Shown: piece by piece, positions 1 through 64,000 of the stretch
How positions within the stretch are numbered: the stretch's first letter is position 1
Layout of the letters: each line of letters starts with the position of its first letter
From: Escherichia phage RB49
Length of the DNA stretch: 64,000 nt
Sequence record: NC_005066.1
Reading direction: 5' to 3' (one strand)
Notes under the pieces: model-generated
The model's database searches: none
What the model saw: only the letters and a program-made list of their open reading frames with translations
Told to the model about the DNA's origin: nothing
Made by a program: the position numbers and the translations under genes

Positions 1-846
1 ATTCGTTTCTATAGCGATTGTGCATCGGTAGAATACTTTGAAGATAAAAACACCGAAATTTCGTCTACCTCTATGCAGTTTGACAAGTGGCAAGTTAATG
101 TAGGTTCTCGTAAACTGAAAACCTCGTTCACGACCGAATTGATGCAGGATCTTGAGGCAAGCCAAATCAACTCTGAAAACTCTGTAATTGATCTTCTGGC
201 TACTGTTGCTTCCGAAGAGATCAACAAAGATATTATTCAGAAGTTGATCACTGTATCATCTCGCTATAAAATTAAAGGGATCACCCCTGATGGCGTACTT
301 TCTCTCGTTAGCGTTCAGGATGCACCAACACAAGCGCGTGAACTTTACCGCTATGCTTGCGAAATGAGCAATCAAATGTTGCGGACTTCCTCCTTTGCTG
401 GTACATACGTTTTGGCGTCTTCTCGCGTGGTTGGCCTCCTGCAATCTTCCGGTTGGATGGAAGAAACCGACAATGCTCTAAGCGAAGGTCGTCTACGTTG
501 CGGTCTGGAAGTGTACGCAGACACGACAACACCTTTCGATTATATGCTCGTTGGTTGTAAGCACATGATCGGTGATATGGAGAGTGTAGGTTCTCTGTTC
601 TACTCCCCATATACAGAAGCAGACGGCGCTGGCGCGTATAAGAGCGTAATTGACCCTAATAGCTTCCAGCATCATGTAGCTATTATGAATCGTTATTCAC
701 TCTCTGTCAACCCATACACATCAAAAGTTGATCAGGAAGAACACCAGGTCATCAAGGGTGACGATTGGGGTAAAATGGCTGGACGTTCAGAAATGTCCTA
801 CATTTTAGGAATCGAACTGCCACCGCTTGAGATTGACAACGCTTAA
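1..846 (+). CDS. 24: Capsid protein of the gp23/gp24 family, C-terminal part (5' end lies outside the window); position upstream of hoc suggests gp24 head vertex protein
   Basis: Frame is open from base 1 with no stop before the listed Met at 73; sits immediately upstream of the hoc/inh block as gene 24 does in T4. Confidence 0.55.
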   Translation: MRFYSDCASVEYFEDKNTEISSTSMQFDKWQVNVGSRKLKTSFTTELMQDLEASQINSENSVIDLLATVASEEINKDIIQKLITVSSRYKIKGITPDGVLSLVSVQDAPTQARELYRYACEMSNQMLRTSSFAGTYVLASSRVVGLLQSSGWMEETDNALSEGRLRCGLEVYADTTTPFDYMLVGCKHMIGDMESVGSLFYSPYTEADGAGAYKSVIDPNSFQHHVAIMNRYSLSVNPYTSKVDQEEHQVIKGDDWGKMAGRSEMSYILGIELPPLEIDNA

Positions 847-1434
847 CTAAATATCTAACCAAGACAAGTCAGATCCGCCCAAGATTTTTTCGACGGCGGA
901 TCTATTTTCTTGATGATATAAGTTAAAACATGGTATCCCATGTCTACGGGCAACATAAACAGCAATTCGAGTTCCTCCCGAAACAATCCCATTAACTTCT
1001 TTCGCCCAAAATATCACACAATCTACAGGGTCATCAAGTGTCTCACCTAAAACTTGAGCAACATTTCTGGAAAACAGATTTTGCATGTATAACGGTATCG
1101 AACGAGGATTATCATAAACGTGTTCTAATTCATCCATCGCCAGATTTTTTTGTTCTAAGGTTTGCCATGCAATCACATCATGACCGTTATGCTTGTGGTC
1201 ATAAAACTTCCAATTTGGAATGAAAATTTTTCTATAATCTGGATCGTAATACTTCATGAAAGCATTGTCCATACCATAAGCCCCTCCAGAATGCGCTACA
1301 ACGCGATTTTCTGACAATACCCTCCCAATGGTACTAGCCATTATCAAAATGTCGCTAGGCGCTTTTCTAGAGCCTATTAAAGCACATCTACGAAGTGGTT
1401 TTACTCCAAATAGATCTTGTAACTGGTCAAACAT
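847..1434 (-). CDS. SLOG/DprA-like Rossmann-fold protein
   Basis: 195 aa; motifs LIGSRKAP ... VVAHSGGAYGMD ... GGTRIAVYVARRHG resemble the DprA/Smf-SLOG nucleotide-binding fold; GGAGG RBS upstream. Confidence 0.45.
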   Translation of the reverse strand: MFDQLQDLFGVKPLRRCALIGSRKAPSDILIMASTIGRVLSENRVVAHSGGAYGMDNAFMKYYDPDYRKIFIPNWKFYDHKHNGHDVIAWQTLEQKNLAMDELEHVYDNPRSIPLYMQNLFSRNVAQVLGETLDDPVDCVIFWAKEVNGIVSGGTRIAVYVARRHGIPCFNLYHQENRSAVEKILGGSDLSWLDI

Positions 1435-1812
1435 AATATTTCCTCCATAGAAAGCAATATCATACTACAAGTTAATAACAAATACAAGTATCCGCGTAGC
1501 GGAAGCGAGCACAGCGAGCAATAAAACACTTCTAGTAATTGATTAATAAATGTTCGAAACAAATTTTTATTATTCTATAAGATAAGTCTTCGTTTTGATC
1601 ATAATTTAATCATACATGTAAAAACTACACAAAAGGATATCGCTTCGCGAACTCCTACGGAGTATAACATTTGTGTTACAATATGTAGTGATTAATAATT
1701 AACCAAAGATACATTTTCTATGTTCTAAAGATCTTTCTTCGTTTTGATCATAATTTAATCAAACAGTATTAATATTGTGCACATGTAAACTAAAATTATG
1801 TTAATAACAGAT

Positions 1813-1839
1813 ACAAAAAAGCCGTCCCGAAGGACGGCT
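1813..1839 (-). terminator. Rho-independent terminator
   Basis: Hairpin gccgtcc-cgaa-ggacggc followed by a T-run on the minus strand, directly after the stop of the 1848..2285 gene. Confidence 0.6.
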
Positions 1840-1847
1840 AATGTTAA

Positions 1848-2285
1848 TTATTTGTTGATAACGATCTGATTTCGGCGAATGGTAACATTACTCTTAGAGA
1901 TGATCAGATCATCCGGCACTACGTTAGTTTTGTATGGTTGGAAGCGAACAAGCATCTGATTGCGTTTAGACCCTTCCTTAATCTTGATTTCCATCTGGAT
2001 ATTGTTTCCTACGTGAGCAACCGCAATTTCACCTTTATTCTCATAGACCCACTTGCTGGTAACGTCTCCAGCAAAAGCCTTAATAACTTGCAATGCTTCG
2101 TCGTATGCGGTAGAGCTGTGAACTTTCAAAAGGCCAGCCGTAGCAAGACGGGAGCAGGTGATCGCCGGAGATTGCCAAACATCAACATTAATTTGCTCAA
2201 TCAGAGTAACACCGCCATGATCAACTGCTTTGAATGCTTCAAACATTGCCTTTTTCATTGCTACGTGGTTTTTACGGAATTTCAT
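1848..2285 (-). CDS. Hypothetical protein
   Basis: 145 aa ORF, terminator immediately downstream. Confidence 0.5.
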   Translation of the reverse strand: MKFRKNHVAMKKAMFEAFKAVDHGGVTLIEQINVDVWQSPAITCSRLATAGLLKVHSSTAYDEALQVIKAFAGDVTSKWVYENKGEIAVAHVGNNIQMEIKIKEGSKRNQMLVRFQPYKTNVVPDDLIISKSNVTIRRNQIVINK

Positions 2286-2331
2286 AATTAGTCACCTCTA
2301 TTGATTAGTTATTCAGAATATCAATTACAAA

Positions 2332-2715
2332 TCAGGACATTGCCCGTTTGAATGCGTCCATTATAACAGTGTTATTTGGCTTGTCAACACGTTTTTGAAC
2401 TTTATTTTTAAATTTTTTGTTGATGTGGTGTTTACGATAAACAACCTTTTCACGGTTGGCGTAAGCCTCTCGTGCGTCTTTTACCATCAACCATGCCTTA
2501 GCCGCATCTTGTCCGCTGATCCCGCCAATCTTCTTAGCAATATCAACAAAATTAAGACCGTGGTCTTCGCGTAGCATGTAAACCATTAACGCTGTTTTCT
2601 TGTCCATCACTTCGCCCCATTGACGATTAACAGGATAGTGATCAGCACCGGAAACTGGATCATGATAGTGCCAATAAACCGGATAAATGCATTTTCTGAC
2701 TTCCACACATGACAT
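2332..2715 (-). CDS. Hypothetical protein, possible HTH DNA-binding
   Basis: 127 aa ORF; segment LNFVDIAKKIGGISGQDAAKAW resembles a helix-turn-helix. Confidence 0.4.
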   Translation of the reverse strand: MSCVEVRKCIYPVYWHYHDPVSGADHYPVNRQWGEVMDKKTALMVYMLREDHGLNFVDIAKKIGGISGQDAAKAWLMVKDAREAYANREKVVYRKHHINKKFKNKVQKRVDKPNNTVIMDAFKRAMS

Positions 2716-2964
2716 GCGACTAGCTGATAGACCATTGTTGAAACCAGAACTAGGATATAAACCGAAAGCGGTGTAACTTCGATTAGTCGGGAAATCTCAT
2801 TCATACTTCACCTCATACATTCATAAACACAACAACGAATAATACAGTAACAGTTATCAACGCCATTTTCAACCCCATATTCATAATATTTTCTTCGCCT
2901 CACGATGGACAGTAGCATGTCGATTCGTGCCATTATAGTCATCTAAATCGCTCTGTCAAGAACA

Positions 2965-2996
2965 AAAAAACAAAAAAGCCACCCCGAAGGATGGCT
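2965..2996 (-). terminator. Rho-independent terminator after hoc
   Basis: Imperfect hairpin agccacccc-gaagg-atggct with a flanking A/T run, 12 bp below the hoc stop. Confidence 0.45.
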
Positions 2997-3007
2997 GATA
3001 GATTTCA

Positions 3008-4222
3008 TTAAGCAGGATGCGTTTCACGAATGCGTAGAACTCGCTCTAACGTCTCTCGGTCCAGTTTATGTAACTCTTTAGACTGATACATGAAACCATT
3101 GCGAGATTCCATGCATGTGCAATCACTATATTTTTCTTCCGCTGCTGCGATCGTCTCCAGATCTTTGGCGTACTTGCTGGTTGAATAAACTTCTCGATCA
3201 CGCCACTCTAACCCAGCCTCATTGAATTTAACAATCTCGTCAAATACCCACCATCCAATGTAGATAAATGAAGTTTTGCGCCACGGGATCGGGTGTACGT
3301 AACGAAACATTTTAACAACTTCCATTGAACATTTTCGGCTTGTACTTGCTGCAACTTCTACTGTTTCATCTTCGATCTGTTGATATAGTTTAGCAACACA
3401 CCAGAATTTGGCTGTGTCATCGTAAGTAGCACTCTCTTTGAACAGATGACCGTCTGGAGTGATAGAAAATCCTTCCAGTGCTTCGCCGACCTCACTACCG
3501 ATCAGAGTCGGTGACAGTTGCCCTTCGCGCTGCAAATACCAGTTATATTTGATCGTCAAATTAGGCATACCGCTAGAATCGCCTACAATGTCCTCTGACA
3601 CAACATAATTAAGTGAGATCTCATTACCTAGTGCCACGGTCTTTGATTCCACCACATCCTGATCTACGTTCATTGTTGCCAGCATGATTTTAGTCGATGC
3701 GCTAGCGGCTGAATCTTCCGACTCTCCCCACACTTTTACAGTATACACGCCGTTTTTATCTGCTGTAAATTCTTGGATCGTAATATCCTGTGTTGTGTCT
3801 ATAACGTCTTCGCCCTTACTCCAACTATAATGTAGTTCATAGTTGTCTGCTGGAGTCTTCCCACCAGAAAATTTTACTGTTGCATGTAATTCTACGTCTG
3901 TTTGTGATGATACGTAGAAATGCTGCGGTTCGGTGATATTTACGATTAACTCAGCTTCTTCCATGAGGAAAACTTCAGATTCTACTGATGTCATCGTATC
4001 GGTATCTTGTACCGTGACTTTATAGCTACCCGCATTTTCACTTGTTGCGTCTGCTACAGTTAGCGTAGCTGTGTTATTTTCATGTGGTTGGTCGTCTTTT
4101 GTCCATGTATATGTCAAATTGCTGGGTAATGGTTCGTCACCCGCTACAGTCGCTGTTAAGGTGAAACCATCTCCAGCAAGAAAACATCTTTTGTTAGATT
4201 GTATTGATACTGTGAAAGCCAT
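3008..4222 (-). CDS. hoc: Hoc, highly immunogenic outer capsid protein with Ig-like domains
   Basis: 404 aa; C-terminal YVHPIPW...GWWVFDEIVK...ESRNG matches the T4 Hoc capsid-binding region as recalled; tandem Ig-like repeats at the N-terminus. Confidence 0.8.
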   Translation of the reverse strand: MAFTVSIQSNKRCFLAGDGFTLTATVAGDEPLPSNLTYTWTKDDQPHENNTATLTVADATSENAGSYKVTVQDTDTMTSVESEVFLMEEAELIVNITEPQHFYVSSQTDVELHATVKFSGGKTPADNYELHYSWSKGEDVIDTTQDITIQEFTADKNGVYTVKVWGESEDSAASASTKIMLATMNVDQDVVESKTVALGNEISLNYVVSEDIVGDSSGMPNLTIKYNWYLQREGQLSPTLIGSEVGEALEGFSITPDGHLFKESATYDDTAKFWCVAKLYQQIEDETVEVAASTSRKCSMEVVKMFRYVHPIPWRKTSFIYIGWWVFDEIVKFNEAGLEWRDREVYSTSKYAKDLETIAAAEEKYSDCTCMESRNGFMYQSKELHKLDRETLERVLRIRETHPA

Positions 4223-4391
4223 ATAAAGCCACTCCCATCGAAAATCCGAATTTAATTAATTGAAATAGTTGATTGTCATCAACCAGATAACCATTGCGAG
4301 ATTCCAATACATGAGTATTAGAATAGTGATGCAACGAGGCCGAAATAGTATCGATCTCGTCTGGGTATTTGTTCTGTTTGATGTAATACAT
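4194..4391 (-). CDS. Small ORF with a Hoc-like ESRNGY motif
   Basis: 65 aa; contains ESRNGYLVDD resembling the Hoc C-terminus; overlaps the hoc start by 29 nt; weak RBS. Confidence 0.25.
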   Translation of the reverse strand: MYYIKQNKYPDEIDTISASLHHYSNTHVLESRNGYLVDDNQLFQLIKFGFSMGVALYGFHSINTI

Positions 4392-4486
4392 TGATTTTGT
4401 TAGACATGTAGTATCCTCTTTTTAATTGCATAACGGAACTACAATTAAAATTATAACAAATATTTCACAACTTTTATCACCCAAAA

Positions 4487-5215
4487 TTACTTGAGTGTGT
4501 GGAATTGGCTATGTTTAGTCTCTCGCACCTTGACAGACCCATCGCGTTTGATATAATAGATCAGTGACTTGAGGGTGTCGTGTACATACGCGTGCGGGAA
4601 ACGCTCTGGATACTTCTTCCAATCTGGAGTATTAACGATCCAGTCGAAAATCCACCACGGGCAGGAGTAGTAACCACGACCGCCACCGATCAAGCAAATG
4701 GTCGGACGGAAGCCAGTAAGATCGCAAAATGAATCAGTGTCATGTGCTGGGGAACGATGTTCTGCTTCGTCAGAGAAAATGTTGGCTACCGGAGATTCCA
4801 CTTTAACTTCCGGTACATCTACAACTTCAATTGTAACTGGTACTGTGTGTGGTTTGGCTTCTTCTACAACTTCAATTGTAATTGGTTCTTCTTTTTGTTC
4901 TGGTTCTTTCATTGCTTCAACCAGAGACGGATCAACTTCGTCGAATACCACTTTATCATCTACGGTGTCTGCTGCCAGAATAAGATCGTTAATACTGGTT
5001 CCTTCTGCCGGAGTTTCTTCTTCCATTTCGGAAGCCAGTTTAGTTAATTCGGTTTCTACGAACTCGATCATGTTCTCTAGTGATAAAGTCTTTTTGACCT
5101 TAATATCAAATTGTTTTGCGTAGTCAGCTAATTCTGTTTTAGCTGTTTTCTGTGCTTCTTTGTCGTCGGACGCCGCAATAGCGCGGAGTTCTTCGAAATA
5201 TTCTTTATCAAACAT
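4487..5215 (-). CDS. inh: Inh-like capsid-associated protein (prohead protease inhibitor homologue, tentative)
   Basis: 242 aa, located between hoc and uvsW as inh is in T4; acidic repetitive N-terminus and a C-terminal PWWIFDWIV motif similar to Hoc WWVFDEIV. Confidence 0.45.
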   Translation of the reverse strand: MFDKEYFEELRAIAASDDKEAQKTAKTELADYAKQFDIKVKKTLSLENMIEFVETELTKLASEMEEETPAEGTSINDLILAADTVDDKVVFDEVDPSLVEAMKEPEQKEEPITIEVVEEAKPHTVPVTIEVVDVPEVKVESPVANIFSDEAEHRSPAHDTDSFCDLTGFRPTICLIGGGRGYYSCPWWIFDWIVNTPDWKKYPERFPHAYVHDTLKSLIYYIKRDGSVKVRETKHSQFHTLK

Positions 5216-5241
5216 GTTATTCTCCTGAATGGGGGTGTTTG

Positions 5242-5249
5242 TATAAATA
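5242..5249 (+). promoter_or_regulatory. T4-type late promoter box TATAAATA
   Basis: Exact TATAAATA about 22 bp upstream of the uvsW start. Confidence 0.5.
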
Positions 5250-5270
5250 TTTGTATACTGTATTTATTGA

Positions 5271-6788
5271 GTGAGGCTATTCGCTATGCAAGATATTAAA
5301 ATTCACTTTCTGAACTACTCCCATGTTCAAATTGAATGTAGCGATTCAATTTTATTAGAAATGCGAGATTATTTTAGTTTTGAAGTCGAGGGAGCGCGGT
5401 TTCAAAAAAGATTTAAGTATGGTGGATGGGATGGGCGTATTCGTCTTTTAGATTACAACGGAAAGCTGCCAATCGGCCTAACTAAAACCGTGGGAATCTT
5501 CGCTAAAAATATGGGCTATAGCGTATGGGTAGATCCTCGCTTATTCGAAAAAGAACAAGTTACAGAAGAAGAAATTACAAAATGGTGTAATGACTTAGAA
5601 TTATATTCCGGTGCTAACAGGATCACCCCGCACTGGTATCAATCAAAGGCTGTCTTTGAAGGTATTCATCATAAACGCCGTATGTTAGTTTTGCCTACGT
5701 CCGCTGGTAAATCTGCGATTGCTTGTATGTTGTCTCGTTGGTACTTAGAGAACTACGAAGGGAAAGTGCTGATCATCGTTCCTACCACGTCGCTAGTGCT
5801 GCAAATGCGTGATGATTTTGTTGATTATCGCCAGTTTCCGTATGAAGCAATTCATACTATCATGAGCGGTACTAGTAAACACGTAGGTGATCGCCTGATC
5901 GTTGTTAGTACGTGGCAATCAGCATGTAAACAGCCGAGTGAATGGTTCCAGCAATTTGGGATGGTTATTGTTGATGAATGTCACAAGGCCACTGCTAAAA
6001 ACCTGCTAAACATCGTTACTGATATGGATCATTGCCAGTTTAAGATCGGTATGACTGGTTCCCCTCGTGACGGGAAAGCTAACATGATGCAGTATGTCGG
6101 TCTTTTCGGTGATATTTCTAAGATCGTGAGTATTGACCGCCTGATGGAAGAAGGTCAAGTGACGAAACTGAAAATCAACTGTCTTTTCCTTCGTTATACC
6201 GATGAGGAATGTAGCGCGGTTAAGGGTAGAGAATATGCGGAAGAGATCAAGTATATTACGTCTAACCCACGACGTAATAAGTTTGCTTGTAATTTGGCGC
6301 TAAAACTCGCTAAGAAGGGCGAAAACGTATTCCTGATGTTCCGCAATACTAAGCACGGAAAACTTATGTATGATGCGTTACAGAAGGTACACGACAAGGT
6401 TTATTATATTGACGGTGGAGTTAAGACAGAAGAACGTGATGAATTTAAGAAATTAGCGGAAGGGGAAACAGGGATCATTTGCGTTGCATCCTATGGTGTG
6501 TTCTCTACTGGTGTTTCAATTAAGAACTTGCACCATGTTATTTTCGGTCATCCAGTGAAGGAATCAACTATCGTTCGTCAGAGTATCGGTCGTGCATTGC
6601 GTAAACATGGTTCTAAGGATATTGCAACGGTCTGGGATCTTATAGATCATCTGGCGGTGAAGACAAAGAGCAAGAATGCTAAGAAACAGTTTAGCCACCT
6701 TAATTATGCTCTTAAACATGCCCTTGAAAGAATAAAAATTTACAACACCGATCGATTCGAATATGTCACGAAAACCATCGAGATTTAA
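5271..6788 (+). CDS. uvsW: UvsW DNA helicase (SF2, RNA-DNA and branched-DNA helicase)
   Basis: 505 aa; strongly resembles T4 UvsW as recalled (HWYQ, LPTSAGKS Walker A, VDECH DEAD-like box, VASYGVFSTG). Confidence 0.9.
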   Translation: MRLFAMQDIKIHFLNYSHVQIECSDSILLEMRDYFSFEVEGARFQKRFKYGGWDGRIRLLDYNGKLPIGLTKTVGIFAKNMGYSVWVDPRLFEKEQVTEEEITKWCNDLELYSGANRITPHWYQSKAVFEGIHHKRRMLVLPTSAGKSAIACMLSRWYLENYEGKVLIIVPTTSLVLQMRDDFVDYRQFPYEAIHTIMSGTSKHVGDRLIVVSTWQSACKQPSEWFQQFGMVIVDECHKATAKNLLNIVTDMDHCQFKIGMTGSPRDGKANMMQYVGLFGDISKIVSIDRLMEEGQVTKLKINCLFLRYTDEECSAVKGREYAEEIKYITSNPRRNKFACNLALKLAKKGENVFLMFRNTKHGKLMYDALQKVHDKVYYIDGGVKTEERDEFKKLAEGETGIICVASYGVFSTGVSIKNLHHVIFGHPVKESTIVRQSIGRALRKHGSKDIATVWDLIDHLAVKTKSKNAKKQFSHLNYALKHALERIKIYNTDRFEYVTKTIEI

Positions 6789-6793
6789 TAAAT

Positions 6794-6817
6794 AGGGGCT
6801 TTAATGCCCCTTTATTC
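6794..6817 (+). terminator. Rho-independent terminator or attenuator after uvsW
   Basis: Hairpin aggggc-tttaat-gcccct followed by tttatt. Confidence 0.5.
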
Positions 6818-6831
6818 TACGGAGATTAAAA

Positions 6832-7068
6832 ATGATTAGCTTTAAACGTTTTTTGGTTGAGGCCGCTATTGACGGTTTCATGAGTAAGATTTATTCTTGT
6901 AATACTATCGAGGGATTAAATGAACTTGAGGCATATTATGAGAAGCGCAAGAAAGAAACAGAATTGAAACCTGCTGATGATATTTCGATCCGTGATGCCA
7001 TCGCTGGACGCCGTAAGCAATTGGAAGCGGACAACGAGCCAGAAGAGGAGCCGGAAGAGGATTTTTAA
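6832..7068 (+). CDS. uvsW.1: UvsW.1-like small acidic protein
   Basis: 78 aa ORF directly downstream of uvsW with an AGGAG-like RBS; same position and size as T4 uvsW.1. Confidence 0.6.
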   Translation: MISFKRFLVEAAIDGFMSKIYSCNTIEGLNELEAYYEKRKKETELKPADDISIRDAIAGRRKQLEADNEPEEEPEEDF

Positions 7069-7072
7069 GATA

Positions 7073-7097
7073 TAAAAAAGCCCCATCATTGATGGGG
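7073..7097 (-). terminator. Rho-independent terminator (bidirectional position)
   Basis: Hairpin gccccatc-attg-atggggc with an A-run on plus / T-run on minus, between the convergent uvsW.1 and uvsY-region genes. Confidence 0.6.
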
Positions 7098-7131
7098 CAA
7101 AATAAACCAATTAAAATCGGTTATCAACAAA

Positions 7132-7308
7132 TTACATTAACAGCATTGTTTGCTCTACGAGTTGTTCTTGTTCTTCGCCGTTCGCATCTTCACTAATCGA
7201 ACGTTCTGTTACTAGCTGTAAGCAGTAGCCAGTATGAACAACGCCGTTTTCTGTCTGGACGGATAACGCATCCTCGACAGGTTGTTTACAACAAATACAG
7301 ATTTTCAT
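7132..7308 (-). CDS. Small Cys-rich protein, uvsY.-2-like by position
   Basis: 58 aa ORF (MKICICCKQP...) not in the ORF track because it is under 60 aa; hand-translated, sits between uvsW.1 and uvsY. Confidence 0.4.
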   Translation of the reverse strand: MKICICCKQPVEDALSVQTENGVVHTGYCLQLVTERSISEDANGEEQEQLVEQTMLLM

Positions 7309-7329
7309 AAAAATTCCTCCTGCATGTAT

Positions 7330-7737
7330 TTAGCGACCAGATTCCAGCATACGCAATTCTATAGCATTCTTGATCGCAAAGCCACGAGATTTAACGATAT
7401 CAAGTGCGCGACCAGCAAAATCCATTACCATCTGGTAATATGCAATTTTCGTATCAAGCGGTAAGATCTCGTCGTCTGCTGCCATGACAACTTTCAATTC
7501 TGATTTCTCATATTCAGCACGACACCAGTCATCACTACGGTTAGTGTAAAAGTCAAGACGATTTTTCATAGCCTTTTTCTTTTTAGCCTCAAGAGCAATC
7601 GTCTCTCTTTTCGCCTCGCTGTAAATCCTTAACCACTTTGAGTATACTACCGGATTATTCAGCGCCTCCCATTGCAACTTAGTCGCATCGATCTTCATGT
7701 CAGCTTCTAATTGTTCTTTCAAATCGTTTAGGTCCAT
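7330..7737 (-). CDS. uvsY: UvsY recombination mediator protein
   Basis: 135 aa; matches T4 UvsY as recalled (TKLQWEALNN, KSRGFAIKN). Confidence 0.85.
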   Translation of the reverse strand: MDLNDLKEQLEADMKIDATKLQWEALNNPVVYSKWLRIYSEAKRETIALEAKKKKAMKNRLDFYTNRSDDWCRAEYEKSELKVVMAADDEILPLDTKIAYYQMVMDFAGRALDIVKSRGFAIKNAIELRMLESGR

Positions 7738-7784
7738 AATATCCCCTTATTCACACTAAGACCTATATCATATCACACACAAAA

Positions 7785-8183
7785 TCACTTTGCAAGTCTT
7801 ATGCGTAGTTGTTCAAGATCATCTGGGTTGTCTATTACTGAAAAGTAGATTGATACTATGATTGAGTTATCGTCGTACTGCGGAGTTACTTCTACTGTCA
7901 GGTTTCGGACCCGTGGTTCATAGTTTCGGATCGCCTCATTGATGTTTTTTGATAAGGTATCCACCGTCAGTGGGTTCATGTTCTCAAACAAAGATTTATT
8001 GAGATCGCATCCAAACAGTGGATCAAATGGACGAGATCCCTTGCGAGTAGTCACGATCAGTAGAATAGAATCCTTAACCGCTTTAATCCCTATGTTCTTT
8101 TTAACGTCGTTATTCCACGATCTGGATATATTGAGATCCAAATCAGTATACATCTGATTAATAGTTGCCATGTTATACCTCAA
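7785..8183 (-). CDS. 25: gp25 baseplate wedge protein (lysozyme-like fold)
   Basis: 132 aa; TTRKGSRPFDP-FGCDL ... RNYEPR ... SVIDNPDD matches T4 gp25 as recalled. Confidence 0.85.
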   Translation of the reverse strand: MRYNMATINQMYTDLDLNISRSWNNDVKKNIGIKAVKDSILLIVTTRKGSRPFDPLFGCDLNKSLFENMNPLTVDTLSKNINEAIRNYEPRVRNLTVEVTPQYDDNSIIVSIYFSVIDNPDDLEQLRIRLAK

Positions 8184-8809
8184 AGAATTTTAAGGAAACT
8201 GGATAGACCTGATAATGAATATACACCAGATTCCCCGCATTCGCACTTGATCGGTACTGCCAGCGTGATTTGATTTCTTGTTAGCTCGTCGATCACTTCT
8301 TCCACTTTATCCGTGGTAAGCATATCCAGCACGCGGTCAAAGTCCTGTGCGTTCAGGTCGTCTATATTGAATTGCTGATCGCCGATCACGATATATTCGA
8401 TACATGCAATTACCATCTGCATAATATCAACATCTTCTGTAAACTTAGGTTGACGAAACTTGATTTTTACTTGTCCTAAGTCCAGAATATACGGTTCAAC
8501 TTCTGGTATCTGTGTGCGTGAAACATCAAGAGAGTATACTTTCTCTTTATTGCATACACCACACACCCAAGTAGCATCAAATTTCATCTTATTGAGGCTG
8601 TGACACCATAAGAGAAGAAAAATATATTCTGCTTCGCATTTCTCTAGCTCTAATGCATTGATCCCCGTACATTCATGTATGATCTCTATAACAACCTCTG
8701 ACAGCTTGCCAGTCTCTTTTGCTGCTACCAGTTTTTGAAATTCGCCGAAGGTGAAAGCACGGGCGTGTATCAACTTTTCGCCTAATTGGATCTTGAAAAA
8801 GTATTGCAT
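8180..8809 (-). CDS. 26: gp26 baseplate hub subunit
   Basis: 209 aa ORF in the syntenic position between gp25 and gp51, divergent from gp51; T4 gp26 is about the same size. Confidence 0.6.
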   Translation of the reverse strand: MQYFFKIQLGEKLIHARAFTFGEFQKLVAAKETGKLSEVVIEIIHECTGINALELEKCEAEYIFLLLWCHSLNKMKFDATWVCGVCNKEKVYSLDVSRTQIPEVEPYILDLGQVKIKFRQPKFTEDVDIMQMVIACIEYIVIGDQQFNIDDLNAQDFDRVLDMLTTDKVEEVIDELTRNQITLAVPIKCECGESGVYSLSGLSSFLKIL

Positions 8810-8851
8810 AATAAAACACCCTTTATAAACACATAGAATTATTTAGTATTT

Positions 8852-8859
8852 TATAAATA
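8852..8859 (+). promoter_or_regulatory. T4-type late promoter box TATAAATA
   Basis: Exact TATAAATA about 21 bp upstream of the gene 51 start, in the divergent 26/51 intergenic region. Confidence 0.5.
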
Positions 8860-8879
8860 CCCGAAAGGGGGATTATACC

Positions 8880-9650
8880 ATGAATATTATCCGAATAAAA
8901 CTACCGGAAGGTGTGCAGAGATTTAAACCGTTCACGGTAAAAGATTATAGAGATTTCCTTCTGGTGTCAACTGAAATTAAGATGAATCCAGAAGAAGAAC
9001 AAACGATTCTTGATGAGCTATTAGAAGAAATATATCCAGACGTAGACCCGGCATTTCGTGAATATATTTTCCTGAATGTCTTTACTAGTTCAATTGGTAA
9101 AACTAAGATACCGCTTTGTTTTACTTGCCCGACTTGCAACAAAGAAAGAAAAATGTTGCTTAACTTACAGGTTGAAGCACTAAAACCAATCGTTCTAGAG
9201 GCCGCAGGGCTTAAAATAACTTTCCGGTATGTTAAACCATCAACCGACTATGCAAAAACGTTTCTGGATGCGATAGAGCGTGTATCTGATGGTATTAATG
9301 ATTATCTATGGACTGAATTACCGGAAGAAGTTAGAGAACAGGTTATAGATTCAATCTCATTTGCTGAATTTGAAGAAGTTGTTAAGCAGATGCACACAAT
9401 CAAGATCGAACAAAAGATATCTTGTTGTGAAAGTCATGACCTGAAATACATAGGTCTTCTTCCATTGTTCAAATTGTTGTTGAATCCAGATGAGTTATTC
9501 ATCTTTTATCGAATAAACCATCTATTGGCAAAATCAAATTATTCTATCAGTGATCTTATGGATATGTTACCGATTGAGAGAAACATTGCACTGACACTGG
9601 TCGAGAAAGACGTAAAAGAGGCAAATAATGCAAAGAACGGGGTTTCCTAA
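8880..9650 (+). CDS. 51: gp51 baseplate hub assembly catalyst
   Basis: 256 aa; position and size as T4 gp51; CxxC pairs. Confidence 0.6.
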   Translation: MNIIRIKLPEGVQRFKPFTVKDYRDFLLVSTEIKMNPEEEQTILDELLEEIYPDVDPAFREYIFLNVFTSSIGKTKIPLCFTCPTCNKERKMLLNLQVEALKPIVLEAAGLKITFRYVKPSTDYAKTFLDAIERVSDGINDYLWTELPEEVREQVIDSISFAEFEEVVKQMHTIKIEQKISCCESHDLKYIGLLPLFKLLLNPDELFIFYRINHLLAKSNYSISDLMDMLPIERNIALTLVEKDVKEANNAKNGVS

Positions 9651-10737
9651 TGTCTCAATAAAACTTTATCAGGATTATGAGGCATTTCTAAATCATCGCT
9701 TTATAGAGTTGGGTGCTACCTTTGTTACAATGACTCTGCGTGATTCGATTCGTGGGGTGAACGAAGGATTGTTGCAATTCTATGATAATAAGGTGATGCA
9801 TACAAAATTAAACGGGAGAGAGATCATTCAGATTTCGCTATCCACTGCTAATACAGATGAAGTGTTTAACCGAATCTATGGGATCTCTCATAGTAATGTA
9901 ACAATTGACCAAAAATCCGACAATATTTTAACATTCCAGTTAAAGAGCTATCACGAAACATTAAACCTTAAATTTTCTCGCTCATTGACAAATAACGCGG
10001 TTAATAACGTAACTAGCATGATTGATGCCATCTATAAGGAAGTTCCTTTATGGAAACCTACTATAAAGGGTGATAACGTTGTTATTCCTCGTTGTCCGTG
10101 GGTTAGTACCATAAATGACTATATGGATTTTGTGAGGGCATACGGGCAAAGCGTAGAAACAGAGTCTTTCGTGTATTGCTGGGAAGATTTTGATGGTATA
10201 ACGATCGCTGGACACGATACAATATTAAAAAATGAGCCAATACCAGCTATAATCTGTGAGCCTAGACTCATGGGGCAGTTTATTGATATGTCGCCTAATC
10301 TGATGGTTTTTAATTTCGAGTGGCAGACTAAGAGTAATGCTAAAGTTAAAAATTCATTTAGCAATGTGACATACACAACTATTGATTTTGTTACTAAGCA
10401 GTATAATAAAATTGTTGTTGGTAATGGGGATAATATTGCACACTTTGCTCATGGTGGCGCTTATGGTAATTTAACTTATAAGAATGCGTTTTTGGAAGGT
10501 TCTAAACTTGCCACAATAGAACAATATGATTCATATGCTACCGCCGTGTGTCACGGTAATTTTTCGTTGCGCCCCGGTATGGTTATTCGATTCTTTGATG
10601 AGAAACAACAAGCACGCAATGATTTTATTGTTGACGAAGTTGTGCATGAAATTAGCCGAGAGCAATCATTAACTCACCTGTATATGATCGGTAACAGCGA
10701 AGAATTACAGGAAGTCAAATTTGAAGGTAAGATATAA
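9628..10737 (+). CDS. 27: gp27 baseplate hub subunit
   Basis: 369 aa; position and size in the 51-27-28-29-48-54 block. Confidence 0.65.
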   Translation: MQRTGFPNVSIKLYQDYEAFLNHRFIELGATFVTMTLRDSIRGVNEGLLQFYDNKVMHTKLNGREIIQISLSTANTDEVFNRIYGISHSNVTIDQKSDNILTFQLKSYHETLNLKFSRSLTNNAVNNVTSMIDAIYKEVPLWKPTIKGDNVVIPRCPWVSTINDYMDFVRAYGQSVETESFVYCWEDFDGITIAGHDTILKNEPIPAIICEPRLMGQFIDMSPNLMVFNFEWQTKSNAKVKNSFSNVTYTTIDFVTKQYNKIVVGNGDNIAHFAHGGAYGNLTYKNAFLEGSKLATIEQYDSYATAVCHGNFSLRPGMVIRFFDEKQQARNDFIVDEVVHEISREQSLTHLYMIGNSEELQEVKFEGKI

Positions 10738-11255
10738 TGACAGAAACTAAACCTATGTTAAAATTTGTTGTTCCTGTAAAAAAATTAGAGATAAACGGGA
10801 AACATATTAAGATCCCAAAAATGGGGATTAAGCAACATCGATTATTAAAAGATGTTCGTAGCTGTGATGAAACATTAAAGATTCTTCTTGATTCAATCTG
10901 TCCTGGGTTAAACGCTGCCGAGTCTGAATTGGTTATGCTTAACCTTTGTGCGTTTAATGGTAAGTGTCTGGAAGAAAAAGATGGTCTTAAGCTGTCTGAT
11001 GTGTATATTTGTACAGAGACCGAATTTACTTTAAATGGTAAAGTCTTTAAATTTAAAAATCCAATGTATACTTCTGACCCCATTATCGATGACGCTGATT
11101 TCTTGAGTCATCATTATCACGATCCTAGCGTAGACTTCCATGATTTCCCAGCTTTTATTATGGATTGGGCTACAGGATTAAGAAAAACTATTGCACTGGA
11201 TACACCGGAAGGTACTATCTATGGTGGAATTAACATATTGGATCGCCTATCATGA
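10737..11255 (+). CDS. 28: gp28 baseplate hub distal subunit
   Basis: 172 aa; position and size. Confidence 0.6.
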   Translation: MTETKPMLKFVVPVKKLEINGKHIKIPKMGIKQHRLLKDVRSCDETLKILLDSICPGLNAAESELVMLNLCAFNGKCLEEKDGLKLSDVYICTETEFTLNGKVFKFKNPMYTSDPIIDDADFLSHHYHDPSVDFHDFPAFIMDWATGLRKTIALDTPEGTIYGGINILDRLS

Positions 11256-12985
11256 ATGACGCATTAACATCATTTCGCGGGATGCGCAAGGAAGCGGAAG
11301 AAAACCCGATTGATAAACTTAACAAATTAGATAAACTTGATTCTATTGATAATTTGCAAGCCGCTACCGAATTGGTGGCAGAGACAGTAGAACAAAAATC
11401 TAATGAAGTTGTTGGTGCGGTAGAGGATAACACCGCAGCCAATGAATTGACGGCCGAGAATACCCAATCTACCGCTGGCAATACCCAAAAAACTTATGAA
11501 GAATTGCAAAAACTCAATAATTTCTCTTCTCAGATGAATGAGAAATTACGTGGTTTTGGTGTTATGATGGAACGTAGATTTGGTGTTGTCAGTAAAATGG
11601 CTAGCGGTATTGGTGCGATTGAAGAAGCACTGAAAAAACCGGAACAACCGCAAACAATGCCATCACCTCAGCCATTTTTGCCTACTGTACCGGAACAGCC
11701 TAATAATGACAACTATCAAGGTCTTCCAAAGAAAAAACCGGATGTTGATGACCGAAAGAAAAAGAACGCCACAGATAAGCGTAATGCTGATTCTATGGAA
11801 AATCTTCTTAAAGTTGTTCGTGGAGGATTTAAAGAAACCATAGGTATCTCTAATAAGGTCTTAGGGATGTTATTTAAGATCACTTTGACCGCTATGGCAG
11901 AAGCCGCAAAATGGGGTGCTATTTTGATGGGTATTGTTTTTGTCATTGATACCCTGATGGTTCATTTCAGATATTGGAGTGATTTATTCGAAACAAAATT
12001 CAAGGAATTTATGGATAAGGCCGGAGGATGGGCTGGTCCTATTAGCGATATTTTAACTACTGTTCGTCAGGTTCGAGATTATTGGTCTAAAGGAGAATAT
12101 AAAGAATTAATTAAATCTCTGGTTATGGGTATTGGTGATGCGTTCTATAAAACCTTTATCCAACTTGATCGAATTATCACTACTGGTATTGCTAAAATTC
12201 TTCGCATGATCCCTGGTATGGGTGATTATGCCGATAATTTAGAATACGGTGCTTTAAAGTCTGCTGTTGCTAAAGGCTATAAGCCAAATGAAAGAGAACT
12301 CGAATTAATGGATAAGGTCGAGTCTGAACACGAAGAAGACAAATATGGAGAGCGCACAGGATGGACAGGAAAAGCCCGTGATATTGGCGAGGCCATAGGC
12401 GAATCTATTAAAGATAAATTTAATGAAGGTCTTGTTAGTCTGGGCTGGAGAGATCAAAAGGATGTTGACGCAGAGAAACGACAAGAAGAATTAAAACGCG
12501 GGGAATACAAGTCTGTTTCTGCTGAACAACGATCTGCTAGTCGTAAACTTAAAATTAAAAGCGAGGGAGCGATCAATAATATTAATGAAGTTATGGAGAA
12601 TTTGAGCGGTGACTATGACAAAGAAAGAATGGAAGAGTTGAAAAAGGATATTGATGTTTACCGTGAACAAGTTCAAGATCCTACATTAGTTGAAAGTGAT
12701 CGTTCTCAGTTAGAGCGTCTTATTGAAAAATTTGATGAGATGTATGCTGATAAAACTAATGGTGTGGTTCCAACTAACCCTGTTCCTGCAACTGAAACGG
12801 AAACAGCAAAACAAGCGGAACGTACTGAACAAATGCAGAAACAAGCTGCAATCCAGCAACAAACGACAAATCAGACCTCAAACGTAAATAATACACAAAT
12901 TGTAACAAACAATAGAACTATTAAACAGGGTGCACCAACAACTAGAATTGATGCCCCTGGTACAATTAATATGGGGAACTTTTAA
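11252..12985 (+). CDS. 29: gp29 baseplate hub / tail tape-measure protein
   Basis: 577 aa; position and size; coiled-coil-rich. Confidence 0.65.
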   Translation: MNDALTSFRGMRKEAEENPIDKLNKLDKLDSIDNLQAATELVAETVEQKSNEVVGAVEDNTAANELTAENTQSTAGNTQKTYEELQKLNNFSSQMNEKLRGFGVMMERRFGVVSKMASGIGAIEEALKKPEQPQTMPSPQPFLPTVPEQPNNDNYQGLPKKKPDVDDRKKKNATDKRNADSMENLLKVVRGGFKETIGISNKVLGMLFKITLTAMAEAAKWGAILMGIVFVIDTLMVHFRYWSDLFETKFKEFMDKAGGWAGPISDILTTVRQVRDYWSKGEYKELIKSLVMGIGDAFYKTFIQLDRIITTGIAKILRMIPGMGDYADNLEYGALKSAVAKGYKPNERELELMDKVESEHEEDKYGERTGWTGKARDIGEAIGESIKDKFNEGLVSLGWRDQKDVDAEKRQEELKRGEYKSVSAEQRSASRKLKIKSEGAINNINEVMENLSGDYDKERMEELKKDIDVYREQVQDPTLVESDRSQLERLIEKFDEMYADKTNGVVPTNPVPATETETAKQAERTEQMQKQAAIQQQTTNQTSNVNNTQIVTNNRTIKQGAPTTRIDAPGTINMGNF

Positions 12986-14043
12986 TGAAAATTAGTGTTA
13001 TCAATGATGCCGTTGATAGCTTTAAAGCGGGGGTTAAAACCTCCGCTGGTTTTACCTCAAAAAATAAAGGGAAAACATTAACCGCTCAATTCCCCGCTGA
13101 ACGTGCTAGCGGTAATGATGCTAGCGGTTATTATATCAACGACTTATATAATAATGGTCTGTTATTCACTGCATACGATTATACATCTCGTACTACCGGA
13201 TCGTTGCGTGATTTCAGGAAAAAGAAAAATGTTGCTAGCGGTTTTGGTGGTAGCGTTAATATCGCTGGTTTTGATTTAAATTTGGGTGGGAGAAATGCTG
13301 CATTTGACCGAGAGGCAATTGCTAATATTCTTCTTCCTCGTAGTCAATCTGACGTTGACGCTGCCAGCCATAAGTTTAATGATGTTGGTGAATCTGTTAT
13401 TTCTCGCGGCGGTGGTACTTTAGGCGGTGCTCTTTCTAATATGGCATCTACTGCCGTTTTTGGTGGTATCGAAAGTATTACTGGTGGATACCTTGCCGAT
13501 CACGGTGAACAGATTTATAATACTGCGCGAAGCATGTATGCGGGTGCTGACGCACGAACGAAAAACTACGTATGGCATCTAACCCCACGTAGTATTGAAG
13601 ACCTTCGCAATATTCTGATCATATACGAAACGTTTTTAGAATTGTCTTATGGTTCTAGTGGTATTTCCAGCACCGCAAAAGAATTAAAAGCGGAAGTTGA
13701 TGCGTGGTATAAAAATACACTATTGAGAAAATCCACTCCAGAGGAAGCGAAGAGAAATGATACTCTGTTTGAAGGGATCACCGATTTTCTATCAAACGTA
13801 ATTACTGTATCTAACCCGACAATATGGATGATCTCTAACTTCGGCAAGCGTACATCGTTTGAAGGGCGTAGCGATGCATTTGGTCCCGCTCAGATCTCAA
13901 GTGTACGTCTGGACAAGTCGCCTGATGGTAAGTTTAATGGCCTTGCTATTTCTCCTAACTTGCCGAGTACCTTTGTTCTGGAAGTAACATTTAGAGAGAT
14001 CTTGACACTTTCCCGTGGTACTATATTTGGGAGTGCGGCATAA
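12985..14043 (+). CDS. 48: gp48 baseplate tail-tube cap
   Basis: 352 aa; position and size. Confidence 0.65.
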   Translation: MKISVINDAVDSFKAGVKTSAGFTSKNKGKTLTAQFPAERASGNDASGYYINDLYNNGLLFTAYDYTSRTTGSLRDFRKKKNVASGFGGSVNIAGFDLNLGGRNAAFDREAIANILLPRSQSDVDAASHKFNDVGESVISRGGGTLGGALSNMASTAVFGGIESITGGYLADHGEQIYNTARSMYAGADARTKNYVWHLTPRSIEDLRNILIIYETFLELSYGSSGISSTAKELKAEVDAWYKNTLLRKSTPEEAKRNDTLFEGITDFLSNVITVSNPTIWMISNFGKRTSFEGRSDAFGPAQISSVRLDKSPDGKFNGLAISPNLPSTFVLEVTFREILTLSRGTIFGSAA

Positions 14044-14975
14044 TGTTTGATTTAAATGACTTTAACGAACAAGCCGCTAACCTTGACTTTCAGCGATCGA
14101 ACTTATTCAGTGTGGCATTTGCCACCACTCCAAGTAATAAGACACAAGCGATCCTAGAAAGTATGGGTGGTGCGGTATATGATATTATACCAAATGCATT
14201 AAATGACTATTTCGGGATTACTCGTGGTGATTATACTGACGCATTAACAAATCTTGCTGTACAGGGTGTTAGGCGTGCTGTTGATTCATCTGGTGTCAAA
14301 AAGTATCTTTTAGGTGCAATGTCATCCCGCGTAGTTCAATCTCTTCTGGGGCAATTTGATGTTGGTACGTATGCGCTTGACTGGTTCAATATGGCATATA
14401 AGACAAGCGGTCTTCTGGTGTATGCTGTTAAGGTTCCAGAAAACAGATTGAATTATGAAATGGACCGTAACCACAATGCGCCAAACATTCGAATTACCGG
14501 ACGTGATTTTGATCCGCTTGTATTGAGCTTTAGAATGGACTCTAGCGCATCAAACTATAGAGCAATGCAGGATTGGGTTAACTCAGTAGAAGACCCCGTT
14601 ACAGGGCTTCGTGCGCTTCCTGTTGACGTTGAAGCAGATATTCAGGTCAACTTACATAACCGAATGGGAGTTCCTCACACGATCATGATGTTTAATGGTT
14701 GTGTTCCTGTTGGTGTGAGTGCACCGGAATTAAACTATGAAAACAACAACGAAATCACAACATTCGATGTTACTTTTGCGTATAGGACTATGCAAACTGG
14801 TGCTGTAGGAGAGCAAGCCGCGCGAGAATGGATTGAGGATAAGGCAATAAACGCAATAACAAACACTTTCGGTAATAATTTACTTGATAGTGGGTTATCT
14901 GCTGCTGGTAATGCTTTATCGCGTCTAAATGGCGTTGGTGGGCGTGTGGTGAATACTGTTACTAACTGGTTCTGA
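14043..14975 (+). CDS. 54: gp54 baseplate tail-tube initiator
   Basis: 310 aa; position and size; ATGA start/stop overlap with gp48. Confidence 0.65.
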   Translation: MFDLNDFNEQAANLDFQRSNLFSVAFATTPSNKTQAILESMGGAVYDIIPNALNDYFGITRGDYTDALTNLAVQGVRRAVDSSGVKKYLLGAMSSRVVQSLLGQFDVGTYALDWFNMAYKTSGLLVYAVKVPENRLNYEMDRNHNAPNIRITGRDFDPLVLSFRMDSSASNYRAMQDWVNSVEDPVTGLRALPVDVEADIQVNLHNRMGVPHTIMMFNGCVPVGVSAPELNYENNNEITTFDVTFAYRTMQTGAVGEQAAREWIEDKAINAITNTFGNNLLDSGLSAAGNALSRLNGVGGRVVNTVTNWF

Positions 14976-14981
14976 TAAGCG

Positions 14982-15014
14982 AAAGGCGGGGATAATCCCC
15001 GCCTTTTTATTTTG
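14982..15014. terminator. Bidirectional rho-independent terminator
   Basis: Hairpin aaaggcgggga-taa-tccccgccttt flanked by A- and T-runs between convergent genes 54 and the lipoprotein gene. Confidence 0.65.
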
Positions 15015-15492
15015 CTAAATCATTGCAATATTTTAGTGCCTTAGTTTGAAATTCTGCGCTGTTAAGTTCTTCATAACGGTCATAATCACCGTTTAATGCT
15101 GCCTTTCTTGCTTCTTGCTCTATCTGCATGTCAGACATGATAATACAGCGATCCCGCGCTTTCATCTTCTCAAGTTGTATAGACTCTTCTTTCTGCTTGC
15201 GCAATTCTTCTTGACGCTTCTTTTCTTCTTGTGCTTTCTCTTCCCGCGCTTCTTTGATTGCATCCTTGAACATCTGCGTTTGTGGTGCTAAACCAACTTT
15301 AACTCGATCTACGTCTCGACGTTCCATTTTAGAAATAAAGCATGATTCGATCTGATCATCACTTGCATATGCTGCTTTACATTCACGAAGCAAGAAAACC
15401 GGATCTGATTTAGCATTCATCATAGCTTCCATGTTGGCACAACCAGTAAGCATGAATACAGCCGCAAGACCAATCAGTTTAATCATTTTCAT
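15007..15492 (-). CDS. Putative lipoprotein with a charged coiled-coil region
   Basis: 161 aa; N-terminal signal with lipobox LTGC; start overlaps the stop of the upstream ADP-ribosyltransferase gene. Confidence 0.55.
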   Translation of the reverse strand: MKMIKLIGLAAVFMLTGCANMEAMMNAKSDPVFLLRECKAAYASDDQIESCFISKMERRDVDRVKVGLAPQTQMFKDAIKEAREEKAQEEKKRQEELRKQKEESIQLEKMKARDRCIIMSDMQIEQEARKAALNGDYDRYEELNSAEFQTKALKYCNDLAK

Positions 15493-16313
15493 TTAGTCAC
15501 CTCACCGAAAATTGTAAATTGTCTACGATTCTCATCGCCGAAAGATTCTACTACGTCGTTTACCTTGACGCAAGTCCCGCGCGGTAAAATTACTTCACAT
15601 TCGCAAGGGTTCCATGCAATGGACCCAACAACAAAACCTTTATGATCTTTTACGTCAATTACCCATGATACATTACAAGAATGTTGCATCTTTCCGGTCA
15701 TTGATTCATATCGATTCTCACAATAAAGGCTAGTGCTGTTTGATAGCCATCCTCCAAAGATGATCGGTGTCATGCTGGTTGACACAAAGTTTTTAAAGGT
15801 AAATTCCTTATCTTCAATAATACGCTCTATTGTCTGAATGTCAAGATGTTGACCGCGATAAAGAGTACCGTTTAACTTTTCGGTTTTATCCATGACGCAA
15901 TCCATCAAATCAACAATCTCTGATATCTCATCGGTCATGTCTTCTTCCCCTAAGAGAGCACCATTTACCCATTCGTATTGCTCAGACACATAATCACAGA
16001 TTGCATTATATTCTGCTGGTGTTATGTTGTTATGTTTGTAATGTTTGAATACATTATCTCCAAAGTCTTCGGAGTGTACTTCATACATCACATTAATGAT
16101 TTTCTTGACAAATCCATAATCTTGTGTCTCACGCTCAAGGAAGCGGATAACCTTCACATAATCATCAAAGTTAATCTGATCGCTGATCATCTCAGTGATC
16201 ATGTAACCATTAATCCCCTCAATGTCATATGTTTCAATATAATTGTCCATACGTTCCATCATTGATTCGCGTGATTCTTCCGAAAGACGAAAATCCTGTA
16301 ATTTCTTGAACAT
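15489..16313 (-). CDS. ADP-ribosyltransferase, Alt/Mod-like R-S-E class, short paralogue
   Basis: 274 aa; LYRG...FVSTS...ECEVILPRG motifs, parallel to the C-terminus of the adjacent Alt. Confidence 0.7.
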   Translation of the reverse strand: MFKKLQDFRLSEESRESMMERMDNYIETYDIEGINGYMITEMISDQINFDDYVKVIRFLERETQDYGFVKKIINVMYEVHSEDFGDNVFKHYKHNNITPAEYNAICDYVSEQYEWVNGALLGEEDMTDEISEIVDLMDCVMDKTEKLNGTLYRGQHLDIQTIERIIEDKEFTFKNFVSTSMTPIIFGGWLSNSTSLYCENRYESMTGKMQHSCNVSWVIDVKDHKGFVVGSIAWNPCECEVILPRGTCVKVNDVVESFGDENRRQFTIFGEVTK

Positions 16314-16336
16314 TTTAAACCTCCCATATAACAGAA

Positions 16337-16367
16337 AACGGGGCTAGTATAAAACTAGTCCCCGTTT
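16337..16367 (-). terminator. Rho-independent terminator between alt and the downstream ART gene
   Basis: Hairpin aaacggggctagt-ataaa-actagtccccgttt. Confidence 0.5.
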
Positions 16368-16390
16368 GAGTCAACCATTATTTCTTAAAA

Positions 16391-18442
16391 TTACATTTTA
16401 AATTTATCTGGCATTGCGTCTACAGATACCAGATCAGCGATAAGCTGACGTAGAGTTGCCTTATCTGCTTTCTTACGTTCGGTTTTAGCTTCGCTAATGA
16501 AGCTGGAGAAAGACAGGTCAGAAGCAGGTTTAACAACACCTTCACGGATGAATGCATCACCGTCCGCGATCATCTCGCCAGATTCTTGTAATGCTGCCAG
16601 TTCATTTTTGTTCATAATATGTGCCTCAATGTAATAAGTTTCTTGTGAATCCGTCGATGCCGTAGCACGAGTTACCGTATCAAAGGATAACACAACACCG
16701 CGAGGAAGTAAAATCTCGCATTCTTTGTAAGCAAATGCTTTGTTACCTACTGGCAAGACAGGGATGTTTTCCGCGCCAGCAATGGAGAAAGCAACATTGG
16801 CGCCACCTTCACCGCGAGAGCCAGCCATAGAATCAACACCAGCAACGGCACTAGCCACGTTTGCATTCCAGCCGCCAAAAATGTTAGGTGCAAGGGAAGT
16901 GCTCACATAGTTTTTAAAGTAAAACGCTTTTTGCTTACGTGCAGTTTCCCACATTTGCGACCGGAAGTCCATACCACGATACAGAATAGTACCCGGATCA
17001 AGTTTAACGCCATAGTTGGAGAAGGCATTATCCAGTGCATCGCACATCTTGACCAATTCTTCTGGATCTGATATGCCTTCAAACTCTTCCAGCTTGCGGT
17101 CGGTTAGGAAGTTGTTCATATTGATGTATGCTGCATCGGCATATTCGCTCAACACAAAACCTTCCGCGCCTGGCAGATCAAGATCAATATCTGCCATCAT
17201 TTCACCCATGTTGCTAGCAATTGCTTCAAACATACCGGAAGCAACATTACGTAGGGCATCGGTTTTAATCTGGGTGATATGACTACGCAGCATTTCAGCT
17301 TTTACATCTGCTGGCATAGACTGGTCTACTCGATCCATTGCCAGGGCGGTGATCTTGTTTTCGAATACTTCCTCGCTCATGATTTCTTTTAAGCGTTTGA
17401 CCGAGGCTGCGATAACTTCCGCAGACAACGGATCATATTGATCCTGAACTTTTACCAGTTCGCTTACTGCGTATTTTGCATCGGCTTCGCTTTCAAAAAT
17501 AGTACGCATGAAACCATAGCGAGTGATAATATCACTTGTCCAGTCATTCAGAGAACGGGCGGTTGAACGTTCTAAGGCTTGACGGTCAATCAGAGTATTA
17601 AACTGTTTCTTAGGTTCGGCTTCGGTGATATCTTCTTCCGGTTTAAGATTAATTTTTTCTGGATGATTCACATAGTCGCTGTTATAGGTCGCTTGAGTTT
17701 TCAGCATTTCTTCTTTAGTCAAACGAGATTTAGCCGCTACGCGTTGTTCTGCTTCCGCGTTTCGTTCTTCTTCTGACACAAGACTAGCCGCATACGCTTC
17801 ATCTTTAGTCAGAGATTCACCAGTAGCCTTAGATACCCAGCGATCACCTAAATCACTTTCTACTTTAGTGAACAAGGATTCATCAAGTTTAATCCCTTTA
17901 ATCTTATCAATCGCCATCCCGCGACGCTTGACAACAACTAAAGCGATCTTTTTGCTGGTCATTACTTCCTGCTGGAATACTTCAAACTTCGGTGTACGAC
18001 GCACCAAACGCTCTATAACGCGCTTAACCAGTTCGGTCTTACCTTTCATGCGGGATACGTTAAAACGGAACATAACAGCGTCTAATTGCGATTTACGGGC
18101 TGTTTCCATAACCACATCAAAAGCACTTGCCATGACTGCAATCGGGTTATCGCCTAGACCATTTTTAAGCTGTACAATACGACCGCTTTTGTTCATTTCG
18201 CACAGTACAACATGTGCGGTCTTGTCACCCATACGAATGATTTTAGGTGTTTTGTTGGTGAAGTTACAAAGACGGACAATCACATCTTTATCGCGTGTCT
18301 GTACTGCAAAAAGCTGTTTAGGATTCTGCTTAGGCTTTAAGCACTGTACCGGAGCAATACTGCCAAAGTTTTCTTCCTCTTCCGTCAACAGCCATTTCTC
18401 GAAAGATTCAATCATTAGATCGTCGATTTCTAAGTTAAACAT
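16391..18442 (-). CDS. alt: Alt ADP-ribosyltransferase (packaged, modifies host RNA polymerase)
   Basis: 683 aa (T4 Alt is about the same); C-terminal ART motifs LYRG, YVSTS, ECEILLPRG. Confidence 0.8.
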   Translation of the reverse strand: MFNLEIDDLMIESFEKWLLTEEEENFGSIAPVQCLKPKQNPKQLFAVQTRDKDVIVRLCNFTNKTPKIIRMGDKTAHVVLCEMNKSGRIVQLKNGLGDNPIAVMASAFDVVMETARKSQLDAVMFRFNVSRMKGKTELVKRVIERLVRRTPKFEVFQQEVMTSKKIALVVVKRRGMAIDKIKGIKLDESLFTKVESDLGDRWVSKATGESLTKDEAYAASLVSEEERNAEAEQRVAAKSRLTKEEMLKTQATYNSDYVNHPEKINLKPEEDITEAEPKKQFNTLIDRQALERSTARSLNDWTSDIITRYGFMRTIFESEADAKYAVSELVKVQDQYDPLSAEVIAASVKRLKEIMSEEVFENKITALAMDRVDQSMPADVKAEMLRSHITQIKTDALRNVASGMFEAIASNMGEMMADIDLDLPGAEGFVLSEYADAAYINMNNFLTDRKLEEFEGISDPEELVKMCDALDNAFSNYGVKLDPGTILYRGMDFRSQMWETARKQKAFYFKNYVSTSLAPNIFGGWNANVASAVAGVDSMAGSRGEGGANVAFSIAGAENIPVLPVGNKAFAYKECEILLPRGVVLSFDTVTRATASTDSQETYYIEAHIMNKNELAALQESGEMIADGDAFIREGVVKPASDLSFSSFISEAKTERKKADKATLRQLIADLVSVDAMPDKFKM

Positions 18443-18485
18443 TTTATATCCTCTAGTTGATAACCTATAAACCTATATTTATGAA

Positions 18486-18507
18486 AAGGGGGCTTAACGC
18501 CCCCTTT
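18486..18507 (-). terminator. Rho-independent terminator
   Basis: Hairpin gggggc-ttaa-cgccccc with a T-run on the minus strand after the 18509..18721 gene. Confidence 0.55.
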
Positions 18508-18508
18508 A

Positions 18509-18721
18509 TTATAATGCACCATCGAGCAATTGCTCTAAGGTGTATCCTGAATAGTCTTTTTCAATCAGGGTATATTTTCCTACTCGTTTAATCCAGCCAC
18601 GCATTTCAACGTATTCTGCGTAGTTGATGGTGCGAGTTGTTCCATCTTCTAGCAAAGCAGTACCGATTTCGTTAATGCGGTCATAAGTTACGTCGGTAAT
18701 GATGATTTCGATGTTAGCCAT
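18509..18721 (-). CDS. Hypothetical small early protein
   Basis: 70 aa ORF preceded by a promoter cassette and GGAG RBS. Confidence 0.55.
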   Translation of the reverse strand: MANIEIIITDVTYDRINEIGTALLEDGTTRTINYAEYVEMRGWIKRVGKYTLIEKDYSGYTLEQLLDGAL

Positions 18722-18786
18722 TTGATACTCCTTAGTAGTTCGTTTCGGTATGGGTGTATTATGATATACACCCTCTGTTATGTCAA
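18722..18786 (-). promoter_or_regulatory. Early promoter cassette (sigma70-like -35 TTGACA / -10 cATAAT plus conserved leader)
   Basis: Minus strand reads TTGACA-17 bp-CATAAT-ACACCCATACCGAAACGAA-GGAG-ATG; the same architecture recurs more than 20 times in the window. Confidence 0.6.
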
Positions 18787-18792
18787 CAACTT

Positions 18793-18972
18793 TTAGAACA
18801 TTTTTGAAATTAATTCTGCTTTGATTTCGCAGAGAACATCTAAAGATTTCTCGTCACCTGCTTTTGCGGCTTCTGTTTGCATTTTTGAAATGGCTTCAAT
18901 GTCAGTGCAATTATAAGCCGCTTGAACTTTAGCGATTGCGATGATTGCCGATTCGATGGTTAAGTGTTTCAT
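18793..18972 (-). CDS. Hypothetical small early protein
   Basis: 59 aa ORF (MKHLTIESAI...), hand-translated; promoter cassette and RBS upstream. Confidence 0.45.
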   Translation of the reverse strand: MKHLTIESAIIAIAKVQAAYNCTDIEAISKMQTEAAKAGDEKSLDVLCEIKAELISKMF

Positions 18973-19033
18973 GTTTGATTCTCCTTTCGTTTCGGTATGG
19001 GTGCATTATAGGGGATCGGTGACCCCCTGTCAA
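18973..19033 (-). promoter_or_regulatory. Early promoter cassette with palindromic spacer
   Basis: TTGACA, spacer containing GGGGTCACCGATCCCC, TATAAT-like box, conserved leader. Confidence 0.6.
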
Positions 19034-19040
19034 CAACTTT

Positions 19041-19595
19041 TTAGTTATTTTTTAATTGTTCATCTTGCAATAATGCAATCACATGCTGGCGATGTTCTTC
19101 CGATTGAGACACACCGAAAAAGTTTGTTTTGTAGAAATACTCTAATCGGTCTTCTCGTGTGCTCTCTTCCATCATGATCGCGGGTAGTCCGAGATTTCGG
19201 AAACGTCGCTTTTCTGCTGGCGTAAAATCACTGTAATACAACATAGAATCATCATTACAAGCAATGCTAAACTCATCCTTCATAAAGGAGAATATTGCGT
19301 TTAAACGCTGTTTACCGTCCACGATTTCGATCTCATAGCGAGAGCCATCATCAATCTTAGCCATTGCGATAGCACCAACCGGAAAATCATTAATCAGGTT
19401 TTCGATAAACATACGTTTGTTTTCGGTGTCCCATACTAAAGGACGCTGATAATCTGGGTTCATGTTGATATAGCCATCTTCTAACCATGCTTCATAAACA
19501 GAGATAACAAAGTTTTTAGTATTGGTATAGTAACGGCGTTTAGGCGTTAAACGGTTCATGTTATAGTCTCCTGAATGGATCATCACGTAAATCAA
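19041..19595 (-). CDS. DUF262 / ParB-like nuclease-NTPase domain protein
   Basis: 184 aa; DYQRPLVWD and VDGKQRL motifs match the DUF262 signatures (IPxFQRxYxW, DGQQR) known from GmrSD-type proteins. Confidence 0.6.
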   Translation of the reverse strand: MIYVMIHSGDYNMNRLTPKRRYYTNTKNFVISVYEAWLEDGYINMNPDYQRPLVWDTENKRMFIENLINDFPVGAIAMAKIDDGSRYEIEIVDGKQRLNAIFSFMKDEFSIACNDDSMLYYSDFTPAEKRRFRNLGLPAIMMEESTREDRLEYFYKTNFFGVSQSEEHRQHVIALLQDEQLKNN

Positions 19596-19890
19596 TATCT
19601 TTTAAGAACTCATCCCATGAATGGCGGATATTGTTCTTAATTCTCCAGATAAGAGCAGGGATTGAACGCTCTCCCATCTGGAAGTATGGATCATATGATC
19701 CGTATGCCCAATATGCTACTACAATTCCACAATCAGCGCAATAGTATTCTATTTCACTTGCTGGCGACCAAAGTCCATCAATATGATCGGTGATCTTGCT
19801 TTCGATGTTATGGCTATGACAATCAGGGCAACGGATGCAATGACCTTGTTTATCGTAATTTGACGTTAGCGAATACTTAAACAATCTCAT
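19561..19890 (-). CDS. Zinc-ribbon protein
   Basis: 109 aa; CIRCPDCHSH ... YCADCG cysteine pairs; overlaps both neighbours (operon). Confidence 0.5.
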   Translation of the reverse strand: MRLFKYSLTSNYDKQGHCIRCPDCHSHNIESKITDHIDGLWSPASEIEYYCADCGIVVAYWAYGSYDPYFQMGERSIPALIWRIKNNIRHSWDEFLKDIDLRDDPFRRL

Positions 19891-20606
19891 TATAGATCCT
19901 TATTTGCTTCAAATACTGCCTTTGCGAATCCTCGCGGGGTAAGTGACCTGATAGTCTTTGTTTTCGTTCCTTTCCCGCCTAGCTTAGAATGCTGTTTACT
20001 GTACCCTTTATTAATCTGCAAAGGTTTCTTTTCTGGCATTATAAAGCCTTGTCCGGTCCATAAGCAAGTCTTTTTCGGGTACATATCACGGGCGGCAATA
20101 TACTCAGGAAAAGTAGGATGTTTATCATCTTCCGGCAAATAACCGCCATATTCCCACGGATGGAACATATAATCAGGCTTACGCCACATGCTAGAGATAA
20201 CGCTTACAGGATTCTCTATCATGTAGGGAACTCCTATCCATTCACCCAAATAAGCGGTTATTTTAGCTGCCCTTACATCATGAACTTGAATCAATGGTCC
20301 TTGTTCTAGTTTCTTTCGTTCAAAGTGCGCAGCGCCACTAACAGCTAAATTGGTGCACGGTGGGAATGCAAAGATAATATCCGGTTTCCCCCATTCAAGG
20401 TCCATTGCTCTTTCCAGCCAGTTCAAATCAATCCAGGTGTTTACATAGGTAATGTTTGGATGTTCAAATCTGGTATTATATTTTTTGTATGTACCGTGGT
20501 CGCCATCGTCAGCATTAAAGCAGATCACCTTATGACCCGCTTTAGCCCATTCTAACCCCATTATCCCCGACCCGTCAAAGTTGCAGAATATTAATTTTTG
20601 TTTCAT
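19890..20606 (-). CDS. Compact C5-cytosine methyltransferase-like protein
   Basis: 238 aa; motif I-like FDGSGIMG, motif IV-like FPPCTNLAVSGA (Pro-Cys catalytic dipeptide), motif VI-like MIENPV at canonical spacings; only about 100 aa remain where a target-recognition domain would sit. Confidence 0.45.
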   Translation of the reverse strand: MKQKLIFCNFDGSGIMGLEWAKAGHKVICFNADDGDHGTYKKYNTRFEHPNITYVNTWIDLNWLERAMDLEWGKPDIIFAFPPCTNLAVSGAAHFERKKLEQGPLIQVHDVRAAKITAYLGEWIGVPYMIENPVSVISSMWRKPDYMFHPWEYGGYLPEDDKHPTFPEYIAARDMYPKKTCLWTGQGFIMPEKKPLQINKGYSKQHSKLGGKGTKTKTIRSLTPRGFAKAVFEANKDL

Positions 20607-20848
20607 ATACGCCCCTTTAATCCAACACAGATTTTAGAAGGTTCTTTGCCGTGCCACATTAAGTAAAGTCCGTTAATGCGGCCTTGTTTTGTATATGATT
20701 CTTTTCTGATCTTCTTATAGTGTCGTGTTTCCTCTACCGATTGTTTAGAATACCAATCATAAAGGAAGAGGAACAAAGGCCAACCATTAGCAACCTTAAT
20801 GCAGTTATTCAAAAATTCCTTATTTCGTTTAATTAATTTTCTTTTCAC
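20603..20848 (-). CDS. Hypothetical protein
   Basis: 81 aa ORF, overlaps neighbours by 4 nt on each side. Confidence 0.45.
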   Translation of the reverse strand: MKRKLIKRNKEFLNNCIKVANGWPLFLFLYDWYSKQSVEETRHYKKIRKESYTKQGRINGLYLMWHGKEPSKICVGLKGRI

Positions 20849-21096
20849 GCTGCCCCCATTGGTTTGATAGTAACAGAATCTAAAAGACCTTTGTTAGCCA
20901 GTTCGCGGCAAGTTTTCAGATCCGCAACTTCCCAGCCAGCCGCAATCAGGTTATCAATGAGGCTGTTAGCAACTTCTTCGCTCATGAAAGAGCACTGTTT
21001 GCCGATGGTGTAGCGTACACGCTGTAATTTCAGTTTACGGAAGCCTTTAACGTTCAGGTCTTTAGCGATTTTCTTTGCGGTTTCGATGTTAGCCAT
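20845..21096 (-). CDS. Hypothetical protein, first gene of the operon
   Basis: 83 aa ORF with promoter cassette and GGAGAATC RBS upstream. Confidence 0.5.
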   Translation of the reverse strand: MANIETAKKIAKDLNVKGFRKLKLQRVRYTIGKQCSFMSEEVANSLIDNLIAAGWEVADLKTCRELANKGLLDSVTIKPMGAA

Positions 21097-21165
21097 TGTT
21101 TGATTCTCCTAAGTGGTATCTCGTCTTGATGGTTGTATTGTAGGGGAGTTATCCTCCCCTGTCAA
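21097..21165 (-). promoter_or_regulatory. Early promoter cassette with palindromic spacer
   Basis: TTGACA then GGGGAGGATAACTCCCC palindrome; heads the 21096 down to 19041 operon. Confidence 0.55.
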
Positions 21166-21179
21166 CACTTTTTATAAAA

Positions 21180-21347
21180 TTATTTGTTAATTTCTGGTGC
21201 GTTGCTAGGATAGTAACCTTCTTTAACTCCGAGGTATTTCGCAACCATCCCTACAATCTTCTGTGCTACTACAATGTCAAATTTCAGATAATCTTCGCCG
21301 TGGGTTTCAACGATATATGCTTCACATGCTGCTTTAGTCTCGAACAT
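21180..21347 (-). CDS. Hypothetical small protein, duplicate of 25506..25673
   Basis: 55 aa (MFETKAACEAYIVETHGEDYLKFDIVVAQKIVGMVAKYLGVKEGYYPSNAPEINK), near-identical in DNA and protein to the ORF at 25506..25673. Confidence 0.55.
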   Translation of the reverse strand: MFETKAACEAYIVETHGEDYLKFDIVVAQKIVGMVAKYLGVKEGYYPSNAPEINK

Positions 21348-21350
21348 TTT

Positions 21351-21409
21351 GATTCTCCTATTTCGTTTCGGTATGTGTGTATTATAGGGGATCTCCCGAT
21401 CCCCGTCAA
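21351..21409 (-). promoter_or_regulatory. Early promoter cassette with palindromic spacer
   Basis: TTGACg-GGGATCGGGAGATCCCC-TATAAT-conserved leader. Confidence 0.6.
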
Positions 21410-21422
21410 CAACTTTTTTAGA

Positions 21423-21899
21423 TTATTTGCACCACACTGTAATTTTCTTATCATGTTGGTAGTGAATCCATCGAATATCATCTTTATCAATCATGACAGT
21501 AACATACCCATTTACTAGTGATTTGTCAAAACGGTTATGTAACAGTGCAATATATTGAAAGAATGGTTCTTTTGTATTTGAATATATTCCCTTACCATCA
21601 AACGTCATGACATTTTTGTGAACTTTAAATTCATTACGAAGAACAGCCGTCATTGTCCCGTCTTCATTAGTTTTGAGTTTTAATTCGGATTCTTTGTAAA
21701 AATATGCGTCACGGGCTTTACTTTCTTCCCCGTCTTGTACTCTTACTTCACTAGCATAATCACACTGATAGGTCTTATCTACATTTTCGATCTTTTCTTG
21801 TGTCATATCAAAAAGCGGTGCGACCTTTTTCTTGGCCGCGTGTGCTACGTTGGTCATGGACAGTGCTGCAACAACCGCAATAGCAATAATCTTCTTCAT
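21423..21899 (-). CDS. Secreted/periplasmic hypothetical protein
   Basis: 158 aa; N-terminal signal peptide MKKIIAIAVVAALSMTNVAHA. Confidence 0.55.
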   Translation of the reverse strand: MKKIIAIAVVAALSMTNVAHAAKKKVAPLFDMTQEKIENVDKTYQCDYASEVRVQDGEESKARDAYFYKESELKLKTNEDGTMTAVLRNEFKVHKNVMTFDGKGIYSNTKEPFFQYIALLHNRFDKSLVNGYVTVMIDKDDIRWIHYQHDKKITVWCK

Positions 21900-21962
21900 A
21901 GTATTCTCCTTTTGTTTTGTGTTGGGAGTATCTTAGCGACACTCCCGTTATTTTTCAAATCT
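21900..21962 (-). promoter_or_regulatory. Early promoter cassette, GGGAGT/ACTCCC-palindrome class
   Basis: TTGAAA-17 bp-TAAGAT with inverted repeat GGGAGTgtcgcTAAGATACTCCC spanning the -10. Confidence 0.45.
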
Positions 21963-21964
21963 TT

Positions 21965-22246
21965 TTATTCGTGATTAGTTTCGATGTTGTGCATTTTGCA
22001 CCAGTTCAACCAATCGCCCAGATCTTGATAGTTGATGCTTTTATCTGCTGCCATCGTTTTTGTCTTGATACCCATATGTGCGTTATGAGTAAGCATTTTT
22101 ACAGTGAACTCAATTTTATCACCTTTAGCTTTAACATCAACCAGTTTGGTCCACTGGCTACCAGCGCCGCGAATGTTCATACCAACGATGTTTCCGATGT
22201 ATGCTTCTTTGTTTTTCAGGATTTCGGTTGCTTTGATGAATTTCAT
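21965..22246 (-). CDS. Hypothetical protein
   Basis: 93 aa ORF with promoter cassette and RBS. Confidence 0.5.
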   Translation of the reverse strand: MKFIKATEILKNKEAYIGNIVGMNIRGAGSQWTKLVDVKAKGDKIEFTVKMLTHNAHMGIKTKTMAADKSINYQDLGDWLNWCKMHNIETNHE

Positions 22247-22308
22247 TTTTGATTCTCCAGTTCGTTTCGGTATGGGTGTATTATGCTATGTTCTTACTTT
22301 GGTGTCAA
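22247..22308 (-). promoter_or_regulatory. Early promoter cassette
   Basis: TTGACA ... CATAAT ... conserved ACACCCATACCGAAACGAA leader. Confidence 0.6.
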
Positions 22309-22315
22309 CAACTTT

Positions 22316-22585
22316 TTAGATATTTTCAGAAATAAATTTTAAAACTTGACGTAAATGTTTCTCATCTTTGATAGTCGCCGGAAGTTCTTCTTTTACTTCC
22401 TGTGCAAGATAGATATTTCCGTTCCAAGTGAAAGATCCGTCTTCGTTTACGCGATAGCTGAACATCCACTCGCAATCATTTTCGATTTCATATACACACA
22501 GAAGGGTGTAATCGTTAAAGCTAGTGATTTCAAGGTCGAAGCCGTGACGTTTTGCAAAGTTGGTAGTGGTTTTAGTCAGTGCCAT
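22316..22585 (-). CDS. Hypothetical protein
   Basis: 89 aa ORF with promoter cassette and RBS. Confidence 0.5.
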   Translation of the reverse strand: MALTKTTTNFAKRHGFDLEITSFNDYTLLCVYEIENDCEWMFSYRVNEDGSFTWNGNIYLAQEVKEELPATIKDEKHLRQVLKFISENI

Positions 22586-22654
22586 TGTTTGATTCTCCTA
22601 AGTGGTATCTCGTCTTGATGGGTGTATTATGCTATAGTCGTGATCTGGTGTCAA
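22586..22654 (-). promoter_or_regulatory. Early promoter cassette
   Basis: TTGACA ... CATAAT ... conserved leader; preceded on the minus strand by a terminator hairpin. Confidence 0.6.
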
Positions 22655-22684
22655 CAACTTTTTTAAATTTTTGGAAATAAAAAA

Positions 22685-22702
22685 GCCGACACTAAGGTCG
22701 GC
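22685..22702 (-). terminator. Stem-loop terminator (stem-loop half of the cassette)
   Basis: gccgac-actaag-gtcggc followed by a T-run on the minus strand; the same hairpin recurs at 23189..23206. Confidence 0.55.
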
Positions 22703-22707
22703 ACATT

Positions 22708-23019
22708 TTAAAAATTCTTGCTATATATGCAAGCCTCATAATCTAGAGGATGACCGCCAATCCTACCAGGCTTAATATTCCAACCGCATCGATATTTTCT
22801 GACCATGCTAACCGTTTCGGTTCTTAGAGCATTTCTTTGCAAATCATACCCCCTAAATTCTTGTCTATAAGGACAGTCCGCTTTGCAAGTTGGCGGTTCT
22901 ACGTCATTTAGCGGGTCGGAAGCAGTTGGCTTTATTATCAATTCTTTGTTTGCAATAATCATAAGCACATCCCATTGAAGACAATTTAACATCTTCGCAA
23001 TAAGTGTTGAATCCGTCAA
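22708..23019 (-). CDS. Hypothetical protein (start uncertain; overlaps 22904..23095 in another frame)
   Basis: 103 aa ORF; the upstream half overlaps the better-supported 22904..23095 gene, so the true start may be internal or non-ATG. Confidence 0.3.
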   Translation of the reverse strand: MTDSTLIAKMLNCLQWDVLMIIANKELIIKPTASDPLNDVEPPTCKADCPYRQEFRGYDLQRNALRTETVSMVRKYRCGWNIKPGRIGGHPLDYEACIYSKNF

Positions 23020-23095
23020 ATACGATCACTTCGTATTTGACTCCATCAGCGATAGCTTTTACTTTATACCATCCATGCTTGTATAAAATCTTCAT
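22904..23095 (-). CDS. Hypothetical small protein
   Basis: 63 aa with GAGGAAA RBS and promoter cassette upstream. Confidence 0.5.
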   Translation of the reverse strand: MKILYKHGWYKVKAIADGVKYEVIVFDGFNTYCEDVKLSSMGCAYDYCKQRIDNKANCFRPAK

Positions 23096-23157
23096 CTTTA
23101 TTTCCTCAATCTCGTTTCGATGGGTGTATTATGCTATAGGCTAGACCAGGTTGTCAA
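23096..23157 (-). promoter_or_regulatory. Early promoter cassette
   Basis: TTGACA-17/18 bp-CATAAT-ACACCCATCGAAACGA. Confidence 0.6.
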
Positions 23158-23188
23158 CAACTTTTTTAATTTTTTGGGAAATAAAAAA

Positions 23189-23206
23189 GCCGACGCTAAG
23201 GTCGGC
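23189..23206 (-). terminator. Stem-loop terminator
   Basis: gccgac-gctaag-gtcggc with T-run on the minus strand, after the 23215..23523 gene. Confidence 0.55.
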
Positions 23207-23214
23207 TAATAAAA

Positions 23215-23523
23215 TCATTTGGACAAATAATCATTCTGTGCAATCCGGTCGGCGTATGCTGGTGTTATGTCAATCGCCAGCACTTTAACGCGTGCTTTCT
23301 TGCGACCTGGGTTTTCTCGTAACCAGTGCTCATGACCGTGAACATTTTTATACTTTGATGCTTCTTCAAATGTACGGATCGGACCTGGGTAATCAGCGTA
23401 AAGGATCTCTAGGTCTTCGGTGATGTAAAAATATACATCGTAATTACTGTTCTCTAGTTTAAGCAGAGAGTTGCGAAATTGTGGTAAATTCTCGCGGGTA
23501 AATTCAACTACAAGATTTTTCAT
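23215..23523 (-). CDS. HxHW-family small protein, paralogue A
   Basis: 102 aa; shares YxYITEDL...HGHEHW...VKVLAIDI pattern with five other ORFs in this region. Confidence 0.55.
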   Translation of the reverse strand: MKNLVVEFTRENLPQFRNSLLKLENSNYDVYFYITEDLEILYADYPGPIRTFEEASKYKNVHGHEHWLRENPGRKKARVKVLAIDITPAYADRIAQNDYLSK

Positions 23524-23548
23524 AGTGATATCCTCATTCAGATAGATT

Positions 23549-23569
23549 AAAAGGGGCTTAACGCCCCCC
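23549..23569 (-). terminator. Rho-independent terminator
   Basis: Hairpin ggggc-ttaa-cgcccc with flanking T-run on the minus strand. Confidence 0.5.
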
Positions 23570-23574
23570 GTATA

Positions 23575-23862
23575 TTAAAACAGTCCTTCCTGTACACCGT
23601 AGTAGAGTTCGTCACTGATAATTTCATTAATGCGACGGTGTGCATATTCCTGATTTGCGAAGTTATCAGCAAGTTCTACTTTAGTTTCGCCGTCATGAGT
23701 CCATTTAGTGATAACTTTACCATCTGCAAATTTGAAGTTGAACTCTTTAGCTACTGCATCGCGTACCAGACGTGCGAACTTGTTGTTACGGATGGCATTA
23801 TCGGTTTCGTGTGCAGCGTGAGCGAATTTGTTAACTTTCAGAGTGATAGTAATGTATGCCAT
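23575..23862 (-). CDS. Hypothetical protein, paralogue of 26891..27220
   Basis: 95 aa; VRDAVAKEFNFKF resembles VRKALAKEFNTKI in the 26891..27220 product. Confidence 0.5.
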   Translation of the reverse strand: MAYITITLKVNKFAHAAHETDNAIRNNKFARLVRDAVAKEFNFKFADGKVITKWTHDGETKVELADNFANQEYAHRRINEIISDELYYGVQEGLF

Positions 23863-23937
23863 AATTTGATTCTCCTAGTTAGAAAGTGTATCTCGTTTCG
23901 ATGGGGATATTATGCTATATCCCCGATCCGGTGTCAA
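23863..23937 (-). promoter_or_regulatory. Early promoter cassette
   Basis: TTGACA ... GGGGATAT-AGCATAAT ... conserved leader. Confidence 0.55.
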
Positions 23938-23943
23938 CACTTT

Positions 23944-24237
23944 TTATAAAATAATTTTTTGATATTTTTCTATGATGTTTGTGTAGGTCACGTCAACCGC
24001 TAGCACCGTTGCTTCGAATCCACCGTTTAGCCAATGGCTATGATCATGATCGTGAAAGAAACCTAGACCAGTACGAAGACCTTCTTTATATTCTGCGCGT
24101 ACATTCAGTTTGTCGTCGATAAACAGATAAAACCATGAATTTTTACTAGGATTGATGATACAACCTTTCAGATTAGGAAGAATATCACGACTAAGAATAA
24201 ACTTATCACCTACTTTGAACATAATATTAGTCCTCAC
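23944..24237 (-). CDS. HxHW-family small protein, paralogue B
   Basis: 97 aa; FYLFIDDKL ... HDHSHW ... TVLAVDV. Confidence 0.55.
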   Translation of the reverse strand: MRTNIMFKVGDKFILSRDILPNLKGCIINPSKNSWFYLFIDDKLNVRAEYKEGLRTGLGFFHDHDHSHWLNGGFEATVLAVDVTYTNIIEKYQKIIL

Positions 24238-24628
24238 TTATAAGGTCAAACCAATTGTTTTTCGCATAATGCTTAATGCGTGCTTGATCTGCTTCCGCTG
24301 GTGATAGATTCCATGCAACCACTACAACTTCTGACGCATCGTCATCCGTTTCTGATACCCAATGATTGTGATTCATACAGTTATTTGCTATCGAGTGAGC
24401 AAATGATTTCATCACTGGAGACGTATAATCATAGTAACGGATTTTCAGATTTTCATCAACGTACAAGTAGATCGTATACGGCTTATATTCAGTAACCAGT
24501 AACAGACAGTTACGCAATTCTGGGAAAATCTTTTTAGTTAATTTCATTTTATAATCCTCGGTCTCGGCTATAGTACACGGTACGCCATACAATTTCATGT
24601 TTCGTGTCGCTCCAGCACACGATCTCAT
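24227..24628 (-). CDS. HxHW-family small protein, paralogue C (start probably internal Met)
   Basis: 133 aa ORF; LYVDENLKIRYYDY ... HNHW ... VVVVAW. Confidence 0.5.
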   Translation of the reverse strand: MRSCAGATRNMKLYGVPCTIAETEDYKMKLTKKIFPELRNCLLLVTEYKPYTIYLYVDENLKIRYYDYTSPVMKSFAHSIANNCMNHNHWVSETDDDASEVVVVAWNLSPAEADQARIKHYAKNNWFDLISED

Positions 24629-24788
24629 TTACTCTTAAATCTTTGTTATCAACAAAAGATGAACATTGTGACGCTTCTTTCATCATTTTATCTGCTGTTT
24701 TCTCATCAAATACAGCACAGATTTCTTTATACACTCGATAATCTTTGAATTGACTCTGAATACCCATAATTAACACCATTCCAACCAA
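24549..24788 (-). CDS. Hypothetical protein, paralogue of 24727..24990
   Basis: 79 aa ORF; SQFKDYRVYKEICAVFDEKTADKMMKEASQCSSF parallels the neighbouring gene. Confidence 0.45.
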   Translation of the reverse strand: MVGMVLIMGIQSQFKDYRVYKEICAVFDEKTADKMMKEASQCSSFVDNKDLRVNEIVCWSDTKHEIVWRTVYYSRDRGL

Positions 24789-24990
24789 TTGTTTTTGAGA
24801 AAACGTTTATCCACTGTTGAGTGTAGCATGTTTCTTTCCATGATACAATACGAGTGGAATAATGGTTTTTGTTTCCAGAAAAGGACGGGCATTTTGATGC
24901 ATCTTCCATCATCTTTTCGGCGAACTCTGGTGCGTATACTCGCAGGATCTGTTGATATGCTTTGTATTCTTTAAATTTGCTCATAATCAT
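24727..24990 (-). CDS. Hypothetical protein, paralogue of 24549..24788
   Basis: 87 aa ORF; SKFKEYKAYQQILRVYAPEFAEKMMEDASKCPSF. Confidence 0.45.
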   Translation of the reverse strand: MIMSKFKEYKAYQQILRVYAPEFAEKMMEDASKCPSFSGNKNHYSTRIVSWKETCYTQQWINVFSKTIGWNGVNYGYSESIQRLSSV

Positions 24991-25249
24991 TCACTACCTT
25001 ATCAGCTTCTTTTGTTGTTTTTACATCAACTGCGATAACTCGTAAAGGTTCGTCATGGTTCCACCAGTGGTCATGAATATCAGCTTGTGATTTATCACCA
25101 AAGGAATCACGAATATCATTTTTACATTTATAGCTAATGTGACCTTCATAGTCAACATAAAGGTAATTATCGAAAATCGGCGTTTTTAAGATCATACCGA
25201 AAAATCTTTCTTTGTGTGTCTTATCCAGCGTTGCAGTAATTCGCATCAT
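24971..25249 (-). CDS. HxHW-family small protein, paralogue D
   Basis: 92 aa; YLYVDYEGH ... HDHWW ... RVIAVDV. Confidence 0.55.
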   Translation of the reverse strand: MMRITATLDKTHKERFFGMILKTPIFDNYLYVDYEGHISYKCKNDIRDSFGDKSQADIHDHWWNHDEPLRVIAVDVKTTKEADKVVNDYEQI

Positions 25250-25261
25250 AATATATTCCTC

Positions 25262-25441
25262 TTAGAAAGGGATGGTCATTTCTTGAGCTTGTACATTCTC
25301 GTTAGGATTAAACTTCATCCAGCCGATATTGTCTACCAGCATATGCACATTTTTATCATATCCTACGTGAGTAGTCAACACTAAATGTGCTTTACCTTCA
25401 ATGATGAGTTCCATGTACTTCTGAACTTCGATAGCTTTCAT
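25262..25441 (-). CDS. Hypothetical small protein, first gene of a six-gene operon
   Basis: 59 aa ORF (MKAIEVQKYM...), hand-translated; promoter cassette and GGAGAATC RBS upstream. Confidence 0.4.
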   Translation of the reverse strand: MKAIEVQKYMELIIEGKAHLVLTTHVGYDKNVHMLVDNIGWMKFNPNENVQAQEMTIPF

Positions 25442-25443
25442 TT

Positions 25444-25502
25444 TGATTCTCCGTTTGTTGTCTTGATGGGAGTATCTTACTACTCCATTTAATCATTGTC
25501 AA
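25444..25502 (-). promoter_or_regulatory. Early promoter cassette, GGGAGTA/TACTCCC-palindrome class
   Basis: TTGACA-17 bp-TAAGAT with inverted repeat GGAGTAGTAAGATACTCCC. Confidence 0.5.
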
Positions 25503-25505
25503 CTA

Positions 25506-25673
25506 TTATTTGTTAATTTCTGGTGCGTTGCTCGGATAGTAACCTTCTTTAACACCTAGATATTTTGCAACCATTCCGGTGATCTTCTGTGCTACTACGA
25601 TATCGAATTTCAGGTAGTCTTCACCGTGGTTTGCTACAATGTATGCTTCGCATTCTGCTTTAGTCTGGAACAT
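25506..25673 (-). CDS. Hypothetical small protein, duplicate of 21180..21347
   Basis: 55 aa from the internal Met of the listed 25506..25709 ORF (the 5' extension covers the promoter). Confidence 0.55.
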   Translation of the reverse strand: MFQTKAECEAYIVANHGEDYLKFDIVVAQKITGMVAKYLGVKEGYYPSNAPEINK

Positions 25674-25736
25674 TTTTGATTCTCCTATATCTCGTTGGTA
25701 TGTGTGCATTATAGGGGATCACCGATCCCCTGTCAA
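25674..25736 (-). promoter_or_regulatory. Early promoter cassette with palindromic spacer
   Basis: TTGACA-GGGGATCGGTGATCCCC-TATAAT-conserved leader. Confidence 0.6.
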
Positions 25737-25741
25737 CAACT

Positions 25742-26092
25742 TTATAATGCTTTATATGCGTATTTCATAAATTTGTCTGCCACTTCATTGGCATGTTCAG
25801 ATTCTACGCCTGATTCGAGAACAATAGCTAGGTCGGTTTCGTCATTCCCGCCGTACCAATGATTTGATGTTCGATTTTTTTCAATTGGAAATTGGTCACT
25901 TTTATCTGTGCGACAAAATACATCTAAATGCTCGTCGATGTAAAAGATCCAATCTTCATAAAGAATAACGGTATTAGCAAGATTTTTATTGCCTTCAACG
26001 AAAGGTTCCGCGACAAATAGCTTAGTTTGTTCCATAGTAATTTCCTCAAAATTATACAGTTTCGTAAACTTCCCAATGTTCAGCGCCAACAC
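25742..26092 (-). CDS. HxHW-family small protein, paralogue E (likely starts at internal Met near 26035)
   Basis: 116 aa ORF; FYIDEHLDVF ... SNHWYGG ... LAIVLESG. Confidence 0.5.
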   Translation of the reverse strand: MLALNIGKFTKLYNFEEITMEQTKLFVAEPFVEGNKNLANTVILYEDWIFYIDEHLDVFCRTDKSDQFPIEKNRTSNHWYGGNDETDLAIVLESGVESEHANEVADKFMKYAYKAL

Positions 26093-26243
26093 GCTTAACG
26101 AAAAGGTTTTCTTTGATGTTATTCATAAACGTCTGGATGGATTTAATGCGGTTTGAAGGTTTCCATTCTTCGTTGGCATTGCGTCGATACATCATAACAT
26201 TACCAGTTCGCTTATATTCAGCAACCATTTTAAGACCACACAT
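26052..26243 (-). CDS. Hypothetical small protein
   Basis: 63 aa ORF; possible promoter (TTGACA at 26316..26321) upstream. Confidence 0.4.
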   Translation of the reverse strand: MCGLKMVAEYKRTGNVMMYRRNANEEWKPSNRIKSIQTFMNNIKENLFVKRVGAEHWEVYETV

Positions 26244-26300
26244 AATATTATCCTCAATTTGTGGGAGAGTATTACCCCTCCCAATGATTGTTATGTTATA

Positions 26301-26621
26301 TCACACAAAATGGCGTGTCAATGCTTCTTTTGCGGTTCCGCTAAGACTTTCAATCTCGCCTGGCATAACATCAACCGCCAGAACTTCTACAACATCCTCG
26401 GACCCTAACCAGTGAGTATGGCCTTTGTAGAACTTGATAACCAGACCACCTTCCTCGTCCCATTTAACGCTATCGCTAGCCCACCACACATCACCGTCGA
26501 TAAAGTTGATGTAAAGCACACTACGCCACATTGAATTAATTACTTTCAATACTGCGCCTTTCATCTCTTCCACGGTATGGTCTTCCATTTTGAAGACCTC
26601 ACCTACCTGAACTTTTGCCAT
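26301..26621 (-). CDS. HxHW-family small protein, paralogue F
   Basis: 106 aa; YINFIDGDVW ... GHTHW ... VEVLAVDV. Confidence 0.55.
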   Translation of the reverse strand: MAKVQVGEVFKMEDHTVEEMKGAVLKVINSMWRSVLYINFIDGDVWWASDSVKWDEEGGLVIKFYKGHTHWLGSEDVVEVLAVDVMPGEIESLSGTAKEALTRHFV

Positions 26622-26638
26622 TTAGTCACCTCTCTTTA

Positions 26639-26818
26639 TTACATAACAATCACGCCAGCCGTTGAAAGTTGATGTTTCAACTGAGCATTTTCTGCTACCG
26701 TCAAATCAATGATTTCTTGTGACGCTGCAATCATATAGCCATTGGTGATATTGTTTTGCATCAGTTCAATGGTTTCTTCGTTGTAGCGGATTTTAGCGAT
26801 GATTTCGTTGAAGTTCAT
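26639..26818 (-). CDS. Hypothetical small protein
   Basis: 59 aa from the internal Met (MNFNEIIAKI...) of the listed ORF; the 5' extension overlaps the promoter cassette. Confidence 0.5.
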   Translation of the reverse strand: MNFNEIIAKIRYNEETIELMQNNITNGYMIAASQEIIDLTVAENAQLKHQLSTAGVIVM

Positions 26819-26881
26819 AATTGATTCTCCTAGTTCGTTTCGGTATGTGTGTAGTATAGGGGATCGGTGATCCCCTGTCAA
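26819..26881 (-). promoter_or_regulatory. Early promoter cassette with palindromic spacer
   Basis: TTGACA-GGGGATCACCGATCCCC-TATACT-ACACACATACCGAAACGAA. Confidence 0.6.
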
Positions 26882-26890
26882 CAACTTTTT

Positions 26891-27220
26891 TTAAAGTTTT
26901 TCCATGATAACGGTCATAATTACATCTTCTGCGCGAGCTGTCAGATTATCAGCGTCAGCATGTGGGCGGTTGGTTGTTACAGAGATAACACCGTTGCGCA
27001 CTGGTTTGATATTGATATCAAGATGATCCGCGAAACGTTCGTGATCCGCGAAACGTTCGCCAGTTACAGAATGAATTTTGGTGTTAAATTCTTTTGCCAG
27101 TGCCTTGCGAACTTCACGAATCAGGATAGCGTTTTTCAGTTGGTTCTCCGCGCTCATGGTCTTCTGGGTGTTCATGGTTCCGTCGAAGTCAATCATTGGC
27201 AGCGTTACGATGTATTTCAT
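26891..27220 (-). CDS. Hypothetical protein, paralogue of 23575..23862, containing an in-frame 18-bp tandem duplication
   Basis: 109 aa; ERFADH-ERFADH encoded by a tandem 18-mer at 27025..27060. Confidence 0.5.
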   Translation of the reverse strand: MKYIVTLPMIDFDGTMNTQKTMSAENQLKNAILIREVRKALAKEFNTKIHSVTGERFADHERFADHLDINIKPVRNGVISVTTNRPHADADNLTARAEDVIMTVIMEKL

Positions 27221-27294
27221 TTTTGATTCTCCGTTTAAGAAAGTGTGTTTCGTTTTGATGTGTGTAGTATAGGGGATACGTGATCCCCTGTCAA
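27221..27294 (-). promoter_or_regulatory. Early promoter cassette
   Basis: TTGACA-GGGGATCACGTATCCCC-TATACT-leader. Confidence 0.55.
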
Positions 27295-27307
27295 CAACTT
27301 TTTTGAA

Positions 27308-27652
27308 TTATTTTTTCATGAGCTTAATGGCTTCTTCCATAGCCAGCACATTTCGATAGTTAGGGTATCGTGTTAGATCGTCATACATTCGCTTAAGGGT
27401 GGAAACTTCCTCAAACTCTGGGTTTTCTAGATACAGTTGAACAAATTGTTTCTCTACCATCTCTGCTTTTAGCTTGTCTGCTTGTTCCTGTTCATATGAT
27501 TTAGTTGGACCCAACACCAACAAAATGATAAAGGTGATCAACGGGCTAATGATCAACGATAGGAGAACATAACCGATAACGCTACGGTTTAAACGGCTTG
27601 CGTACATGCCTACTAGGAAAACAAAAAGGATATAGATAAACAGAAAGAACAT
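27308..27652 (-). CDS. Small membrane protein
   Basis: 114 aa; two hydrophobic helices at the N-terminus. Confidence 0.5.
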   Translation of the reverse strand: MFFLFIYILFVFLVGMYASRLNRSVIGYVLLSLIISPLITFIILLVLGPTKSYEQEQADKLKAEMVEKQFVQLYLENPEFEEVSTLKRMYDDLTRYPNYRNVLAMEEAIKLMKK

Positions 27653-27659
27653 ATAATGG

Positions 27660-28133
27660 TTACTCCTTATTTTCTCGCTCGTACTTTTCGAAATAAAATT
27701 CTACTGGCTGGTCATGAATTGACAGCAAGCCAAAGCGTTTAGCCGCTCGCAATCCCATATTGCGCTGAATGTACTTCTGGAAGTTCTCGCGTATACACTT
27801 ACGCCAGTATTCTAAGCCCATACAGCTTTTATAAAGATTGCATTGCACACACGCCGGATTCATGTTATCAAGTATATCATGTTCCGGTTTATGCATTCCT
27901 ACAACCTTATACTTCCACGATCCATCATCATTACGGGCAATTCGTCCATTTTCATCATAGACTACCTTTGAGCGTCGCAATACTGGTTTGATGTGGTCTG
28001 CGTGCCAGCGATCCCCTAGTTCCTCGCCACAATAGGCACAACGTCCACCATATTTCATTTTCAGGATCTGGCGTTGCTCTTTCTTTGACAATTTTTTAGG
28101 TTTAGGGGCTTTCGCCCCTTCATTATCACACAT
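27660..28133 (-). CDS. HNH endonuclease (free-standing, homing-endonuclease-like)
   Basis: 157 aa; CAYCGEEL ... HADHIKP ... CVQCN HNH zinc-finger motif; start overlaps the DNA ligase stop. Confidence 0.7.
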   Translation of the reverse strand: MCDNEGAKAPKPKKLSKKEQRQILKMKYGGRCAYCGEELGDRWHADHIKPVLRRSKVVYDENGRIARNDDGSWKYKVVGMHKPEHDILDNMNPACVQCNLYKSCMGLEYWRKCIRENFQKYIQRNMGLRAAKRFGLLSIHDQPVEFYFEKYERENKE

Positions 28134-29628
28134 CGAATACCTCTTTTACTGTATTTGCAGTGGTCTTGTCGTAGCGAATACGTTTGATGATTGGGAGAAA
28201 TAAAGAGAACTCCGGTTCATCTTCTTTACGTGATTTGCTGCGGATATACCCGTTGCATGTCATCTCAATGACTTTTCCAATCAGGTTATGACGGTCAGTC
28301 CATAACATTTCTCGGTCGAGTTCATTTCGACGATCGAACGGAATTACACGTTCAGTACCATCATCACCTTTTTCGGTTGTAGTGTCGGTTAATCCCGATC
28401 CGGTGTTAGTCATCATTCGTCCGCACGCACTACGGACAGTAAAACCGCCTACCTTATTGGGGTCTTTACTATGCGGATATACATCAACAATTTCCGCGTC
28501 GAAGTCAATCACTTCTTTAAATTTAACCTGATCTTTACTACGGCGATCTTCAAATACACCATGTAAATTTTTAAGGATAATACCTTCTAAGCCCATGTTT
28601 ACATAGCGATGATATACTTCGCGAGCTTCATCTATATTGTTAACTACAGTGTTTTCGATTATCTGAACACGAGGATCGTTAAGTTCTTCAACAATCTGTT
28701 TTAGTTCTTCGAATCGATCTTTATATTGCTTCGTTGCTTTCTCATTTCCGTAATACACATCACGGTCGATAACATCCCAGACAGTATAAACAATACATTG
28801 GGCTTCTTCTTTTGGAATAGTTCCTTTAAGTGATTTGTTGAGGATACCATTTCCAGTCTGACGGTCTGCAACAACGGATTCTTTCACTGCTTCCGCTACT
28901 GGCGTTAATGGCATTTCCTCTTCTTCAAATATCCATGACAGAGTACCATCATAAACGCTCTCAACGAAGTTCTGCGCTGGTGTTTGCGAAAGGGTAGGCA
29001 TATATACCAATTCGCCATCTAGAACAATTCCACGGCCTCGTAGACGCTCTAAAACCGCAAACAAATCATCAAGCCCTTGATAGGTATTACCTGAGCGGGT
29101 ATAGATTGCTAATGTTTCCCCGTCAATATCAGCCATACCACGAGCGCCATCGCTTTTAAGTTGTGCATACGCCGGATATTTGATATTGGCAATGGTCTTA
29201 TCAGAACATGACGATGCAAGGTGGCACGGCTGCTGGGGGATCAGTTTCTTCCATACCTTGTTTGCAGTGGTAGCGGAACAACCGCATTCCAGGTCACGAT
29301 TCAGGACCATCATTGCAACTTTAGCATCATCTTCTGACAAGCAAGTCAGAGTATCGGTAACTAGCTGTAATGCTGCATTACCAGTTACTTGACGTGTTGC
29401 AAGTTTATTTTTAAAGACCTGCAATGCACCGGATAAAGACAATACAGACGAATAGCGAGACGGTTTATCGTATTTCTTTACGCCAAACGTAACCTGTTTG
29501 CAATATGCCAGATAAAAGCATTCTTTCAGCGTTTCATTGCTCGCGGATTCTTTCAGAATCTTTTCTTTCAGCGATGTTTTGTCTGTTGCTGCAAGCTGAT
29601 TAATGATATTAAGAATTGACATTTTCAC
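28126..29628 (-). CDS. 30: ATP-dependent DNA ligase
   Basis: 500 aa; adenylation motif LKSDGAR (KxDGxR) and ligase motifs; T4 gp30 is a similar size. Confidence 0.8.
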   Translation of the reverse strand: MKMSILNIINQLAATDKTSLKEKILKESASNETLKECFYLAYCKQVTFGVKKYDKPSRYSSVLSLSGALQVFKNKLATRQVTGNAALQLVTDTLTCLSEDDAKVAMMVLNRDLECGCSATTANKVWKKLIPQQPCHLASSCSDKTIANIKYPAYAQLKSDGARGMADIDGETLAIYTRSGNTYQGLDDLFAVLERLRGRGIVLDGELVYMPTLSQTPAQNFVESVYDGTLSWIFEEEEMPLTPVAEAVKESVVADRQTGNGILNKSLKGTIPKEEAQCIVYTVWDVIDRDVYYGNEKATKQYKDRFEELKQIVEELNDPRVQIIENTVVNNIDEAREVYHRYVNMGLEGIILKNLHGVFEDRRSKDQVKFKEVIDFDAEIVDVYPHSKDPNKVGGFTVRSACGRMMTNTGSGLTDTTTEKGDDGTERVIPFDRRNELDREMLWTDRHNLIGKVIEMTCNGYIRSKSRKEDEPEFSLFLPIIKRIRYDKTTANTVKEVFDV

Positions 29629-30088
29629 CTCGTTTTGTTAAACGTTCACGAATATCATTGAGGATACTACAAAATTCCGATTCAGTCAATATAGTCTTTA
29701 ACGGATCAGTTCCACCTATGCTATGACGTAATTTCTTATTTCCGGTCGCGAGTAATGCTTTACAAAATTCTGGGTTATTCCGTGCCATCGTAACAAATGC
29801 CAGATGTACCAGTCTGTAATAATGCTCACTCATTCGATGAATCGGGCGACCCTGAAAATATAACATGTGATTCTCAATCTTTTCAGTTCTTCCGGTTCTT
29901 TTTGCTTTGCCGCCGTGCATCAAAAAGATTTCTCTTTGTCTCTGAGGGTTCTTAAATCTTAGCCCCTGTAAAAATCCTTCTGTGCTGTTAATATCGCAAC
30001 CAAATAGACGGAATGGTCTTTTATTGAAATTACTCAATTCACCCGATGGATAAGGTCCACCCGCATAGATATCAATTTCAGAAGTCAT
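29609..30088 (-). CDS. NADAR (YbiA-like) domain protein
   Basis: 159 aa; pattern IYAGGPYPSGELSNF ... STEGFLQGLRF ... GKAKRTGR ... ALLATGNKKL resembles the NADAR/DUF1768 family. Confidence 0.5.
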   Translation of the reverse strand: MTSEIDIYAGGPYPSGELSNFNKRPFRLFGCDINSTEGFLQGLRFKNPQRQREIFLMHGGKAKRTGRTEKIENHMLYFQGRPIHRMSEHYYRLVHLAFVTMARNNPEFCKALLATGNKKLRHSIGGTDPLKTILTESEFCSILNDIRERLTKRGENVNS

Positions 30089-30294
30089 TGAAACTAATCT
30101 CGCTAATCAGAGAGAACGGATCATAATCGTCATTAGGAATATCGATAGTAATCGAATGAGGATTTACCCATACACCAAACTGGTCTTCTTCGGTGAATAC
30201 TTCGGTATGGATTTCGTGGATGTTTACATTCATAGTTTTCATAATAAAATTCCTTAATAATCAATAACTTACAAAATCATATAGCCAAAATATA

Positions 30295-30312
30295 GGCGGG
30301 ATTATTTCCCGC
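30295..30312 (-). terminator. Rho-independent terminator after gene 31
   Basis: Hairpin ggcggga-ttattt-cccgcc with a T-rich tail on the minus strand. Confidence 0.5.
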
Positions 30313-30324
30313 CGTTTAAAATAA

Positions 30325-30648
30325 TTAACCGTAAACTACCACAATATTCTGTTTGTGCGTTACAGTCCATTTCAGGTCGATCTCTTCTTCCTTCTTAACG
30401 CCGTTAATAACGTCTGGATGAGGAACTTTATTCATCTTGCCATGTGGCAGTAAAACAGTTTTACCCAGCAATTCTTTATCTACCGTCTCGCCAATATCAA
30501 TAATCTTACCTACCAGCGGAATCTCACCCATAGTGCGCTTTTGCTCAATAATGATCCCCATAGAGCTTTTTACTTCGGTCCCTGCGCTTTCTGCTTTAGC
30601 TTCGATAATTACATAATCACCAAGTGCTTTAGGAGTTTTAACGGTCAT
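30325..30648 (-). CDS. 31: gp31 co-chaperonin (GroES analogue for capsid folding)
   Basis: 107 aa; GDYVIIEA and NKVPHP resemble T4 gp31 as recalled; syntenic position. Confidence 0.7.
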   Translation of the reverse strand: MTVKTPKALGDYVIIEAKAESAGTEVKSSMGIIIEQKRTMGEIPLVGKIIDIGETVDKELLGKTVLLPHGKMNKVPHPDVINGVKKEEEIDLKWTVTHKQNIVVVYG

Positions 30649-30689
30649 AATTTTATTACCTCTTCAAATCAATACAGTTTAATGATGAA

Positions 30690-31010
30690 TTATTTATAAA
30701 TTTCGACGATCTGCGCTGGAGTCAGCCCATCTACATTAATCAGACTATCAAGCCCAAAACTACGGAAACCTTCAACTGCAATTTCATATACTGGCAAAGA
30801 TGTTTCTGATTCTTTACGCGGTTTTTCAACATTCGGAACTAACCACTTTTCGTATGTTTCAAACGGCATCAGTGCCGGATCTCGCGTGGCGATCATCTCG
30901 CGGACAGTACCATCTTTCTTAGTAAACTGCAAAGAGTGAGTACCGACCGAGAACATTTTCTTTAGTGCTTCACGAAGTGCGATATTATCAATTTGTTCAG
31001 TCATTATCAA
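30690..31010 (-). CDS. Hypothetical protein
   Basis: 106 aa ORF. Confidence 0.45.
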   Translation of the reverse strand: MIMTEQIDNIALREALKKMFSVGTHSLQFTKKDGTVREMIATRDPALMPFETYEKWLVPNVEKPRKESETSLPVYEIAVEGFRSFGLDSLINVDGLTPAQIVEIYK

Positions 31011-31503
31011 TACCCTTCAAATCAGTCAATAATGCTTTTGGAATACGCGTAACCGTAATGTCGGCTTTATCCAAAATATCAGCCCAATCACGCCCACCGT
31101 TTCGGTCGTATGTATCGCAATAGTATAGATGTTTAATACCACTGTTTGCAATTGCTTTAGCGCAATCTGGACACGGTGAAGCAGTACACCACATACTAGC
31201 GCCTTCAATCGATACACCATTACGGGCAGCAAACAAAATAGCATTTAATTCAGCGTGGATCTCGTTTTTCTGTGACCATGCACTATGTTCTGGTCGTTTT
31301 TCTGGGATCATTTTACCGTCATCATCCAGCCAACCGCTTTTATGTGCATGACAGCTACAATTTACTTGCCCTGCTGGAGTGCCGTTAAATCCAGTAGAAA
31401 TGATTCGCCCGTCTTTTTCGATCAGTGCGCCTACCTTCCACGAAACACATTTAGAGTTCTTTGCGATCAGATAGGCGATCTGCATGTAAGTTTGTGACAA
31501 CAT
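30997..31503 (-). CDS. cd: dCMP deaminase
   Basis: 168 aa; zinc-binding HAELNAI and PCPDC motifs of the cytidine/dCMP deaminase family. Confidence 0.8.
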   Translation of the reverse strand: MLSQTYMQIAYLIAKNSKCVSWKVGALIEKDGRIISTGFNGTPAGQVNCSCHAHKSGWLDDDGKMIPEKRPEHSAWSQKNEIHAELNAILFAARNGVSIEGASMWCTASPCPDCAKAIANSGIKHLYYCDTYDRNGGRDWADILDKADITVTRIPKALLTDLKGIDND

Positions 31504-31524
31504 AATATAATCCTCACATAGTAA

Positions 31525-31728
31525 TTAACCGTATACGCGAAAGTATTCTACTGATCCGTCGCTATACTGTTTTACATTGAATGTATTCACACCATGATTA
31601 TTTCTCATGATGACATATACACTGCGACGTTCATCGCTAAACGGCATAACTGGCGCTGGTTCAATATCAACACTAAAACCACGTTTAGCAAGTGCTTCGC
31701 CTAATTGCTTGAGTTTATCGGTAAACAT
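31525..31728 (-). CDS. Hypothetical small protein
   Basis: 67 aa ORF. Confidence 0.4.
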   Translation of the reverse strand: MFTDKLKQLGEALAKRGFSVDIEPAPVMPFSDERRSVYVIMRNNHGVNTFNVKQYSDGSVEYFRVYG

Positions 31729-32627
31729 TAAAATTCTCCGTAGTTAACCTGAAAACATTCTACACCAATTGAGCGGTACATGTCAACCACTTGATCACGG
31801 TCATCTACCGCCAAAACAACATGATAACGCGGTGCAATTTCAGAGAAGAAGATCTCTTTCTTCACTTCATGATCAGGACGACGATCATTAGTTTCACGTT
31901 GAAAGTGATCACTAGGTTCAATACCCTGTTCACGCAACCATTGCAGAGTATCTTCTTCGCAAACATCCTCACGCCCTGAGCATGTGATGATACGATAGCC
32001 ATTATCACGATACAGTTTAAGCATTTCGACCACTTGCGGACGAGGTTTATCTTCTTTGACCTTTGTCCAGTCAAACGGATGACGACCGCCCTTATCCGCT
32101 AATGTTCCATCAATATCAAAGATCACTGCCTTTGGCAGCATAGTATTCGGTTTGTATACTTCTTGACCCATATATTCCTGCATCAGATAAAATTGGTTAC
32201 GCAAATGAGAAAGTGGAATTGCTTTCTCGCCGCGATAGAAATTACGTTTCTTTAGTGTCTCAAACGGTTCATTGAACACTTGTTCAGTATACACCGCGTT
32301 AAATTCTTTTGCAAGTTCTTTGTAGAATACACGATGTTTTTCTTTCAGATTAGTATCAGAGATAATGATACTTAATCCGCGTGATAGAGTCTCACGAGCA
32401 ATCATTCTCTGAATAGACTCTACCAGCTTTTCTTTTTCCTTAGTATACTTGTATTTCAAATGTGAGTCAACACCAAACAACATAAGACGAAGATCATCGC
32501 GATTCACATTACGATAATTACTAAACCGTTTACATGTTTCCATCGCCCATGTAGTTTTACCGGACCCAGAACAACCAACGGTTAAAATCACTTCACATTT
32601 CGGCATTATTTCTCCTTCGGTTTGCAC
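31728..32627 (-). CDS. pseT: Polynucleotide kinase / 3'-phosphatase
   Basis: 299 aa; P-loop GCSGSGKT and HAD-type phosphatase motif VIFDIDGTLAD, as in T4 Pnk. Confidence 0.85.
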   Translation of the reverse strand: MQTEGEIMPKCEVILTVGCSGSGKTTWAMETCKRFSNYRNVNRDDLRLMLFGVDSHLKYKYTKEKEKLVESIQRMIARETLSRGLSIIISDTNLKEKHRVFYKELAKEFNAVYTEQVFNEPFETLKKRNFYRGEKAIPLSHLRNQFYLMQEYMGQEVYKPNTMLPKAVIFDIDGTLADKGGRHPFDWTKVKEDKPRPQVVEMLKLYRDNGYRIITCSGREDVCEEDTLQWLREQGIEPSDHFQRETNDRRPDHEVKKEIFFSEIAPRYHVVLAVDDRDQVVDMYRSIGVECFQVNYGEF

Positions 32628-33058
32628 CGTTCCTCATTAAGTTCTTTTCGATAATAACACATGATCAACTTACTTTCAAGTGTATATCTCTTAATATCCG
32701 CAAGCCAGACTCTGAATTTTTGGGAGTCCTCCCACGACATAGAAACTCTAGGTTTACCGTCTATTGTATCCACTTTCAGGTTAATGTCAACTTTTTCTAT
32801 TGGTGCTGGTAGTGGAGGATGTAATTTCGGTTCCTGTGAATAATGGTCCATTGTACACGAAGAAAGAGCAAATACAATAGGCACAGCGAAGACATGGATT
32901 ATGGCGGTCTGAAAATTCTTATGTGCTTTCTTAAACATCCAGTGTATCACGAAAATTGAAAACACCATCAGGATAATAATGCTTGCACCTATCCCCAGAT
33001 AATCAACCAGATTAAAATTGCTTATCTGCTCTTGTGTAGGCAATATTTCTATGCTCAT
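32606..33058 (-). CDS. Putative outer-membrane spanin (Rz1-like lipoprotein; true start may be the internal Met)
   Basis: Signal-like MFKKAHKNFQTAIIHVFAVPIVFALSSC with lipobox LSSC, then Pro-rich PPLPAP; follows the putative i-spanin in the pseT.3/pseT.2 position. Confidence 0.45.
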   Translation of the reverse strand: MSIEILPTQEQISNFNLVDYLGIGASIIILMVFSIFVIHWMFKKAHKNFQTAIIHVFAVPIVFALSSCTMDHYSQEPKLHPPLPAPIEKVDINLKVDTIDGKPRVSMSWEDSQKFRVWLADIKRYTLESKLIMCYYRKELNEERCKPKEK

Positions 33059-33429
33059 TTAGTAGCCTCCTTTAATTCTTCGGTAAACTCCTTAAATGAA
33101 TCATTAAGCTGTTTCTCTACCAACTTGGGTTTTTGTGCTACTACATAGCCTCGTGTAGCGTCTTTCATTGCTTTGTTTTGTTCTTCTGCAAACTTAGTTC
33201 TTATTCCGTACATCTCCTTTTGTAGCGAGTCTACAATCTTCATCTTATCATCTGTCTTTTTCTTATACTCTGTAAATTCCTGATTCAGTCGATCTACCTC
33301 CTTTTTATTTTCCCACCACATATTGCCACCCACCCCCAGCAATACAGATATGATAACAATGTATATCAGCTTTGACATATTACCCCCAACGACAAAAGGC
33401 GGGGAACTAGCCCCGCTTATTATTACCAA
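33055..33429 (-). CDS. Putative inner-membrane spanin (Rz-like: N-terminal TM plus coiled coil)
   Basis: 124 aa; TM helix LIYIVIISVLLGVGG then charged coiled-coil periplasmic domain. Confidence 0.45.
   Translation of the reverse strand: MVIISGASSPPFVVGGNMSKLIYIVIISVLLGVGGNMWWENKKEVDRLNQEFTEYKKKTDDKMKIVDSLQKEMYGIRTKFAEEQNKAMKDATRGYVVAQKPKLVEKQLNDSFKEFTEELKEATK
33398..33416 (-). terminator. Stem-loop (attenuator/terminator candidate)
   Basis: ggcgggg-aactag-ccccgc hairpin at the rnlA/spanin junction. Confidence 0.35.
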
Positions 33430-34592
33430 TCAATCTTATCAGCCGGAATAAGTTTCTTATAATTCCGTAGATAGTAAGTTTTCATTGAATCCATAATACG
33501 GTCATAATCAAGACCATCAAATGCAATCATCAGACACATGAAAATATATGCGTGTGCATCACCGTGTTTACGTGATTCGATAGTCGCATTTGATGCATAT
33601 GTCTTTCTGTCTTCTCCCGCGTGTGCGTTATAAAATTCTGTTGCTGTCGTGAAGGCATTGCGAAGAATAGACCTGAATGCTTCCTCGAATAGCTCGATTC
33701 GTTCCAGTGCTTCCGGTTCGCCTTCATATGCAGCACGCAAATCATCGGTTTCGCTTTCTACGACATAGTAGATCAGGTTATTAGGAAACATCGATGTGTT
33801 TTTAATGTTATGCACACCAATATACCATTCACTCTTCACCTTGAACATTTGACCGTCTTTAGTGCGTGCAACAATTCCTTCGATACCTTCTGCGATCCGA
33901 ACTTCATCAAGAATATTGCTAAAACGCGCTGAATCAACCTGTAACGCATTTACCAGATGAGGACGTAGGATTGCGTCAGCAAATAGCATTTGATGCGGTA
34001 CGTACTCTCCTGTGACGTTATGGCGTACATTCAGAAGTGTTAGCGACGGTTCAGAATATTCTACAACAATTCGGTTGCTGGGTGCTGTATATTCAAAGTT
34101 GAAAGTATAATCAGACCCAATATCAGCAATCTTAGCGCGTAGATCCGCATACTTCTCTGAATACAGAAGACCGTTTGCTCTCTCTGCCTGGCTTGAGTAC
34201 AAGGCCGCTTTAGACTTCAACTGAACATAGCCATTATCAATGTATGTGCTTACTAGACTACCGTCCATTTTGTCCATGACCATTTCCACATCTTCCGGCT
34301 TAAAGCGAGCGCGATCATTCTCACCCAAATTAAAAAACTTCTCCATAGGACGAGATGCAATGCGGACCGGACGACCTTTATCGTCAATTTCAAACATGAT
34401 CCCGCGACACTCTAACGCATCTGGTTTATTCCACATTTCCGGTTTGCTCAAGTACAGATAGCTAAAAATGCGCATACGGGTTTGCATCGCCGTAATTTCA
34501 TCTTTGTAATAGAACGTATCAGATCCGTCACATAGTGCCATCAGATTTTTGAACAATGCTAAAACTTTTTTGTTGTTTTCTTTTGTTGACAT
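33423..34592 (-). CDS. rnlA: RNA ligase 1
   Basis: 389 aa; RIFSY ... PDALECRGIMFE ... VRIASRPMEKFFNL and the KMDGSLVSTY adenylation-lysine motif match T4 Rnl1 as recalled. Confidence 0.85.
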   Translation of the reverse strand: MSTKENNKKVLALFKNLMALCDGSDTFYYKDEITAMQTRMRIFSYLYLSKPEMWNKPDALECRGIMFEIDDKGRPVRIASRPMEKFFNLGENDRARFKPEDVEMVMDKMDGSLVSTYIDNGYVQLKSKAALYSSQAERANGLLYSEKYADLRAKIADIGSDYTFNFEYTAPSNRIVVEYSEPSLTLLNVRHNVTGEYVPHQMLFADAILRPHLVNALQVDSARFSNILDEVRIAEGIEGIVARTKDGQMFKVKSEWYIGVHNIKNTSMFPNNLIYYVVESETDDLRAAYEGEPEALERIELFEEAFRSILRNAFTTATEFYNAHAGEDRKTYASNATIESRKHGDAHAYIFMCLMIAFDGLDYDRIMDSMKTYYLRNYKKLIPADKIDW

Positions 34593-34989
34593 AATTTGTG
34601 TTCCATTCTGGTTTAAATTTGGTGATCAAAACAGGTTCTTCGATATCGGCAGTGCTTATAATATCCTTACCCGTTGGATTCTCGATGTACAACTCAAAGC
34701 ACTGTCGGTAATAGAATGTTACTGTCTTACCTTCCTCTAGCGCCTTATGAATATTCTTACTCTTGCGAGTATCCGCTGTTGGTGTTTGTCTGTTAATGCT
34801 AGTCCGGTAATAATTGATCCGCTTTCTGAGATTGACAGTCTGACCAATATATACCAGTTCATCATCAACAACAATAGCGTAAAGAACATTTAAACGGTTC
34901 TTCTGAGGCGGTAGAATCACATCACCATCTTTACACTCTAAACATGAATATTTAACGAATCCATAGTTTTCTATTAGCTCATTAATCAT
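34528..34989 (-). CDS. denA: Endonuclease II (GIY-YIG)
   Basis: 153 aa; NVLYAIVVDDELVYIGQTVNLRKRINYYRT GIY-YIG motif, close to T4 DenA as recalled. Confidence 0.8.
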   Translation of the reverse strand: MINELIENYGFVKYSCLECKDGDVILPPQKNRLNVLYAIVVDDELVYIGQTVNLRKRINYYRTSINRQTPTADTRKSKNIHKALEEGKTVTFYYRQCFELYIENPTGKDIISTADIEEPVLITKFKPEWNTNYVNKRKQQKSFSIVQKSDGTM

Positions 34990-35014
34990 TATCCTTTCCT
35001 CACGTCACAACAAA

Positions 35015-35033
35015 GGCGGGATTTCTCCCGCCC
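35015..35033 (-). terminator. Rho-independent terminator
   Basis: ggcggga-tttc-tcccgcc hairpin downstream of the 35040..35438 gene. Confidence 0.5.
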
Positions 35034-35039
35034 ACCTTA

Positions 35040-35438
35040 TTAACTTTCCAGAATATCGCGAGCTTCGTTACGCTCCTTGATGATTTTCAGGACAAATTCC
35101 AGTTTTTCTTTGTTCAGCGTTCCATTTTCCATTGCTTCTTTGACGGTAAACACTCCGCCACCTTGCCCGTATACAGTGACAGTGATTTCACCTAACATCG
35201 TGGTATGAAAACCGCCAATTTTCGGTGATTCGAAAGAAACAATTACCTCGCGGACAGTATTACCGTCGTTGATTTCTGAGAGGGTAATGTCGTTTTTGTA
35301 GGCGGTTGCTTTAACCATACGGATCAGCATAGTCTGATCTGGGGAGATGGTCATTTTGTCCATTGCATGTTGCAATGCAGCGTAACCGAAAACTTTAACG
35401 AAGTCCAGAACGTCTTTGCGAGTTTGAAATTTAATCAT
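35040..35438 (-). CDS. Hypothetical protein
   Basis: 132 aa ORF with promoter cassette upstream. Confidence 0.5.
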   Translation of the reverse strand: MIKFQTRKDVLDFVKVFGYAALQHAMDKMTISPDQTMLIRMVKATAYKNDITLSEINDGNTVREVIVSFESPKIGGFHTTMLGEITVTVYGQGGGVFTVKEAMENGTLNKEKLEFVLKIIKERNEARDILES

Positions 35439-35500
35439 CTTGATACTCCTTAGTTGTTTTGGTATGGGAGTATCTTACTACTCCCGTGATATGCTGTCAA
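35439..35500 (-). promoter_or_regulatory. Early promoter cassette, GGGAGTA/TACTCCC class
   Basis: TTGACA-17 bp-TAAGAT with GGGAGTAGTAAGATACTCCC inverted repeat. Confidence 0.5.
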
Positions 35501-35508
35501 CTGCTTTT

Positions 35509-35658
35509 TTATGCAACCGCAAACATCAACATTTGAACATTCTTGGCTGTCTGGCTTTCAAAGTTCTGACATTCTTTGATAATGTCCTCTACTTTCTCGC
35601 CGGAGATCTCCGCGTAAGTTTCGATTGCCATTTTCAGTACCGCGTCAAAGTTGTTCAT
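35509..35658 (-). CDS. Hypothetical small protein
   Basis: 49 aa (MNNFDAVLKMAIETYAEISG...), hand-translated; cassette and GGAGAATC RBS upstream. Confidence 0.4.
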   Translation of the reverse strand: MNNFDAVLKMAIETYAEISGEKVEDIIKECQNFESQTAKNVQMLMFAVA

Positions 35659-35662
35659 TTGA

Positions 35663-35725
35663 TTCTCCTTAAAGTGTATTTCGTTTCGATGGGGGTATAT
35701 TACTACCCCCGTTTCATGCTGTCAA
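35663..35725 (-). promoter_or_regulatory. Early promoter cassette
   Basis: TTGACA-17 bp-TAATAT-ACCCCCATCGAAACGAAA. Confidence 0.55.
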
Positions 35726-35944
35726 CTACTTTTTAATGACAAGTTCGAATTTTGCTACCTTGCGTCCTCGTTTATTGAAAGCAACCCACGGACGGTTTTC
35801 AATGTAGAACAATTCTTCACCAATAATGAATACTGGCTGATTGTAAAGGCGACCCATCAGGTCACGCTGGCGAATGGTAGTAGATTCGTATACTTCGCCT
35901 ACTACAAAGTGTTTGCTGATAGAGTCGGTGCAAGTAAATTTCAT
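35726..35944 (-). CDS. Hypothetical small protein
   Basis: 72 aa ORF. Confidence 0.5.
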   Translation of the reverse strand: MKFTCTDSISKHFVVGEVYESTTIRQRDLMGRLYNQPVFIIGEELFYIENRPWVAFNKRGRKVAKFELVIKK

Positions 35945-36006
35945 TTTGATTCTCCTTTGTTTCGTTTCGATGGGAGTATCTTACTACCCCCGTTATTCAG
36001 TGTCAA
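35945..36006 (-). promoter_or_regulatory. Early promoter cassette, GGGAGTA class
   Basis: TTGACA-17 bp-TAAGAT-ACTCCCATCGAAACGAAAC. Confidence 0.5.
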
Positions 36007-36013
36007 CTACTTT

Positions 36014-36232
36014 TTACTTGTTGTATTCATTCCACCATTGGGTGAGCTTATCAATTATTTTTGTGTTTCTATCCAACTTCTCCCACCGTTTTCTAGGGTT
36101 TATCAACCGGAATAGGTAAGGTGTACTTGTTAAGTGGACTCGGTCAATGTAGTGATTGATGTACTGCTTTTCAATTCTAAGTTTCATCTTTTTACGATGA
36201 AAATATGCAATGACTTGTTCTTCTGTTTCCAT
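36014..36232 (-). CDS. Hypothetical small protein
   Basis: 72 aa ORF. Confidence 0.5.
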   Translation of the reverse strand: METEEQVIAYFHRKKMKLRIEKQYINHYIDRVHLTSTPYLFRLINPRKRWEKLDRNTKIIDKLTQWWNEYNK

Positions 36233-36285
36233 ATGTTCCTCCGTTTCGATGTGCGTATTATGCTATGGCAAGATCAGATTGTCAA
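36233..36285 (-). promoter_or_regulatory. Early promoter cassette
   Basis: TTGACA-17 bp-CATAAT-ACGCACATCGAAACGGAGG. Confidence 0.55.
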
Positions 36286-36300
36286 CACCCAATAACAAAA

Positions 36301-36322
36301 AAGTCGCCACTATGGGCGACTT
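36301..36322 (-). terminator. Stem-loop terminator immediately upstream of the promoter cassette
   Basis: aagtcgcc-actatg-ggcgactt followed by TTTTTT on the minus strand, then TTGACA. Confidence 0.55.
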
Positions 36323-36332
36323 TGAACAAACA

Positions 36333-36809
36333 TTAATCATGACCGTGATTTGCAATATCCGCTCGCGTCTTATCTTTGTGATTTCCTACGTCAAAGACAC
36401 GATAACCATTTTCACGCAAAACTTTAATCACTTCTGGGTTATCCTCAAAGACTCCGACAACTTCATCTTTATCAAAGGATTTAATTACCTCTAATTTGAT
36501 GTGATAGTCTTTACGGGAATCGGTACGGCCTCTCATAAAGATTTTATCAAAACACACCCCGTTAGAAATTAACCAATCAATTGTTTCCATGTAAGCATGT
36601 GAACTTCGTCCGGTGAGGATGTAAATCAAATGCCCGTTGTCGGAAAGAGCATTAATAACACGAATTACATCGTAAATGGGGGAATCTCCCCCACATGCCT
36701 TGTTATATTCGATCCATGACTCAACTTTATCAAGATTTTCGGTTGGCATCTTTGCTAGTCGATGTGTTGGATCTGTGATCGTAAAATCTAAATCGACAAA
36801 ATATATCAT
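36333..36809 (-). CDS. HAD-superfamily phosphatase-like protein (possible deoxynucleotidase)
   Basis: 158 aa; N-terminal FVDLDFTIT (DxDxT) motif; overlaps the nrdB stop. Confidence 0.5.
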   Translation of the reverse strand: MIYFVDLDFTITDPTHRLAKMPTENLDKVESWIEYNKACGGDSPIYDVIRVINALSDNGHLIYILTGRSSHAYMETIDWLISNGVCFDKIFMRGRTDSRKDYHIKLEVIKSFDKDEVVGVFEDNPEVIKVLRENGYRVFDVGNHKDKTRADIANHGHD

Positions 36810-37966
36810 AGATATTTCCCGAATCGGTTGTAGTCTTCGTCTGTTAAATCGGTATTAACCTGAGATACCAGATACATAATCTCTACTTCCTGCGCTGCAT
36901 TCTGTACTTCGTCAGAGTTCAACCATTTACGCATCCACGGTAACGGATGACGACGAACACTAAACGGGCTTTTCAGTCCGGCAGCGCGCATACGGGAATC
37001 TGCCAGGTATTCTACATAGGTTTTCAGAATTTCCGGTGACAGGTTAGGAATTGCCCCCATTGCGAATAAGTGGTCTACCCATTCTTTTTCTTGCTCGACA
37101 ACATCCAGAAAGATTTTCGTTGCTTCGCCTTCAAGTTCTTCCGCAATCTGTTTCCACTCATCACCATCAACCCCCGTTTGCCATTGACGAATAATGTATT
37201 GTGTGCCTTTTAAGTGAAGTTGTTCATCACGCGCAATAAATTTCATGATCTTCGCGTTACCTTCCAGTAAACCACGTTCGGCAAAGCTGAAAGTACATGC
37301 AAAGGACACATAAAAACGGATTGCTTCCAGTGCATTTACGCAGTGTGCACACAGATAAATCGAAGCCATCAGATCTCGTTTTGTGTCTTCAAAAAATCTT
37401 CGCGCATCATCTAATGCTGTCTGGTCGTCTCGTTCTTCCCAATAGCGGAGATCTTCTTTTGCATTCTCATACTTACGAATCCAATAAAGAACATCATCAT
37501 AATATTTCCCGATAGATTCCGCTCGCTTCATGATAGCAGGGTTATCGATGATCTGGTCGAACTCACTAGCCGGATCAATGAAACAGTTACGCATAATGTG
37601 TGTATAGCTTCGGCTATGAATCGTTTCGCTGAATGTCCATGTTTGCAACCATGTATCGAGAGTTGGATCAGATACAATTGGACCAAATGCTGCGGACGGT
37701 GCGCGACCTTGAATAGAATCAAGTAATGTCTGATACTTCAAGTTTTCAGTAAAGAAACGCTTTTCAACGTCACCCATATTAAGATATTGAATACGGTCGG
37801 TTGCAAGTGAAATTTCTTCTGGACGCCAGAAAAATGACAATTGCTTTTCGATCAGTTCTTCAAATACTTGATGACGCTGAATATCATAGCGAGCGATACC
37901 CAACCCACTACCCAGAAACATTGGTTCGTTCATAATATCAACATGTTCGCGGTTAAATACGCTCAT
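36806..37966 (-). CDS. nrdB: Ribonucleotide reductase small (beta) subunit; no intron
   Basis: 386 aa; diiron-tyrosyl radical family features; continuous ORF. Confidence 0.85.
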   Translation of the reverse strand: MSVFNREHVDIMNEPMFLGSGLGIARYDIQRHQVFEELIEKQLSFFWRPEEISLATDRIQYLNMGDVEKRFFTENLKYQTLLDSIQGRAPSAAFGPIVSDPTLDTWLQTWTFSETIHSRSYTHIMRNCFIDPASEFDQIIDNPAIMKRAESIGKYYDDVLYWIRKYENAKEDLRYWEERDDQTALDDARRFFEDTKRDLMASIYLCAHCVNALEAIRFYVSFACTFSFAERGLLEGNAKIMKFIARDEQLHLKGTQYIIRQWQTGVDGDEWKQIAEELEGEATKIFLDVVEQEKEWVDHLFAMGAIPNLSPEILKTYVEYLADSRMRAAGLKSPFSVRRHPLPWMRKWLNSDEVQNAAQEVEIMYLVSQVNTDLTDEDYNRFGKYL

Positions 37967-37981
37967 TAATTCACCTCACTA

Positions 37982-38149
37982 TCACTTTTTAACACAAAAG
38001 AACTTAGTATTTCTGTTTATTTCGCTATCCTGCTGCAATTCCTGCACAGCTTCAAAACAATTTTGATATGATGAAAACTCTACGCTGGTAACAGTTCCTT
38101 TATTATATACGCCGACGCTAACGGAAAGCAATAACCATAATGTAGCCAT
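37982..38149 (-). CDS. Small protein with hydrophobic N-terminus, paralogue 1
   Basis: 55 aa (MATLWLLLSVSVGVYNKG...), hand-translated; TAATG overlap with the upstream paralogue. Confidence 0.4.
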   Translation of the reverse strand: MATLWLLLSVSVGVYNKGTVTSVEFSSYQNCFEAVQELQQDSEINRNTKFFCVKK

Positions 38150-38322
38150 TAGTTCACCTTTTGTTTTTCAACGCAATATAGATTCATAAAGCGTTTATTG
38201 TCTTCGCGGATAATCTCGCGAGCTTTAACGCAATCCTGCTTTGTTGCAAACTCAATGCTTGACATATTTCCGTAATTATACATTGAATTGCTTATTGCAA
38301 TCAATAACCATACAGTAGCCAT
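38149..38322 (-). CDS. Small protein with hydrophobic N-terminus, paralogue 2
   Basis: 57 aa (MATVWLLIAISNSMYNYG...), hand-translated; tandem duplicate of the preceding gene. Confidence 0.4.
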   Translation of the reverse strand: MATVWLLIAISNSMYNYGNMSSIEFATKQDCVKAREIIREDNKRFMNLYCVEKQKVN

Positions 38323-38489
38323 TATCCGACAACCTCAAAACATTTATCATCAGGAAGAATCGCCCATTCTACACCGTATTCATCCTCGACGTAGTAGCAA
38401 GTCCCATCATGTCGAGCATCATATTCATCACCAACAACAAAGCTATCAGCTAGTTCAAAATCTACAGCAACACATTTTAATTTGGTCAT
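38322..38489 (-). CDS. Hypothetical small protein
   Basis: 55 aa from the internal Met (MTKLKCVAVDFE...) of the listed 76 aa ORF; promoter cassette upstream. Confidence 0.45.
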   Translation of the reverse strand: MTKLKCVAVDFELADSFVVGDEYDARHDGTCYYVEDEYGVEWAILPDDKCFEVVG

Positions 38490-38549
38490 AATAAAATCCT
38501 CACTTGTTTTTGATGGTTGTATTATAGCGGGGATTTCTCCCCGCGTCAA
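38490..38549 (-). promoter_or_regulatory. Early promoter cassette with palindromic spacer
   Basis: TTGACg-CGGGGAGAAATCCCCGC-TATAAT. Confidence 0.6.
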
Positions 38550-38557
38550 CACTTATT

Positions 38558-40801
38558 TTACAGCTTGCAAGATGAGCACTCGCTAGCGTCTTCCGTACCA
38601 TCAGCACCATCACGCACGTTAGCGTAATACAGGGTTTTCAGACCGTAATATTGAGCAAACAGCATATCATCTAACACATCAGCAATATCGACTTTACCAG
38701 TCTTATAAGTGCTTGGATCGTATGATGTATTGGAACTAATCGCCTGATCCACAAACTTCTGCATGATCGCTGCCAGTGTCAGATAAGGCTTGTTACCTTT
38801 CTTGATCAGTGTCCAAAGCAGGTCAATAACATCAGCATTATTCTCTACGTTCGGAATAACCTGATTAAATTGCCCTTCTTTCGATCCTTTAACCGATACA
38901 ATCCCGCGAGGCGGTTCAATACCATTTGTGCTGTTAGACACCTGAGAGGACGACTCACAAGGCATCAGCGCCGACAGTGTACTGTTACGAATGCCATATT
39001 TTTTCAGGTCTTTGCGCAGTTCTTCCCAATCCATCTCATACACCGGATCAACCAGTTCATCTACTGTCTTTTTGTACCAGTCGATAGGCAGTTCACCGCG
39101 TCCATAACGTGTTTCGTGCATCAGTTCGCAAGCACCCTTCTCTTTAGCCAGTTGCACACTAGCCTTAATCAGAGCATATTGCAAGCGTTCAAACGTTTTA
39201 TGCGTAAACTCGTTAGCGTCTTCATATGTGAAGAAATTATCCGCTAGATATGACGCAAAGTTAGTCACACCAACACCCAGAGAGCGACGTTTTTTGGCTG
39301 TTAGAGCTTGTTCTACAGGATAATCCTGATAATCTAACAGGTTGTCCAGTGCACGCACCATAACCATAGCAATGCGTTCTACTTCTTCCATATTTTCGAT
39401 ATCGAAATTACCTAAAACATATGCTGCCAAAGTACATAGGCTAATTTCTGAATCATCACGACCCATCGGTTTAGTAGGCAGTGCAATTTCACAACACAGG
39501 TTAGATTGTTTAATCGGTGCTACATTACGAATAAACGCCCCGTGATTGTTCATGTTGTCTGTGAACGTTGGGTAGATTCGACCAGTGTTAAAACGTTCAA
39601 TTGCCACCGCTAAAAACAGGTCTTCGGCTTTAACACGAGTTTTACGAACACTCGGATCTTTTTCCAGTTTTTCGTAAAGCTGGCGGAAACCTTCCTCATC
39701 TCGGAAGTATAGATCCCACAACAAGCCACCCGCAACATCTGGACTAAACAGAGTAATGTAATCCCGTTTAAGGAATCGCTCTACCATCAGGTTATTAATC
39801 TGTACGCCGTAATCAAGATGACGAATGCGGTTATCTTCCACCCCCTTATTGTTCTTTAACACAATCAGACTTTCAAACTCTAAATGCCACATTGGGTAAT
39901 AGAGAGTCGCCGCCCCGCCACGAATACCGCCTTGTGAGCATGACTTAACGGCAGTCTGAAAATGTTTCCAGAATGGGATAACGCCAGTATGACGAACTTC
40001 ACCATGCCCGATCTTAGATCCTTCCGCGCGAATCATACCAGCGTTGATACCGATGCCAGCACGCTTGCTAATATACTTGATGATTGCATTTGCTGTTTCG
40101 TTGATGCCCTGCAATGAGTCATCACTTTCAATCACCACGCACGAACTAAATTGTCGTGTTGGAGTACGCACACCCGCCATAATCGGAGTAGGCAGAGAGA
40201 TTTGCTTATTCGCAACAGCATTATAAAAATCAATCACATGTTCAAGTCTATTTTCTGTCTCTTCTTGATGTAAGCACATACCGATCAGCATATACGCAAA
40301 TTGCGGTGTTTCGATGATTTTCTTAGTGCTGCGATCCTGAACAAGATATTTCTCTTTTAACTGCATCGCACCAGCATAGGTCATTTTAAAATCAAGTTTA
40401 TGGTCGATGAATTTCTCCAGATATTCCACTTCTTCACGGGAATACTTTTGCAGAATTTCGCGATCATATTTTCCGGTTGCAATATTACGCTCAATATGGC
40501 TGTAAAAATCAATCGGTTGGAATTGACCGTATACTGATTTGCGAAGCGCGAACATTGCAAGGTTACTTGCTACATATTGATAATCGGGCGTTTCTACCGT
40601 GATGTTATCTGCGGCGACCTTAATCAATACTTTCTGGATATCATTGGTAGACATACCTTCTGTCAGAAGTGGTTCAACCATATCAAACAATTCATATGGA
40701 TCAACGTTATGACCTTCGGCTGCCGCTTCCAGAATTTTCATTACTTTTTCTTTTTCAAACGGAACAGTCAGACCGGAAGACTTAACAACATTTTTAATCA
40801 T
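38558..40801 (-). CDS. nrdA: Ribonucleotide reductase large (alpha) subunit
   Basis: 747 aa; ATP-cone N-terminus and class I RNR catalytic region; C-terminal CSSCKL-like tail. Confidence 0.85.
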   Translation of the reverse strand: MIKNVVKSSGLTVPFEKEKVMKILEAAAEGHNVDPYELFDMVEPLLTEGMSTNDIQKVLIKVAADNITVETPDYQYVASNLAMFALRKSVYGQFQPIDFYSHIERNIATGKYDREILQKYSREEVEYLEKFIDHKLDFKMTYAGAMQLKEKYLVQDRSTKKIIETPQFAYMLIGMCLHQEETENRLEHVIDFYNAVANKQISLPTPIMAGVRTPTRQFSSCVVIESDDSLQGINETANAIIKYISKRAGIGINAGMIRAEGSKIGHGEVRHTGVIPFWKHFQTAVKSCSQGGIRGGAATLYYPMWHLEFESLIVLKNNKGVEDNRIRHLDYGVQINNLMVERFLKRDYITLFSPDVAGGLLWDLYFRDEEGFRQLYEKLEKDPSVRKTRVKAEDLFLAVAIERFNTGRIYPTFTDNMNNHGAFIRNVAPIKQSNLCCEIALPTKPMGRDDSEISLCTLAAYVLGNFDIENMEEVERIAMVMVRALDNLLDYQDYPVEQALTAKKRRSLGVGVTNFASYLADNFFTYEDANEFTHKTFERLQYALIKASVQLAKEKGACELMHETRYGRGELPIDWYKKTVDELVDPVYEMDWEELRKDLKKYGIRNSTLSALMPCESSSQVSNSTNGIEPPRGIVSVKGSKEGQFNQVIPNVENNADVIDLLWTLIKKGNKPYLTLAAIMQKFVDQAISSNTSYDPSTYKTGKVDIADVLDDMLFAQYYGLKTLYYANVRDGADGTEDASECSSCKL

Positions 40802-40847
40802 ATTACCTCACTTCATATTTTAGCAGGAACAAGTTTATCCTCCATAT

Positions 40848-40865
40848 TGGGGGCTTTCGCCCCCT
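40848..40865 (-). terminator. Rho-independent terminator downstream of td
   Basis: gggggc-tttc-gccccc hairpin with flanking T-run. Confidence 0.5.
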
Positions 40866-40869
40866 TTGT

Positions 40870-42102
40870 TTATACTGCCATTTGAGCGGTGATTGCTGGA
40901 TGGCTTTGATAGTTGTGAATTTTAAAATCTTTCGGAGTCTTTGTCAATACCTCATCTAAAGATTTAAATTCCGGCAACTCAATTGTTGGTTTATCAAACG
41001 GAACACGGCTTAACTGTTCCATAACTTGATCAAAATGGTTTTTGTAAATGTGAGTATCTCCACCAGAGAAAATCAGTTCTCCTACCTCAAGATCACACAT
41101 TTTCGCTATGATGTGAGTTAACAGCGCATAGCTGGCGACGTTAAAGGGCAAGCCCAAAAAGCTGTCTACGCTTCGCTGAAACCACATACAAGACAGTTTA
41201 CCTTCATTGACGTAGAATTGTACGAACGGATGACATACACCCAACACAGCATTATGTGTTCCTTGTACGTTCCATGAGTCAATAATGATCCGGCGATCCG
41301 TTGGATTGTTTTTAATTTGTTCAATCACGTTTTGTAACTGGTCTTCCCAAATCTTCGGGCGATAGACATATTCTTCATCGTCTTTAGTGCTCGATGTGTC
41401 TACGTCCATACTAGCAAAGATCGTGGTATCTGGTGCTAAAATATCCCCACCCAGATAATCACTATCAAGCAGATAACCGAAATAACCATCATCTACCCAT
41501 TCCTGGAATCCCCACAAGCAATATGCATCATTAACAAAATTAGATTGAGTCTTCCAGTGGTCTGCTACTAAGAATAGATTATACTCAGAATCAAACTCTT
41601 CATAACGCATACCACGCCAGATAGCACATAAACGGTCTTCTGTTTCATTGGTTGGCGTAAAGTCTTCTACCCACGGGTGTTTAAATGTATGTGTATATTT
41701 GCTCTTAACGCGCTTAATTTTGATTTCACCGTGTGGATGAATCGGTTTGCGTCGCCATGCCATACCATACATATTACCGACATTATAACCATTGAATCGC
41801 AAAGGATTCTTTTCTTTCATATCAAGACAGTTGCCGCGCCAAATATCAAAGGCTTCCTCGTCAAACTTACCGCGTGTAATTTCCTGTAAGCGACGGCGGT
41901 CAAGTGATCCCTCCATAAACCATAGCAACTCGCCAATTACAGAGGCTGTAGCCATCTTTTTAGTGGTCAGTAAGGGGAAACCCTTGCTTAAATCAATTCG
42001 CATCTCTGCGCCGAATTTAGAGAGCGTACCTACCCCCGTGCGGTCTTCACGAGGCCAACCATTATCAAGAACATCACGCAATAGTTTCAAATATTCTTTC
42101 AT
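40870..42102 (-). CDS. td: Thymidylate synthase with a ~130 aa internal insertion
   Basis: 410 aa; ThyA motifs DRTGVGT, YGMAWRR, DRRIIIDSWN, CHPFVQFYV, LGLPFNVASYALL; extra segment between the YGxxWR motif and the DxRRII motif. Confidence 0.8.
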   Translation of the reverse strand: MKEYLKLLRDVLDNGWPREDRTGVGTLSKFGAEMRIDLSKGFPLLTTKKMATASVIGELLWFMEGSLDRRRLQEITRGKFDEEAFDIWRGNCLDMKEKNPLRFNGYNVGNMYGMAWRRKPIHPHGEIKIKRVKSKYTHTFKHPWVEDFTPTNETEDRLCAIWRGMRYEEFDSEYNLFLVADHWKTQSNFVNDAYCLWGFQEWVDDGYFGYLLDSDYLGGDILAPDTTIFASMDVDTSSTKDDEEYVYRPKIWEDQLQNVIEQIKNNPTDRRIIIDSWNVQGTHNAVLGVCHPFVQFYVNEGKLSCMWFQRSVDSFLGLPFNVASYALLTHIIAKMCDLEVGELIFSGGDTHIYKNHFDQVMEQLSRVPFDKPTIELPEFKSLDEVLTKTPKDFKIHNYQSHPAITAQMAV

Positions 42103-42370
42103 CCCACATCACCTTTTTCTTGTTGATTGCTTTCTTACGCAGTTTTGCTACTGTCTCGTCAATATCGATAAAGACAACGCCACGGTCGAATACAGTAGCA
42201 GGTCTTGAAATGTCGCTATTTTCCTGTACTGGAAGCCATGATGCGCTCGCTTCATCATAGAGATATTGTAAACCATAATAATCTACGGCTACTGCGTAGT
42301 TTTCACTGGTAGCCGTCCATAATTGAATAATACCGACTTTCATTATTGTTCCCGTCCGCAATGTAAGCAC
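42074..42370 (-). CDS. Hypothetical protein (start possibly internal Met)
   Basis: 98 aa ORF between td and frd. Confidence 0.4.
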   Translation of the reverse strand: MLTLRTGTIMKVGIIQLWTATSENYAVAVDYYGLQYLYDEASASWLPVQENSDISRPATVFDRGVVFIDIDETVAKLRKKAINKKKVMWDERIFETIA

Positions 42371-42436
42371 CGACTACCAGCAAACATCAAAGATTCACCA
42401 CAATGTTTGCACTCATAATCTGTAAGAATTTTCATG

Positions 42437-43006
42437 TTACGCCTTCTTACGTTCTAAGATTTGTTCGCTGATCAGGTAATCATCAAGGAAGTAATTATGT
42501 TCTTCTTTTGTTGCAAAGTCAAAATATAATTCCTGAATCATTTCCTTAGAAATACCAACATCATATTCAAATGGATCGTTGATTCCTGAACGTTGAACAT
42601 ACGTTAACACAATACGGTCCGCAAAGTCAACTGCTTTTTCAATCAGGGAAGGTCCACCAATAACACTTACCAAACCTTGCGTTTTCTCCAGGACTTTTAA
42701 CAGATCCTTTAATTCAATTCCAGTATACACATTAGGCTGGTCGCCGTTTTTGGCTTTCGGTGTCGGCTTGCTGGCATCGGTACTAATAACCACATTAAGA
42801 CGACCTTCCAGTGCTTTAGGCAGACTTTCAAAGGTATTACGTCCCATTACAACCGCCGCAAGTTCAACATCTCCCATAGTGCGCATTTTAAAGTTTTCCA
42901 TGTCCTTTTTGATTGGACGACCCCACGGTAAACCGCCTTTAAAACCAAAAGCCCAATTTTCATCTGACATTTTAGTGTCACCAATCGCAAATACACATTG
43001 AATCAT
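42437..43006 (-). CDS. frd: Dihydrofolate reductase
   Basis: 189 aa; N-terminal IGDTKMSDENWAFGFKGGLPW DHFR signature; position adjacent to td. Confidence 0.8.
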   Translation of the reverse strand: MIQCVFAIGDTKMSDENWAFGFKGGLPWGRPIKKDMENFKMRTMGDVELAAVVMGRNTFESLPKALEGRLNVVISTDASKPTPKAKNGDQPNVYTGIELKDLLKVLEKTQGLVSVIGGPSLIEKAVDFADRIVLTYVQRSGINDPFEYDVGISKEMIQELYFDFATKEEHNYFLDDYLISEQILERKKA

Positions 43007-43021
43007 AATATAAATCTCCCA

Positions 43022-43351
43022 TCAAATCAGTTTGAAATAGTTTTCGTTTACATTTTCTTCTGTGATTGCGGTCTTAAATTCTTGACCGTTATCCGGTGTG
43101 ATGAAATAACGGTCAGAATAATCACGAAAACGTTTTAAGTGAGATACCCCAACATTAACACCATTTTCCCAGAAACGAAAGGTAATCATTTTTGGTTCAT
43201 ATCGATAGTCGCTGGTTAACACAGTACCATCACCGCGACGGGCTTCATAAACCGTAATACATTCACGATTAGCGGCTTTTAGGCATTCTTCAATAGTGCC
43301 ACATGAGATAATACTTACTTTTTCATCTACGATTTGTTCTACAGTCCACAT
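43022..43351 (-). CDS. Hypothetical protein
   Basis: 109 aa ORF with promoter cassette upstream. Confidence 0.5.
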   Translation of the reverse strand: MWTVEQIVDEKVSIISCGTIEECLKAANRECITVYEARRGDGTVLTSDYRYEPKMITFRFWENGVNVGVSHLKRFRDYSDRYFITPDNGQEFKTAITEENVNENYFKLI

Positions 43352-43410
43352 AATATAGTCCTCACTTTGATTCGATGTTTGTATTATACACTGTTGCGTT
43401 ACGCTGTCAA
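43352..43410 (-). promoter_or_regulatory. Early promoter cassette
   Basis: TTGACA-16 bp-TATAAT on the minus strand. Confidence 0.5.
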
Positions 43411-44856
43411 CTCTTTTTCAAAAGATTTTACGATATACATGATAGTGCTCAATTCAGACGGCGCTACTGTCTCTGTCCAACCATCCGGCATATCTTCTTT
43501 CGAGATATAGGAAGTTTTACCTTTCATCGCTTCCTTGATCTTGTTCTCTAAGTCTAAGATCTTTTGACCGTCTTGTAAAGTCAGTTCATAAAAGATCTCG
43601 TGGTCGAATTTAGAAACGTTAGATTGCTGTTTCATTCTTTCTTGTGTTGTTTTATTTGTTATACCAAATTTAATTCCCACCAAGAAAGAATCTTTAATTA
43701 TTTTCTGTATATACAATACGCCTTTTTTGGATGGTCTAAATCCATAATGTGCACAATTCGGACATCCTTTACCAGATAAAAAATTTTGTGCGGATGTTGT
43801 ATATTCTCCACAATTAGAACACAACAATTTTAGATTTTTTACTTTTCCTCCTTTATAACCAGAATCAAAGCATACAAATGTTATATTATCACGGTCTTTA
43901 GATTCTTTAATAATATCGAGCATGGCTTCTTCTTCGGTTTTTAATCCAACCCCAGCACATTTAGCACACCCGTTTCTTCCATTTTTAATAGAATTTAATG
44001 ATGTTGTATACTCACCGTGTCGGTGACAACTAACTACCAAATTTTTTGTGTTTATATTTTTATAGCCATCAATAAAACCAACAACAGTTAAACCGAGTTG
44101 ATCTGCACACTCTTTTGCAAAATTAATAGCGTCTTCTTCTGAAAATGTTCTCTTAGACACTGCTTTATTTTTACTACATATAGGACAGCCACGACCCAAC
44201 CTACAGAAATTGTAATAACTGGTTTTAAATTCACCATGAATAAAACATTCAACAATTAAATTTCTCTCATTGTTTTTTACATACCCACCTTCAAATCCGA
44301 CAACTACACAATTTCCTAGTATATTTGCACGTTCGACCGCTTCTAGTGTAACAATGTTTATGTCATATTTTGGTGTTCCTTTGCATTTAGGACAACCACG
44401 CCCTTGCATATATTTGTTATGCGAAGTTTTATATTCTCCATGATGTTTACAGTTCACTATAAGATTTCTGTATGCGCTTGTTTTATATCCACCGTCGAAT
44501 CCTATAATATCTTCGGTTTCTCTTTTCTGAGACTCCATCAAAACATCGGCAAGTGCTTTATTAGTTGAGTTTCTTCTGATTTCAGCAACTCTATTGGTTG
44601 CACATTTTTTACAGCCATAGTTTTTTTCGTAATTTCCGATATTTGACGTGAAGATGTTTTTACATTTGCATAATATACATGCTTTTGTTTTAACAGAATT
44701 CCATTCACCAATAAAGCCAAGATATATATGTTTTTTGGATAATGATATTTTAATAAATCTTTTCTCATATTCCATAGGAGAAATAGCACTAGATGTTTTT
44801 CCAGTCCATTGAATGTCTTTAGCATATCTAAGAATTGTCATTGATTTAATTTTCAT
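43399..44856 (-). CDS. Multi-zinc-ribbon repeat protein with C-terminal T5orf172/GIY-YIG-like domain (putative homing-endonuclease-like)
   Basis: 485 aa; five repeats of about 40 aa of form GF.GGYK...NL.V.C..HGEY.TS.......G.GCP.C, then GVLYIQKI...FLVGIKFGITNKTTQERMKQ. Confidence 0.5.
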   Translation of the reverse strand: MKIKSMTILRYAKDIQWTGKTSSAISPMEYEKRFIKISLSKKHIYLGFIGEWNSVKTKACILCKCKNIFTSNIGNYEKNYGCKKCATNRVAEIRRNSTNKALADVLMESQKRETEDIIGFDGGYKTSAYRNLIVNCKHHGEYKTSHNKYMQGRGCPKCKGTPKYDINIVTLEAVERANILGNCVVVGFEGGYVKNNERNLIVECFIHGEFKTSYYNFCRLGRGCPICSKNKAVSKRTFSEEDAINFAKECADQLGLTVVGFIDGYKNINTKNLVVSCHRHGEYTTSLNSIKNGRNGCAKCAGVGLKTEEEAMLDIIKESKDRDNITFVCFDSGYKGGKVKNLKLLCSNCGEYTTSAQNFLSGKGCPNCAHYGFRPSKKGVLYIQKIIKDSFLVGIKFGITNKTTQERMKQQSNVSKFDHEIFYELTLQDGQKILDLENKIKEAMKGKTSYISKEDMPDGWTETVAPSELSTIMYIVKSFEKELTA

Positions 44857-44913
44857 ATTTTATCCTCCGTTGTTTCGATGTTTGTATTATACATTACCAC
44901 ATAGTCATGTCAA
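44857..44913 (-). promoter_or_regulatory. Early promoter cassette
   Basis: TTGACA ... TATAAT-like box upstream of the zinc-ribbon repeat gene. Confidence 0.45.
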
Positions 44914-44945
44914 CACCTTTTTCATAAATTTTTAGGCAATAAAAA

Positions 44946-44965
44946 AGCCTCCCCGAAGGGAGGCT
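44946..44965 (-). terminator. Rho-independent terminator after gene 32
   Basis: agcctccc-cgaa-gggaggct followed by TTTTTT on the minus strand. Confidence 0.65.
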
Positions 44966-44975
44966 GTAAAATTCA

Positions 44976-45950
44976 TTACATCGCTAACAGAGAGTCCAGG
45001 TCATCCAGATCAGAAGCGGAGGAAGTACCGCCACCCAGATCCAGTGATGCCATCAGGTCATCAGCAGAAGAATCTGCCGCCGTGCTAGCTGCGTTAATAC
45101 CAACTACAGTGCTAGCTGCGGCAATACCAGAATCGAATGCATTTAAAGCAGCGTCAAAATCGTCAAGCTGGCTGTTAATCGCTGCCGCAGCACTGGAAGC
45201 CGCAGCACCAGCTACCATAGAAACGCCCATAGTTTTCTTAAATTTGGTTTCCAGTTCATCGAACGGTTTAAACTGGCTAGGCGCTACAATCTCACTCAGA
45301 TCAACCATGTTTTCCATCAGATATTTCTGATATGCTTCGTCTTCAATTTTCGGAAGCTGTGATTGCTGCATGAAACGAGAATCATCATAGTTCTGGTGTT
45401 TATCAACCTTCTTAGCTTTCAGGAGGAAGTTAGCACCGGAGAACACACAAGTTACATCTACCGGAACTTCGCCCATGTCGGTATTCACGTTCACCATTGC
45501 AACGATCTTATCATAAATTTTCTGACCGAAGCGGAATTTGAATACCTTACCTTCATTTTCTGGTGCTTGAGGATCTTTCAGTACCAGAATATTTGCGTAG
45601 TAAGAGGCTTTACGCTTAATCAGTTGCCATTCTGTTTTATCGGTATTGTACAGATCTTTTTCGTTAATATATTTGCACACAGGGCAAGAATCAAAATCAC
45701 CGTGGGTGCTGGAGCAGTTTTCCCAATACCATTTACCATTAACTTTGAAGGAATGGTTTACCAGTTTCACAATCGGCAGACCGTCTTCTGTCTTAGACGG
45801 CAGGAAGCGAATCAGGGCTTCACCGTTACCTGCTGCATCAGTCTTAATCTTCCACTCTTTCGGATCTTCTTTGGAGAAACCGTTGCCACCTTTCAGTGCG
45901 GCCAGTTGAGCTTGCAGTTTGGAAGAATCTTGGCGTTTAAACATATTCAC
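44976..45950 (-). CDS. 32: gp32 single-stranded DNA-binding protein
   Basis: 324 aa; ALIRFLPSK ... KWYWEN ... [12 protein letters not shown] matches T4 gp32 as recalled; acidic Ala/Ser-rich C-terminal tail. Confidence 0.85.
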
Positions 45951-46004
45951 TATTCCTTCTTTTGATTAATTTACTAGACTATTATACAGATTTAAATTTA
46001 CTTG

Positions 46005-46685
46005 TCAACTATTTGTTTCGACTTTTAATTGAGATATTTCTTTACACTCTTTAACTACTTTAACAAATAATGCTCTTGCTTTTGCGGCGTCAATAACAAG
46101 TAGTTTCTTATACGCCTTCATTTTAACACTATAAGTTTGCCAAATCAAGTCTTTGGCTACCTTGTCGTGTTCGTCGATTATATTTAGAAAGCTATCTAAC
46201 AACATAAACGACTCAAACGATATAATCCGATTTTGCAGTAGTTTAAAGATACCGCTAGTTTCGGTTGCGGGATTGTATGTAATTAGCTCTTTAAGAGTAA
46301 CCCCGCGTTTCTCGGAGAAGTATACCAGACTTTTAATGTCATCGTCAAATCGTGTTGCCGCATCAGTGATTTTACCGATGTACTCCATGTAAAACCCGTA
46401 TGCGTCAACATCGGTGATTTCACCTACCCATGCATCGGTATTAGCTACCAGATTGCTTAGGAATAGGAAGTATAATTCTCTTAGATTGTACTTTTCCGCT
46501 AATTTTGCGAAATAATACTTATCTCTGCGTTTATTGAATGCGGCATCAGACAACCGCATCCTCCAATTGTATTTTACGCAATCATAACGCCCGTTCATAT
46601 GAGCTTTCATCATGCAATATAACATATACACAGATTTAGCATTAATTCGCATATCTGGATCTGGAGGAAGACGGTTTCTGATCAT
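46005..46685 (-). CDS. 59: gp59 helicase loader
   Basis: 226 aa; KSVYMLYCMMKAHMNGRYD ... KYNWRMRLSDAAFNKRRDKYYF close to T4 gp59 as recalled. Confidence 0.85.
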   Translation of the reverse strand: MIRNRLPPDPDMRINAKSVYMLYCMMKAHMNGRYDCVKYNWRMRLSDAAFNKRRDKYYFAKLAEKYNLRELYFLFLSNLVANTDAWVGEITDVDAYGFYMEYIGKITDAATRFDDDIKSLVYFSEKRGVTLKELITYNPATETSGIFKLLQNRIISFESFMLLDSFLNIIDEHDKVAKDLIWQTYSVKMKAYKKLLVIDAAKARALFVKVVKECKEISQLKVETNS

Positions 46686-46694
46686 ACATACCCC

Positions 46695-46964
46695 TTAAAT
46701 ATCGAGAGTGTTGGTCGGTTCGTCGATCACTCCCTTCCTGAGCGTTCTATTTACTATACATTCTTGTGTGATCTTGTCAATAATGGACACCGGAATATAC
46801 TTCTGATAGTGACCATATTCTATAGAGTTTTCCTCTACAAACTGAGTGGTCGCTTCAAGATAAGTCAATCCCTCTTCAACAACCAGTTTTTCGATTGCAA
46901 GACCGTTTGCTGTTTTGTTCGCGGCTTTTACCGCATGTTCATTAAGCATTGAACACCCGATCAT
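46695..46964 (-). CDS. 33: gp33 late transcription accessory protein
   Basis: 89 aa; C-terminal IDEPTNTLD-like motif and position between 59 and dsbA. Confidence 0.6.
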   Translation of the reverse strand: MIGCSMLNEHAVKAANKTANGLAIEKLVVEEGLTYLEATTQFVEENSIEYGHYQKYIPVSIIDKITQECIVNRTLRKGVIDEPTNTLDI

Positions 46965-47217
46965 AGAGTTCTACCGCTTCATCGCGTTCTGCTTCGAAGG
47001 TTTCGCGCTGTTGCTGGTGATACAGTTTAAACAGAATGCCCCACATTTTACCATCTACGCCTAATTCTTCTTTAGCACGCTGTTTGATCTCTTTGATCTT
47101 ATCGCCATATGCTTCTTGAATGGTTTTCTGATCGCTGGCTTCTTTAATCAGTTGTGCCAGGGTATTTCCGTGCACTGCTTCGTCAAATACTACTTTTTCT
47201 TTTTTCTGTTCAGTCAT
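46942..47217 (-). CDS. dsbA: DsbA double-stranded DNA-binding protein
   Basis: 91 aa; KEIKQRAKEELGVDGK ... QRETFEAE resembles T4 DsbA as recalled. Confidence 0.7.
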   Translation of the reverse strand: MTEQKKEKVVFDEAVHGNTLAQLIKEASDQKTIQEAYGDKIKEIKQRAKEELGVDGKMWGILFKLYHQQQRETFEAERDEAVELYDRVFNA

Positions 47218-47221
47218 AATA

Positions 47222-47818
47222 TTAACCCTCTTTAGTCATTAATTGAAAACCACGTTCAGCTTTTGAGATTTCGCTAGGACTTAAATCGTCACCCACATAT
47301 TCTAGCATCATTTCTCGGATAATGTCAAGTGCTTTTTCATCACCTGATTTTAACTCGAACTCAAGTTCATAGTGAGCATCTCCCATTACTTCGCCGACTT
47401 TGCAATAATAGAAAGTGTCTTTGCACATTTCCACTATAGCACCCTCAAGGTCAATTGTCAATGACTTGCGGTATGTCATTACTTGAAGTAAAGGAACGAT
47501 AAGGTCGGAGTTTACGCCTAGACTATCAACATAATGATAGAAATCATCCATTGTTGAAAAAGTAATTTCTTCTCGGTTGAAGAGTCCAGATTCACTATCA
47601 CCTATTTTGACCATGATCAATGATCTATTAACGTCAAGTCGAGCATAAATTCCTTTTCGACGCAGTGCATGATCTTCGGTATCATAATAAAATTCGTGTT
47701 TTAGAGTGTTAGCACGATCTACTAGATTGTACCCGTCATACATTGCTACCCACAAATCACAGATTGTTTCGACGCCAATTTGTGAGTGTGCATAGTATTT
47801 TAATTCAAGTTCTTTCAT
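47222..47818 (-). CDS. CYTH-domain (triphosphate tunnel metalloenzyme) protein
   Basis: 198 aa; N-terminal ELELKY (ExExK), EFYYDTEDHALRRKG, TYRK and C-terminal ELEFELK match CYTH signature positions. Confidence 0.6.
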   Translation of the reverse strand: MKELELKYYAHSQIGVETICDLWVAMYDGYNLVDRANTLKHEFYYDTEDHALRRKGIYARLDVNRSLIMVKIGDSESGLFNREEITFSTMDDFYHYVDSLGVNSDLIVPLLQVMTYRKSLTIDLEGAIVEMCKDTFYYCKVGEVMGDAHYELEFELKSGDEKALDIIREMMLEYVGDDLSPSEISKAERGFQLMTKEG

Positions 47819-47828
47819 ATGTCAACCC

Positions 47829-48776
47829 TTAGAACTCACCAATTTTCTGCAACATTTTAACTAACGCATTTGTTACAAAATAGTTATAAATTTTACCGCG
47901 TGGTGCTGGTTTAGATTTTTCCCATGACTCCAGAATCTGATTCTGAATATCATCTGGGATGTAATCGAAATCAATAAGTTCGCGGTTTTCGTCAAATCGT
48001 CGTGCTTCTTCCTCTGTCATCAAAGACTTTGGGTCTTCGGCATCGAAAATTTGCTCTAACCATTTGGTTGCAACTGGTTTAGCTCGTTCCCCTTCCAGTC
48101 GAGAGATAATGAAATCACTACGACACTTGACAGAAGCCACACCGTCTTTTGCGTCACCCTTAACACATTTTACCATAAGGTCTTTGTAAGGGCTACCATA
48201 TTTGCATTTCTTCCATGCTTTCTGTACTGGCGCCCACTGTTTCACGTTTTTGTATTTGTGCAACTGTGTGTAGTCTCCATCACCGGAGTTGATCAGCACC
48301 TGGCGACCTTCTACAGAAAACTTTTTAGTTAACACAGCGATTATATCATCCGCTTCAACTTTGTCAACCTTAATAACGTGATAGGGCATATTCTCTTTAA
48401 ACTCTTCGGTGATCTTATTGATCGCAGCAAAGATCATCTCCCAATCACGCGGATCTGCGTCTCGCTTTTCCTTACGGTTGCGTTTATAGTAAGGTGCGAT
48501 ATCACGTCGCCAGTAACCTTTGCTTGAATCAAAAGCAAGTACCGTAATAGGGTATTGCTCTTTGAATTTTGTCATATTATAACGCATGGTGTCAAGAATA
48601 AGATGACGGATCATGCCTTCATTAATAGGATCTTCCGGTTTAAAGGTATGCGAGATAGTAGCAATCATAAGCTGCGACATATCAATCAAATGCACACCTT
48701 CCGGCAGTTTATCTTCTGGATCATCAAAGAAATCATTAAGTGTAGCGGTAGTTTTTGTAAACGGGTTATACGTCAT
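47829..48776 (-). CDS. rnh: RNase H / 5'-3' flap exonuclease (FEN family)
   Basis: 315 aa; acidic metal-binding clusters (VEADDIIAVL, INSGDGDYTQL) typical of T4 RNase H. Confidence 0.8.
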   Translation of the reverse strand: MTYNPFTKTTATLNDFFDDPEDKLPEGVHLIDMSQLMIATISHTFKPEDPINEGMIRHLILDTMRYNMTKFKEQYPITVLAFDSSKGYWRRDIAPYYKRNRKEKRDADPRDWEMIFAAINKITEEFKENMPYHVIKVDKVEADDIIAVLTKKFSVEGRQVLINSGDGDYTQLHKYKNVKQWAPVQKAWKKCKYGSPYKDLMVKCVKGDAKDGVASVKCRSDFIISRLEGERAKPVATKWLEQIFDAEDPKSLMTEEEARRFDENRELIDFDYIPDDIQNQILESWEKSKPAPRGKIYNYFVTNALVKMLQKIGEF

Positions 48777-48778
48777 AA

Positions 48779-48964
48779 TTAAGTTCTCTCCACTCTCACA
48801 ACAACATATTCGCCAAACGAGTTAGATACTTCACGATCATACCCATATTTCTCCATAACTCGCAGAATTGCATTGTTTAATTCGGCGCGGAAATAATTGT
48901 AATCCTTATCAGGGATTCTGTCAACTACCCATTTTGCACCTTCTGACAAATCAACTTTAACCAT
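48779..48964 (-). CDS. Hypothetical small protein
   Basis: 61 aa ORF upstream of rnh. Confidence 0.4.
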   Translation of the reverse strand: MVKVDLSEGAKWVVDRIPDKDYNYFRAELNNAILRVMEKYGYDREVSNSFGEYVVVRVERT

Positions 48965-49002
48965 AATATATCATCCTCTTTTGTTTCTATCAAGCCTTAT
49001 TT

Positions 49003-49010
49003 TATAAATA
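49003..49010 (+). promoter_or_regulatory. T4-type late promoter box TATAAATA
   Basis: Exact TATAAATA about 29 bp upstream of the gene 34 start. Confidence 0.55.
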
Positions 49011-49038
49011 TGAACATACTATAAAAGGAGACCCAATA

Positions 49039-52000
49039 ATGGCAGATTTTTCTCAACATTTCAAGGCCACATTTGGCTTTGACGCTGGTAATGAAAAGGT
49101 CGTCAATGTAGCATTGGCTGATAAGAATGTCAACACCGATGCGGTCAACGTTGAATTTTTCAATTACCATAATGGCATTACTCAGTATGACACAACTCGC
49201 GGTTATGATCAATACGGAACTACAATTTATCAAAACCGTCCATATTATGCAAAAGAAGATATCACAAAGCCAGCAGGTGATTTTGACCCGACTAAATGGC
49301 AAGCACTGCGCACGGACCCACGTTGGGATTATATTGCAGCAACTTCCGGTGATACTCCTTTAAAGTCTGGTGATTATATCGCAGCAGATGGTCAATTTGC
49401 AAACTTGACTTTCTCTATGCCAACTAAACCAGCAGAGGGAGACACTATAACAGTAAAAGATATCGGTGGCAAGTGTGGTGTTAACGAATTATCGTTCTTG
49501 AGTTCAGGACATGAGTTTTACCATAACGGTAATGTGTATAACCGAAAATGGTATTGCACTACCCCGTATGCAATGAACTATTTCATCTTTGTTCGGAATC
49601 GTTGGCATGTTTATCAGACGGGAACAGAGCCGCGCGGTGTGTACGCACAGCCAGCGATTGATGCTATTCAAATGCAGAATGGTGATCAGGTATTTCGTCG
49701 TAGTTCGTTGGGTAATATTACCTTAGTGCTTCCTAAGTTTGCCAACAATGGCGACATGATCCAGACTACAGACCTTGACGGATTAACCGCAACCAACCAC
49801 GTTACGGTTAAAGTTCATGAGCACGCAGAAGAACAATCAATTGGCACGTCCGGTCTAAAAGAGATTATCGGTAAGCGTAGCGGTCATGGTGTATTCATCT
49901 TTGACAAACCGGAAAACTTATGGCGTTTGTGGGATGGTGATCAGTCTGTTCGTCTTAAACCGATCATCGATGACACTCGCTTGCAACCTAATAGCTATGT
50001 TGCTGTATTTGGTGATCGTGATGTTACTCTGACTCTACCGACCAATGTTGAGCCGGGTGATCGTATTCAAGTTTCTATGCAGTATATGCACGGAAACCAG
50101 AATTGCCGTATTATCACCGCCACAGAGGATACAAAAATCCTTATGTCGAAAAACATGGTTCAGTTTCCGAAGCGTAGCGAGTACCCATTCAACGGGACCG
50201 ACACATGGAAGGAAGTGTCTGAATTGTCGTTCAATGCGGCTAGTGATTATGTACCTTATCTGGAGTTCTCTTATTCAGAAGGTGATGATGGTAAGAAACA
50301 TTGGCTGGTAGCACACTCTCATCCGATCGTCGAACGAGTAGACCCTACTCGTAAAGATCGTGTTGGTGTAATTGCACTGGCTACCCAGACTGAAACGAAT
50401 AAAAACCATGAAGAGAATCCTAGCGACGAAGTTGCGGTAACACCAAAAATGCTGGCTAATAAAACCGCCAACGAAACTCGACGCGGTATTGCTCGCATTG
50501 CGACTCAAGCGGAAACGCATCAAGATACTGGTTCCAACTTCCTGGATGATGTTATCGTTACGCCTAAAAAGTTAAATGATTGTGTTGCTACCGAAGCCCG
50601 TCGTGGCGTGATGGAAATTGCAACCCAGCACGAAACCAATGAAGGTTTAGACGATACCCGCGCTATTACACCTAAGAAATTAGAAGAACGTCGCGCTTCC
50701 GAAGATCTCGCTGGTATTGCTGAAATTGTTCAGGCTGGCGGTAGTGCTGCCGCTCGACGTGGCGAAGCTGGTACAGGGATCTATAACATCAACGACCATG
50801 TTAAAATTGTTACGCCACAAAACATCAACGAAGTCAAGGCGACCGAAACTTCCCGTGGTGTTGGCTATCTGGCAACTGACGCGGAAGTGCAAGGGGCTAC
50901 AGAATCAACCCCGCAAGATGCTTTACTAATCACGACTCGCACGCTAACGAAACGTACTGCTACCGAATCGCGCACTGGTATCGCTGAAATTGCAACTCAG
51001 GAAGAAACAAACTTAGGTCAAAGTGATAACCATATCATCACGCCTAAAAAGCTGCATACTCGCCGCGCAACGGAAACTTTACACGGTTTAGCAGAAATTG
51101 CAACTCAGCCGGAATTTGACGCAGGTCTTGACGATGCTCGCATTTCTACCCCATTGAAGATTAAAACCTTCTTTGAGAATGCACAGCGTTTGAAAGTAGA
51201 TCCGACTCAGGGGCTTAACCTTACTGGTGATTTGTGGCAAGGTATCATGATCAGCGGTCTGGATGCAACCGAAGACACAAAGGGTGTCGCTAAAGTTGCT
51301 ACTACTCAGCTTACGGATGCTGGTCAAGATGATACTACAATCATCACGCCTAAAAAGCTGCAAGGCAAAAAAGCCACCGAAGGTAAAGAAGGTATTATCC
51401 GCGTTGGTACTCAAGCCGAAACCGTGGCTGGTACACTGGCTAATGTAGCAATTTCTCCGAAGAACTTCAAATATGTTGTTCAGACAGAGGATACATGGAA
51501 AGCAACCGAAGCGCGTCGTGGATTCTTGAAAGTTGCTACTCAGGAAAACTGTTTTGTTGGTGATAATCTGCAAGGTTCTACTCAAGAACTAGGAAACTAC
51601 CAGCATGACGGAATTGCTGTTACTCCGAAAGGATTAAACTACGCACTTGCTAATTTCTTACCTAAGATGGCAACCGCTCAGAATAGTTTGAAATTGGGTA
51701 ACGTAGAGGCCGCTAAATGGGCGCGTAGAGACATTGACCAGACCATAGAGAGCAATTACACGTTTAATAAAAACGTTAACGTGAAGGGCGATTTAGAGTG
51801 CTTAAAATCTGGTTCCTTTGAAACTCTGTCTGTGACTAAGAACTCAACCGATGATCCGAGTAATGGTCATCTGGTGTTGGGTGAGCGTGGAGTTGACGGT
51901 CACACCGGAATTACTCTGCATGGCACAACCGCATCGGAAGGCATGAAAAACTCGTGGTCTATTATCGTTGGTGGTACTGGAACAGCGCAAGTTGTTGATA

Positions 52001-52779
52001 GTGATGCTATCGCTTTCGGTAAAATCAATGATGGTGGAGTCGTCGAGCATTACGCCTTTGCTATGAAACACAATGGCGACGCGACAGCATATAGAGACTT
52101 TATTGCAGGTCGCAACCTGTATGCGAAACAAGGCGGTTTATACATTGTTGACCAGTCTAATCCGGCAATGACTCGTTCCCCAGATGGTATGCTGAATATC
52201 GGTCACGGTGGAAGTGTTAACATCAAGGCAGGTCATCAAACGTTAACTACAGAGATCGCCGGACAGAAATATCAGATCGTACACGCAGGAAACGCTGACG
52301 AAGTTCTTAACCGTCAGTTTGTTAAGAATGCTGGCGATACAATGGTCGGTAAGCTGACTATGGATAATGCGCCTATTGTTTCTGTTAAGCATGAAGCTAG
52401 CGCGGCAACCGCTCCAGCAATCGGTAACATCGGTTTCTGGAATATGCGAGTTACTACCCAGAACATCAAAGAAACTTATCCAGAGAAGAAAAACGGTACT
52501 CTGATGCAATGGGGTACTGACGCGGACGGGCTTACCCAGCTTTGGTCCCCTGATGGTACTCATAAACATTATATCCGTTCCGGTACTGGTGGTCAATGGA
52601 CCGCATGGGGTGAAATTTACACCAAACAGAACAAACCTACCGCCCAGGAAATCGGGGCAGTGGTTGCAGAAGGTGGTTTAATGAACTCTATGACGGTTCG
52701 TGATTGGATCAAAGTTGGTAATGTTAAAATCATCGCCAATAATCTGACTCGTACCGTAGACTTTATCTGGGAAGACTAA
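49039..52779 (+). CDS. 34: gp34 long tail fibre proximal subunit
   Basis: 1246 aa; position ahead of 35-36-37; internal repeats GIAEIATQ.ET...D..ITPKKL. Confidence 0.8.
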   Translation: MADFSQHFKATFGFDAGNEKVVNVALADKNVNTDAVNVEFFNYHNGITQYDTTRGYDQYGTTIYQNRPYYAKEDITKPAGDFDPTKWQALRTDPRWDYIAATSGDTPLKSGDYIAADGQFANLTFSMPTKPAEGDTITVKDIGGKCGVNELSFLSSGHEFYHNGNVYNRKWYCTTPYAMNYFIFVRNRWHVYQTGTEPRGVYAQPAIDAIQMQNGDQVFRRSSLGNITLVLPKFANNGDMIQTTDLDGLTATNHVTVKVHEHAEEQSIGTSGLKEIIGKRSGHGVFIFDKPENLWRLWDGDQSVRLKPIIDDTRLQPNSYVAVFGDRDVTLTLPTNVEPGDRIQVSMQYMHGNQNCRIITATEDTKILMSKNMVQFPKRSEYPFNGTDTWKEVSELSFNAASDYVPYLEFSYSEGDDGKKHWLVAHSHPIVERVDPTRKDRVGVIALATQTETNKNHEENPSDEVAVTPKMLANKTANETRRGIARIATQAETHQDTGSNFLDDVIVTPKKLNDCVATEARRGVMEIATQHETNEGLDDTRAITPKKLEERRASEDLAGIAEIVQAGGSAAARRGEAGTGIYNINDHVKIVTPQNINEVKATETSRGVGYLATDAEVQGATESTPQDALLITTRTLTKRTATESRTGIAEIATQEETNLGQSDNHIITPKKLHTRRATETLHGLAEIATQPEFDAGLDDARISTPLKIKTFFENAQRLKVDPTQGLNLTGDLWQGIMISGLDATEDTKGVAKVATTQLTDAGQDDTTIITPKKLQGKKATEGKEGIIRVGTQAETVAGTLANVAISPKNFKYVVQTEDTWKATEARRGFLKVATQENCFVGDNLQGSTQELGNYQHDGIAVTPKGLNYALANFLPKMATAQNSLKLGNVEAAKWARRDIDQTIESNYTFNKNVNVKGDLECLKSGSFETLSVTKNSTDDPSNGHLVLGERGVDGHTGITLHGTTASEGMKNSWSIIVGGTGTAQVVDSDAIAFGKINDGGVVEHYAFAMKHNGDATAYRDFIAGRNLYAKQGGLYIVDQSNPAMTRSPDGMLNIGHGGSVNIKAGHQTLTTEIAGQKYQIVHAGNADEVLNRQFVKNAGDTMVGKLTMDNAPIVSVKHEASAATAPAIGNIGFWNMRVTTQNIKETYPEKKNGTLMQWGTDADGLTQLWSPDGTHKHYIRSGTGGQWTAWGEIYTKQNKPTAQEIGAVVAEGGLMNSMTVRDWIKVGNVKIIANNLTRTVDFIWED

Positions 52780-52784
52780 TTAAA

Positions 52785-52800
52785 GGGGGCGAAAGCCCCC
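52785..52800 (+). terminator. Stem-loop between genes 34 and 35 (attenuator candidate)
   Basis: gggggc-gaaa-gccccc hairpin; no clear T-run. Confidence 0.3.
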
Positions 52801-52812
52801 TATGGGGTTATT

Positions 52813-53952
52813 ATGACACAAGATATAGAATTACGCAACACTGGAATTAGGTTTGCGCATTTCGACGAAGACTCTGCGACATTTACCAGCATTTCAGAAA
52901 ATAACTCTGTGATGTATAAGCTGGAAGTGCGCGGATCTAATGCGGATTCTACCAAACCAGCAAGAATTCGATTTAATGGAGTGGAGATCGTTGGCACTGG
53001 CTATGAAAATGGCCTAAATTTTAAAGTTCTTACTCCAACTGGACAACTACACGAAGAAAAGGTATTCTATGGTCGCGGTGCTGTTTTGGCAATGCGTGAT
53101 TATCTTTCTTTGCTGAAAGGTGATTATATCATTGCGATGGCAACTCATGGAGAATTGTTTGCAGATCCGATAAGTGATGTTGTATTTTCTAAGATGGGAT
53201 CTGTATCATTCCCGAATCACATTTTGTTACAGCAAATGCCTCGTGTATCATATGCAGCAATTTATTCTACTAAAATGGGTAAAATTGTGTGCGAAGGGAT
53301 GCAAGCAACTCACGGGGAAGGACAAGATTCATCTATACAAATTGAGAAAGTCTATGATACTATAGATGATCTTGCTATAACAGGAACACCACAACGATTT
53401 TTAGATTATCCGGTTGAGTATGTTAGCGAAGATGCCGAACATTTCGAGCTAATACAATGGCCTCATGATGAGATCAGCGCACCACTTGAATATTTTAACA
53501 TAAAGGCAGGTGACAAACTATCATTATCATTTGAATTGTTCCGTGATAGTGCCGCAGCCGCAGCCAACGTAACAGCGCGTTTCTATCACAACTATTTTAC
53601 TGATGGACAATACAAAACTGGCGTTCGATACAATGCCAGCAAAAAAGATCAATGGGAAAAGTTTGAAGCCGTCTATACCGTGCCGGAAGGTGTCGATAGT
53701 GTAGTAACTGGTTGTATCAGATATCCAACCAACTCAAATGAAGGTATTGTTAAAATTAGAAACATACTAATAACGCCGATCAGTGGAGTCGTCAAAACTA
53801 CTGGTCCTACTTCATTTGGTGTTAATGGTGTTAGAACAACTCATATTCAGGATAACGGTGATTTTACTAACCCTGTAATGAGTCTTCTTAAACTTCCTAG
53901 AGATAATAAACACATCACATCCAACAACTTTAAAGAGTTCGATGTTGATTAA
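52813..53952 (+). CDS. 35: gp35 long tail fibre hinge
   Basis: 379 aa; position and size. Confidence 0.65.
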   Translation: MTQDIELRNTGIRFAHFDEDSATFTSISENNSVMYKLEVRGSNADSTKPARIRFNGVEIVGTGYENGLNFKVLTPTGQLHEEKVFYGRGAVLAMRDYLSLLKGDYIIAMATHGELFADPISDVVFSKMGSVSFPNHILLQQMPRVSYAAIYSTKMGKIVCEGMQATHGEGQDSSIQIEKVYDTIDDLAITGTPQRFLDYPVEYVSEDAEHFELIQWPHDEISAPLEYFNIKAGDKLSLSFELFRDSAAAAANVTARFYHNYFTDGQYKTGVRYNASKKDQWEKFEAVYTVPEGVDSVVTGCIRYPTNSNEGIVKIRNILITPISGVVKTTGPTSFGVNGVRTTHIQDNGDFTNPVMSLLKLPRDNKHITSNNFKEFDVD

Positions 53953-54114
53953 CATTTTTAACAAGCCGATCCATGTGGTCGGCTTTATTTTTTATACAGT
54001 TGGTTAAAATGTAACCAAAACGAAGAAAGATCTTTAGAATAATAGAAAATTTGTTTCGGTTAAAAATTAGTCAGTGCCTACGGCACGTCGCGAAGCGATA
54101 TTTTGTTAACATTC

Positions 54115-54122
54115 TATAAATA
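54115..54122 (+). promoter_or_regulatory. T4-type late promoter box TATAAATA
   Basis: Exact TATAAATA about 34 bp upstream of the gene 36 start. Confidence 0.55.
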
Positions 54123-54155
54123 CTCGGAACTATAACTAATTTTTGAGGTTACTTT

Positions 54156-55646
54156 ATGGCAGATTTGAAACATGGATCTACTGTAGGCGGATCTCCCATT
54201 TGGACGCAAGGAAACTTGACGATCCAGCCAGCGGGGGATCAGCTTTTCTACAAAGGTCATAAAATCTATACCGCTTTTGATAGACCTTCGGCTACCGATT
54301 TTGATGCTGTTAGTGCATCCGAAGGTGGAACATTTCAAAAGCAAGTTCATTTCGAGGAAGGTTTAAGCGTAGGTAGCGCATCGGCTGGAGAAACCAAAAA
54401 GAATGGTATCTTTAAAGGCCAGAGTGATGCTGCTAATTTTGACGGCGTAAGCTGGGGTTTGCATTCATGGAAGTCAATCGGCTTTGTTAATGCCCGTGAT
54501 GGCGTTATTATGGCTTATATTGACACCACAACGGGCGAATTTAAGTCTAAAGGGACTATCGAAGGGACAACCATTAAAGATACAGGTCAACGCGTCTATA
54601 GCCCTGTTAATAAACCAACGAATAATGATTTAGATTTGGTGTCTCGTCGCGGTGATACCCTAACAGGAACATATAATTTAAACACTGTCACAGTTAAACT
54701 ATCGGTTGATTCGAAATTAATTGCAAGGGAACGTGATTTAATTAATTTTGATGCGACTAAGATCTATTATGGTAACGTTCTTGATACGTTGGTATTCCGA
54801 AGTAAAGATGAGCCTACCATTTTTGTTAATGGCAAAGAAGGTCGTTTTTATCACACCAACAATAAACCGACTAAAGCCGATGTTGGACTAGGCAATGTCA
54901 CCAATGATGCACAGGTTAAACGTGCTGGTGATATTATGGAAGGTAACTTGCAAGCGCCTAGAATGTTGGCGACAAACGATCCTGCTGGTCCTAATGAATT
55001 GGTTCGTTTGAGCTACTTTGAGAGAAAATCAATGGTAGCAAATCCAACCATCATTGGAAACGTTGATTGGAACACTCTTATTAATCGCGGTATCTATCGT
55101 GTGGAAAATGCTGGGTCGGGCACTAATAAACCGTCTGATAGCTATTATAATGGCGTTTTGATGGTATATCGCCCAGAAGATGCGGTCGGTACTCGTCGAA
55201 TTGTTCAGGTGTATTATCCTGAATCTATTGACCATCCGATGTGCTGGCGTTCGTGTTCTAATGAATCATGGACTGCATGGAACTATGTAGATCACCGTAA
55301 ATTAGCCGATATTCGCTATGTTAACGTAACTGGCGATACCATGACAGGACCGTTAACTGTTCCGGCTGCAAACGGTGTTAGAACAGCTAAAACTAACTAT
55401 AACGGGGATAACTGTTATGCGGCGTTAAGCGGTGCTGATGGTACTGCTATGATTCACCGCATTAGTGATATTAAAGGGACCGAAAAGCTGGGGATCACCC
55501 ACGACTCAAAGGTCGTGTTTTTCCGTTCTAGAAACAATACTCAAACCGTGGACCGCTATCAGCTTTATCATGAAGGTAATAAACCTACTCCGGCTGATGT
55601 TGGAGCGGTTCCACTTAATGCGGTGATTGATTTTGGTACTTTCTAA
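54156..55646 (+). CDS. 36: gp36 long tail fibre distal connector (enlarged)
   Basis: 496 aa; N-terminus MADLKHGSTVGGSPIWTQGNL matches the T4 gp36 N-terminus as recalled; longer than T4 gp36. Confidence 0.7.
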   Translation: MADLKHGSTVGGSPIWTQGNLTIQPAGDQLFYKGHKIYTAFDRPSATDFDAVSASEGGTFQKQVHFEEGLSVGSASAGETKKNGIFKGQSDAANFDGVSWGLHSWKSIGFVNARDGVIMAYIDTTTGEFKSKGTIEGTTIKDTGQRVYSPVNKPTNNDLDLVSRRGDTLTGTYNLNTVTVKLSVDSKLIARERDLINFDATKIYYGNVLDTLVFRSKDEPTIFVNGKEGRFYHTNNKPTKADVGLGNVTNDAQVKRAGDIMEGNLQAPRMLATNDPAGPNELVRLSYFERKSMVANPTIIGNVDWNTLINRGIYRVENAGSGTNKPSDSYYNGVLMVYRPEDAVGTRRIVQVYYPESIDHPMCWRSCSNESWTAWNYVDHRKLADIRYVNVTGDTMTGPLTVPAANGVRTAKTNYNGDNCYAALSGADGTAMIHRISDIKGTEKLGITHDSKVVFFRSRNNTQTVDRYQLYHEGNKPTPADVGAVPLNAVIDFGTF

Positions 55647-55651
55647 TTTTA

Positions 55652-55674
55652 GCGGGGATTATCTCCCCGCTTTT
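55652..55674 (+). terminator. Rho-independent terminator after gene 36
   Basis: gcggggat-tat-ctccccgc followed by TTTT. Confidence 0.55.
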
Positions 55675-55716
55675 CTAAATAATATTATTCTAATAACCGT
55701 TTAAGGATTTTATAAA

Positions 55717-58656
55717 ATGGCAGATTTAAGCAGAATCCAATTTAAACGCACTAGCACTAAAGGTCGTCGACCTGATGCTGGTACGATGAATCCGGGGGAA
55801 TTGGCAATCAACCTTGCGGATCAATATCTTCTTACTAAAAATGATTTCGGTGCTATTATCAATTTAAGTTGTCCTCCGGTTTATGACCGCGATGTTACAA
55901 TGGCAGGTAAGGTTAAAGGTAATAATTATATCTTAAGTAAAACCGCTAACTATCTGGAAGATCAGACAGCGCGAGATCTTAATTACTTTGGTGCTTTCCG
56001 TACCAATGGTCTTGATGGTCTTCTCGAACTCACGCTAAACGTTCCTCATTCTTCTGGTGTTCAGCATGGTCGAGGATTTACTTTCCAGTATGGACATACT
56101 GGATCACGAGTAGAAACCTATGGCTATAATAGAGAAGGTCAAAAAGCATTTAGTTATAAAATGTATCACGAAGGCGATAAACCTACACCATCGGAATTGA
56201 ACGTTTACAGCAAACAAGAAATTGACCGTATGTTTGTTAAGAACGTTAAAATGGTTGTTCCTTCTGGTGGTGCAACCCGTGGTTATTTTAAAATTGCATC
56301 CGCAATGATCCCGCAGAGTGGTCGGATGGTGTTTCTGCGAATCTATGATGGTAATGGATATAATGTAAACTCATATGATCAAGTTGATTTTCTTGAAATT
56401 GTTATTCGTAGTGGTAATAATAACCCTAAAGGTGTTAGTATTGCTGCTTATCGTCGAAATGCTCTGAACGTTCATCAAGTATTTGCGGTTAATACTTCCG
56501 GTGATAACTACGATATCTACGTTAACTACGGTCGTTACACCGATAACGTTATTGTCGAATACGGTAAAACTAATGATGTTACTCTGACAGTACATGATGT
56601 TCCTGAATTAACTCTCGTTAAACCTTCTGTTGGTGTTACCGATGCTCGTGTTATTACAATGTTCAACACCGAAAACAAAGCCGGAACGTTGATGTTTGAT
56701 AATAACCCGCAAGGGACTTACGATATTATCAGTTTGAGTAATGCTGCTGATAATAATAGAAATTATCTGCGTAAATTCCGAAGCAAAGCTAGTGAAATGG
56801 TTTGGCATGAAACCGTTCAGGGTGCTGTATATCGTCTTGCTACTGGTGCTACAGATTCTACAGAAGTTATTAGAATTGATTCTAATAGTGCAATACCGGG
56901 TAATTATAAAGGATATGTAATTACTGGTAAAATGGAATTGCACGGTAGTGGTAATGCGATGACTTTACATCGACAGACTGGTCAAGCTGCATATATGGCG
57001 TGGTGGGATCGTCGTGATGGTAAAAACCAACGTAGTGGTTATATCGGTCATGCGGATGGTACTAGTGATGGTTTTGTGTGGCGTAATGATGTTGGTGCTA
57101 ACTCATTTGATTTGGAAGGTAGTGGACAAGTAAATTTGACTACAGGAAAAACAAAAATTGTATATACCAATGGTCAATATTATTCCGCTAACGCCGATGC
57201 ATACCGTATGATCTTTGGTAATTACGGTGCATTCTGGCGTAATGACGGCACTAAAGTTTATCTTCTGTCTACTGCTGAAAATGATAAGTATGGTGGATGG
57301 AATGCCTATCGTCCATTCATTTATGATTTAACTTCCGGTAACGTTCAATTAGGCGGTGATGGTAACGAAGAAGCATTAACGTTAGAACGTGCTTCTCGTG
57401 CCGCTCGCTTTAGTAATGACGTTTACATTAAGAAAGGGCATTTGACTTTCGACGCTGGGCGATTAAATTCCCGCGATTACTTCCGGTTTAACCATTGGGG
57501 TGATAGTAATAATGCTCGTGATAACATCTTACAGCTTGACGATAGCAAGGGTGCTCATTTTACCACTGAACGTACTTTAGCAACTGGTGCAATTAAAACT
57601 AAATTCTTCGGTGATTTGGAATCTGCTGGTCAAATTAAATGGGGTAAAGGGACCGCCACATCTACGTTTACTCTACGTGTATGGGGTAACGATAGTCGTA
57701 AACAAATATTTGAATGCGGCGATGAAAGCGGGTGGCATTGGTATACCCAACGAGCGGGGGGTCCTGGTACAAATGAGATTATATTCAATGTTAACGGGAA
57801 ATTTCAATCTCGGGATTTTGAGACTTCCGGTAATATTAAGATAACTGGTCCAGACATTGAGTTTCGTCGCACTGGTAATAAGCACATCTGGTTTAGAGAT
57901 CCGAACGGTTTAGAATTAGGTTTGATGTACTGCGATGATGCTGGTGCTATTCGCTTCCGTGGTCAGAAACAAGCCCAGACGTGGAAACTTGCGGATAAGA
58001 TGATTCATCTTGAGGCGGGGACTGTCGGCGGATCTGATAAAGGTTTGATTCGTGGTAGTGTTGCTGGTGGTAGCTGGGCTAGCTGGCGTGATCGTTCTGC
58101 CGGAATCCTCGTAGACTGTCCTCAATCAACCGATTCCGCTCATAACATCTGGAAAGCGACTCATTGGGGAAAATATCATATTGCGGCAATGGGTGTACAC
58201 GTTCCTGGCGGCACTATAGGTAATGCTATAGCACGCCTAAACGTTAATGACGCAAACTTTGAATTTAGCGCCTCCGGTGACATGTCGGCAGGACGTAACG
58301 GTAGCTTTAACGATGTGTATATTCGTTCTGATGCTCGACTTAAAATCAATAAGGAAGAGTATAAAGAGAATGCCACCGATAAAGTTAATCGCTTGACTGT
58401 ATACACCTATGATAAGGTTAAATCTTTAACCGACCGTACTGTCATTGCCCACGAAGTTGGTATTATTGCACAGGATCTTGAGAAAGAATTGCCGGAAGCA
58501 GTAACAACTTCTAAGGTTGGCGATCCTGATAAGCCAGAAGAAATCTTAACAATTTCTAACTCTGCTGTCAACGCTCTTTTAATTAAGGCGTTCCAGGAAA
58601 TGAGCGAAGAACTTAAAGCCGTTAAAGCTGAACTAGAGGAACTTAAAAAGAATTAA
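55717..58656 (+). CDS. 37: gp37 long tail fibre distal subunit with C-terminal intramolecular chaperone (peptidase S74-like) domain
   Basis: 979 aa; N-terminus IQFKRTSTKGRRPDAGTMNPGELAINL parallels T4 gp37; C-terminal YIRSDARLKINKEEY ... coiled-coil tail matches the SDxRLK auto-cleaving chaperone motif. Confidence 0.75.
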   Translation: MADLSRIQFKRTSTKGRRPDAGTMNPGELAINLADQYLLTKNDFGAIINLSCPPVYDRDVTMAGKVKGNNYILSKTANYLEDQTARDLNYFGAFRTNGLDGLLELTLNVPHSSGVQHGRGFTFQYGHTGSRVETYGYNREGQKAFSYKMYHEGDKPTPSELNVYSKQEIDRMFVKNVKMVVPSGGATRGYFKIASAMIPQSGRMVFLRIYDGNGYNVNSYDQVDFLEIVIRSGNNNPKGVSIAAYRRNALNVHQVFAVNTSGDNYDIYVNYGRYTDNVIVEYGKTNDVTLTVHDVPELTLVKPSVGVTDARVITMFNTENKAGTLMFDNNPQGTYDIISLSNAADNNRNYLRKFRSKASEMVWHETVQGAVYRLATGATDSTEVIRIDSNSAIPGNYKGYVITGKMELHGSGNAMTLHRQTGQAAYMAWWDRRDGKNQRSGYIGHADGTSDGFVWRNDVGANSFDLEGSGQVNLTTGKTKIVYTNGQYYSANADAYRMIFGNYGAFWRNDGTKVYLLSTAENDKYGGWNAYRPFIYDLTSGNVQLGGDGNEEALTLERASRAARFSNDVYIKKGHLTFDAGRLNSRDYFRFNHWGDSNNARDNILQLDDSKGAHFTTERTLATGAIKTKFFGDLESAGQIKWGKGTATSTFTLRVWGNDSRKQIFECGDESGWHWYTQRAGGPGTNEIIFNVNGKFQSRDFETSGNIKITGPDIEFRRTGNKHIWFRDPNGLELGLMYCDDAGAIRFRGQKQAQTWKLADKMIHLEAGTVGGSDKGLIRGSVAGGSWASWRDRSAGILVDCPQSTDSAHNIWKATHWGKYHIAAMGVHVPGGTIGNAIARLNVNDANFEFSASGDMSAGRNGSFNDVYIRSDARLKINKEEYKENATDKVNRLTVYTYDKVKSLTDRTVIAHEVGIIAQDLEKELPEAVTTSKVGDPDKPEEILTISNSAVNALLIKAFQEMSEELKAVKAELEELKKN

Positions 58657-58698
58657 GGAAAATTCCCAGGGAAGGGAAACTACTAAGGAGAAACGGCT

Positions 58699-58938
58699 GT
58701 GGTCTATAATATCATCATTGGTGCTTTGTCTAATTTCGGAATGAAATTATTGTCAAAGTTAATTAGTGAAAAGATGCTCACTAAAATTTTCTTCTATTGC
58801 GCTCGTCGTCTTGCGGCTTATACCAATACGCCAATTGATGATCGTTTTGTGGAAGAACTTTATAAGGAGTTTAATAAAGATCAGTCAGAAGATAGTAACG
58901 AGCAAGATAAACCTAGTGATAGTCAACTACCTAAATAA
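58699..58938 (+). CDS. Small membrane protein in the gp38 position (GTG start)
   Basis: 79 aa; strong AAGGAG RBS 8 nt upstream of the GTG; hydrophobic N-terminus; sits between gene 37 and holin t. Confidence 0.45.
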   Translation: MVYNIIIGALSNFGMKLLSKLISEKMLTKIFFYCARRLAAYTNTPIDDRFVEELYKEFNKDQSEDSNEQDKPSDSQLPK

Positions 58939-58971
58939 GAGTACACTGTCATAGTTATCTTAGGGCATTAT

Positions 58972-59628
58972 ATGCAAGTTTCTGAAAAAGGGAAAGACTT
59001 TGCTATCTCAAATGTCCTGCGCGCTATTTTCACAACTAAAAGCACGGAGTTGCTCGTACTTCGTGTTTTTGCTGCCGTCGTGTTGTCCATATTAGCATTT
59101 GTCGTTTATAGTAAAAACGAGTTATTTGCGCTTTATAAAGAGACTCGTTATGAGACTTATGCTCACATTCTCCAGGTAGAGAAAGACCGCAATTTTGATA
59201 ATGCAGCACAGGAGCAGTTACAGATAGTTCATGTGTCGGCTGATGCCGATTTTTCTGCTGTTTTTAGTTTTCGTCCGAAAAACCTAAACTATTTTGTTGA
59301 TTTGGTGGCATATGAAGGAAAGCTACCGCACACAATCGATGAAAAAAATTTAGGCGGATTCCCTATCAATAAAACGAGTGAAGAATATCGTAGGCATCTT
59401 TTAGGTAAATCCTATTTTACCGATAAAGATTTCCAGTATATTCCATCAAGAGAAAAGAAATTAGAGAATATCGATATAGGTTTCATGTATTCTTGTCCTA
59501 TATTCAATCTCGATAATGTCTATTCTGGTAGTATCGCCATTTCATGGAAGAATAAACCGGATATTGACATTGAGAATTTAGATACTCTTTGCAATCAATC
59601 TGCCAGAATCCTCGGAAGGATTAGATAA
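58972..59628 (+). CDS. t: Holin T
   Basis: 218 aa; QLQIVHVSADADFSAVFSFRPKNLNYFVDLVAYEGKLP ... MYSCPIFNLDNVY ... ARILGR matches T4 holin as recalled. Confidence 0.85.
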   Translation: MQVSEKGKDFAISNVLRAIFTTKSTELLVLRVFAAVVLSILAFVVYSKNELFALYKETRYETYAHILQVEKDRNFDNAAQEQLQIVHVSADADFSAVFSFRPKNLNYFVDLVAYEGKLPHTIDEKNLGGFPINKTSEEYRRHLLGKSYFTDKDFQYIPSREKKLENIDIGFMYSCPIFNLDNVYSGSIAISWKNKPDIDIENLDTLCNQSARILGRIR

Positions 59629-59633
59629 CTTAA

Positions 59634-59657
59634 AGGGGAAGCCTTTCGGCCTCCCCT
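59634..59657. terminator. Bidirectional rho-independent terminator
   Basis: aggggaagcc-tttc-ggcctcccct followed by TCTTTTTATT; between the convergent t and 59663..59911 genes. Confidence 0.6.
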
Positions 59658-59662
59658 TCTTT

Positions 59663-59911
59663 TTATTGGCGCATAGAAGCCCCTGAATCGCATTTTGACG
59701 CTGTATGATGAAAACAGGTAGCGTACCAGTCATCGGCTTGTTTGTCTTCGTCAGAAAACGCGTAATTTCGTTGTATGCCGTTTTCTACTTTGACAAGTGC
59801 AATAGCTGTTTCTGGAAGATCAATCAATCGGACAAAATCACCATCTTCCCACTCTACACGAGCAATATCATAGCCCATCTCAAAGTATACAATCGCTTGT
59901 TCTAATTTCAT
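59663..59911 (-). CDS. Hypothetical protein
   Basis: 82 aa ORF. Confidence 0.45.
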   Translation of the reverse strand: MKLEQAIVYFEMGYDIARVEWEDGDFVRLIDLPETAIALVKVENGIQRNYAFSDEDKQADDWYATCFHHTASKCDSGASMRQ

Positions 59912-60237
59912 TCTGGAAACTTCCCGTAAACATTCTCTGCCAGCTTACGTGCATCTTTTACAATATCTTTCATATAATGACTATAATTTTTAGCTAGATC
60001 AATGATGCAATCAACAAAGAAGTAATAGCGTCGCAGTGCTACCAGCTCAACATCTTCAAGATGACCATTTTCTCCAATCGCTGAAATATGTTTAAATTCC
60101 TTTCGGATCGCGTCCATCGCTACATTAACTTCTTTTATAATATCTTTCGTATTATATGCACCTCGACTAATCAAAATTTTGGTTAGGTCTTCTGCTTTTT
60201 CATGAAAGTTGTCAATTTCAAACTCGATCATAATCAC
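59908..60237 (-). CDS. Hypothetical protein, paralogue of 60346..60678
   Basis: 109 aa; C-terminal ENVYGKF parallels ENIFGKF in the next gene. Confidence 0.45.
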   Translation of the reverse strand: MIMIEFEIDNFHEKAEDLTKILISRGAYNTKDIIKEVNVAMDAIRKEFKHISAIGENGHLEDVELVALRRYYFFVDCIIDLAKNYSHYMKDIVKDARKLAENVYGKFPE

Positions 60238-60345
60238 CTCTCATAGTTTCACGCTGTTGTGTCAACATTTTTTCGTGGTTTACTAATTCTATACATTGTA
60301 ATAGCATAACCAGTGAAATTTTCAATGATTCATCATCTTTCATAA

Positions 60346-60678
60346 TCAAAATTTACCGAAAATATTCTCTGTCATAATTCTTGCTTCGTCGATTATTTTC
60401 GTCATGTTCATGGTGTAGTTATGACCATTTAGTGCCTTAATAACAACGAGCAAGGAATCTAAAAACACTCGATACCGGGTATATTCTACGCTATTTGTGA
60501 ATACCGATGTTTTCTCTACTTTATCGATCAGATAGCCTAAAGCCGATAGCGCCTCGTTTACTTCCCTTGTTACTTTATCGGCGCTAAACAACACCGGATA
60601 AAGACGCGGTGTGATTAACCGCGCTGCCTCTTTCAATTCGGTCGCTTTCCATGATTCATATTTGTCATAGTTAAACAT
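60346..60678 (-). CDS. Hypothetical protein, paralogue of 59908..60237
   Basis: 110 aa ORF. Confidence 0.45.
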   Translation of the reverse strand: MFNYDKYESWKATELKEAARLITPRLYPVLFSADKVTREVNEALSALGYLIDKVEKTSVFTNSVEYTRYRVFLDSLLVVIKALNGHNYTMNMTKIIDEARIMTENIFGKF

Positions 60679-60690
60679 TGTATAGTCCCC

Positions 60691-61023
60691 TTACAGATGA
60701 AAACCTGTTACGATCACCGCATCGATCATACCGCTAGGAATAAACGGTTCACCCTCTTTTATTTCAACTTTGAATTGATGCCATTTCGCTAATACTTCTT
60801 CCGGTACACCCAGCGATTCGGCGTCTGCTTTAGTTTCATCCATAATCCAACTAGGCTGCATGAGAGCATAGTTTACATAGTCCATTTCTGGGGTCATGTC
60901 ATCAATGTTAATATATTTGCAGTTGACGCGTTTCAGAATTTCAAATTCTTTATTGTCAACCTGTACCATGTATAATTCAGTAGTTTCTGGAATCAGTTCC
61001 CACACAATCAGTACATTTTTCAT
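60691..61023 (-). CDS. Hypothetical protein
   Basis: 110 aa ORF. Confidence 0.45.
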   Translation of the reverse strand: MKNVLIVWELIPETTELYMVQVDNKEFEILKRVNCKYINIDDMTPEMDYVNYALMQPSWIMDETKADAESLGVPEEVLAKWHQFKVEIKEGEPFIPSGMIDAVIVTGFHL

Positions 61024-61031
61024 AGTTCACC

Positions 61032-61400
61032 TCACTTAACAAAGATTTTCTTTAATGCTTTCAGGATCGTTGCTTCCGGCGCTTCTTCCGGTGGAGGAAG
61101 CAATTCTACCACTTCCTCTTCCAACTCGATATAGTCTACCAGATATTCTACATAGAATGCAAGTGCTTCCATGAAATTAGATGCTACATCCGATTCACCA
61201 CAAGCGCCTACATGCATTGTATAAACATCACTGCGATCAAGTTTGTGGATGCTTCCCAGATAGTTTCGGTTATACCAGACTTCCCACACTTTCAACTTTC
61301 CGGTTTTTGTTGATGTTTTATAATCGGTTTCGTAATGATGCAATTGACGTTGCAGATCATTGATAATAACACATTTTTCGTAATTGTTTTGAATTTCCAT
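61032..61400 (-). CDS. Hypothetical protein
   Basis: 122 aa ORF. Confidence 0.45.
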   Translation of the reverse strand: MEIQNNYEKCVIINDLQRQLHHYETDYKTSTKTGKLKVWEVWYNRNYLGSIHKLDRSDVYTMHVGACGESDVASNFMEALAFYVEYLVDYIELEEEVVELLPPPEEAPEATILKALKKIFVK

Positions 61401-61410
61401 GATGCAATCC

Positions 61411-61602
61411 TCACTTATCGTTCAGAAGTTCTAAAACTTTCTGTCGTACTTTGTCAATATTAGTTGATTCAAAAACTGTACGGTATCCCCAGCTTTGACC
61501 GTATGATCGCGAGCAATCCCCATATCCCCATTGTTCAATCTGATAGTATTCAAGGAATGGGTGCTGCCGAACTATGATACCATCGCGATTAAAAATTACC
61601 AT
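61411..61602 (-). CDS. Hypothetical small protein
   Basis: 63 aa ORF. Confidence 0.4.
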   Translation of the reverse strand: MVIFNRDGIIVRQHPFLEYYQIEQWGYGDCSRSYGQSWGYRTVFESTNIDKVRQKVLELLNDK

Positions 61603-61625
61603 AATATAATCCTCACGTCAACAAC

Positions 61626-61913
61626 TTATTTTCGGTTGTGGTCACGATATGTTTTAAAATATCCCTCGTACCACGGTAAAATATCTGGATTTTTACCACT
61701 ATACAGACCTTTAACCATCATGTCAATAAGGCCATCTGGTGTTTGATAGTTTCCAGCTTTTATAAGCTCTCTGATTAAAATCTCTCTGTATATGTCTTTC
61801 GGATCTTCGTAATCAACTTGTATTGTGGTTGTGGTCTCATTCAATTTGGTTTCTGGAGTATCTCGCATCGCATCCCACCAATCTTTTGTGATCTTCATGT
61901 TATTGAATTGCAT
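61626..61913 (-). CDS. Hypothetical protein
   Basis: 95 aa ORF. Confidence 0.45.
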   Translation of the reverse strand: MQFNNMKITKDWWDAMRDTPETKLNETTTTIQVDYEDPKDIYREILIRELIKAGNYQTPDGLIDMMVKGLYSGKNPDILPWYEGYFKTYRDHNRK

Positions 61914-61924
61914 AATTTAACCTC

Positions 61925-62683
61925 TTACTTGCAAACGTATTGATCTACATCAATTGCGCCACCGAATGTAGGATGACGTTTTTCGAATCGAATAGTTCCG
62001 TCGTTTGGTTCGAAAACGGAGTATTCATATAGATCTTTCTTGCCAACATTCTTATAAAACCCGCCTTTAGTCATAACGGTTTCTTGTACGTTTGCTTTGT
62101 GTACGTTGTATTCATCAATGTATACAAAATCAACCATCTTCCCATTTTTAATGGTTACTTTAAGATCTCCTGGTTGGTTTCCATATTTTGCATACAGTGG
62201 AGCTTCTTTAATTTTGGTGGAAATTCCATCTTTCATACTCCACTCATAACGAACGGTGCATTGATAGGTAAAAGTTTCGACCTTCGGTTCTTCCACCACT
62301 TTTTCTTCCTGTTTCGGTTGTTCTTCTTCAACCTTCGCAGAAGTCTCTGAATCGCTTTCTGACGCGGTTTCTTCTTTAGGTAATACATTCATCAAGTTTT
62401 GGATTTGAGCGTTGTATACAGCCTCCAGTGGCTGAATCTGCCCGATATTGATCATTGTATCACGAACAGTTTTATTCCAGTTGCGTTGCTCTTGTTTAAG
62501 CGACGGGTCAATCTTAACAGCCTTAACATATACTTCATGAAGTTTAGAATCAAGTGCGGAGATAGACTCATTAGCACAAATAAACTTCTCTGATTTGGTA
62601 GTAGCTTTAGCGCAATCAAAGGACGCAGCGTTAGCACCGAAAGCAGTAGCAGAAAGAACGATAGCAGCGATAATGTTTTTCAT
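61925..62683 (-). CDS. Secreted LprI-like (DUF1311) protein with Cys-containing C-terminal beta domain
   Basis: 252 aa; signal peptide MKNIIAAIVLSATAFGANA; FDCAKATTKSEKFICANESISALDSKLHEVY ... QRNWNKTVRD matches the DUF1311 pattern. Confidence 0.5.
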   Translation of the reverse strand: MKNIIAAIVLSATAFGANAASFDCAKATTKSEKFICANESISALDSKLHEVYVKAVKIDPSLKQEQRNWNKTVRDTMINIGQIQPLEAVYNAQIQNLMNVLPKEETASESDSETSAKVEEEQPKQEEKVVEEPKVETFTYQCTVRYEWSMKDGISTKIKEAPLYAKYGNQPGDLKVTIKNGKMVDFVYIDEYNVHKANVQETVMTKGGFYKNVGKKDLYEYSVFEPNDGTIRFEKRHPTFGGAIDVDQYVCK

Positions 62684-62746
62684 AATATATTCCTCATTGT
62701 TTTGTCTTGATGGGAGTATCTTACTACTCCCTTAATCCGGTGTCAA
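62684..62746 (-). promoter_or_regulatory. Early promoter cassette, GGGAGTA class
   Basis: TTGACA-17 bp-TAAGAT with GGGAGTAGTAAGATACTCCC inverted repeat. Confidence 0.5.
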
Positions 62747-62753
62747 CTACTTT

Positions 62754-62909
62754 TTAAATTTCTTCTACAGTAAAGTCTTCAATGTTGTTGTGCTCGGCGA
62801 ACGTTGCCAGACCAGCATTCCATGCATCATCCTCAGAGAAGAATACACCGTAACGTTCATATCCTTTAGCGCCTTCAAATTTAACCATTAATTTGTGAGT
62901 ATGTTTCAT
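62754..62909 (-). CDS. Hypothetical small protein
   Basis: 51 aa from the internal Met (MKHTHKLMVKFEG...) of the listed ORF; GGAGAATC RBS. Confidence 0.45.
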   Translation of the reverse strand: MKHTHKLMVKFEGAKGYERYGVFFSEDDAWNAGLATFAEHNNIEDFTVEEI

Positions 62910-62969
62910 TTTGATTCTCCTTCGTTGTCTTGATGAGTTTAGTATAGGGGATCGCCGATCCCCTGTCAA
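62910..62969 (-). promoter_or_regulatory. Early promoter cassette with palindromic spacer
   Basis: TTGACA-GGGGATCGGCGATCCCC-TATACT. Confidence 0.6.
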
Positions 62970-62979
62970 CAACTATTTT

Positions 62980-63192
62980 TTAATTTTTACCCGCTCGTGC
63001 ATTAATACGCATTTTCTGCATAGCCATGATCTGGTTTACTGCTTCTTCTTTACGTTCTTGCGTGATAACGTGACCAGATTCCGCAAACTCTCCCGCAACT
63101 TCTTCTACGATCTCGCGAACTTGAGAACGTCCAAAGATGCGGTTTCCTTCGTAGCTCATAAATTCAGTCACTACTTGCTCGATAGATTTCAT
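62980..63192 (-). CDS. Hypothetical small protein
   Basis: 70 aa from the internal Met (MKSIEQVVTEF...) of the listed ORF. Confidence 0.45.
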   Translation of the reverse strand: MKSIEQVVTEFMSYEGNRIFGRSQVREIVEEVAGEFAESGHVITQERKEEAVNQIMAMQKMRINARAGKN

Positions 63193-63253
63193 GTGATTCT
63201 CCTTCTTTCGTTTGGTATGGGAGTATAATACTACTCCCATTTCTTTACGTCAA
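63193..63253 (-). promoter_or_regulatory. Early promoter cassette, GGGAGTA class
   Basis: TTGACg ... GGGAGTAGTATTATACTCCC ... leader. Confidence 0.5.
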
Positions 63254-63256
63254 CAA

Positions 63257-63487
63257 CTATTTTAAATTATTTTCGACCTTCACCCATTCCGCGTATTCTT
63301 GCGCGGCTACTTTCGGATTTAGTCCGTCTTCGTACATTGCATCAAGTAATTCTTTGTCGGTGGGCTTATACCCTAGATAAGCCTCCACCTGATTTTTCCA
63401 AATTTTATACCAGTTCATATTATCACCAGTCAAGAGCGCGTGTCTCTGCGTCTTCCCATGCTTGATCCATAACAGCCTTGAAAACAT
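63257..63487 (-). CDS. Hypothetical small protein (start may be the internal Met at 63418)
   Basis: 76 aa ORF; upstream part overlaps the 63423..63695 gene. Confidence 0.4.
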   Translation of the reverse strand: MFSRLLWIKHGKTQRHALLTGDNMNWYKIWKNQVEAYLGYKPTDKELLDAMYEDGLNPKVAAQEYAEWVKVENNLK

Positions 63488-63695
63488 ATTCTAAAGTATC
63501 ATCTTTAGAGAATCCGAAGACCTTAGACGGAATATCTTCAATTGCTACTCCCGCAACTTCTGCATTACGCGCTTGGCAATAATGCAACTCTAAGTTATCG
63601 AGATAGCGACCGCCTAATTTCTCCATATCATCCCAGCATTTCCAGTAGCCTACTTTATCTGCAATTGCTAACACTTTGCTGTTTTTGTTGCTCAT
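63423..63695 (-). CDS. Hypothetical protein
   Basis: 90 aa from the internal Met (MSNKNSKVLAIADKV...) with GGAGAATC RBS and promoter cassette upstream. Confidence 0.5.
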   Translation of the reverse strand: MSNKNSKVLAIADKVGYWKCWDDMEKLGGRYLDNLELHYCQARNAEVAGVAIEDIPSKVFGFSKDDTLEYVFKAVMDQAWEDAETRALDW

Positions 63696-63755
63696 CTTTG
63701 ATTCTCCTTTTGTCTGGTATGGGTGTATTATGTAGTGTTGGATTCTGTAAGTCAA
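63696..63755 (-). promoter_or_regulatory. Early promoter cassette
   Basis: TTGACt ... CATAAT ... ACACCCATACCAGACAAAAGGAG leader. Confidence 0.5.
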
Positions 63756-63793
63756 CAACTTTTTAAAATAAAAAGCCGACCACAAGGATCGGC

Positions 63794-63814
63794 TTAATAA
63801 TCAGTTACTTACTA
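63794..63814 (-). terminator. Stem-loop terminator upstream of the promoter cassette
   Basis: gccgacc-acaag-gatcggc imperfect hairpin with T-run on the minus strand, just below the stop of the partial gene. Confidence 0.45.
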
Positions 63815-63824
63815 AATTTCTTTT

Positions 63825-64000
63825 TGGCTTCGTCTACCGCATGAGATGCCAGTACCGCAGCCGCATGTGCACTTTTATCTGTGTTGCAGAGAACGCCCAG
63901 ATAAACATCACGCCAAAGTTTAATCATCTCGTAGATCATATCAATATCATTTTCTTGTTTGTTGGCGATGCTATTCGTCGTTATCTGGTAAGGTAACGGC
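63825..64000 (-). CDS. Hypothetical protein, 3' part only (start outside window)
   Basis: Open minus-strand frame from the window edge to a TAA at 63825..63827, hand-translated (...IKLWRDVYLGVLCNTDKSAHAAAVLASHAVDEAKKKFSK). Confidence 0.4.

Follow-up and report, generated by a model that had tools for sequence, protein, structure and literature searches.

The question raised by ORF210 of Escherichia phage RB49 is whether an 18-nt segment that is present twice in the middle of this gene reflects a genuine mutation of the phage or a flaw of the 2003 reference record, how the second copy came about, and what it means for the encoded protein. The analysis covered a stretch of 64,000 nt of the RB49 genome (NC_005066.1; hereinafter, the window) and the corresponding regions of related phages. 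The two copies of the unit, TGATCCGCGAAACGTTCG on the plus strand, are located at 27024..27041 and 27042..27059 and are identical at 18 of 18 positions, both by direct reading and by script; for the same span, Tandem Repeats Finder reports a period of 18, 2.0 copies, 100% matches and no indels. In the preliminary description, the repeat was placed at 27025..27060, with 17 of 18 positions matching; the repeat is the same but the phase is off by one base, and the lower score results from reading the repeat one base to the right. The match ends sharply on both sides (A versus G before, C versus T after), the microhomology at the junction is 0 nt on either side, and the original and the new copy are indistinguishable.

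Duplications of this size are not a background feature of such DNA. The next-longest perfect tandem duplication within the 64 kb spans 8 nt, and in 30 composition-matched, first-order Markov simulations, the longest tandem duplication was 6–11 nt. The observed 18 nt is far above these simulated maxima, and chance is therefore excluded. Taken together, a chance resemblance of neighboring sequences and an ancient internal repeat of the protein are extremely improbable, given the simulations and the fact that the second copy is missing in every relative.

Both copies lie within the minus-strand open reading frame 26891..27220, which is ORF210 (‘ORFan210'; UniProt Q7Y3J6; phrog_7474). The encoded protein consists of 109 amino acids, including a six-residue insertion, and the sequence upstream of the gene reads as a Shine-Dalgarno motif, GGAGA (27228..27232, minus strand), whose GGAG core is separated from the ATG by 8 nt. 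Read along the coding strand, the unit becomes C GAA CGT TTC GCG GAT CA, and the repeat occupies nucleotides 162–197 of the gene. Because the unit is equivalent to six codons and the junction codon, CA|C, still reads His, ORF210 gains exactly one ERFADH hexapeptide, directly after Gly54, in the context ...HSVTG-ERFADH-ERFADH-LDINI...; copy 2 on the plus strand encodes the first hexapeptide (amino acids 55–60) and copy 1 the second one (amino acids 61–66). The preliminary description was thus accurate in presenting the repeat as an in-frame tandem duplication within a coding sequence, with an ERFADH-ERFADH product (G-ERFADH-ERFADH-L in the translation). An antisense open reading frame, 26867..27226, was considered as the actual gene and rejected because all the genes neighboring ORF210 are encoded on the minus strand and, of the 15 codons that vary among the relatives, 10 differ at the third position in the minus-strand frame.

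The AlphaFold single-sequence models of the two ORF210 alleles are weak (pLDDT 59.5 and 61.5) and show, with this low confidence, the same predicted topology, namely, a strand, a long helix (residues 24–53), a linker, a beta-hairpin and a C-terminal helix. The insertion falls into the low-confidence linker, where the predicted long helix ends, and is most likely tolerated or of no fitness effect. In-frame tandem duplications engineered in T4 lysozyme, reportedly by the Matthews laboratory, are similar in that a short helical or linker segment is duplicated and a small protein extends or loops out the extra residues. The lysozyme work is, however, experimental and involves a known structure, whereas for ORF210, the fold is a low-confidence prediction (pLDDT about 60) and the tolerance is presumed.

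Comparison with related isolates, the check proposed in the preliminary description, reveals an exact 18-nt insertion in RB49. The 42 other Krischvirus records that contain ORF210 are all single-copy and align over exactly 312 nt with the 330-nt RB49 query, so that the protein is 103 amino acids long in all relatives. Alignments with JSE, Phi1, OZ035808, FL37 and GEC-3S each contain one exact 18-nt gap and nothing further at this site. The 18-mer is unchanged in 16 ORF210 alleles, the single-copy alleles are 97–100% identical, and the allele shared by JSE and Sf20 differs from that of RB49, the insertion aside, by a single synonymous base. OZ035808.1, which is labeled ‘Krischvirus RB49', was considered as a second RB49 sequence and rejected, the label being species-level only; the stretch that spans ORF210 in this record is 95.7% identical to the window, counting gaps, and the next stretch is 98.3% identical.

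The picture is the same in larger collections. The 109-residue protein was not found among about 15 billion proteins by exact look-up, including two alternative starts, and the 31-nt duplication junction was not found in IMG/VR or in JGI metagenome contigs. The otherwise identical 103-residue protein is indexed in 78 collection blocks, including those from pig-gut metagenomes. Given that 42 of the 42 relatives are single-copy, that the 18-mer is invariant and that neither the two-copy form nor the junction was found elsewhere in these searches, the duplication is, as judged by sequence comparison, derived, recent and unique to RB49. The recent origin, already suggested in the preliminary description, follows from the identity of the two copies and from the single synonymous base that otherwise separates the gene from the JSE allele. 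The other suggestion, that the site is polymorphic in length, holds only to the extent that the RB49 gene is longer than all 42 others; none of those 42 varies, so that the ORF210 repeat represents one private event rather than a hot spot.

This invariance bears on the possibility that the repeat is functional, that is, a length-variable repeat of the contingency type or an adaptive insertion that alters the activity or the target of ORF210. Simple-sequence contingency loci are similar to the ORF210 site in that a coding repeat is able to change length but differ from it with respect to the number of copies (only two in ORF210), the long, complex unit, and the lack of variation among the relatives; copy-number variation, a hallmark of contingency or phase-variable repeats, is not observed, all relatives having one copy. 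In T4-type phages, ORFans expressed early often act in host takeover or in countering host defences, and this general knowledge, along with the in-frame character of the insertion, is compatible with a function. So are signs of some purifying selection suggested by codon comparison in a biased sample of ORF210 alleles, where nine codons vary synonymously only, compared with six that include replacements. Nevertheless, with a copy number that is constant in 42 other genomes and about 78 collection blocks, and with a gene that is dispensable (see below) and has no relative in Pfam, NCBIfam, PADLOC, PDB or BFVD, a functional repeat is highly unlikely.

In Pfam, nothing scores above the threshold for ORF210; HAD_SAK_2 (PF18143) reaches 14 bits compared with the gathering score of 27.5 (E = 0.064). 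The protein contains a DFDGT motif at amino acids 11–15 but is only 103 amino acids long, with a low-confidence model of about three strands and two helices, whereas HAD phosphatases are characterized by four catalytic motifs carried by a five-stranded Rossmann-like core. Assignment of ORF210 to HAD phosphatases on the basis of this motif was dropped as unsupported because the profile score is below the threshold and there is no HAD match in the PDB profile search or in NCBIfam, nor any HAD fold among the Foldseek matches. In PHROGs, ORF210 belongs to phrog_7474, a family of unknown function; NCBIfam and PADLOC give no match; the PDB profile search yields nothing beyond a resemblance of 20 residues to ribosomal protein L29 (E = 0.14); and Foldseek comparison against PDB and BFVD recovers no match except for RB49's own entry. 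Relatives of ORF210 outside Krischvirus were not detected by a word-indexed search or by scanning 1.84 billion representatives exhaustively with HMMER; these searches retrieved only the ORF210 cluster itself and one additional protein, which was rejected as a spurious relative, a translated satellite.

In its genomic setting, ORF210 is the ORFan210 of an earlier study, flanked in RB49 and phi1 by PeSLs (promoter-early stem-loops) (Arbiol et al. 2010, PMC2839356); PeSL ORFan cassettes are also the subject of Comeau et al. 2014 (PMC4122927). The upstream PeSL (27264..27294, minus strand), in the ORF211/210 intergenic region, consists of a −35 box TTGACA, a 17-nt spacer with the stem-loop GGGGATCACGTATCCCC and a −10 box TATACT, and is the early promoter of ORF210. 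The downstream PeSL (26851..26881, minus strand), between ORF210 and ORF209, combines the attenuator of ORF210 with the promoter of ORF209. Both are near-consensus sigma-70 promoters (11 of 12 matches) with a G/C stem-loop as the spacer, and together they bound an excisable ORF210 cassette of 413 nt in RB49. The complete motif, that is, TTGACA, the GGGGATC...GATCCCC stem-loop and TATACT, occurs five times in the window, compared with 0 occurrences expected by chance, with the remaining copies at 19003..19033, 25706..25736 and 62939..62969, all on the minus strand. All five belong to the early promoter/attenuator cassettes already known from RB49-like phages.

Recombination between PeSLs excises ORFan210 from RB49 and phi1 in the form of mini-circles of approximately 400 bp, both monomers and dimers, and the stem-loop has been reported as the crossover zone of the RB49 mini-circles (Arbiol et al. 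2010, PMC2839356). The phage Whisky (MZ504878.1, 300..420) lacks exactly the ORF210 cassette, with the junction, GTAGTATAGGGGA|TACGTGATCCCC, located inside the PeSL stem-loop; this loss is a natural counterpart of the mini-circle excision described in that study. GoldenSnicker, as judged by coverage, lacks the cassette too, and altogether, ORF210 is missing from 15 of the 57 records of the genus. The absence from these records and the clean excision at the PeSLs in Whisky show that ORF210 is dispensable, and the insertion into a dispensable, PeSL-flanked ORFan is probably neutral or nearly so. The RB49 locus thus shares with the published cassettes the identity of the gene, the two PeSLs and the presence/absence polymorphism; PeSL recombination, however, accounts for gain and loss of the whole cassette, whereas the change in RB49 is an 18-nt duplication inside the ORF.

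Upstream of ORF210 are ORF211 (AAQ15440.1; 27308..27652, minus strand), a small membrane-protein ORFan, and, beyond it, ORF212 (AAQ15441.1). ORF211 has been described as homologous to an ORF from an integron (Arbiol et al. 2010, PMC2839356). It also shows a weak PADLOC match to Drt1b (E = 8.7e-4, 17.5 bits), which is probably due to similarity between transmembrane segments.

The two-copy allele is known from one RB49 record (AY343333), sequenced once, and accordingly, the possibility, named in the preliminary description as one that would refute the observation, has to be considered that the second copy arose as an error in the 2003 reference and does not exist in the phage. Such an artefact could have emerged via two routes: a toxic ORFan behind the very strong PeSL promoter would survive shotgun cloning in E. 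coli only if damaged, so that a lesion is selected in the clone, or else, during finishing, two segments from PCR or primer walking were joined end to end, rather than overlapped, at an 18-nt primer site. The history of the record is compatible with such an artefact. The RB49 genome was assembled from a plasmid Sanger shotgun with PCR gap closure, and the regions with novel ORFs were poorly represented in the plasmid libraries, being recovered only via that closure (Nolan et al. 2006); furthermore, cloned PeSLs are nearly always mutated, their expression being deleterious (Arbiol et al. 2010, PMC2839356). The unit itself is primer-like, 18 nt long with 10 of the 18 bases G+C in a genome of about 40% G+C, and the two-copy allele occurs only once among 43 genomes and the metagenome and assembly collections searched. 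The mini-circles of RB49 and phi1 are said to differ by ‘only a few SNPs', with the indel unmentioned (PMC2839356), but this statement is ambiguous because the inverse primers sat in the middle of ORF210, where the duplication is.

Several observations run against an artefact. A clean, perfect, in-frame duplication of 18 nt is atypical of Sanger or assembler errors, and there are no frameshifts elsewhere in the window when it is compared with Sf20, the nearest relative (about 97.6% identity): the single-base indels in homopolymer runs are all intergenic, the other small indels occur in divergent stretches as pairs that compensate each other, and the indels in coding regions are multiples of three. 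This clean pattern indicates that the RB49 assembly is not error-ridden. The authors who re-examined RB49 and phi1 corrected annotations, flagged no sequence error at this locus and gave 93% amino acid identity between the ORFan210 proteins of the two phages (Arbiol et al. 2010, PMC2839356). That figure fits 102 of 109 residues (93.6%) only when the gap of six residues is included, whereas single-copy alleles are 97–100% identical; hence, the published RB49 record already contained the 109-residue form.

Sister phages carry perfect tandem duplications of their own. In the Shigella phage Sf20 (MF327006.1), a 74-bp unit is perfectly duplicated in tandem at 17626..17774, within the gene for an alt-like ADP-ribosyltransferase. 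This duplication shifts the frame, so that the annotated Alt is shortened to 589 amino acids and stands beside an unannotated gap; the site corresponds to a position near 16808 of the window, where the RB49 homolog (16391..18442) is an intact ORF of 683 amino acids. In the Escherichia phage vB_EcoM_G2494 (MK327935.1), a perfect 16-bp duplication of TCCACCCTTAAGCGAA at 5802..5834 frameshifts ORF211, the gene adjoining ORF210, and reduces the product from 114 to 86 amino acids; by homology, the site is at about 27385 of the window. Thus, three private perfect duplications, in RB49, G2494 and Sf20, were detected in the approximately 250 kb surveyed. Because G2494 and Sf20 harbor such duplications, perfect tandem duplication is a common mutation class in Krischvirus, and because the latter two genomes are modern, Illumina-era assemblies obtained without cloning, no artefact is needed to account for the one in RB49. 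On balance, the duplication is probably a genuine and recent mutation, private to the RB49 lineage or to the laboratory stock, and an artefact of the 2003 reference appears somewhat unlikely. The units of RB49 and G2494 each include a 6-bp palindrome, AACGTT and CTTAAG, respectively, which may be a coincidence.

If the mutation is genuine, the next issue is the mechanism. The copies in RB49 are adjacent, head to tail and identical, and the sister alleles are single-copy and collinear, which is the pattern of a short tandem duplication. Spontaneous duplications of this kind are familiar in T4-type phages, from the classical insertions in the T4 rII and lysozyme genes, and are attributed to misalignment during replication or to template switching. 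The RB49 case is similar in being an exact head-to-tail copy of a short segment, derived with respect to the sisters, in a phage whose replication is highly recombinogenic. The classical slippage model, however, expects short direct repeats at the duplication ends, whereas the microhomology is 0 nt in RB49 and 1 nt each in G2494 and Sf20, the level of random break points. The data therefore do not point to slippage between short direct repeats, and the lack of microhomology in RB49 weakens simple slippage as the mechanism but leaves the duplication itself untouched.

The slippage event proposed in the preliminary description is thus not supported: the ends of the duplication show no microhomology, and the unit holds just a weak 5-bp hairpin (z about −1.4). 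This quasi-palindrome, GCGAAACGTTCGC (27048..27060), predicted by folding to form a 5-bp stem with a 3-nt loop, has its 3' end at the right end of the duplication; in the single-copy allele, the hairpin has an energy of −4.6 kcal/mol and z = −1.36, which is not significant compared with shuffled sequences. A hairpin-driven origin was rejected given that shuffled sequences fold with a stability not significantly below that of the actual DNA, and stimulation of template switching by the hairpin is only possible. The sequence of events would be as follows. During replication or recombination of the phage DNA, 18 nt in the middle of ORF210 would have been copied twice, head to tail, most likely by a homology-independent template switch or by misalignment in the recombination-dependent replication of the T4 type, perhaps with the assistance of the GCGAAACGTTCGC hairpin. 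The resulting insertion, presumably neutral or nearly so, would then have been fixed through drift or bottlenecks.

A different origin of a real duplication has to be considered in view of the excision of ORF210 as monomeric and dimeric mini-circles and the similar 16-bp duplication in ORF211 of G2494. Under this scenario, the duplication would be a by-product of error-prone copying or recombination of ORF210 mini-circles followed by re-integration; alternatively, the added ERFADH would alter an early protein directed at the host. There is little chance that this is the case but, should the mini-circle origin be true, PeSL cassettes would be hot spots for ORFan innovation.

The duplication is, then, an ordinary strain-private, in-frame mutation in a known mobile ORFan cassette, or a flaw of the record. 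Taken alone, it carries little weight, being private to one strain, in frame and located in a dispensable ORFan of a reference publicly available since 2003. In practice, it matters for the use of the reference protein. Q7Y3J6 is six amino acids longer than every relative, and BFVD models this 109-residue form, which is 100% identical to the protein encoded in the window, so that the length should be verified before this form is adopted as the representative of the family. Together with the duplications in G2494 and Sf20, the RB49 case shows that microhomology-free, perfect duplications repeatedly give rise to indels and inactivate genes in the hyperplastic regions of Krischvirus.

Several other features of the window and of its relatives emerged along the way. 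ORFan192 (RB49ORF192c, AAQ15421.1; 21423..21899, minus strand) is specific to RB49, whose genome is 164,018 bp in size, and forms a singleton protein cluster, the protein being 158 amino acids long. Exact matches of the proteins of ORF192, ORF211 and ORF212 to RB49 entries, along with Q7Y3J6, identify the window as the RB49 reference genome. It is missing from Sf20 and phi1, no record matches it at a coverage of at least 80%, and the exact protein is present only in three short metagenome or run assemblies (SRR25010989, ERR477281 and SRR21143631). The Logan contigs with ORF192 are 1.2–2.3 kb long, are 98.2–99.6% identical to the window and stop short of ORF210.

An imperfect repeat of two 45-bp copies with 80% identity is located at 4818..4908 of the window, in the gene for a hoc-like head outer capsid protein, and the hoc-like region shows several in-frame indels in comparison with Sf20. 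Judging by this alignment, and in contrast to the ORF210 site, this looks like a coding repeat that truly varies in length.

Krischvirus ORF210, ORF211 and HNH proteins have also been deposited under the name of Bacillus atrophaeus (LWS67_20665, LWS67_20950), on contigs of 3.7–6.5 kb. These entries almost certainly result from coliphage contamination of a bacterial assembly.

What the first reader, a model, noticed from the sequence alone, without database searches (positions are those of the whole stretch)
29609..30088. NADAR-domain protein next to DNA ligase: candidate ADP-ribosylation reversal or anti-defence factor
The 159 aa product matches the NADAR/YbiA-like pattern. NADAR enzymes have, to my recollection, been reported to hydrolyse ADP-ribose from guanine bases modified by DarT-type toxins, which would make a phage copy a plausible counter-defence. 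The same genome also encodes two ADP-ribosyltransferases (15489..16313 and alt).
Basis: partly seen in the sequence, partly recalled or inferred. Interest (0 to 1): 0.65.

Follow-up and report, generated by a model that had tools for sequence, protein, structure and literature searches.

The report
Krischvirus copy of T4 AdfN (gp30.3)
This gene is the RB49-type phage version of T4 gene 30.3 (AdfN), an enzyme already shown in T4 to strip ADP-ribose off phage DNA and so defeat the bacterial DarTG1 defence, which makes it a real but already explained feature.

Summary
The ORF is real: 29609..30088 on the minus strand, 159 aa. It is 100% identical to RB49 gp30.3, and the window is a Krischvirus (RB49/JSE-like, about 98% nt identity). 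It scores strongly for Pfam Phage_30_3 (E=1.2e-38). It falls below threshold for Pfam NADAR (15.5 bits against a cutoff of 35.1).

The protein is 38% identical to T4 gp30.3, now called AdfN. Published genetics and biochemistry show that AdfN is a guanine-specific DNA ADP-ribosylglycohydrolase, and that it is necessary and sufficient to overcome DarTG1. The catalytic Glu (E37), the phage-type His (H122) and the C-terminal helix are all present. The phosphate-binding Lys is Arg here (R44). That variant is fixed in Krischvirus and shared with an Acinetobacter-phage subclade.

The position next to DNA ligase reflects T4-type gene order, not a functional link. The two ADP-ribosyltransferases are real but give no evidence on this gene's function.

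No one has tested the Krischvirus protein itself.

The parts
29609..30088 (-). Gene 30.3 / adfN orthologue, 159 aa: a single-domain phage-type NADAR, predicted guanine-ADP-ribose DNA glycohydrolase. Key residues are E37 (distal-ribose-binding Glu), R44 (phosphate-binding position, Lys in T4), H122 (phage-type His in the last strand) and the C-terminal helix 136-158.
30078..30242 (-). Small upstream ORF (gp31.-1 in RB49, 54 aa, PHROG 15277, function unknown). Its stop overlaps the 30.3 ATG by 11 nt, so the two are probably co-transcribed and translationally coupled.
   Evidence: No similarity to T4 gp30.4, which holds the equivalent position.
28126..29622 (-). Gene 30, ATP-dependent DNA ligase (498 aa from the ATG at 29622). 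Its GAGG ribosome-binding site (29631..29628) and start codon lie inside the 3' end of 30.3.
   Evidence: PF01068 E=2.8e-22; JSE annotation; sequence.
30295..30313 (-). Terminator-like GC-rich hairpin followed by a T run, just downstream of gene 31. It is a possible 5' boundary of the 31.-1/30.3/30 transcription unit. This is a pattern match only.
   Evidence: The number of such sites in the region is no higher than in shuffled sequence.

Best explanation
The gene is the Krischvirus orthologue of T4 30.3/adfN, a stand-alone phage-type NADAR glycohydrolase made early in infection.

Proposed mechanism. When a host carries a DarTG1-type toxin-antitoxin defence, infection unleashes DarT1, which ADP-ribosylates guanine in phage DNA and blocks replication. 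This enzyme binds the ADP-ribose adduct. E37 contacts the distal ribose, R44 contacts the diphosphate, and H122 supplies the third active-site residue from the last beta-strand. It hydrolyses the N-glycosidic bond to guanine, releasing ADP-ribose and restoring an intact base, so replication proceeds.

Shown here: the ORF, its family, the NADAR fold, retention of the active-site positions and the C-terminal helix, purifying selection, and orthology to T4 AdfN.

Inferred from the T4 orthologue and other NADARs: the enzymatic activity, guanine specificity and anti-DarTG1 role of this particular protein.
For: - Family and orthology: PF08010 Phage_30_3 E=1.2e-38. 38% identity to T4 gp30.3 from residue 3 to 150, E=2e-30.
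- Link to NADAR: the family profile hits E. coli YbiA 2b3w (E=5.6e-4) and P. nicotianae NADAR 8bau, aligning the S-x-E...Q-x-x-K motif. 22 of 86 family members match Pfam NADAR, best E=1.1e-6.
- Conserved residues: E37 is E in 158 of 162 aligned domains and H122 is H in 160 of 162. Other near-invariant residues (S19, N20, F26, Q41, Q51, A62, R85, T132, T135, E138, R147) are all present.
- The C-terminal helix, whose truncation inactivates the RB69 allele (PMC11257639), is intact.
- Selection: purifying within Krischvirus, and R44 is fixed in all seven copies compared.
- Published function of the orthologue: PMC11825919 (genetics, E36A/K43A, in vitro dot blot, guanine but not thymine specificity), PMC11125620 and PMC12945103 (T4 protein removes G-ADPr but not T-ADPr or C-ADPr in vitro), 10.1101/2025.11.20.689424 (adfN conditionally essential on DarTG1).
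- DNA modification is not required: T4-GT7 with unmodified DNA still depends on AdfN (PMC11825919 section 10). The lack of hydroxymethylcytosine genes in Krischvirus (PMC13390438, PMC12115623) is therefore no obstacle.
Against: - No experiment exists on any Krischvirus protein or phage with DarTG1. Literature searches for Krischvirus or RB49 together with DarT found nothing relevant.
- The position equivalent to T4 K43 is Arg (R44). T4 K43A is inactive. In E. coli C7 DarG1-NADAR the K95R mutant still hydrolysed G-ADPr in vitro but no longer rescued cells from DarT1 (PMC11543638).
- The single-sequence Pfam NADAR score is below threshold, and no PADLOC DarG-type model matches.
- AdfN-T4 works fully only during T-even infection, for unknown reasons (PMC11825919), so a required partner might differ or be missing here. 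For example, the 30.2 gene next to it in T4 is absent at this locus.
Confidence: 0.8

Rival explanations
1. It is a NADAR hydrolase, but its main substrate in Krischvirus infection is not DarT1-modified DNA. Candidates are ADP-ribosylated guanine in RNA, or soluble ADP-ribose derivatives used as immune signals or made during RNA repair.
For: All NADAR families tested also remove G-ADPr from RNA (cited in PMC12945103). [quoted passage not shown] RNA-repair genes lie nearby: pseT at 31728..32627 and rnlA further on. The K-to-R change at the phosphate-binding site could shift specificity.
Against: The T4 orthologue's phenotype is specific and strong for DarTG1, and its activity on DNA has been shown directly (PMC11825919). 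The pseT/rnlA neighbourhood is ordinary T4 gene order. No soluble substrate has been shown for any gp30.3-type protein.
Confidence: 0.1
2. It is a weakened or in vivo ineffective AdfN. Arg at the essential Lys position keeps the fold and perhaps residual activity, but the protein no longer protects against DarT1, and the gene persists for another role or by inertia.
For: In E. coli C7 NADAR, K95R was active in vitro but gave no in vivo rescue (PMC11543638). T4 K43A is inactive (PMC11825919). R occurs in only 11 of 162 aligned domains.
Against: Arg is kept across a deep subclade that includes Krischvirus, Acinetobacter Lazarusvirus at 48% identity and several metagenomic relatives. The gene is under purifying selection in Krischvirus, and every other conserved residue is intact. 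This pattern fits a working variant rather than decay. The K95R result comes from a different NADAR subfamily used as an antitoxin in uninfected cells, a setting where even wild-type T4 AdfN fails.
Confidence: 0.07
3. It reverses or tunes modifications made by the phage's own ADP-ribosyltransferases (Alt and the adjacent 274-aa ART). This is the link hinted at by the first reader.
For: Two ART genes lie in the same window. In several T4-like phages NADAR genes are early genes expressed along with the ARTs (PMC9503650). In Acinetobacter phage AB-Navy97 the block 30.3, 30.2-like gene, ligase and a small ORF is followed by an ART gene.
Against: From general knowledge of T4 biology, Alt, ModA and ModB modify protein arginine (ModB can also attach RNA), not guanine. 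NADARs are N-glycosidases of base-linked ADP-ribose, and the T4 enzyme does not remove even T- or C-linked ADPr (PMC11125620, PMC12945103). The ART genes here are about 12 kb away. T4 delta-adfN has no reported defect without DarTG1 (PMC11825919; 10.1101/2025.11.20.689424).
Confidence: 0.03

Closest known systems
T4 gp30.3 = AdfN (anti-DarT factor NADAR), Pfam PF08010 Phage_30_3
   Same: Same Pfam family and PHROG. 38% identity over the full length. Single-domain core NADAR with no N-terminal extension. Catalytic Glu, phage-type His and the C-terminal helix are conserved. Same genomic block, between gene 31 and ligase gene 30, on the same strand.
   Different: Arg replaces the Lys (T4 K43) whose Ala mutant is inactive. 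The C-terminus is 7 aa longer. It abuts ligase directly, because the T4 genes 30.1 and 30.2 are absent here. The upstream small ORF is unrelated to T4 30.4. The host phage genus lacks the hydroxymethylcytosine pathway (PMC13390438). It is untested experimentally.
DarG1 (DarT1-associated NADAR antitoxin; E. coli C7, Geobacter lovleyi 8bat)
   Different: 11% identity. DarG1 has an N-terminal extension, and an Asp rather than His in the last strand. It is encoded in an operon with DarT1 in bacteria and works as an antitoxin in uninfected cells (PMC11543638). No PADLOC or NCBIfam DarG-type model matches this protein.
E. coli YbiA (2b3w) and Phytophthora NADAR (8bau), Pfam PF08719 NADAR
   Different: These have Glu, not His, in the last strand. 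YbiA also acts on riboflavin-pathway intermediates (PMC11543638). The window protein scores only 15.5 bits against PF08719.
AdfN-Bas32 and AdfN-Bas60 (NADARs of T5-like and Vequintavirinae phages)
   Same: Phage-borne NADARs that counter DarTG1 (PMC11825919).
   Different: They belong to other NADAR clades acquired independently, and they neutralise DarT1 without any phage context. The window protein belongs to the T4-type gp30.3 clade.

Membership tests
Phage gp30.3 / AdfN family (Pfam PF08010) | Significant match to the PF08010 profile over its full length | tested here: met
   E=1.2e-38, 132.5 bits against a gathering score of 36; profile positions 2-138 of 138. PHROG 652 E=2.5e-45.
Phage gp30.3 / AdfN family (Pfam PF08010) | Histidine in the last beta-strand, where YbiA-type NADARs have Glu and DarG1 has Asp (the phage-NADAR hallmark; PMC11543638, PMC11125620) | tested here: met
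   H122 aligns with T4 H123 in the motif L-x-H-S-I-G. His is found in 160 of 162 aligned domains. It lies in predicted strand 119-121/122.
Phage gp30.3 / AdfN family (Pfam PF08010) | Catalytic Glu (T4 E36) and Lys (T4 K43), both required for function in T4 | tested here: inconclusive
   The Glu is present (E37). The Lys position is Arg (R44). This is a conservative change found in 11 of 162 aligned domains and fixed in a subclade. K-to-R in another NADAR kept in vitro activity but lost in vivo rescue (PMC11543638).
Phage gp30.3 / AdfN family (Pfam PF08010) | Intact C-terminal helix (its loss inactivates the RB69 allele) | tested here: met
   Helix 136-158 is predicted with high confidence. The ORF runs 7 aa beyond the T4 C-terminus.
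Phage gp30.3 / AdfN family (Pfam PF08010) | Removes ADP-ribose from guanine in DNA and confers resistance to DarTG1 | not testable with these tools
   Shown only for the T4 and T2 proteins (PMC11825919, PMC11125620). No data for Krischvirus.
NADAR superfamily (Pfam PF08719; YbiA fold) | Sequence-profile match to NADAR | tested here: inconclusive
   Single sequence: E=0.021, 15.5 bits, below the 35.1 cutoff. Family level: 22 of 86 relatives match at E<=0.01, best 1.1e-6. The family profile hits YbiA at E=5.6e-4.
NADAR superfamily (Pfam PF08719; YbiA fold) | NADAR alpha+beta fold | tested here: met
DarG1 antitoxin (DarTG1 system) | Encoded next to a DarT1 toxin; N-terminal extension; Asp in the last strand | tested here: not met
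   No DarT-like gene is adjacent; the neighbours are ligase, 31.-1 and gene 31. The protein is core domain only, with His not Asp. No PADLOC hit. It works like DarG1 but is not a DarG1.

The most novel reading that the evidence does not exclude
The Arg-for-Lys variant at the diphosphate-binding position marks a distinct subclade of AdfN, found in Krischvirus, Acinetobacter Lazarusvirus and some metagenomic relatives. Its properties may differ from T4 AdfN. It might have a different adduct or nucleic-acid preference, or it might not depend on the unknown T-even-specific factor that T4 AdfN appears to need. Because 30.2 is missing at this locus, comparing the two could also narrow the search for that factor.
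Probability: 0.15. Interest if true: 0.4.

Novelty: already known. Interest (0 to 1): 0.15.

Why it matters
It confirms that RB49-type coliphages, which are used in phage-therapy collections, carry the known anti-DarTG1 enzyme. That helps predict their host range on DarTG1-bearing E. coli. The only new detail is a natural Lys-to-Arg change at a residue that mutagenesis marks as essential. That change could inform structure-function work on NADAR hydrolases, but it does not alter the overall picture.

Tried and rejected
- PDB sequence search with the single protein gave only a spurious DltA hit (E=3.8e-4). NCBIfam echoed it weakly. I rejected it as chance because the fold search and the family profile both point to NADAR.
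- PADLOC gave no hit.
- I looked for a conserved small partner upstream. Krischvirus 31.-1 and T4 30.4 are unrelated, and the upstream genes in Acinetobacter, Vibrio and Rhizobium phages fall in different PHROGs. No conserved partner was found.
- I tested whether adjacency to ligase is conserved. It holds loosely in T4 and in an Acinetobacter phage, but not in Vibrio, Rhizobium or Aeromonas phages. I rejected it as functional evidence.
- I considered that AdfN might need hydroxymethylcytosine DNA, as the 2024 preprint suggested, which would have made a Krischvirus copy puzzling. The published version withdrew this after testing T4-GT7.
- The promoter scan found nothing above the shuffled background upstream of the gene.
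- Literature searches for Krischvirus or RB49 with DarT found no experimental test.
- I could not inspect active-site geometry, because model coordinates are not exposed to the scripting tool.

Full report
**Observation.** The window holds a 159-aa ORF at 29609..30088 on the minus strand. Its ATG (30088..30086) lies 11 nt inside the end of a 54-aa upstream ORF (30078..30242). Its TAA (29611..29609) lies 14 nt past the ATG (29622) of the DNA ligase gene, and the ligase GAGG ribosome-binding site sits within the 30.3 coding sequence. The three genes are therefore tightly packed on one strand.

The region is about 98% identical at the nucleotide level to 58 Krischvirus genomes, including RB49, JSE, TB34 and FL15. 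The protein is 100% identical to the gp30.3 annotated in an RB49 GenBank fragment.

**Is it a gene?**
- Pfam PF08010 (Phage_30_3) matches end to end at E=1.2e-38, and PHROG 652 at E=2.5e-45.
- An exhaustive HMMER scan finds 973 clusters of relatives at 50% identity with E<=0.001.
- tblastn finds homologues in 1508 phage records, nearly all full length.
- In seven Krischvirus copies, synonymous differences (3-5% of sites) far exceed non-synonymous ones (0-0.9%).

**Is it a NADAR?** For the single sequence, the Pfam NADAR model gives only 15.5 bits (E=0.021) against a gathering score of 35.1. Three further tests settle the matter in favour of NADAR.
1. 22 of 86 family members match PF08719 at E<=0.01, with a best value of 1.1e-6.
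2. A profile of the family hits E. coli YbiA (2b3w, E=5.6e-4) and the Phytophthora NADAR (8bau), aligning the SNF and S-x-E...Q-x-x-K motifs.

**What is known about the family.** T4 gene 30.3 lies in the same genomic block, and its product is 38% identical to the window protein over the full length (E=2e-30).
- Schuller et al. 2023 (PMC11543638) defined NADARs as guanine-ADP-ribose hydrolases and noted a phage subfamily with His in the last strand.
- Toxins 2024 (PMC11125620) showed in vitro activity of T4 gp30.3 on G-ADPr but not on T-ADPr.
- Johannesman et al. (preprint PMC11257639; Nat Commun 2025, PMC11825919) named it AdfN. They showed that it is necessary in T4 and T2, and sufficient for RB69, to overcome DarTG1. 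E36A and K43A abolish this, and the truncated RB69 allele is inactive.
- A 2025 transposon screen found T4 adfN conditionally essential on DarTG1 (10.1101/2025.11.20.689424).
- A 2026 study found that the T4 enzyme does not remove cytidine-ADPr (PMC12945103).

**Residue-level comparison.** The positions below come from an alignment of 162 domains taken from the representative search plus T4.

| Window residue | T4 equivalent | Frequency in the alignment |
|---|---|---|
| E37 | E36 | E in 158/162 |
| H122 | H123 | H in 160/162 |
| R44 | K43 | K in 147/162, R in 11/162 |

The other near-invariant residues (S19, N20, F26, Q41, Q51, A62, R85, T132, T135, E138, R147) are all present. The C-terminal helix missing in RB69 is intact, at 136-158.

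R44 is the one departure. It corresponds to PnNADAR K50 and E. coli C7 K95, the diphosphate-binding lysine (PMC11543638). The Arg is fixed in all seven Krischvirus copies. It is shared with the nearest phage relative, Acinetobacter phage AB-Navy97 (48% identity, motif STEGFLQGLR), and with several metagenomic relatives that are each other's nearest neighbours. It therefore marks a long-lived subclade rather than a recent lesion.

Schuller et al. report that K95R in the E. coli C7 enzyme keeps in vitro hydrolysis but loses in vivo rescue. I therefore score this feature as inconclusive rather than met, and I keep a small-probability rival in which protection is weakened.

**Context.** The neighbours are ordinary T4-type early and middle genes: an HNH endonuclease (27660..28133), ligase, 31.-1, gene 31 co-chaperonin (30325..30648), 31.1 (WYL_2/SH3 fold), the cd dCMP deaminase (30997..31503) and the pseT polynucleotide kinase (31728..32627).

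Adjacency to ligase is a matter of gene order. T4 has 30.1 and 30.2 in between, and the Acinetobacter phage has a 30.2 homologue in between. In the Vibrio, Rhizobium and Aeromonas phages the homologue sits next to unrelated genes. NADAR hydrolysis restores an intact base, so no ligation step is expected.

They lie about 12 kb away and belong to the exoenzyme-type protein ARTs. They provide no evidence for the NADAR's role.

**DNA modification.** Krischvirus genomes lack hydroxymethylase and glucosyltransferase genes. TB34, whose gp30.3 is identical to the window protein, has canonical cytosines (PMC13390438; PMC12115623). The 2024 preprint proposed that AdfN-T4 prefers hydroxymethylated DNA, which would have made this copy interesting. 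The published paper withdrew that idea: T4-GT7, with unmodified DNA, still relies on AdfN, and an unknown T-even factor is now proposed instead. The Krischvirus copy is thus fully compatible with the known mechanism.

**Conclusion.** The finding is correct, and it is explained by published work. The gene is the Krischvirus orthologue of adfN. It most likely removes DarT1-installed ADP-ribose from guanine in phage DNA (confidence about 0.8). The residual uncertainty is that no Krischvirus protein or phage has been tested against DarTG1 and that the essential Lys is naturally Arg.

Novelty is low: the family, fold, chemistry and biological role are all already described, and the RB49 gene has long been annotated as 30.3.

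Noticed in passing
window 40870..42102 (-): The thymidylate synthase is 410 aa, and Pfam PF00303 matches it in two stretches (the second covers aa 254-410, aligned to profile positions 110-266). This implies an insertion of roughly 140 aa inside the ThyA fold. Krischvirus cytosine-modification chemistry is reported as unexplained (PMC13390438), so an unusual ThyA-family enzyme may deserve a look.
   Followed up: no
window 19041..19595 (-) and 19890..20606 (-): A 184-aa protein with a GmrSD_N (DUF262-type) domain (E=5.8e-20) lies close to a 238-aa ORF that is annotated 'DNA methyltransferase' in phage JSE but has no Pfam hit here.
   Followed up: no
window 47222..47818 (-): A 198-aa CYTH-domain protein (E=2.9e-6) lies between the dsbA-like gene and rnh.
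   Followed up: no
window 29609..29628, compared with L002 (T4) 3206..4311 and L004 (AB-Navy97) 3476..4138: T4 gp30.2 (PHROG 420, with weak P-loop kinase similarity) lies between 30.3 and ligase in T4 and in an Acinetobacter phage, but is absent at this position in Krischvirus. AdfN-T4 is reported to need an unknown T-even factor, so the presence or absence of 30.2 may be worth correlating with that dependence.
   Followed up: partly
proteins P0019, P0021, P0024, P0039, P0076, P0058, P0061 (metagenomic relatives): gp30.3-type NADAR domains also occur in fusions. There is a recurrent unknown N-terminal region of about 320 aa, and tandem NADAR-NADAR proteins in which some aligned copies lack the catalytic Glu. 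Single cases carry a calcineurin-like phosphoesterase or BspA-type leucine-rich repeats.
   Followed up: partly
window 27660..28133 (-): An HNH endonuclease gene (157 aa) sits immediately downstream of ligase and overlaps its end by 8 nt. It is probably a mobile or homing-type insertion, and T4 has nothing at the equivalent position (alt.1 follows ligase there).
   Followed up: no
window 15489..16313 (-): A second, 274-aa exoenzyme-type ADP-ribosyltransferase lies directly downstream of alt. It is followed by a 161-aa ORF with a lipoprotein-like N-terminus (15007..15492) that overlaps it by 4 nt.
   Followed up: partly

Follow-up and report, generated by a model that had tools for sequence, protein, structure and literature searches.

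A spanin pair of the T4 type in phage RB49 and a conserved predicted membrane helix ahead of the o-spanin export signal

Results

Gene organization between rnlA and pseT

Two genes on the minus strand occupy the interval between rnlA and pseT in the window, by which we mean the whole stretch of 64,000 nucleotides of Escherichia phage RB49 DNA analyzed here (NC_005066.1). The window is a Krischvirus (RB49-like) genome with 95-99% identity to 57 phage records. The downstream ORF (32606..33058) encodes 150 amino acids plus a stop codon, and the upstream ORF extends in its longest form, which begins with a TTG codon, over 33055..33429. The two are adjacent, with the i-spanin gene preceding the o-spanin gene (the “separated” architecture), and they share the ATGA at 33055-33058, where the o-spanin start overlaps the i-spanin stop; the o-spanin stop in turn overlaps the pseT start (TAATG). 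The same arrangement of the i- and o-spanin genes was seen in six diverged lineages. Intact copies of both genes are present in all 57 Krischvirus records, the dN/dS ratios of the spanin ORFs between lineages are well below 1, and the matches to the respective protein families have E-values of 1e-32 and 3e-26, which together show that these are real genes and not chance ORFs. The positions and supporting evidence of all features are collected in Table 1.

The original prediction placed the pair in the position of T4 pseT.3/pseT.2, and the synteny agrees with this, rnlA and pseT being found on either side. The T4 gene order is rnlA-alc-pseT.3-pseT.2-pseT.1-pseT, whereas the order here is rnlA-i-o-pseT, with neither the alc gene upstream nor pseT.1 downstream. 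A terminator-like hairpin (GCGGGG-CTAGTT-CCCCGC, then CTTTTGT) lies after the rnlA stop and ahead of the i-spanin start. The sister lineage L017 has an equivalent hairpin at this location, and the record of phage G37-3 carries an annotated “terminator” feature under the matched 1.2-kb stretch. No T4 late promoter TATAAATA was found near the spanin pair on its upstream side.

Table 1 Features of the spanin locus in the window.
Feature	Position	Strand	Evidence
Terminator-like hairpin between rnlA stop and i-spanin start	33399..33416	-	Terminator scan and fold
GGGGG Shine-Dalgarno, 4 nt upstream of i-spanin ATG	33383..33387	-	Read from sequence
i-spanin gene (PseT.3 orthologue), 107 aa plus stop	33055..33378	-	PHROG 739, BLASTP, conserved start, TMD
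Predicted i-spanin transmembrane anchor LIYIVIISVLLGVGGNM, codons 4-20	33319..33369	-	Best 17-residue window, Kyte-Doolittle mean 2.18
AAGGAGG Shine-Dalgarno, 7 nt upstream of o-spanin ATG, within i-spanin 3' end	33066..33072	-	16S duplex energy
o-spanin gene (PseT.2 orthologue), 150-aa precursor plus stop	32606..33058	-	PHROG 812, BLASTP, PF26831 on close homologues
67-codon bipartite o-spanin leader	32858..33058	-	Hydropathy, charge and lipobox analysis in six lineages; selection
Predicted extra transmembrane helix TM1 (LGIGASIIILMVFSIFVIHWMF), codons 21-42	32933..32998	-	Hessa dG
Cys68 codon, predicted lipidation and LspA cleavage site (LSS|C)	32855..32857	-	Invariance, PROSITE PS51257
Predicted mature o-spanin, 83 aa	32609..32857	-	AF2, length match to T4

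Homology of the two ORFs to the T4 spanins

The i-spanin matches PHROG 739 (“Rz-like spanin”, E 3.2e-26) over residues 2-107 and is 32% identical to T4 PseT.3 over 93 aa in BLASTP (E 5e-13). The o-spanin matches PHROG 812 (also “Rz-like spanin”, E 1.4e-32) over residues 53-150 only and is 48% identical to T4 PseT.2 over 71 aa (E 1e-23). Precomputed matches to the Pfam family PF26831 (Phage_T4_Spanin) exist for close homologues of the window proteins; the window o-spanin itself gave no match in the copy of the Pfam profiles that was searched. A fold search of BFVD returned o-spanins and PseT.2 proteins, and no solved structures were found either by sequence or by fold. This homology identifies the two ORFs as orthologues of PseT.3 and PseT.2, the spanins of T4.

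The T4 proteins complement the defect of lambda Rz/Rz1, and the o-spanin cysteines C87 and C98 are both essential in T4 (PMC6139136). Our searches turned up such experiments for the T4 pair and none with Krischvirus spanins. The reading of the locus as a putative two-component spanin pair is thus supported by homology to an experimentally validated pair, by synteny, by the ATGA architecture and by the two cysteines, and a lytic function of the Krischvirus pair would be expected. The pair is not new: Kongari et al. 2018 (PMC6139136) already assigned RB49, JSE and Phi1 to the T4 spanin family, RefSeq labels both genes “Rz-like spanin”, and the pair is also annotated in GenBank.

The i-spanin

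The i-spanin starts at ATG 33378 and not at TTG 33429, the start implied by the extent first proposed for this ORF (33055..33429). The 17 extra codons of the TTG form cross the terminator-like hairpin and overlap rnlA, while the ATG has its GGGGG element and is kept as MSKL, MPKI or MIKI in all six lineages. The 107-aa start was also used for RB49, JSE and Phi1 by Kongari et al. 2018, whose supplement records the GGGGG element for JSE and Phi1 as well (PMC6139136). The start is mis-annotated in several records, and the ECD7 RefSeq and JSE records carry an 88-aa form that lacks the TMD.

In the predicted layout of the protein a cytoplasmic N-terminus of three residues is followed by the TMD, an equivalent of which is present in all 10 homologues examined, and by a helical periplasmic domain from residue 23 to 107; the protein contains no cysteine. 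AF2 placed i-spanin helices at residues of about 25-83 and 85-107, with low confidence, in a construct fused to the o-spanin (see below), and a coiled coil is given at residues 25-56 of the RB49 i-spanin in the table of Kongari et al. (PMC6139136). The N-terminal TM helix followed by a coiled-coil domain, as first described for this product, is therefore retained, and the protein is predicted to adopt the type II orientation, N-in/C-out.

Start codon of the o-spanin

The o-spanin start was originally left ambiguous between the ATGA-coupled ATG and an internal Met 40 codons downstream, and the comparative data now decide for ATG 33058. The AAGGAGG element pairs with the 3' end of 16S rRNA with a duplex energy of -11.6 kcal/mol (range over the six lineages, -8.2 to -11.7 kcal/mol), and no other in-frame start upstream of Cys68 has a conserved Shine-Dalgarno sequence in the six lineages. 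The gene is annotated with the same 453 nt in ECD7, Skers, FL15 and JSE.

If the functional o-spanin instead started at Met41 (MFKKAHKNFQ...), the upstream 40 codons would be incidental or untranslated and the protein would have a 27-residue lipoprotein signal that satisfies the PROSITE lipoprotein rules, the third, fourth and seventh residues being Lys and the Cys being residue 28. Such a start would suit the alignment to the PHROG 812 profile, which begins only at residue 53, and the doubts that the curators of the 2018 set expressed about the long form (“way too long SS?”, PMC6139136). However, Met41 is without a Shine-Dalgarno sequence (+0.5 kcal/mol compared with -11.6 at codon 1), and it is replaced by Leu in phage JSE and by Ile in the distant homologues P0007 and P0008, neither of the latter two having an alternative conserved start nearby. 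Furthermore, the 40-codon extension is open and keeps its length, purifying selection acts on it although synonymous divergence is saturated, and its motifs LP..FNL, LGIG and M31 are kept down to 62% overall identity. We therefore regard a start at Met41 as very improbable. The conserved Met31 is also unlikely as a start, since a Shine-Dalgarno sequence is absent in most lineages and the signal would have an atypical length of 37 residues. Collectively, the sequence comparisons strongly favor ATG 33058 over the internal Met41, and the 150-aa ORF should not be cut back to Met41.

The lipobox and the predicted mature o-spanin

Start of translation at ATG 33058 gives a precursor with a 67-residue bipartite leader. 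The original prediction of an internal signal with the lipobox LSSC agrees well with the comparison: a hydrophobic, signal-like stretch precedes Cys68, the core pattern of PROSITE PS51257 matches at LSSC, the LSSC at residues 65-68 is invariant in all aligned long-form sequences while the flanking residues vary, and Cys68 is invariant in 46 family members. The residue at +2 is Thr in RB49 and Thr or Ser across the lineages and, not being Asp, predicts sorting to the outer membrane. These observations suggest that the o-spanin is processed at Cys68.

The segment after the lipobox, QEPKLHPPLPAP, had been described as Pro-rich. The prolines are present, but they belong to a family-conserved HPxxPxP motif, whose residues H80, P81 and P84 vary hardly or not at all among 46 sequences, and do not represent bulk proline richness of the Rz1 kind. 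The predicted mature protein consists of Cys68, a linker with HPPLPAP, a beta-hairpin at residues 95-106 and a helix at residues 109-136, with C134 and C145. AF2 modeled residues 81 to 140 with pLDDT values of 92-98 in 10-residue blocks. None of the 46 sequences lacks C134 or C145, which correspond to T4 C87 and C98 and have the same 11-residue spacing. When the mature o-spanin was fused through a linker to the periplasmic part of the i-spanin, AF2 gave a pLDDT of 60 and a pTM of 0.28, and no confident complex was obtained.

Predicted topology of the bipartite leader

The leader consists of an acidic N-tail with the LPTQEQ..FNL motif (residues 1-20), the hydrophobic segment TM1 (21-42), a basic loop (KKAHKNFQ, 43-50) and a signal-type h-region (51-67) that closes with the lipobox residues L-S-S. 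TM1, at residues of about 21-42, is thus a second hydrophobic helix upstream of the signal stretch, and it is the stronger of the two: the Hessa dG summed over residues 20-38 is -2.1 kcal/mol, whereas the signal h-region comes to +2.7 and the T4 signal peptide to +2.5. All six lineages have an N-tail with a net charge of -1 to -2, a loop with +2 to +3, a TM1 dG of -0.1 to -2.9 kcal/mol and a second segment of signal-peptide grade. AF2 placed helices at residues 17-44 and 47-69 of this region. The charge pattern suggests a leader that crosses the membrane twice, with a periplasmic N-tail, a cytoplasmic loop and Cys68 at the periplasmic face.

A precursor of this kind might never be processed at all, in which case the 150-aa protein would remain in the inner membrane with two TM segments and a periplasmic PseT.2 domain, and the outer membrane would be disrupted in a different way. 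TM1 is indeed strong enough for a stable TM helix, the full-length protein misses the standard lipoprotein rules (the Cys is at residue 68 and not between residues 15 and 35, where the positional rule of the predictors requires it), and our literature search found no natural precedent for LspA cleaving a signal behind an upstream TM helix. It is, however, hard to explain without Lgt and LspA why L-S-S-C and a +2 residue other than Asp are invariant while the rest of the h-region changes, and the charge pattern puts Cys68 at the face where these two enzymes act. The part that follows the cleavage site has the exact T4 length of 83 aa and keeps every family-invariant residue, and a spanin whose two subunits both resided in the inner membrane could not span the distance to the outer one. 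We consider it unlikely that the protein stays unprocessed, although less so than a start at Met41, and in the following processing at Cys68 is presumed.

Conservation and distribution of the leader

All 57 isolates carry an intact leader, and o-spanin codons 2-50 are under purifying selection. Synonymous sites in the leader codons are saturated while dN is low; the comparison of lineages L010 and L011 gave 24 synonymous and 10 nonsynonymous changes and an omega of 0.023, and omega was 0.14-0.27 in the other lineage pairs. His55 and Pro60 are conserved in the h-region, as are specific motifs in the predicted periplasmic tail. Within the PseT.2 family the leader was found only in the Krischvirus clade and is missing both from the sister lineage and from some 70 further clusters of the family. 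In the other family members that were examined, among them the sister lineage, the Cys is preceded by 15-34 residues, and since they manage with signals of this length the leader is not needed for spanin function as such. It has previously been flagged, without analysis, as “Too long signal sequence” (Kongari et al. 2018 supplement, PMC6139136).

Two possible origins of the leader were rejected. A tblastn search with the 67 aa against 50,697 phage records matched only the 57 Krischvirus records, no match was obtained in PHROG, Pfam or NCBIfam, and an exhaustive HMMER search of 1.84 billion representatives gave nothing outside the clade that aligned to residues 1-46; these searches offer no free-standing homologue from which the leader could have been fused. 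BFVD did return a 63-aa “membrane protein” of phage vB_EcoM_005, but similarity at the BLAST level was excluded by the tblastn search with the leader. A diverged tandem duplication of the signal peptide was analyzed by aligning the N-terminal part to its own signal, to the signals of T4 and the sister lineage and to the i-spanin TMD, and the local alignments were no better than shuffles (p 0.07-0.99). The idea of a duplication came from phage Sf25, whose PseT.2 also has 150 aa, in that case owing to a perfect in-frame duplication.

The conservation of the leader, its motifs and its gain in one clade point to an added function beyond mere export, and the leader could be a functional module in itself. 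It might be released by LspA as a 67-residue N-out/C-out hairpin with a role in, e.g., modulation of the holin or lysis timing, superinfection exclusion or membrane perturbation, much as the colicin release lipoproteins leave stable signal peptides, or it might act as a pro-region that delays o-spanin maturation or localizes it beside the i-spanin. Either version would account for purifying selection across lineages with saturated dS, for the conserved tail motifs with His55 and Pro60, and for a leader that one clade has gained while the sister lineage and the other clusters do without. On the other hand, a free-standing homologue was not found in the searches above, and the leader changes more rapidly than the mature core (dN 0.23-0.78 compared with 0.01-0.11), a difference that would fit a need for no more than generic hydrophobicity. 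Such a module is a possibility that we hold tentatively. With similar reserve we put forward that one ORF may yield two membrane products, a normal lipoprotein spanin of the outer membrane and a 67-residue hairpin recruited for a separate job in this clade, such as control over the time or place of spanin maturation or an effect on the holin or on exclusion; if so, it would be the first natural lipoprotein signal peptide that serves as the second helix of a Lep-like hairpin.

Proposed mechanism

Whatever else the leader may do, we consider it probable that the locus encodes the two-component spanin of Krischvirus, formed by the PseT.3 and PseT.2 orthologues, and that its o-spanin is made as a 150-aa precursor with a Lep-like leader hairpin, is processed at Cys68 and takes part in membrane fusion. 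The i-spanin would be anchored in the inner membrane by its N-terminal TMD and reach into the periplasm with its helical coiled-coil domain. The o-spanin would be produced by coupled translation from ATG 33058 through the ATGA overlap and the AAGGAGG element. For its 67-residue leader, insertion as a helical hairpin of the Lep type is most likely: the acidic N-tail would be periplasmic, TM1 would cross inward, the basic KKAHK loop would be cytoplasmic and the second hydrophobic segment would serve as the internal signal of the lipoprotein. After lipidation of Cys68 by Lgt and cleavage of the Ser67-Cys68 bond by LspA, the 83-aa lipoprotein, with Thr at +2, would be carried to the outer membrane by the Lol system. 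The C-terminal parts of both subunits are expected to bind across the periplasm, as in T4 and lambda, and the conserved C134/C145 pair may form homotypic disulfide links. Following removal of the peptidoglycan by holin and endolysin, the outer membrane would be fused with the inner one by the complex and thereby destroyed.

Discussion

Comparison with known systems

With T4 PseT.3/PseT.2 the pair shares homology of both subunits, the 4-nt ATGA overlap and the location between rnlA and pseT. The o-spanins have in common the 83-aa mature part, the HPxxPxP linker, the beta-hairpin and helix, and two Cys 11 residues apart, and the i-spanins the C-terminal motif VVAxKPxLVEKQxNxSF with K as the final residue. 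They differ in that the T4 o-spanin has 16 residues before the lipobox Cys and the RB49 protein has 67, because of the extra TM helix and the basic loop, and in that the i-spanin is 10 residues shorter here, within the first periplasmic helix.

The RB49, JSE and Phi1 spanins in the set of Kongari et al. 2018 are essentially the same genes (95-99% identical), listed with an i-spanin of 107 aa and an o-spanin of 150 aa, made up of a 67-aa signal and an 83-aa mature part, and as “sep” with a -4 overlap (PMC6139136). Nothing substantive differs between that listing and the present description, to which analyses of the start codon, selection, topology and clade distribution have been added.

In the two-component spanin of lambda the C-termini of the subunits bind each other, the complex is stabilized by disulfides, and fusion of the inner and outer membranes is the last step of lysis. 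The predicted mechanism, with a type II inner-membrane protein and an outer-membrane lipoprotein, is shared with lambda Rz/Rz1, but there is no sequence similarity, the lambda genes are embedded, and Rz1 is unstructured and proline-rich. The cysteine requirement is also less strict in lambda than in T4 (PMC6139136). The unimolecular spanins of the T1 gp11 type, in which one protein joins an outer-membrane lipoprotein signal at its N-terminus to a TMD at its C-terminus, are not matched, as both hydrophobic segments are located upstream of the lipobox, none is C-terminal, and there is a separate i-spanin gene.

The only unusual trait of the pair is the conserved extra membrane helix ahead of the o-spanin export signal, and this helix is what defeats the standard lipoprotein predictors. 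In E. coli Lep an N-out H1 is followed by the basic cytoplasmic P1 loop and by H2, which functions as an internal signal. The predicted leader has the same features in a short uncharged or acidic translocated N-tail, TM1, a positive cytoplasmic loop and a second, exporting hydrophobic segment. The sequences are unrelated, and H2 of Lep is not cleaved, whereas the second segment here ends in a lipobox where a cut by LspA is predicted. If the o-spanin is processed as proposed, the known substrate range of Lgt and LspA would be widened, and the Krischvirus pair would provide a natural system for asking whether the leaders of phage lipoproteins have functions of their own.

Identity and gene order of the spanin pair

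The 1.2-kb stretch around the pair matches 57 phage records with 95-99% identity, all of them Krischvirus (RB49-like Straboviridae) with E. coli or Shigella as hosts. The two small ORFs predicted between rnlA and pseT were both found in place, the minus-strand order being rnlA, i-spanin ORF, o-spanin ORF, pseT, a cd.2-like ORF and dCMP deaminase. For the 107-aa upstream protein the profile hit is PHROG 739 'Rz-like spanin' (E 3e-26) and the T4 hit is PseT.3 (BLASTP E 5e-13). The 150-aa downstream protein hits PHROG 812, also named 'Rz-like spanin', through residues 53-150 (E 1e-32), and T4 PseT.2 by BLASTP (E 1e-23, 71 residues aligned at 48% identity), and its close homologues carry precomputed matches to Pfam PF26831 Phage_T4_Spanin. 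Together with the synteny these homologies support the two-component spanin reading, and a T4-type spanin pair is close to certain.

Previously, RB49, JSE and Phi1 have been placed among the T4-family i-spanins and o-spanins, with a 107-aa i-spanin, an o-spanin of 150 aa in total (83-aa mature part and 67-aa signal) and the pair architecture 'separated' with a -4 overlap (Kongari et al. 2018, PMC6139136). The RefSeq record (ECD7) and several GenBank records also use the names 'Rz-like spanin', 'i-spanin'/'o-spanin' or 'Rz1'. The original prediction is therefore correct, in observation as in interpretation, but already known, and the remaining interest of the pair lies only in a conserved, clade-specific bipartite leader and in annotation corrections.

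Features of the spanin region
Feature	Coordinates	Strand	Remarks
rnlA	33423..34592	-	First in gene order
Terminator-like hairpin	33399..33416	-	GCGGGG-CTAGTT-CCCCGC, then CTTTTGT; in the 44-nt gap between rnlA stop and i-spanin start
Upstream ORF, mechanical listing	33055..33429	-	124 aa, TTG start
i-spanin	33055..33378	-	107 aa (MSKLIYIV...)
o-spanin	32606..33058	-	150 aa, LSSC with Cys68
Promoter-like site	32763-32790	-	Sigma-70 type, near-consensus: TTGACA, 16-nt spacer, TACAAT; 11/12 matches
o-spanin codons 91-150	32609-32788	-	3' part
Longest-ORF start of pseT	32604-32627	-	GTG at 32627, spurious

Since the annotated and conserved pseT start (ATG at 32606) overlaps the o-spanin stop (TAATG), the three genes i-spanin, o-spanin and pseT are coupled in translation, each to the next. 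No T4 late promoter (TATAAATA) is present upstream of the spanin genes. The promoter-like site lies inside the o-spanin coding region (codons ~90-99), ~155 nt upstream of the pseT start, and may serve pseT as an early promoter. Between lineages, dS is 0.35-1.8 in the 3' part of o-spanin, whereas leader codons 2-50 are saturated; this pattern suggests either that the gene is a mosaic made by recombination or that its nucleotide sequence is under additional constraint around the promoter-like site and the junction with pseT.

Start codons of the two genes

The predicted i-spanin ORF exists, but it starts at the ATG at 33378, which has a Shine-Dalgarno sequence (GGGGG) 4 nt before it, and not at the TTG at 33429. 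This start and the 107-aa length are kept in six diverged lineages, and the same start was used by Kongari et al. 2018 for RB49, JSE and Phi1 (PMC6139136) and in the Skers and FL15 records. The TTG form adds 17 codons, which cross the terminator-like hairpin and enter rnlA. Two records begin the gene at an internal Met (88 aa, MWWENKK...), namely ECD7 RefSeq (YP_009602183.1, L001 1780-2046) and JSE (ACL78178.1, L013 438-704), which removes the transmembrane anchor. The anticipated N-terminal transmembrane helix and coiled coil hold for the 107-aa protein, with a transmembrane segment at residues 4-20, the remainder predicted helical, and a coiled coil at residues 25-56 in the published RB49 table (PMC6139136).

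For the o-spanin the original prediction left the start ambiguous between the ATGA-coupled ATG at 33058 and Met41. The comparison of lineages, including five collected from metagenomes (62-83% protein identity), favours the former. All lineages share rnlA, a 107-aa i-spanin, an o-spanin (151-155 aa in the five metagenomic lineages) and pseT. Codon 1 is preceded by an AAGGAG-type Shine-Dalgarno sequence in six of six lineages (duplex energies -8.2 to -11.7 kcal/mol), and no other in-frame ATG, GTG or TTG upstream of the Cys has a conserved one in these lineages. An internal start at Met41 would have a duplex energy of +0.5, and this Met is not conserved: JSE has Leu at the position, and the two most distant homologues have Ile. 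Leader codons 2-50 are under purifying selection, with 24 synonymous and 10 nonsynonymous differences between the diverged lineages L010 and L011 (omega 0.023) and omega 0.14-0.27 in the other measurable pairs; because synonymous sites are saturated, nucleotide-level conservation is excluded as the cause. Finally, the leader is intact in 57/57 isolates. These four lines of evidence make the long form very probable and the Met41 start, therefore, unlikely.

A bipartite leader in the o-spanin precursor

The internal signal and lipobox LSSC are present as described, with a signal-type hydrophobic stretch before and QEPKLHPPLPAP after, and a stronger hydrophobic helix lies further upstream (residues 21-42). 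From the supported start 67 residues precede the lipobox Cys (72 in two lineages), with the same pattern in six of six lineages: a tail of 17-25 residues (net charge -1 to -2) that carries a conserved LP..FNL motif, a strongly hydrophobic helix (summed Hessa dG -0.1 to -2.9 kcal/mol), a short loop of charge +2 to +3, and a second hydrophobic stretch of signal-peptide grade (+2.2 to +4.4; T4 signal +2.5) ending in an invariant L-S-S-C whose +2 residue is Thr or Ser. In RB49 Lys and Arg are absent before residue 43, and AF2 places one leader helix at residues 17-44 and another at 47-69. Under the positive-inside rule the pattern predicts a Lep-like hairpin with the tail out, the loop in and Cys68 at the periplasmic face, where Lgt and LspA would be able to act, and Lol would then carry the 83-aa product on to the outer membrane; we infer these Cys68 steps.

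We consider a standard T4-type spanin with the o-subunit made as a hairpin pre-lipoprotein to be the probable reading, processing at Cys68 itself being a little less assured. Lipoprotein predictors apply a positional rule that the full-length protein breaks, and no natural precedent for such processing is documented in the literature searched. That the product stays an unprocessed inner-membrane protein is improbable, given the invariant lipobox and a mature part of exactly T4's length.

Distribution and origin of the leader

The leader had been flagged in the Kongari supplement ('Too long signal sequence ... perfect SD ... way too long SS?'; PMC6139136). When 1.84 billion representative proteins were scanned exhaustively with HMMER, 71 hits came back, PseT.2-family relatives apart from a few long proteins matching short stretches only. 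Residues 1-46 were aligned by the Krischvirus cluster only; the other hits have 70-132 aa, and in the 17 that were read an ordinary signal puts 15-34 residues ahead of the Cys. The sister lineage L017 shares the synteny, the ATGA coupling, an i-spanin of 107 aa and the equivalent hairpin at the same place after rnlA, but its o-spanin has a normal 21-residue signal. These comparisons mark the long leader as a clade-specific gain, since maintained. The gain in one clade and its maintenance would also fit a leader with its own function or a regulatory pro-region, a tentative elaboration of the hairpin pre-lipoprotein and not an exclusive alternative to it.

Tblastn with the leader gave nothing outside Krischvirus, no free-standing homologue was found by tblastn of phage records, HMMER scan or profile search, and there is no sign of internal duplication as its origin. 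Foldseek weakly matched the precursor model (E 1e-3, 36% identity over 61 columns) to a 63-aa 'membrane protein' of Escherichia phage vB_EcoM_005 (BFVD A0A3Q9R8Z0), and the match possibly covers the modelled two-helix leader. The PseT.2 homologue of the Tequatrovirus Sf25 also has 150 aa (MF327009.1, 60187..60639; 8188-8640 in L016), but there ~51 codons are perfectly duplicated in tandem and in frame. The repeated unit takes in the signal h-region, the lipobox, the linker and the first strand, so that one ORF holds two lipoboxes; the duplication may be genuine or may have arisen in assembly.

Comparison with the T4 spanins

The mature domain is modelled confidently by AF2 as a beta-hairpin and a long helix (pLDDT 92-98 in 10-residue blocks, 81 to 140), and a fold search against viral models returned PseT.2 proteins and o-spanins; searches by sequence and by fold found no solved structure. 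The T4 order in this region is rnlA-alc-pseT.3-pseT.2-pseT.1-pseT, and the pair therefore occupies the orthologous slot, as predicted; in T4, alc separates rnlA from pseT.3 and pseT.1 separates pseT.2 from pseT, whereas the Krischvirus clade has neither (31728-34592). A lysis defect in lambda Rz/Rz1 is complemented by T4 pseT.3 and pseT.2, and T4 PseT.2 requires both of its cysteines (PMC6139136). The family-invariant residues are all in the RB49 o-spanin (lipobox Cys, H80/P81/P84, C134 and C145), and C134 and C145 are 11 residues apart, like C87 and C98 of T4 PseT.2.
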